Shown here: positions 1 through 11,017 of the stretch, in pieces
How positions within the stretch are numbered: the first letter of the stretch is position 1
Layout: each line of letters opens with the position of its first letter
Source: an uncultured Thermotogaceae bacterium
Lineage (GTDB): Bacteria; Thermotogota; Thermotogae; MWEM01
DNA: 11,017 bases
Direction of reading: 5' to 3'
NCBI GenBank assembly: GCA_964449405.1
Contig: CAYUYU010000080.1
Span: 1 to 11,017 of the forward strand
Program-made: the position numbers and the translations under genes
The notes under the pieces: generated by a model
Databases searched by the model: none
Told to the model about the DNA's origin: nothing
The model's input: the letters and a program-made list of their open reading frames with translations, nothing else

Positions 1-1
1 T

Positions 2-342
2 TATGCCGTTCTCCGGGTTTGTTACAAGAATCGTTACATTCGTGCACATCATGAGACAATGAGAAAGTATTATTCAGAGTAAGAAAACGCGATGTGGATG
101 CCTATGAGCATGTGAATAATACGGTGTATGCCTACTGGATCAACGAGTCCGTCCCGGATGAAGTGACGGATCAGATGATGTTGAAAAATCTAAGGATTTA
201 TTATAAACGAGAAACAACGTATCCCAATGATATTCATATCCATAATAAGGCTGTCGATAAAGATCGTATCTTGCATCGGATTGACCAAACTGATGGGAAG
301 AGCCTGGTTTATGCGGAGAGTTTTTGGAGAGAGAAAAAATGA
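2..342 (+). pseudogene. Acyl-ACP thioesterase (FatA/FatB-type), C-terminal hotdog domain only. The reading frame is broken near 52-82, and the 5' part of the gene lies upstream of the window.
   Basis: Frame 1 from 55 reads ...FRVRKRDVDAYEHVNNTVYAYWINESVPDEV...YYKRE.... This matches the C-terminal hotdog motif of acyl-ACP thioesterases (RxxDxDxNxHVNNxxYixWixEsiP ... YrrE). Frame 1 has TGA at 52-54. Frame 2 is open from position 2 to TAA at 80-82 (…HHETMRKYYSE*). A single 1-nt indel between 55 and 79 would join the two frames. The six-frame track only finds a GTG-initiated 82-aa ORF at 94..342. Confidence 0.4.
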
Positions 343-470
343 TATGCTCCATCTGTGGTGGATTTGGGCAATTCGTGAAATGCCCATACGAGTTTTGTAT
401 AGATTGGAAAATAACTGAATTGAGTTTTTAAATGAATACTGTCCCTCTCATATTAATAATCATGCTATAA

Positions 471-713
471 TTGAGTATGTTTTTAAAGAAAACGAACACT
501 GAAGGAAAACTATATCTCCAAGTCGTAAAATCTTACAGAGATAAACAAGGTATCAGCCGGCATAAGGTCATTTGTAACCTTGGCAGGCTGGATAAACTGC
601 GTAAAGACGAAAGCGCCAGAAGAATTCTCTTGGAATTACTGGAGTTATTACTGTCTGATGCGGATCAATCTTCAAAAGAAGAACATATTCAACAGAGTTT
701 TAATTGGGAATGA
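471..713 (+). pseudogene. Truncated IS1634-family (IS4 superfamily) transposase. Only the N-terminal ~60 aa are conserved, followed by a premature stop.
   Basis: The 80-aa ORF begins MSMFLKKTNTEGKLYLQVVKSYRDKQGISRHKVICNLGRLDKL. This matches the characteristic IS1634 transposase N-terminus (YxQxVxSYRdxxGxxRxxVixNLGrLD). Full-length proteins are about 500-600 aa. This one stops at 711-713 and is followed directly by a GC hairpin. Confidence 0.5.
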
Positions 714-721
714 AGTCTGTA

Positions 722-760
722 GGGGCGGACCGGTGTGTCCGCCCGTATTATTTGTTTTTG
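722..760 (+). terminator. Rho-independent terminator-like hairpin (8-bp GC stem GGGCGGAC/GTCCGCCC, 6-nt loop) followed by a T-rich tract. It sits between the transposase stub and the convergent peptidase gene.
   Basis: 723-730 GGGCGGAC and 737-744 GTCCGCCC are perfectly complementary. Then GTATTATTTGTTTTTG follows. The minus-strand gene ends at 764, so the hairpin may serve both directions. The A-tract lies upstream when read on the minus strand. Confidence 0.5.
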
Positions 761-763
761 TTA

Positions 764-2044
764 TCACTGATAATAAATTTGCGGTTCCTGAATTAATATA
801 GGTGTTCGTTCAGTAAGGACAAAGGATTGATAAATTGGTGCACCTGCATCAGGAAAATTATGGTTTTTGGTACATTTGTAGCAATAATAGTACAATTTGA
901 GTATGTTGTTACCAAACGCCGGGTTTGTTAGTGCTTGAACATTTGGCCAGTTGGCAGGATCAGTCCAAAGTTCCATTTGAAGGAGAAAATCGCTTGTAAA
1001 CTCGATGTATTGATCTTCAGCCCAATTATGATCAGTGATTCCCTCTGCTGAATCCCAGTCTCCATAAGCGTTCTTAGCGCTGGTGGTTGATGAGATAACC
1101 ATATCAACGTTTTGCATAGCTTGAGTTTGGAAATAATCAGTCCAACTCCCACCATGACAGGTTTCAAATATCAAGGTAAAGGTAACATTTTGATATTCAT
1201 TCATTAATGTTTTCAAAGTTGCACAATTGTATCCATAACCACCCATATTCATATATTGATAAGCGCCATGGGCAATAAAATAAAGCGTTAGATTAGTTAC
1301 CCCTTTATTGTTAATCAGATCCGCAACTGCATCATCTATATCTGCTGCTTGATTATTTGGATTTTCAAGCTTAACCACTCTTTCATCGCCAACTTCGCAG
1401 TTAAAGAGTTCCCACAAGGCATCAAACATCTGATCACTTGCTTGCATTGTTTCGTAATGTAAATTTTGTGACGGTGTCAATCCACAGGTTACTAAAGCAC
1501 CAAATTTTCTCAATTGAATTGGAAAAATATCATACCATCTAAAGATAACAGCCGGGATGAATACATGAGAGGGATTGTAAACAGTCCAGTTACCGGGATC
1601 TTTTGTAATTCTTGTGCTGTTTGGTTCTGTGAAAATATCAGGGATTTGCTGGTTCACGGTAGGCCATCCTTGCGTTTGCTCCTGAAACATGATCTTCCCC
1701 GTTTGACTAATGGCGAGAATTCTTCCGGGATGAGGATAAAACCCCCCCGGCTGTTCATCCAGATAGAAGAGCCAACCCGCTTCATTCACAGGATCTGATT
1801 GCCTTGCGGATGATTCTTCTTCTGTAGGGTCTTCAGAGGAGATGACATCTCCCACGTTTAAAGTACAGAGGAAATTGCCTACTGCGTTGACGGGAACATC
1901 CTCCTGATTGCCAATCCAAGTTACAAATTGGGTTTTCGCTCCTGTTAAATCAATTACAACTGCCACTCCACCACTACAGGAAAGCAGTATGAAACTCAGG
2001 AGGATGATCATGATTACAATAATCGCCGGTCTGATTCTTTTCAT
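764..2044 (-). CDS. Secreted lipoprotein with a clan-CD-like cysteine peptidase signature (legumain/gingipain/clostripain-like His...Cys dyad).
   Basis: 426-aa ORF. The N-terminus MKRIRPAIIVIMIILLSFILLSCSGG is a signal peptide with lipobox L-L-S-C. The motif ...LYFIAHGAYQ... is followed 37 residues later by ...TFTLIFETCHGGSW. This His-Gly then Cys order and spacing is typical of clan CD peptidases (C13 legumain EACESGS-like). The RBS is GGGGG with 9 nt to the ATG at 2044. Confidence 0.5.
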   Translation of the reverse strand: MKRIRPAIIVIMIILLSFILLSCSGGVAVVIDLTGAKTQFVTWIGNQEDVPVNAVGNFLCTLNVGDVISSEDPTEEESSARQSDPVNEAGWLFYLDEQPGGFYPHPGRILAISQTGKIMFQEQTQGWPTVNQQIPDIFTEPNSTRITKDPGNWTVYNPSHVFIPAVIFRWYDIFPIQLRKFGALVTCGLTPSQNLHYETMQASDQMFDALWELFNCEVGDERVVKLENPNNQAADIDDAVADLINNKGVTNLTLYFIAHGAYQYMNMGGYGYNCATLKTLMNEYQNVTFTLIFETCHGGSWTDYFQTQAMQNVDMVISSTTSAKNAYGDWDSAEGITDHNWAEDQYIEFTSDFLLQMELWTDPANWPNVQALTNPAFGNNILKLYYYCYKCTKNHNFPDAGAPIYQSFVLTERTPILIQEPQIYYQ

Positions 2045-2263
2045 TGTTATTACCCCCTTATTTTATGCTTGAAGAGAGAATAAAAAAGAATATCGCAACA
2101 TAATTGTAGCACTTGAACATTGCGTTTCTTTGATGATTGACAACAAAATTAGTTTCCTTTTAATGATAAAAGAAAGACAAAAAGCAAATAGTTCTAAAGT
2201 GCTTATATAAAAAATGGTAAATACTTCTAAAATTAAGCAGAAATTGCAATTGATAAGTTAATT

Positions 2264-2291
2264 TTGTTTTTTCAACCTTTCATGATATACT
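2264..2291 (+). promoter_or_regulatory. Candidate sigma-A promoter for the L-box/asd operon (-35 TTGTTT, 16-nt spacer, -10 TATACT).
   Basis: TTGTTT at 2264-2269 and TATACT at 2286-2291 lie about 50 nt upstream of the riboswitch aptamer. This is a sequence-only match to the consensus. Confidence 0.25.
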
Positions 2292-2337
2292 CAATGGGTA
2301 TTCGGGCAAGATGAATGCATTTTTGACAAGTTAATAT

Positions 2338-2510
2338 CCGAATCGGAGGCGTGTTCAAGATGAGTAAGCCGGTGTTAATGGGGATTTATCCGGCTGAAAG
2401 GTAAGAACACCGAAGGGTGTCGTTCTACCCCCAAAGGAACGATATCCTGGGAATACGGGAAATACCCGTATTACTGTCACAGTTTACTGTGGAGCGCTGG
2501 TTCAATGTGT
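2338..2510 (+). promoter_or_regulatory. Lysine riboswitch (L-box) aptamer in the leader of the asd-dapA-dapB-dapH operon.
   Basis: Conserved L-box blocks appear in the canonical order, compared with the B. subtilis lysC leader: GGAGGCG (AGAGGUGC block), UUCAAGAUGAGUAAGCC (UUCAAGAGUAUGCC), GGCUGAAAGGUAAG (GCUGAAAGGGGA), CACCGAAGGGUG (GCCGAAG), ACUGUCACAG (CUGUCA) and UGGAGCGCUGG (UGGAGGGCU). The element sits directly upstream of lysine-pathway genes. Confidence 0.7.
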
Positions 2511-2610
2511 TTGCGGTTCGTGTACATTAATGATCCCATTTTAGAATATTTTGTGGGTTACATAAGCAAATACTTTTAGAAAATGATTATTATTTAATAT
2601 AATGATTGAA

Positions 2611-2647
2611 AGGCGCTTCTTAACAATAAGAAGCGCCTTTTTTTTTG
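2611..2647 (+). terminator. Intrinsic terminator, probably the OFF-state expression platform of the lysine riboswitch.
   Basis: Perfect 12-bp stem AGGCGCTTCTTA (2611-2622) / TAAGAAGCGCCT (2627-2638) with a 4-nt loop ACAA, followed by a T-run (2638-2646). It lies about 100 nt after the aptamer and about 85 nt before the asd start. Confidence 0.7.
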
Positions 2648-2731
2648 CAGGATTGGGTGGGATTGACAGAGGACTTCAATTTAGTAAATCGGGTAAGATA
2701 AATTATAATGACATTTTATGGAGGTGTCAAT

Positions 2732-3742
2732 ATGAAAATCGGAGTAGCAGGAGCAACAGGGGAAGTTGGAAGAATGATGGTTCAGTTAATTGAAGAATTT
2801 GATTTACCTGTAGAAGCGTTAAGGGTGTTTGCTTCAAAACGTTCTGCAGGTTCACATATAAAGTATAAACACACGAATCTAAAAGTAGAGGAATTGACAG
2901 ATGAGGTCATGAGCGAGCAATACGATTATTTGCTTTTTTCCGCCGGTGGAGGTGTTTCGAAGCGCTTTGCACCTGCGGCAGCATCTGCTGGTAATGTAGT
3001 CATTGACAATTCTTCAGTTTTTCGAGCGGAAGATGGTATTCCTTTGGTAGTCCCTGAGATCAACGGGCATCTGCTTGAAAATTATCGTGGCATCATCGCC
3101 AACCCAAATTGTTCAACTATCCAGATGGTACTTGCCCTGAACGGCTTGAGAGATTTTGGGTTACGTGAAATCGTTGTTTCGACGTACCAGTCCATCTCCG
3201 GTGCCGGAAGAAAGGCGTTGGATGAGTATTACACCCAGATGGAATGGTTCGGAAAGGGGCAGAATGTCAGAGAAAACTTTGATAAATCTCAAAAAAAGGT
3301 CTTTGAAAAACCCATTTTTGCAAATGTGATCCCCTTGATTGGAGAGATTGATCCTGAGACCGGTATGAGCAGTGAGGATTTAAAGATGATTAACGAAACC
3401 AGAAAGATTTTTGGAGATGATTCGATTACCGTTTACCCTTTTGCGGCCAGGGTTGCCAGTGAATATGCTCATGGCGAATCGGTTCTAATCAAGCTTGAAG
3501 AAGACACAGATTTGTCTTCATTTGTTGAAGCTGTGCAGAGCACCCCAAATGTGAAATATTCAGTAGATATCGTGACTTCATCAGAGGCAGCCGGGACAGA
3601 CATTACATATGTTTCCAGAGTGAGAAAGATGGCACCGCGTGTGTTTATGATTTGGGTTGTTGCGGATAACATCAGGGTGGGTGCAGCCACAAACGCACTC
3701 AGAATACTTGCCGAACATCGGCGTATTAATCAAAGGAGATGA
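2732..3742 (+). CDS. asd: Aspartate-semialdehyde dehydrogenase.
   Basis: 337 aa. MKIGVAGATGEVGR NAD(P)-binding N-terminus. Active-site cysteine motif NPNCSTI. C-terminal ...VADNIRVGAATNA... is typical of Asd. The RBS GGAGGTG is 5 nt before the ATG at 2732. The track's upstream ATG at 2708 has no RBS. Confidence 0.9.
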   Translation: MKIGVAGATGEVGRMMVQLIEEFDLPVEALRVFASKRSAGSHIKYKHTNLKVEELTDEVMSEQYDYLLFSAGGGVSKRFAPAAASAGNVVIDNSSVFRAEDGIPLVVPEINGHLLENYRGIIANPNCSTIQMVLALNGLRDFGLREIVVSTYQSISGAGRKALDEYYTQMEWFGKGQNVRENFDKSQKKVFEKPIFANVIPLIGEIDPETGMSSEDLKMINETRKIFGDDSITVYPFAARVASEYAHGESVLIKLEEDTDLSSFVEAVQSTPNVKYSVDIVTSSEAAGTDITYVSRVRKMAPRVFMIWVVADNIRVGAATNALRILAEHRRINQRR

Positions 3743-3746
3743 TCAT

Positions 3747-4649
3747 ATGTTTCGAGGAGTAGGAACGGCTATCATAACGCCTTTTATCAATAGAATTGAA
3801 GGTTCTGTAACCAAAACAGAAGTGGATTTCAACGCATTGGAGAAATTTTGTGAATTTCAAATAGAAAACTCAGTCAGTGCCTTGGTGGTTCTGGGTACAA
3901 CAGGAGAAGCTCCCGCGATTGACCACAGCGAGAGAAGACAAATCGTAGAATCCGTAGTGCGTATTGCAAATGGATGCCTGTCCGTTATTGTTGGGACCGG
4001 AACGAATAACACACAACATTGTATCGAAAACAATAAAATGGCTGAAGAATCCGGTGCCGACGGCCTTTTGATTGTCACACCCTATTACAACAAATCAACA
4101 CAGAAAGGACTTGTCAGACATTTTACCCATATTGCTCAGGAAACAAATCTGCCCATCATTCTCTACAATGTTCCATCAAGGACATCAGTCAATCTTTTGC
4201 CTGAAACAGTCATTGAAATCTACAAGGCCAATCCAAATGTGATTGGTGTAAAAGAAGCCAGCGGTAATATCTCACAAATCGCCCGTTTGATGGCTATCAA
4301 ACCCAATGGACTAAAGGTATATTCAGGAAATGACGATCAAGCGCTTCCCATTATTGGACTTGGAGGGGATGGTTGTATTTCAGTGATATCCAACGTGCTC
4401 CCTTCTCAATTTAGTGCATTGGTAGATGAGGCCCTTTCGGGGAACTATCAGGAGGCCAGACGCTATCAAAAGATGCTTATTCCGATGATGAACGCCCTAT
4501 TCAACGAAGTCAATCCGATACCGGTGAAATATGCCTGTTTCAAAGAGGGGTATTGTGAAAATCTTTTGCGCCTTCCCCTCATAGAAGCATCCAAGGAAAC
4601 GCAGTTGCTGATCGATGTTCAATTGGAAAGACTGGGTGTTGCCATATGA
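3747..4649 (+). CDS. dapA: 4-hydroxy-tetrahydrodipicolinate synthase (dihydrodipicolinate synthase).
   Basis: 300 aa. MFRGVGTAIITPF..., GTTGE, ILYNVPSRT and the Schiff-base lysine context IGVKEASG. The RBS AAGGAG is 8 nt before the ATG at 3747. The longer track ORF from 3657 overlaps asd and lacks an RBS. Confidence 0.9.
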   Translation: MFRGVGTAIITPFINRIEGSVTKTEVDFNALEKFCEFQIENSVSALVVLGTTGEAPAIDHSERRQIVESVVRIANGCLSVIVGTGTNNTQHCIENNKMAEESGADGLLIVTPYYNKSTQKGLVRHFTHIAQETNLPIILYNVPSRTSVNLLPETVIEIYKANPNVIGVKEASGNISQIARLMAIKPNGLKVYSGNDDQALPIIGLGGDGCISVISNVLPSQFSALVDEALSGNYQEARRYQKMLIPMMNALFNEVNPIPVKYACFKEGYCENLLRLPLIEASKETQLLIDVQLERLGVAI

Positions 4650-5305
4650 AATACGGGATTATGGGTTATTCAGGTAGAATGGGAAGACTGATTCAGGAAG
4701 TCTTCAAAGAAAGAGGCCATGAGCTGGTTTATCGGTGCGATCTGAAAGAAGAATATAGAGATGATATTCCTCAAGTCATCGTGGACTTTTCCACTCCGAA
4801 AGCATTTGACCGGCTTATTGTGAAAGCTGAGGATTTCAATTGTTCACTGGTGGTGGGGACCACAGCGTTAAACGTGGAAGATATTGACACTTTGAAGGCA
4901 TACGCCAAGAAAAAAAGTGTCGTATATGCCAGAAACTTTTCAAAAGGAATCCTAATTATGAAAAATATTATTAAGGGACTCTCCGGAGAGGTTCATGACT
5001 GGGATATAGAAATCGTTGAAAAACACCATCGTAATAAAAAGGACAAACCCTCGGGAACCGCCAAAATGCTCGCTGAATCCTTTGACTTTGAAGTACCGAC
5101 ATCCAGTATTCGTGCCGGGGGAATCCCTGGAGAGCATTCTGTTCTGATCGCGGGATTAGGTGAGGTAATAGAAATCAAGCATCAGGCGATCTCTCCAAGA
5201 ACTTTTGCGGAGGGAGCATGTTTTTCTGCAGAGAGAATTATTAATATTGAAAAGGGTTTTTATACCTTTGATGAAATTTGTGCTATGGAGGAACAAGATG
5301 GATAG
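4646..5305 (+). CDS. dapB: 4-hydroxy-tetrahydrodipicolinate reductase, short form (~220 aa).
   Basis: 219 aa. MKYGIMGYSGRMGR nucleotide-binding N-terminus. Signature EIVEKHHRNKKDKPSGTA (E-x-x-E-x-HH-x-x-K-x-D-x-PSGTA). ATGA start/stop overlap with dapA suggests translational coupling. Confidence 0.85.
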   Translation: MKYGIMGYSGRMGRLIQEVFKERGHELVYRCDLKEEYRDDIPQVIVDFSTPKAFDRLIVKAEDFNCSLVVGTTALNVEDIDTLKAYAKKKSVVYARNFSKGILIMKNIIKGLSGEVHDWDIEIVEKHHRNKKDKPSGTAKMLAESFDFEVPTSSIRAGGIPGEHSVLIAGLGEVIEIKHQAISPRTFAEGACFSAERIINIEKGFYTFDEICAMEEQDG

Positions 5306-5984
5306 TTATGAACTGATCGATAAAATTGCCAATTCCCAAAAGCAGACGCCTATGAAAATCACTCTTAAAGGAAAACTGAGTGATGAAATTCTTGGTTTGA
5401 GGGGTTTTTTCGGAAACGAACAGTTTGGAATCTTGTTTTGCTCTTTGAAAGAATGGCAAAAGATAAAGAAAGAATATGCACATCTGCTCGAAGATTTTGT
5501 CATCGAATGCGATCGACGCAACTCTGCCATTCCCACGGCTGATTTGACAAAGTACAATGCCAGAATCGAACCGGGAGCCATCATTCGTGATTATGTGGAA
5601 ATAGGCGACGGGGCAGTAATCATGATGGGAGCCGTTTTGAATCTGGGCAGTGTGGTTGGCAAAGGGACGATGATTGACATGAACGTAGTTCTGGGTGGCC
5701 GGGCCCATGTTGGTGAAAACTGTCATATCGGAGCGGGGGCCGTACTTGCAGGTGTCATTGAGCCGCCCAGTGCTGAACCAGTCATTGTTGAAGATAACGT
5801 GCTGATCGGTGCGAATGCCGTTATAACAGAAGGTGTGAGAGTGGGGAAAAACGCGGTGATTGCAGCCGGATCAGTCGTTTTGAACAATGTGGAAGCCAAC
5901 TCGGTTTATGCTGGAATTCCGGCAAAAAAGACACAAGAAGTGGATGCCAAGACCAAGGGTAAAAGTCAAATGATCAAGGCATGA
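5298..5984 (+). CDS. dapH: 2,3,4,5-tetrahydropyridine-2,6-dicarboxylate N-acetyltransferase (acetylase branch of the DAP pathway).
   Basis: 228 aa. Matches Bacillus DapH almost block-for-block: DRRNSAIP, ARIEPGAIIRD, hexapeptide repeats IGDGAVIMMGAVLN...GGRAHVGENCHIGAGAVLAGVIEPPSAEPV. The RBS GGAGGAA is 5 nt before the ATG at 5298. An 8-nt overlap with the dapB stop. Confidence 0.9.
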   Translation: MDSYELIDKIANSQKQTPMKITLKGKLSDEILGLRGFFGNEQFGILFCSLKEWQKIKKEYAHLLEDFVIECDRRNSAIPTADLTKYNARIEPGAIIRDYVEIGDGAVIMMGAVLNLGSVVGKGTMIDMNVVLGGRAHVGENCHIGAGAVLAGVIEPPSAEPVIVEDNVLIGANAVITEGVRVGKNAVIAAGSVVLNNVEANSVYAGIPAKKTQEVDAKTKGKSQMIKA

Positions 5985-6216
5985 AGAAACCAGTAAAACG
6001 GGACCACCATCCTGGCAAATCATAAAAAAACTGCAAGTTCCGTATGAGACTGAATTTGATGTGGCGTCCAGGCTTTATAGCGCATTGGCGAAAGGTTCAA
6101 TAAATGTTAAAATGGTAATGATACCAGAAATCAAAATTTCTGTGTTAATTCCACATGTAAAGCTTGAAGAGGCTGTGAAATGCCTGAATGAGGGGTTTGA
6201 ATTATGTTTAGAATGA
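5974..6216 (+). pseudogene. Remnant of the C-terminal ACT regulatory domain of an aspartokinase. There is no upstream ATG. Possible internal starts are GTG at 6061 and ATG at 6112.
   Basis: Frame 1 is open from 5974 to TGA at 6214-6216. It reads ...DVASRLYSALAKGSINVKMVMIPEIKISVLIPHVKLEEAVKCLNEGFEL. This aligns with aspartokinase C-termini (GVAAKMFEALAEANINIEMISTSEIRISVLV....AVRALHEaFeL). The upstream 30 residues are degenerate. It overlaps the aminotransferase start by 13 nt. Confidence 0.45.
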
Positions 6217-7340
6217 ATCTTTACAAAGAGTTTGATTTTAAAGTGGACAGAGCAATGGGAGTAAACATTTACGATACAAATGGAAACCGTTATATAGACA
6301 CCTTTAGCGGTATCGGTGTTTTGGCGCTGGGCCATTCACATGAAGAAGTTCTTAAGGCTCAAGAACGTCAGATGAAACGTTTTGAGCATATCTCAAACTT
6401 CTTCATCCAAGATGATGCGGAAGAGATTGCCAAAGTGTTGGTTACAAAGACCGGCAGAACCGGGCAAGTTTTTTTTACAAATTCGGGCACAGAGGCTGTT
6501 GAAGCAGCTCTTAAAGCGGTTAAAAAGAAATCCCAATACACCGGCAAAAATAAGATTATAACCTTCAACAACGCCTTTCACGGCAGAACATTGGGGTCTT
6601 TATCCTTGAATGGATTCGAACGCATCAGAAAACCCTTCGAACCTCTGTTAGATAATGTGATTCGCATTCCCTTCAACAACCGGGAGAAATTCATAGAGAC
6701 AATCGATAAGCATATAACAGAAACGGTCGCCTTGTTTCTTGAACCCATTCAAGGTTCTGGTGGGGTTGTCAAATTAGATGTGGAGATAGCTGACATAATT
6801 ACCAATACTGTGAAAAAAAGGGATGTATTACTTGTGTGCGACGAAATACAAACCGGATTGGGCAGAACTGGAAAATTCTACTCCTACCAACATCTTGACT
6901 TGAATCCCGATATCATCACCTTGGGGAAGGCCATCGGTGGGGGATTGCCATTGGGAGCCACGGTATTTCTCAACGGGACCGAAACCATCTTCCAACAGGG
7001 TGACCATGGCTCCACATTCGCCCCAAATCCTATCTCAATTGCCGGTGGAAAAGTGGTTGTTAACAAAATATCAGAAATTTTGGATGATATCGAAGAAAAA
7101 GGTGTTTATTTTGTTTCAAAGATAAAACAATCCGAAAAGATTCAAGAAATCCGACAAACCGGTCTAATGATTGGTATCACATTAACAGAGCCTTATCCGG
7201 AACTAAGAGTAAAAGCACAAGAAAAGGGGTTGTTGATTAACGTCCTTAACGATAGGATTATTCGCCTGCTGCCGGCTTTGAATATTGAATATTTTGAAAT
7301 GGATGAGATGGCTGCGATTTTGAATGAGCTTTTGGGGTAG
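6204..7340 (+). CDS. Class-III PLP-dependent aminotransferase (acetylornithine / N-acyl-diaminopimelate aminotransferase, ArgD/DapC type).
   Basis: 378 aa. N-terminal ...IYDTNGNRYIDTFSGIGVLALGHSHEEV..., DEIQTGLGRTG, and PLP-lysine context ITLGKAIGGGLP. The RBS GAGGGG is 8 nt before the ATG at 6204. Its position after dapH suggests an N-acetyl-aminoketopimelate aminotransferase role, but ArgD cannot be excluded. Confidence 0.85.
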   Translation: MFRMNLYKEFDFKVDRAMGVNIYDTNGNRYIDTFSGIGVLALGHSHEEVLKAQERQMKRFEHISNFFIQDDAEEIAKVLVTKTGRTGQVFFTNSGTEAVEAALKAVKKKSQYTGKNKIITFNNAFHGRTLGSLSLNGFERIRKPFEPLLDNVIRIPFNNREKFIETIDKHITETVALFLEPIQGSGGVVKLDVEIADIITNTVKKRDVLLVCDEIQTGLGRTGKFYSYQHLDLNPDIITLGKAIGGGLPLGATVFLNGTETIFQQGDHGSTFAPNPISIAGGKVVVNKISEILDDIEEKGVYFVSKIKQSEKIQEIRQTGLMIGITLTEPYPELRVKAQEKGLLINVLNDRIIRLLPALNIEYFEMDEMAAILNELLG

Positions 7341-7382
7341 GGGATTTTACTAACACCCCCATAATAATCAATGATAATTTTC

Positions 7383-8633
7383 TTAGAACTCCGCATGATA
7401 GACAGGTTTTTCACATTTGGTTAGCATTTCTGATGCCTTTTTCATTAAAGCATCATCTGAACACTCGGCTAATCCGTAGGTGACAAGTTTTTTCATAGGT
7501 ACGGCACCGAACAGCATAGATGAAAAATCGGCCATAGAGAGTTTTACTTTCAGATTTTCTTTTTCTTCACTGCTGGAGATATCCGTTTCGGTTATTTTCA
7601 ATTTGATCTGTTGTTGCTCTTTTAAGAAAGGTTCCTTGATTTCAAACAGACAAACAATGCCGTCATCTTGCTTGTTTGTTTCTGAAGATAATTGCTCCAC
7701 AAAGCGTTTGGTATCAAGAACTCTGAACATCAGACCGGTGCTGACATATGCCATGGAGTGATTGACGTGTGGGAAGAGAGCTTTGGTGTCATCACCAGGG
7801 TTATCAAACTGTTGATAGAAGGTGTCATCTTGTGAATAGAAGCGAATATTTTCAAACTGATCGGCCTGATTTCTCAAAAATCCCATAAGAGCTTTTCTGC
7901 CGTTTGTACTAAGGGTGATAAATTCGTGAACTTTTAGATCATGTCTGAGAAAATTATCTTCAGAGAGTTTCAATGGGGTGCAAATAGCATAAGCGAAAAG
8001 TTTTCCTTTTTCTCTATATCCAACAACAATATTTGAATGATTGTTCAGCATGGTTTTTGGCCATTGGGGAGGGCGTTTAATTTCTCCGTTTGTTCTTTTA
8101 AAGTGTTCATTGTAGCATATTGCGATATCCTTAATGTTATTTTCATCTAAAAAAATTACCTTTTTGGCCAACTCGTACCTTTTAATCCTATCAGTTGGGA
8201 TACGATATTTGTAAAAGGGGGTTAGCACTCCATAACCCATTTTTTTATAAAAGTCGACCCTGAAAGGATGTAATATTGAGCTGTAAATGCCTCGGTCCAT
8301 AAACCATTGAAGGCCAAATTGGATCATATCCCTGCAGATGTGTCTTTTTTTATATATCAGATCAACACCAACACCACCGATACCGCCTGTTCTGATTTCT
8401 TGCCCTCTGAAATTGATTAAAAAGTCGTAGAGAATCATGGTGCCCATCAACTTTTGGTCCTGGGAGTATGCTCCGATGGGAGTGACTGTGTCTTTGGCAA
8501 AGAAATTTTTATAACGCTCGATGTTTTTTTCCGCTTCTTGGGGTGTTGTTGAAAATGCTGGATAAACTCGATTGCGGATATTGAGAAAGTCGATCGTCTC
8601 ATTTTCTTGGAGTTTTCTGAAATTCAAGTTCAT
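7383..8633 (-). CDS. Eis-like GNAT N-acetyltransferase with a C-terminal SCP2-like domain.
   Basis: 416 aa from the ATG at 8633 (RBS AGGAGGA, 6-nt spacer). The track's longer start at 8678 would read through the RBS itself. GNAT motif-A-like RTGGIGGVGVDLIYKKRHICRDMIQ. About 400 aa with a tandem-GNAT plus SCP2 architecture. C-terminal ...FGAVPMKKLVTYGLAECSDDA resembles the Eis SCP2 tail. Confidence 0.55.
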   Translation of the reverse strand: MNLNFRKLQENETIDFLNIRNRVYPAFSTTPQEAEKNIERYKNFFAKDTVTPIGAYSQDQKLMGTMILYDFLINFRGQEIRTGGIGGVGVDLIYKKRHICRDMIQFGLQWFMDRGIYSSILHPFRVDFYKKMGYGVLTPFYKYRIPTDRIKRYELAKKVIFLDENNIKDIAICYNEHFKRTNGEIKRPPQWPKTMLNNHSNIVVGYREKGKLFAYAICTPLKLSEDNFLRHDLKVHEFITLSTNGRKALMGFLRNQADQFENIRFYSQDDTFYQQFDNPGDDTKALFPHVNHSMAYVSTGLMFRVLDTKRFVEQLSSETNKQDDGIVCLFEIKEPFLKEQQQIKLKITETDISSSEEKENLKVKLSMADFSSMLFGAVPMKKLVTYGLAECSDDALMKKASEMLTKCEKPVYHAEF

Positions 8634-8695
8634 TTTTGGTCCTCCTACTTTTGGGTTTTGAAAGATTATCAAGTTCACTTTGTTATTAGGGCATT

Positions 8696-8740
8696 CATTG
8701 TAAGCGCCTAATCATTATACAACATATGTTTAATATTCAA
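8696..8740 (-). promoter_or_regulatory. Candidate sigma-A promoter for the Eis-like gene (-35 TTGAAT, 15-nt spacer, -10 TATAAT on the minus strand).
   Basis: Reverse complement of 8714-8719 is TATAAT and of 8735-8740 is TTGAAT. It lies about 75 nt upstream of the start codon at 8633. The spacer is short, so the call is tentative. Confidence 0.3.
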
Positions 8741-8761
8741 AGCATGAGGATTTGTTGCAGT

Positions 8762-8791
8762 AAAAAAGGCACACCAAACGGTGCGCCTTTT
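8762..8791 (-). terminator. Intrinsic terminator of the encapsulin operon.
   Basis: On the minus strand: AGGCGCACC-GUUU-GGUGUGCCU (9-bp stem including one G.U pair) followed by UUUUUUAC. It sits 26 nt after the encapsulin stop (8818). Confidence 0.55.
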
Positions 8792-8817
8792 GGGGAATTT
8801 ATATATTTGCTTTTGCT

Positions 8818-9609
8818 TTATTCCAGTACAACACAAGCTTCAGGAGCGTTAACTCTGAAGGTGAAGGATTCGATAAAGAAGAACACCAGTTCATTCCCTT
8901 CTTGGTGCGAATAGCCTACAGAAACATCTTGACCAACGATGAATTCAAAGTCCTCACTGTTTACAGGCAGAATAAGTCCTTTGTCTTCCAAATCAGGGGC
9001 AAATATAATGCTTCCTTCAAGCAAGTTTTCCAATCTTCTTTTTGCCGGATACCCTTTTTCATTTGGTTTGTACAGTAGTGAACGCAGTTTATCGCCTACA
9101 ATCAGGTTGAATGGACCTTCAATACCCTGGTCTTCAAGTACTTTTACTCCTTCTGCTACGGGTGTAACTAAATCATCGTCAACTTTAATGTGATCATTTT
9201 CAGATATGGGTAAAATCCCTTTGATGTTTGCATGAGATAAACCGTTAAAAATCGCCCGATTTTCTGCTTTGGCTATTTTTTCTGCAGCCTCTATCAAAGA
9301 ATCCGTTTCCACATCTTCAGCACCTCTTACGAGAGATTCAATCTCATCCATTTTTAAATTAAAAGGCACTTCAATTTCAACCATTGGCAATACCTGTCTT
9401 TTTGAATATTTAACCCCTTCAAGTGGTGTATCCTCGATGGGGATTTTTCTACCTGTATTCACCGCTGCAAAATCCATACCCTTTGGTCCAACAAAATCAA
9501 CAACTTTCCTTGCGGTTAGTTTCAGTTTGAGTATTCGTCTTGCCTCTTCATCTATAAAATCCCATGCTTGCTGGGAGATTGGGGCAATATGTCTTTTAAG
9601 ATTAGCCAT
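8818..9609 (-). CDS. Family-1 encapsulin nanocompartment shell protein (HK97-fold, linocin M18-like).
   Basis: 263 aa. MANLKRHIAPISQQAWDFIDEEARRILKLKLTARKVVDFVGPKGMDFAAV... and C-terminal ...FTFRVNAPEACVVLE align throughout with T. maritima encapsulin ([25 protein letters not shown]...FTFQVVNPEALILL). The start is assigned to the second ATG (9609), which has RBS GGAGG at 7-nt spacing. The track's ATG at 9615 is 1 nt from the RBS. Confidence 0.9.
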   Translation of the reverse strand: MANLKRHIAPISQQAWDFIDEEARRILKLKLTARKVVDFVGPKGMDFAAVNTGRKIPIEDTPLEGVKYSKRQVLPMVEIEVPFNLKMDEIESLVRGAEDVETDSLIEAAEKIAKAENRAIFNGLSHANIKGILPISENDHIKVDDDLVTPVAEGVKVLEDQGIEGPFNLIVGDKLRSLLYKPNEKGYPAKRRLENLLEGSIIFAPDLEDKGLILPVNSEDFEFIVGQDVSVGYSHQEGNELVFFFIESFTFRVNAPEACVVLE

Positions 9610-9622
9610 CTGCATTCCTCCT

Positions 9623-9982
9623 TTATTGTAACTTTTTACCCTTAATACCTAATGATTCGTCTGAAGAGCTATTGATCGAGCCGTTTGCTTCTTCCGAACC
9701 GCCTTCTTCTAAAGTTGTGATATCCCCTTCTGTGAAAAAGAATTCACGCATGTTCTCATCCCAAACCGGATTTCTTCTTCTTAACCACTCAAGACCCATG
9801 CAGGCATGTTCTATTTCCTCATCTCGGTTATGTTCAACGATTGCCTTTACACTGGGGTCACTTGTTGCTGCAGCTCTCTGATTATACCAGTCAATCGCTT
9901 CCAGTTCTTCTATAACGCTTTTGATGATTCTGTGATATTCCTTTGCTTCCTCCGGTAAATTGTCCTCATGAAACTCACTCAT
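9623..9982 (-). CDS. Encapsulated ferritin-like protein (EncFtn) cargo with a C-terminal targeting peptide.
   Basis: 119 aa. ...SVIEELEAIDWYNQRAAATSDPSVKAIVEHNRDEEIEHACMGLEWLRRRNPVWDE... matches the EncFtn fold motifs (EELEA.DWY.QR, EHNRDEE.EH). C-terminal ...SSDESLGIKGKKLQ resembles the encapsulin cargo-loading peptide (SLGIGxLK). RBS GGAGGAG is 7 nt before the ATG at 9982. It is 13 nt upstream of the shell gene. Confidence 0.85.
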   Translation of the reverse strand: MSEFHEDNLPEEAKEYHRIIKSVIEELEAIDWYNQRAAATSDPSVKAIVEHNRDEEIEHACMGLEWLRRRNPVWDENMREFFFTEGDITTLEEGGSEEANGSINSSSDESLGIKGKKLQ

Positions 9983-10031
9983 GTCATCTCCTCCTTAGGT
10001 ATTTTGATATTTAATTCTTATATATTGGTCT

Positions 10032-10066
10032 TAAATGATTATAGTATGTTATTTTTCATTTGTCAA
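10032..10066 (-). promoter_or_regulatory. Consensus sigma-A promoter of the EncFtn-encapsulin operon (-35 TTGACA, 17-nt spacer, -10 TATAAT).
   Basis: Minus strand reads TTGACA (10066..10061), then aatgaaaaataacatac (17 nt), then TATAAT (10043..10038). Both hexamers are perfect consensus with optimal spacing. The predicted start of transcription lies about 45-50 nt upstream of the EncFtn ATG. Confidence 0.55.
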
Positions 10067-10223
10067 TTGCATCTTTGGGTCAATGATGATTAACTTACTT
10101 TCTTTCAGTATATATAACGAAATGTTGTTAGGTTTTCTTACAAAAGAAAAATGAATGCCTTCACGTTTTCTTCACGGTTGCCTTGTTAGAATAGAATTGA
10201 AGAAAAACATAGGGGGGATATAA

Positions 10224-10613
10224 GTGAAACAGACAATCAAGTCCATTATGAATAAGCTTTTCCGCCTTGAAGAGAAAAAGAACCCCGGGAATGATGAGAT
10301 TATAGATCCGGATACAGGCTACAAAATCACAAAAAAAGGTGATTTTGAGTGGATTTTAAACATCCTGAGAAGAATGGGTTTTGAGGTTTACTGGTTATGT
10401 GAAAGAACGGGAAACCAGATTGGATTGATAATAGATAAGATGTTGTACGTGTGTTCCAGTAAGGATGAGCTTGATTCAAAATATCATGAAATCTATCTGA
10501 ACGATATCGCTATGTATAAAGAATATGATGAGTTTACGGACAACAAAAACGCCATATTTGGCCTTGTATTCAAGGACAGCAGAGGATTTGAATATTGTTG
10601 GAAAAAGTTATAG
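10224..10613 (+). CDS. Hypothetical protein (129 aa) with no recognisable domain, divergent from the encapsulin operon.
   Basis: GTG start at 10224 is preceded by GGGGGG (10212-10217, 6-nt spacer). The next in-frame ATG at 10248 has no RBS. The ORF ends TAG at 10611-10613 immediately before a strong terminator. Sequence: MKQTIKSIMNKLFRLEEKKNPGNDEIIDPDTGYKITKKGDFEWILNILRRMGFEVYWLCERTGNQ.... No known motif recognised. Confidence 0.5.
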   Translation: MKQTIKSIMNKLFRLEEKKNPGNDEIIDPDTGYKITKKGDFEWILNILRRMGFEVYWLCERTGNQIGLIIDKMLYVCSSKDELDSKYHEIYLNDIAMYKEYDEFTDNKNAIFGLVFKDSRGFEYCWKKL

Positions 10614-10650
10614 AAAAAGACTGATGAGTTTGACTCATCAGTCTCTTTTC
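10613..10650. terminator. Bidirectional intrinsic terminator between the hypothetical gene and the convergent livF-like gene.
   Basis: Perfect 12-bp stem AGACTGATGAGT (10618-10629) / ACTCATCAGTCT (10633-10644) with a 3-nt loop. It is flanked by an A-rich run (GAAAAAG) upstream and CTTTTC downstream. Confidence 0.6.
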
Positions 10651-10675
10651 AAGGAAGGTTTTGCTGGTGCTGTTG

Positions 10676-11017
10676 TTACATTCCAAGGTATGCCTTTTGC
10701 ACATCAGGGTTTGACAGCAGGGCTTTGGCATCACCCTTCATGATGATTTCTCCGGTTTCGATAACATATGCATAATCAGATATTCCTAATGCTGATGCGG
10801 CATTTTGTTCTACTAAAAGGATGGTTACACCGTCTTCTTTGTTTATCTTCTCAATGACTTCAAAAACCTCTTTTACCAGCAGGGGGGCAAGTCCCAAAGA
10901 GGGCTCATCCAGCATCATCAATTTTGGATTGCTCATGAGGCCTCGACTGATGGCAAGCATTTGCTGTTCACCTCCAGAAAGGGTTCCTCCCGGCTGGTTA
11001 AGCCTTTCCTCAATATT
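10676..11017 (-). CDS. livF: Branched-chain amino acid ABC transporter ATP-binding protein (LivF/BraG type). The C-terminal part is present and the 5' end lies beyond the window.
   Basis: ...LSGGEQQMLAISRGLMSNPKLMMLDEPSLGLAPLLVKEVFEVIEKINKEDGVTILLVEQNA...KAYLGM is the ABC signature, Walker B and D-loop/H-loop region with the LivF-typical C-terminus. The frame stays open to the window edge at 11017. Confidence 0.85.
   Translation of the reverse strand, partial: NIEERLNQPGGTLSGGEQQMLAISRGLMSNPKLMMLDEPSLGLAPLLVKEVFEVIEKINKEDGVTILLVEQNAASALGISDYAYVIETGEIIMKGDAKALLSNPDVQKAYLGM

Follow-up and report, generated by a model that had tools for sequence, protein, structure and literature searches.

LysC of Bacillus subtilis and LysC of Corynebacterium glutamicum are known to give rise, from internal starts, to aspartokinase beta subunits, which are the precedent for any short protein that carries only the C-terminal ACT region of this enzyme. 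These beta subunits are conserved proteins of 160-180 aa with two complete ACT domains, and each has a ribosome-binding site of its own. In Thermotogae, the gene order dapB-dapD(H)-lysC-aminotransferase was published for all cultured members (PMC5584792, Table 1); the operon is described there as conserved, and no description of lysC loss in Thermotogae was found in the literature. In Firmicutes, lysine-riboswitch operons from which lysC has been lost or moved elsewhere are documented (PMC5584792).

Here, we analyzed a stretch of 11,017 nucleotides from an uncultured Thermotogaceae bacterium (GCA_964449405.1, contig CAYUYU010000080.1, forward strand), which as a whole is called the window throughout this paper. 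A first-pass annotation, made from the sequence alone, had noticed an aspartokinase-like segment between dapH and the following aminotransferase gene and had offered two readings of it, namely the remains of an aspartokinase gene that a deletion had removed from the operon and a retained mini ACT-domain protein. Based on the comparison with relatives and sister strains, the segment is very probably an ordinary relic of the aspartokinase gene lysC, which was lost from the operon by a deletion of ~1 kb.

The lysine operon of the window

Two sister strains, L001 (GCA_046542265.1) and L044 (GCA_048624705.1), share 99.65% and 99.28% identity with the window, respectively. The operon of the window comprises the following elements.

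2336..2507, + strand: lysine riboswitch aptamer at the operon head (Rfam RF00168, 95.5 bits vs a gathering score of 30, E=8.5e-25)
2732..3742, + strand: asd, aspartate-semialdehyde dehydrogenase (Pfam Semialdhyde_dh and Semialdhyde_dhC)
3747..4649, + strand: dapA (Pfam DHDPS, E=1.5e-83; also a gene call in L044; dN/dS 0.03-0.08)
4646..5305, + strand: dapB (Pfam DapB_N and DapB_C; pN 0.05 vs pS ~0.75)
5298..5984, + strand: dapH, tetrahydrodipicolinate N-acetyltransferase (NCBIfam TIGR03532, 305.7 bits vs a cut-off of 231.75)
6204..7340, + strand: class-III (ArgD-like) aminotransferase, the last gene of the operon (Pfam Aminotran_3, E=2.5e-92; dN/dS 0.04-0.05)

The asd gene has a strong Shine-Dalgarno sequence ahead of 2732 and a dN/dS of 0.05-0.07 against relatives; an alternative ATG lies at 2708. 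The operon genes flanking the relic are under strong purifying selection, with a dN/dS of 0.02-0.08 and a pS of 0.6-0.75 against their orthologs. In the window, dapH terminates three codons early at TGA 5982-5984, where both sister strains read TTA and continue to a stop at 5993-5995. A scan of the + strand between dapH and the aminotransferase gene found no terminator-like site, and an antisense ORF at 6075-6335 is broken by stops in three relatives (L003, L004, and L021). The riboswitch and the five genes asd, dapA, dapB, dapH, and the aminotransferase gene are present and intact in the window. With the relic as all that is left of lysC, this operon is a derived, lysC-less form of the Thermotogota lysine-riboswitch operon. 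The lysC-less riboswitch operons of Firmicutes likewise keep the genes of the DAP pathway (PMC5584792), but in the window the loss has left a scar that can still be seen in the DNA.

The segment and its match to aspartokinase

The gap between the dapH stop codon and the aminotransferase ATG at 6204 is 219 nt long. Frame 1 is open from 5974, directly after a stop at 5971-5973, to the TGA at 6214-6216; it spans 80 codons, overlaps the aminotransferase start by 13 nt, and contains GTG 6061 and ATG 6112 as its only canonical in-frame starts. All of these coordinates had been given correctly in the first-pass annotation, and its proposed match to the last ~50 aa of aspartokinase was confirmed by profile searches. 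The 80-aa translation matches Pfam ACT_9 with E=2.9e-10 and 40.2 bits (cut-off 27) at profile positions 13-61 of 61, and ACT_7 is the only other Pfam match. In NCBIfam, ten aspartate-kinase models match the translation, all at their last ~50 positions, and the best of them, NF005155, gives E=2.3e-10 at model positions 351-403 of 407. Aspartokinases in the PDB are matched at their ACT domains (3l76, E=3.8e-10; 5yei, E=8.7e-9). The BLASTP check that had been suggested against aspartokinases was significant, with E=8e-23 against the intact enzyme of the relative L002; the alignment runs on to the C-terminus of this ortholog at residue 401. By a hand count on the alignment, 37 of 51 residues (73%) are shared with residues 347-397 of the nearest intact ortholog. 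Judged by these scores, the similarity of the segment to aspartokinase C-termini is far above chance.

The match covers only a small part of the enzyme. The amino-acid kinase domain (Pfam PF00696), which together with ACT domains makes up the intact proteins of the relatives, is absent from the translation, and the ACT domain itself is incomplete, lacking its first strand and its glycine loop, with ACT_9 matched only from position 13. The relic scores 40 bits, below the whole-protein cut-off of 346 of the best aspartate kinase model. Compared with functional aspartate kinases as defined by NF005154/NF005155 and TIGR00657, it thus falls short in domain content and score and agrees with them in its orthologous position.

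lysC in relatives

Relatives were retrieved from genomes and metagenomes with the aminotransferase as query, and they are Thermotogota or Thermotogaceae MAGs. A lysC gene encoding ~400 aa lies between dapH and the aminotransferase gene in all 14 intact relatives with a readable interval (L002, L003, L004, L006, L007, L008, L019-L024, L026, and L040). The synteny comparison recommended earlier therefore came out in favor of a lost gene. The L002 copy scores 481.7 bits, above the NCBIfam aspartate-kinase equivalog cut-off of 376. In the close relatives, lysC ends in ...EEF[DE]LCSE* and overlaps the aminotransferase start by 13 nt, as the frame of the window does. The adjacency of dapH and lysC is also found in three more distant genomes. 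Together with the published order, this indicates that ...dapB-dapH(dapD)-lysC-aminotransferase is the ancestral order in the phylum, and the relic therefore occupies the exact slot of lysC. The Bacillus operon asd-dapG-dapA, to which the locus had been compared earlier, is consequently not the appropriate template.

The genome and metagenome scans revealed no closer relative and no deletion intermediate, the nearest sequences having 88-89% aminotransferase identity. The L002 lysC was also used as a query for a second or relocated aspartokinase, and no NCBI-sourced ortholog in the expected identity range was detected; matches of 87% identity have no contig record, and the three NCBI-only matches belong to other assemblies with dapH-lysC synteny.

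The deletion junction

Alignment with the relatives and the sister strains resolves the interval into three parts.

5894..5995, + strand: divergent patch at the dapH 3' end, with 13 differences from both sister strains, ending at the deletion junction
5996..6041, + strand: junction filler, 46 nt in place of 1.03-1.06 kb in intact relatives
6042..6216, + strand: lysC relic, codons 345-401 and the stop codon (part of the second ACT domain), by nucleotide homology to 10 close relatives

Nucleotide homology to lysC of the relatives begins at ~6042 (GTATGAGA) and continues to 6216, and 344 of the 401 ancestral lysC codons are gone from the window. The relic has lost one A, between 6049 and 6050, that every intact gene retains (GAGAAC to GAGAC), and no indel is present in the remainder of the relic, 6050-6216. 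We estimate that neither the open frame of 80 codons nor the absence of an indel in that remainder is improbable enough at a neutral divergence of ~14% to speak for selection.

The N-proximal part of the frame had been described as degenerate, and this description needs to be amended. Positions 5985-6041 are not detectably derived from aspartokinase: 5985-5995 is the dapH tail as in relatives, and 5996-6041 aligns nowhere significantly. For local alignment of the filler with the whole lysC of five relatives, comparison with shuffles yielded p=0.07-0.56; for semi-global alignment with their dapH-lysC spacers and the first codons of lysC, p was 0.04-0.97. The scatter of small filler pieces over lysC in MAFFT alignments was at chance level. 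The filler may consist of the old dapH-lysC spacer and the first lysC codons. The more specific proposal that LQVPYE is a remnant of the N-terminal VQKYGG and that ATG 6031 was the original lysC start has no statistical support and was set aside as a hint only. As a side observation, likewise not statistically supported, L044 reads ATG-CAA-GTT (M-Q-V) at 6031, and lysC of L006 begins with M-Q-V.

The same junction is present in all three assemblies of the species. The filler is identical in L001 and has one difference in L044, and strain-level differences occur on both sides of the junction. The deletion is therefore real and fixed in the species, and it is clearly older than the split of the three strains, which differ by 0.4-0.7%. 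A rough estimate, based on the rate of ~0.14 changes per site in the relic and on saturated synonymous divergence, places the deletion in the later part of the branch of this lineage.

That the junction is a metagenome mis-join and lysC is in fact intact has, in our judgment, a practically negligible chance of being correct. The three sources all seem to derive from metagenome assembly, and the L001 contig begins at the edge of the divergent patch that adjoins the junction, both of which would fit an assembly or binning artefact. The three assemblies were, however, deposited independently and share junction and filler while differing at strain level on either side, and the relic carries ~14% lineage-specific divergence that is seen in no intact relative.

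Coding constraint and translation signals

Coding constraint on the relic has been lost. Among the 102 nucleotide sites that are invariant in ten intact relatives, 14 are changed in the window, namely 3/37 first, 9/47 second, and 2/18 third codon positions (0.08, 0.19, and 0.11). Under the same treatment, the intact genes show 0-1 changes, with 7 in the most divergent one. With six non-redundant comparators as controls, the 9/47 changed second positions of the relic compare with 2/284 in the pooled controls (p=5e-7). The near-equal rate of change at all codon positions matches what neutral drift would predict. At the protein level, replacements affect 9 of 38 invariant residues, among them the Gly before VASR, which became Asp, and the motif TTSE, common to all aspartokinases examined, reads MIPE. 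The pN of the relic is 0.16-0.185 vs 0.03-0.07 for the same 51 codons between close intact relatives, and purifying selection on the relic frame was not detected. Both within-species differences in the relic, at 6031 and 6156, are non-synonymous, vs 4 non-synonymous and 14 synonymous differences in the flanking genes (Fisher p=0.08).

The signals for translation point in the same direction. The candidate starts of the relic show Shine-Dalgarno pairing of -1.5 to -3.8 kcal/mol, which compares with a window background of -2.7 kcal/mol and with -7.0 to -13.1 kcal/mol for the real genes of the operon, and no Shine-Dalgarno sequence was found ahead of any of them. The codon at 6031-6033 is ATG in L044 only, where it opens a 61-aa ORF, and CTG in the window and L001. 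The following ORF has been annotated in public data.

6061..6216, + strand: mechanical 51-aa ORF with GTG start, named 'ACT domain-containing protein' in the GenBank record of L001

The locus thus has homology at the orthologous position, lost parts together with a lesion, and relaxed constraint, as is typical of a pseudogene or relic; a complete ACT domain, a conserved start with a ribosome-binding site, and purifying selection, which characterize a stand-alone ACT protein or beta subunit, are lacking. On these grounds, the relic is probably not translated into a useful product.

Possible control region for the aminotransferase gene

The 3' part of the relic contains one signal of the downstream gene that can be read directly, the Shine-Dalgarno sequence, and two further elements that are only suggested, an internal promoter and a hairpin at the 5' end of its putative transcript.

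6085..6113, + strand: putative promoter, TTGGCG-17-TAAAAT with upstream TG (TTGGCR-17-TAAAAT across relatives)
6120..6146, + strand: putative hairpin of 11 base pairs, directly after the promoter-like site
6190..6195, + strand: Shine-Dalgarno sequence GAGGGG of the aminotransferase gene, inside the relic and within ~15 nt of the ATG (-7.7 kcal/mol vs anti-SD; GAGGAG in all relatives)

The hexamers of the promoter-like site are kept in 10 relatives, synonymous sites included. In the window, none of the 22 invariant sites in the stretch from -35 to -10 is changed vs 5/18 just upstream, for which P(0/22) is ~0.05. A promoter scan found one such site, with about one expected by chance in shuffled sequence.

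All 11 pairs of the hairpin are kept although 9/38 bases have changed, including one double change from G-C to A-U. The hairpin was defined post hoc on these same sequences, and it is with this qualification that simulation gave P=0.0015-0.003 for at least 11 pairs and 0.02-0.08 for at least 10 pairs, that 78% of cells are paired vs at most 51% for slid partners, and that covariation beats 497/500 shuffles. The structure follows in part from the codons of the universal TSEIKIS motif, as 6-8 of the 11 pairs are also formed in distant aspartokinases. Support from RNAalifold is weak (-12.95 kcal/mol), and the window fold has z=-1.6. Neither the relic nor the 3' end of intact lysC matched any Rfam family with E of 1 or less.

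Intact lysC genes of the relatives provide a further view of this region. Among the degenerate codons that are amino-acid-invariant in nine intact genomes, 18/35 are identical in lysC codons 351-396 vs 21/214 elsewhere (p=5e-8), synonymous sites being otherwise saturated. The corresponding counts are 3/15 in the first 20 codons of the aminotransferase gene, 3/12 in the last 20 codons of dapH, and 4/9 in the last 20 codons of dapB. By these counts, the synonymous conservation is local to the lysC 3' end; it does not extend into the aminotransferase gene and is not equaled at the 3' ends of dapH or dapB. The conserved nucleotide block corresponds to positions 6100-6152 of the window. Because of the synonymous conservation in the relatives and the hairpin kept in the window, 'pure junk' is probably too strong a term for 6085-6216. 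Over its whole length, the relic shares 78% nucleotide identity with L002, which is not below the value for the flanking genes; the deletion was therefore late on the branch, or nucleotide-level constraint acts on part of the relic.

Alternative explanations for the relic

The second reading in the first-pass annotation, a retained mini ACT protein starting at GTG 6061 or ATG 6112, would make the segment a half-ACT micro-protein that acts like an aspartokinase beta subunit or as a regulator of another ACT-domain enzyme, and we consider it very unlikely. It would be 51 aa long from GTG 6061, 34 aa from ATG 6112, or 61 aa from ATG 6031 in L044. The frame is open, internal-start beta subunits are an established precedent, and the NCBI pipeline named the product 'ACT domain-containing protein' in both public MAGs (MFP4461962.1 and MFW6263307.1). 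The relic is likewise a C-terminal ACT piece and matches the beta subunit chains 2dtj, 2dt9, and 3ab4_B; however, it comprises at most 57 residues of one domain, of which only profile positions 13-61 are represented, in place of two complete ones, it has no ribosome-binding site of its own, and it evolves neutrally. Its second codon positions changed as often as the third, the otherwise invariant TTSE and Gly were replaced, the ATG of one strain is CTG in the other two, and both intraspecific differences alter the amino acid. Beyond the two MAG entries, no other short homolog was found among 5.8 billion proteins. It is also highly improbable that the peptide (61 aa in the L044 type and 51 aa in the others) docks on the ACT domains of the remaining aspartokinase or another ACT enzyme and alters feedback regulation; if it did, a gene fragment would have given rise to a regulatory peptide.

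A role at the nucleotide level is a different matter, and it would refine the reading as a lysC relic rather than replace it. It is proposed that the retained part serves as an expression module for the aminotransferase gene, consisting of a sigma-70-type promoter, a hairpin at the predicted 5' end, and the Shine-Dalgarno sequence, and that only deletions sparing this module were viable. This proposal is possible but tentative, and we would not give it even chances. The strong synonymous conservation in lysC codons 351-396, the unchanged stretch from -35 to -10 next to a changed upstream region, and the complete set of hairpin pairs despite the substitutions all speak for it. Against it, the promoter scan did no better than on shuffled sequence and the probability of the unchanged stretch is only ~0.05, while the hairpin was chosen post hoc, is partly codon-inherent, and finds little backing from RNAalifold and none from Rfam.

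Proposed origin and significance

For the lysC relic, the following course of events is proposed. The ancestor would have possessed the usual lysine-riboswitch operon of the phylum, asd-dapA-dapB-dapH-lysC-aminotransferase. A deletion of ~1 kb, reaching from just past the dapH stop to lysC codon 344, would then have left behind lysC codons 345-401 (~three-quarters of the second ACT domain), the stop codon, and the ribosome-binding site of the aminotransferase gene. Compared with lysC of other Thermotogota, with which it shares the slot and, in close relatives, the 13-nt overlap, the relic lacks residues 1-344, i.e., the amino-acid-kinase domain, ACT1, and the start of ACT2, and conserved residues are replaced. 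Since the deletion, the leftover would have drifted as non-coding DNA, present in transcripts only as the spacer that separates dapH from the aminotransferase gene, and it would have neither enzymatic nor regulatory function as a protein. Its 3' ~130 nt may persist as a carrier of cis-acting signals for aminotransferase expression.

The consequences are mainly ones of annotation. The entries MFP4461962.1 and MFW6263307.1 almost certainly represent fragments of the deleted gene, and both ought to carry a pseudogene flag. If the expression module is confirmed, the control region of a downstream gene would be embedded in coding sequence, the last ~45 codons of intact lysC, and this would explain where the deletion stopped. 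As for the biology, one Thermotogota species has lost the phylum's only aspartokinase under lysine-riboswitch control, and its other DAP-pathway genes have stayed under strong selection. Since lysC was lost while the rest of the pathway was kept, entry into lysine synthesis must depend on another aspartokinase, and aspartyl phosphate would presumably be supplied by such an enzyme encoded elsewhere in the genome. A substitute of this kind is plausible because Thermotoga maritima possesses a second, bifunctional aspartokinase-homoserine dehydrogenase.

Synonymous-Site Conservation at the lysC 3' End

In the relatives that retain an intact lysC between dapH and the aminotransferase gene, synonymous sites are strongly and locally conserved in the last ~45 codons of the gene, where 18 of 35 sites are conserved versus 21 of 214 in the rest of lysC (p = 5e-8). 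It is this stretch of lysC that the deletion spared in the window, and both the promoter-like site and the predicted hairpin fall within it. The conserved zone, with two of the intact relatives as examples, lies at:

L002:4270-4408, lysC 3' end of an intact relative
L003:9875-10013, lysC 3' end of a second intact relative
6085-6216, equivalent in the window

Short reading frames in the relic include two annotated by NCBI in the same-species genomes L001 and L044 and one located in frame 2 of the window inside the conserved block:

L001:176-331, relic ORF of 51 aa, "ACT domain-containing protein" (MFP4461962.1)
L044:3247-3432, relic ORF of 61 aa, "ACT domain-containing protein" (MFW6263307.1)
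6104-6118, four-codon ORF ATG-TTA-AAA-TGG-TAA

The two annotated proteins are probably over-annotated pseudogene fragments. The four-codon ORF is preceded by GAAAGG 8 nt upstream and is kept in all ten close relatives (10/10), because the underlying nucleotides are conserved; as an ORF it is probably without meaning.

Divergent Patch at the dapH 3' End

The final 100 nt of dapH (5894-5995) contain 13 sites at which the window is unlike both L001 and L044, the difference elsewhere being 0.4%. This divergence results in a premature dapH stop (TGA, 5982-5984), by which the conserved LRN tail is lost. The right end of the patch is exactly the deletion junction, and its left edge coincides with the start of the L001 contig. 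The window allele is more distant from all relatives than the allele of the sister strains, and so did not come in from any known lineage.

Flanking Genes

Relative to close relatives, an insertion carrying a 426-aa ORF separates the upstream genes from the lysine riboswitch. The segment 832-2243 is missing at the corresponding place in L003 and L007, and a 66%-identical stretch is present in another relative, L006.

764-2044, - strand, 426-aa ORF that has a strong Shine-Dalgarno sequence and encodes a lipoprotein-type signal peptide (MKRIRPAIIVIMIILLSFILLSC)

Pfam, NCBIfam, PHROGs, and PDB sequences gave no match to this ORF. Its product carries the motifs FIAHG...ETCHGG, which we take to resemble the His/Cys dyad of clan-CD peptidases.

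Three genes at 7383-9982 are convergent with the lysine operon:

7383-8678, - strand, Eis-like GNAT acetyltransferase with an SCP2 domain
8818-9615, - strand, encapsulin shell protein
9623-9982, - strand, EncFtn cargo protein

The Operon Aminotransferase

The aminotransferase (6204-7340) is ArgD-like, scoring 376.8 bits, under the argD subfamily cut-off of 410. Its candidate roles are that of N-acetyl-diaminopimelate aminotransferase in the acetylase branch and a dual one in the arginine and lysine pathways. On one metagenome contig (L025:493-2450), a 69%-identical aminotransferase lies immediately 3' of asd across a gap of 27 nt, with none of dapA, dapB, dapH, and lysC between the two genes. 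This adjacency is a distinct operon arrangement of another lineage.

Follow-up and report, generated by a model that had tools for sequence, protein, structure and literature searches.

The window analyzed here comprises 11,017 nucleotides of a contig from an uncultured Thermotogaceae bacterium (CAYUYU010000080.1, positions 1–11,017). On its minus strand, a gene for an encapsulated ferritin-like protein (EncFtn) and a gene for a family-1 encapsulin shell are flanked by a promoter and an intrinsic terminator, in the order promoter (10066–10038), EncFtn (9982–9623), 13-nt spacer, shell (9609–8818), and terminator (8791–8762). A preliminary description of this DNA, made from the sequence alone, had placed the two genes and the gap between them at these positions, and the ORF listing and direct reading of the sequence showed that the coordinates were exact. 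The base composition of the operon equals that of the remaining window.

The EncFtn gene (9623–9982, minus strand) codes for 119 amino acids plus a stop codon. By direct reading, its ribosome-binding site was found to be AAGGAGGAG (9988–9996, minus strand), located 5 nt before the ATG, and the GGAGGAG of this site is kept in the window and in nine relatives of the same clade. The protein consists of a two-helix ferroxidase domain (residues ~6–85), a linker rich in Gly, Ser, and Glu, and a C-terminal targeting peptide. The family assignments proposed for the two genes were borne out by profile searches with all scores well above the cut-offs: EncFtn matched PF22277 (EncFtn-like, Pfam) with 128.9 bits (cut-off 27) and TIGR04535 (NCBIfam, encapsulin-associated ferritin-like protein) with 146.1 bits (cut-off 125). 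The EncFtn family is very large (5784 matches). When sequences of solved structures were searched, the best matches were the EncFtn proteins of R. rubrum and H. ochraceum (E ~1e-29), and the matches ran full length for both EncFtn and the shell protein.

The iron-coordinating Glu and His residues that were expected of a functional EncFtn are all present. In the alignment, E26, E56, and H59 correspond to the ferroxidase ligands Glu32, Glu62, and His65 of R. rubrum EncFtn, including the ExxH motif, and E25, E28, and Y33 correspond to Glu31, Glu34, and Tyr39; W32 is present too. In the R. rubrum protein, Glu32, Glu62, and His65 make up the ferroxidase centre and Glu31 and Glu34 a secondary site, and a role has also been described for Tyr39 (PMC5012862). 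Both the ferroxidase and the entry-site residues are, by sequence alignment, conserved.

The mechanically called ORF of the shell gene (8818–9615, minus strand, 265 amino acids) opens at an ATG at position 9615. Within the 13-nt spacer between the two genes, AGGAGGAATGCAG, direct reading revealed the ribosome-binding site AGGAGG (9617–9622, minus strand). Since this site is 1 nt from ATG 9615 and 7 nt from ATG 9609, and since the NCBI product also has 263 amino acids, ATG 9609 is the likely start, which gives a shell gene at 8818–9609 (minus strand) of 263 amino acids plus stop. The sole Pfam match of the shell was PF04454 (Linocin_M18), which covered residues 3–252 of the 265-residue ORF with 255.3 bits (cut-off 24.3). 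The NCBIfam equivalog NF041155 ('encap_f1') matched with 255 bits (cut-off 100) over the whole model (positions 1–261). The features of family-2 encapsulins, i.e. fusion to a cNMP-binding domain and a long N-terminal extension, are absent from the 263-residue protein. Among solved structures, the sequence matched best the H. ochraceum shell (7odw, E = 8.7e-56) and also T. maritima maritimacin (1.5e-45), whereas the T=3 shell of M. xanthus and the T=4 shell of Q. thermotolerans reached only ~1e-6.

An AlphaFold2 model of the shell protein, built on 29 homologues, had a mean pLDDT of 91.8. When it was compared with solved structures by Foldseek, the family-1 T=1 shells aligned with TM scores of 0.93–0.95 and rmsd values of 1.5–2.1 Å, whereas the native T=3 and T=4 shells gave TM scores of 0.76–0.82 and rmsd values of mostly 7–8 Å. 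The HK97-type fold that had been anticipated for the protein was confirmed at the level of the predicted structure. In the model, an N-terminal helix (residues 13–30) replaces the extended N-arm. It is a reasonable inference that the shell belongs to the T=1 class with 60 subunits, this being a prediction from the similarity of the monomer only.

The sigma-70/sigma-A type promoter ahead of EncFtn (10038–10066, minus strand) is made up of TTGACA (10066–10061), a 17-nt spacer, and TATAAT (10043–10038). It had previously been described as perfect and does agree with the consensus in 12 of 12 positions; shuffled sequences gave a chance expectation of 0.13 per window for this pattern with at most one mismatch. 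In an upstream alignment of 11 loci, both hexamers and their spacing were invariant in the window and nine relatives, and the spacer sequence, leader, and flanks varied. Transcription would start near position 10031, with a leader of ~49 nt.

A second conserved element upstream of the operon is a 36-nt block, TTGTAAGAAAACCTAACAACATTTCGTTATATATAC (10108–10143, minus strand), located 42–77 nt upstream of the −35 hexamer. The block is kept in the window and in nine related loci, three of which have a histidine kinase gene upstream instead of ORF129, the open reading frame found there in the window (10224–10613). In all loci compared, the core of the block, TTTCGTTATATA, was found at the block position only. 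Manual reading of either strand gave no acceptable pair of sigma-70 hexamers with suitable spacing, and the idea of a second promoter was therefore dropped. The obvious guess is that the block is a candidate binding site for a regulator. In the 241-nt intergenic region, boxes for Fur (19-mer and 7-1-7), PerR, and Zur were searched for on both strands, and none scored above shuffled sequences, as the observed score was reached by a fraction of 0.64–0.94 of 500 shuffles. Regulation by iron or peroxide is thus without sequence support, since no recognizable Fur, PerR, or Zur operator is found. A Fur-like sequence, TAATGATTATCA, lies downstream of the −10 hexamer in two Halanaerobiales relatives (L004 and L005) and is absent in the window.

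Downstream of the shell gene, an intrinsic terminator (8762–8791, minus strand) is formed by the hairpin AAAAGGCGCACC-GTTT-GGTGTGCCTTTT (8791–8764) and a T-run that extends to position 8762. This element, too, had been pointed out in the preliminary description, and both its fold energy and its conservation support it. The hairpin has a dG of −19.8 kcal/mol (z = −3.6), and 0 of 200 shuffles folded as well. A simple terminator scan had left it unlisted. In seven of the eight clade relatives with enough downstream sequence, the stop codon of the shell gene is followed at a distance of 27–50 nt by an equivalent hairpin with a T-run, and the stems of the relatives showed compensatory changes (GGCGCACC/GGTGTGCC, GGCACACC/GGTGTGCC, GCCACACC/GGTGTGGC, and GCACACC/GGTGTGC). 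For the eighth (L018), the search gave only an unrelated hairpin ~105 nt downstream.

The same gene pair was found in a clade of nine related loci with a shell identity of 81–88%, five of which come from metagenome-assembled genomes (MAGs) named Thermotogota or Thermotogaceae. When the GTDB species representatives were scanned with the single shell protein, six loci (70–88% shell identity) were obtained, all from MAGs bearing one of these two names. The next named shell relatives, outside the clade, belong to Halanaerobiales and other Bacillota (55–64% identity) rather than to Thermotoga. In all relatives examined, covering shell identities of 62–88%, the gene immediately before the shell gene is that for EncFtn; this arrangement, with a single cargo gene ahead of the shell, is the standard one in family-1 systems (PMC8346489).

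The genes around the pair had been regarded as atypical, with lysine biosynthesis on one side and an unfamiliar divergent ORF on the other, but this view was not upheld. The flanks change among the relatives (chemotaxis genes, a PAS histidine kinase, an oxidoreductase, and others), so the neighbourhood is uninformative, and such variability is usual for EncFtn-encapsulin systems. The direct downstream neighbour of the shell gene is not a lysine gene but a gene for an Eis-like GNAT acetyltransferase (7383–8678, minus strand). A functional link to the lysine genes was rejected because these are convergent, have the GNAT gene between them and the operon, and are preceded by a lysine riboswitch of their own. 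Nor is ORF129 considered part of the system: in three loci devoid of any encapsulin (L009 to L011) it adjoins the same gene of a liv-type ABC transporter, and it thus belongs to the transporter side. Only seven homologues of ORF129 were found, all with 71–98% identity. Its AlphaFold2 model was unusable (pLDDT 45.8).

The C-terminus of EncFtn (...SSSDESLGIKGKKLQ) had been suggested to be a cargo-loading peptide. The last 12 residues, DESLGIKGKKLQ (9626–9661, minus strand), do contain an LGI core, which is followed by a polybasic tail, and SLGI is kept by all clade relatives. Targeting peptides generally follow the pattern L(F)-x-V(I)-x-x-L(I); its minimal version, LxI(L)x, is what the crystal structure from T. 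maritima shows in the bound state (PMC11202242). The tail of the present protein reads SLGIKGKK and lacks the third hydrophobic residue that is usually present, as in the common LxIxxL form. Of the 120 closest EncFtn homologues, 87 have a hydrophobic residue at +5, where this tail has none. Judged from the sequences compared, the polybasic tail represents a form of the targeting peptide specific to this clade, in which the minimal motif is retained. The shell was inspected for co-variation with the tail, and this idea was given up, as the only clade-specific shell substitutions were Q72, M76, and R176, none of which is acidic. No other ORF of the window ends in a C-terminus resembling a targeting peptide, i.e. 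no secondary cargo was detected there.

The variant tail raises the possibility that EncFtn, having lost the third anchor, is encapsulated inefficiently, if at all, and acts outside the shell, which would then be empty or filled with cargo encoded elsewhere. In favour of this, tails of the SLGI(K)GKK type replace LxIxx[LIM], with no hydrophobic residue at +5, in 13 of the 120 closest homologues, including all 11 best matches. However, the minimal motif bound in T. maritima is LxI(L)x, as cited above, and the native T. maritima peptide, modelled as NTGGDLGIRK, likewise continues from LGI into basic residues (the T=1 consensus being DGSLGIGSLKG); there, LGI is the main hydrophobic anchor in the pocket and the C-terminal lysines touch an acidic patch (PMC7925596). 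Furthermore, the motif and the strict adjacency of the two genes are kept across the clade, and EncFtn by itself is unable to hold mineralized iron in soluble form (PMC8346489). Thus, given the T. maritima precedent, it is very unlikely that the variant tail causes poor loading. The loading efficiency of a tail lacking the third hydrophobic anchor is an assumption in our interpretation that EncFtn is the cargo of the adjacent shell.

It could also be argued that the unit comprises three genes, with the Eis-like GNAT as an accessory that acetylates, for example, a lysine of the shell or cargo, or else a small molecule connected with the handling of iron. The GNAT gene does follow the shell gene in two genome contexts, one with ORF129 upstream and an aminotransferase at the far flank and the other with the PAS histidine kinase and an epimerase. 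Such linkage is, however, equally explained by the shared ancestry of closely related genomes, and in the more distant relatives L004, L005, L007, and L019 the GNAT gene is not beside the encapsulin. The conserved intrinsic terminator lies between the two genes, the GNAT protein carries no targeting-peptide motif, and its conservation (61–75%) is below that of the shell (81–88%). We consider a three-gene unit quite improbable. Finally, the HK97 fold is common to encapsulins and phage capsids, which simple searches often confuse (PMC8346489), and the shell might on these grounds be taken for what is left of the major capsid protein of an HK97-like prophage, with the ferritin-like gene as an unrelated neighbour. 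This has a negligible probability and was excluded: the score of 255 bits against the family-1 equivalog NF041155 is far above its cut-off of 100, the top structural matches are all encapsulins, the window holds no phage genes, and a cargo gene with a targeting peptide adjoins the shell gene in every relative.

Our best explanation is that the locus is a self-contained bicistronic operon of an uncultured member of Thermotogota, whose products are a nanocompartment of the family-1 ('classical') encapsulin type and EncFtn (Flp) as its cargo; we put the probability of this reading at about 0.92. It builds on the observed gene identities, catalytic residues, targeting motif, and fold class of the shell, and on the promoter and the gene pair being conserved throughout the relatives and the terminator in most of these.

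How the operon's products assemble, how the cargo is loaded, what iron chemistry takes place, and which physiological role results we infer from characterized homologues (PMC5012862, PMC8346489, PMC7925596). From the strong sigma-70-type promoter, one mRNA would be transcribed that ends at the intrinsic terminator. With the cargo gene first, the shell gene 13 nt later, and a strong ribosome-binding site ahead of each, synthesis of the two proteins would be coupled. By analogy with the studied systems, EncFtn would form ring-shaped decamers with di-iron ferroxidase sites built from Glu26, Glu56, and His59 at the subunit interfaces. Its flexible tail may dock through the Leu-Gly-Ile core, with help from the lysines, into a pocket on the inner face of a shell protomer, and sixty shell subunits would together form a closed T=1 icosahedron with a size of ~24 nm. 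Fe(II) would then enter through pores in the shell and be oxidized by EncFtn, and a ferric mineral would be deposited inside. The T. maritima encapsulin is up-regulated under oxidative stress, as cited in a review (PMC11202242). For an anaerobe, the likely benefit of such a compartment would be the removal of Fenton-active iron during exposure to oxygen or peroxide, in addition to iron storage.

The operon is a textbook EncFtn family-1 encapsulin of a kind that is already known, and it is no discovery. That the family had been described was recognized from the outset, and an NCBI protein with 100% identity to the shell is publicly annotated as 'family 1 encapsulin nanocompartment shell protein [Thermotogota bacterium]' (MAG GCA_046542265.1). 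The contig of that MAG is shorter, and EncFtn is cut off there and named 'ferritin, partial'. Since the public annotation already names the shell a family-1 encapsulin, the novelty of the locus is low. The small clade-specific details, namely the polybasic tail, the upstream block, and the linked GNAT gene, are worth an annotation line. One could go further and regard the narrow Thermotogota clade as a distinct sub-variant of EncFtn-encapsulins that combines a minimal 'SLGI + polylysine' peptide held in the shell mostly through charge instead of a third hydrophobic anchor, a 36-nt operator of some regulator, and an Eis-like acetyltransferase modifying the system, but we find this rather doubtful. 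Beyond correct annotation, the importance of the locus is slight. It may be of use as one more pair of shell and tag for nanocompartment engineering, and, as a naturally occurring variant, the short polybasic peptide could be measured for its binding strength against the T. maritima and consensus peptides.

A ferritin-loaded encapsulin of the same kind was first described in Thermotoga maritima, and the archetype and the present locus belong to one phylum. The T. maritima encapsulin (maritimacin, PDB 3DKT and 7KQ5) with its Flp/EncFtn shares with the locus the two-gene layout with the cargo upstream, a shell of 263–265 amino acids, and the T=1 fold (TM score of 0.93 to our model), and both targeting peptides are of the type in which LGI is combined with basic residues (NTGGDLGIRK in T. 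maritima and DESLGIKGKKLQ here). The identity of the shells is only 35%, however, and the present tail is longer and more basic. The best solved match of the shell is the encapsulin:EncFtn complex of H. ochraceum (PDB 7ODW and 7OE2; 40% identity), and the H. ochraceum EncFtn is the second-best solved match of the present EncFtn (4.5e-29). As is predicted for the present system, a T=1 shell contains decameric EncFtn in that complex. H. ochraceum is, however, a deltaproteobacterium, and the similarity of the two EncFtn proteins ends, in the tail, with the SLGI core. The R. rubrum EncFtn (PDB 5DA5) is similar in that its ferroxidase and entry-site residues, as aligned above, are all conserved here, and differs in the sequences of its linker and tail. 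The encapsulins with IMEF or EncB/C/D cargo (Q. thermotolerans, T=4, and M. xanthus, T=3) have the general function in common with the system proposed here, i.e. iron oxidation and mineral storage in an HK97-fold shell. Compared with these T=4 and T=3 iron-storage shells, the present shell has only 18–20% identity in addition to the low sequence and structure scores given above, its cargo is not IMEF, and the EncB-family scores were below their cut-offs. The shell similarity to them is far lower, and the locus is outside the IMEF and EncB/C/D subtypes.

The genes that follow the lysine riboswitch at 2336-2507 on the plus strand (RF00168, 95.5 bits) form a lysine-biosynthesis operon reaching to position 7340 (+), with asd, dapA, dapB, an acetyl-type tetrahydrodipicolinate N-acetyltransferase gene (TIGR03532, 305 bits) and a gene for an ArgD-like class-III aminotransferase. 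The operon is that of the diaminopimelate pathway, acetylase branch. Between dapH and the aminotransferase gene lies an ACT-domain gene (6061-6216, +; ACT_9, 39 bits), the product of which has just 51 residues in the window, whereas the related locus L012 encodes a two-ACT protein of 163 residues at the equivalent position (58-549 of L012). Since comparison with L012 showed that the window sequence 5' of the short ORF is in frame yet diverged, the gene looks like a truncated remnant.

Two perfect TTGACA-17-TATAAT sites were observed in the window, against 0.13 expected at one mismatch or fewer. The second of these (2702-2730, minus strand), which is oriented antisense, into the lysine riboswitch, coincides in part with the asd start region and ribosome-binding site; it may be a chance match or an antisense promoter. 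Nearer the contig start, an ORF of 426 aa (764-2044, -), the N-terminus of which (…LLSCSGG) resembles that of a lipoprotein, gave no match in Pfam or NCBIfam, and an 80-aa ORF (471-713, +) was likewise without a family match. The contig edge holds an acyl-ACP thioesterase gene, of which the C-terminal end (94-342, +; PF20791, 48 bits) is the neighbour of the 80-aa ORF.

On the other side of the lysine operon, an Eis-like GNAT acetyltransferase gene (7383-8678, -; Acetyltransf_9, Acetyltransf_17 and SCP2_2) is placed 3' of the encapsulin terminator, as it also is in the related loci L003, L012, L016, L017 and L020. This position is kept across two otherwise differing genome contexts, at 61-75% identity. 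The targeting peptide, i.e. the C-terminal cargo-loading motif, was not found on the acetyltransferase.

Divergent from the encapsulin operon is ORF129, a 129-aa ORF (10224-10613, +) that represents an orphan family with only seven homologues (71-98% identity) and without a match in Pfam or NCBIfam. Its AF2 model was unusable (pLDDT 45.8). The ORF adjoins a liv-type ABC transporter gene even where encapsulin is lacking, as in L009. Upstream of ORF129 we found an extended -10 element at 10184-10192, TGTTAGAAT. A direct repeat with 11-bp spacing, CTTCAC-N5-CTTCAC, is also present upstream, at 10159-10175. The repeat is kept in every relative carrying ORF129, and this conservation suggests a response-regulator-type site.

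Whereas no Fur-box-like sequence was found in the window, such sequences, TAGTAATGATTATCA and TGGAAATGATTATTG, are present in L004 and L005, the Halanaerobiales relatives. In these Halanaerobacter-type loci they lie approximately 15-35 nt 3' of the -10 element, in the stretch that separates the promoter from the start of EncFtn. As judged from this difference in sequence, iron regulation of the encapsulin operon may be lineage-dependent.
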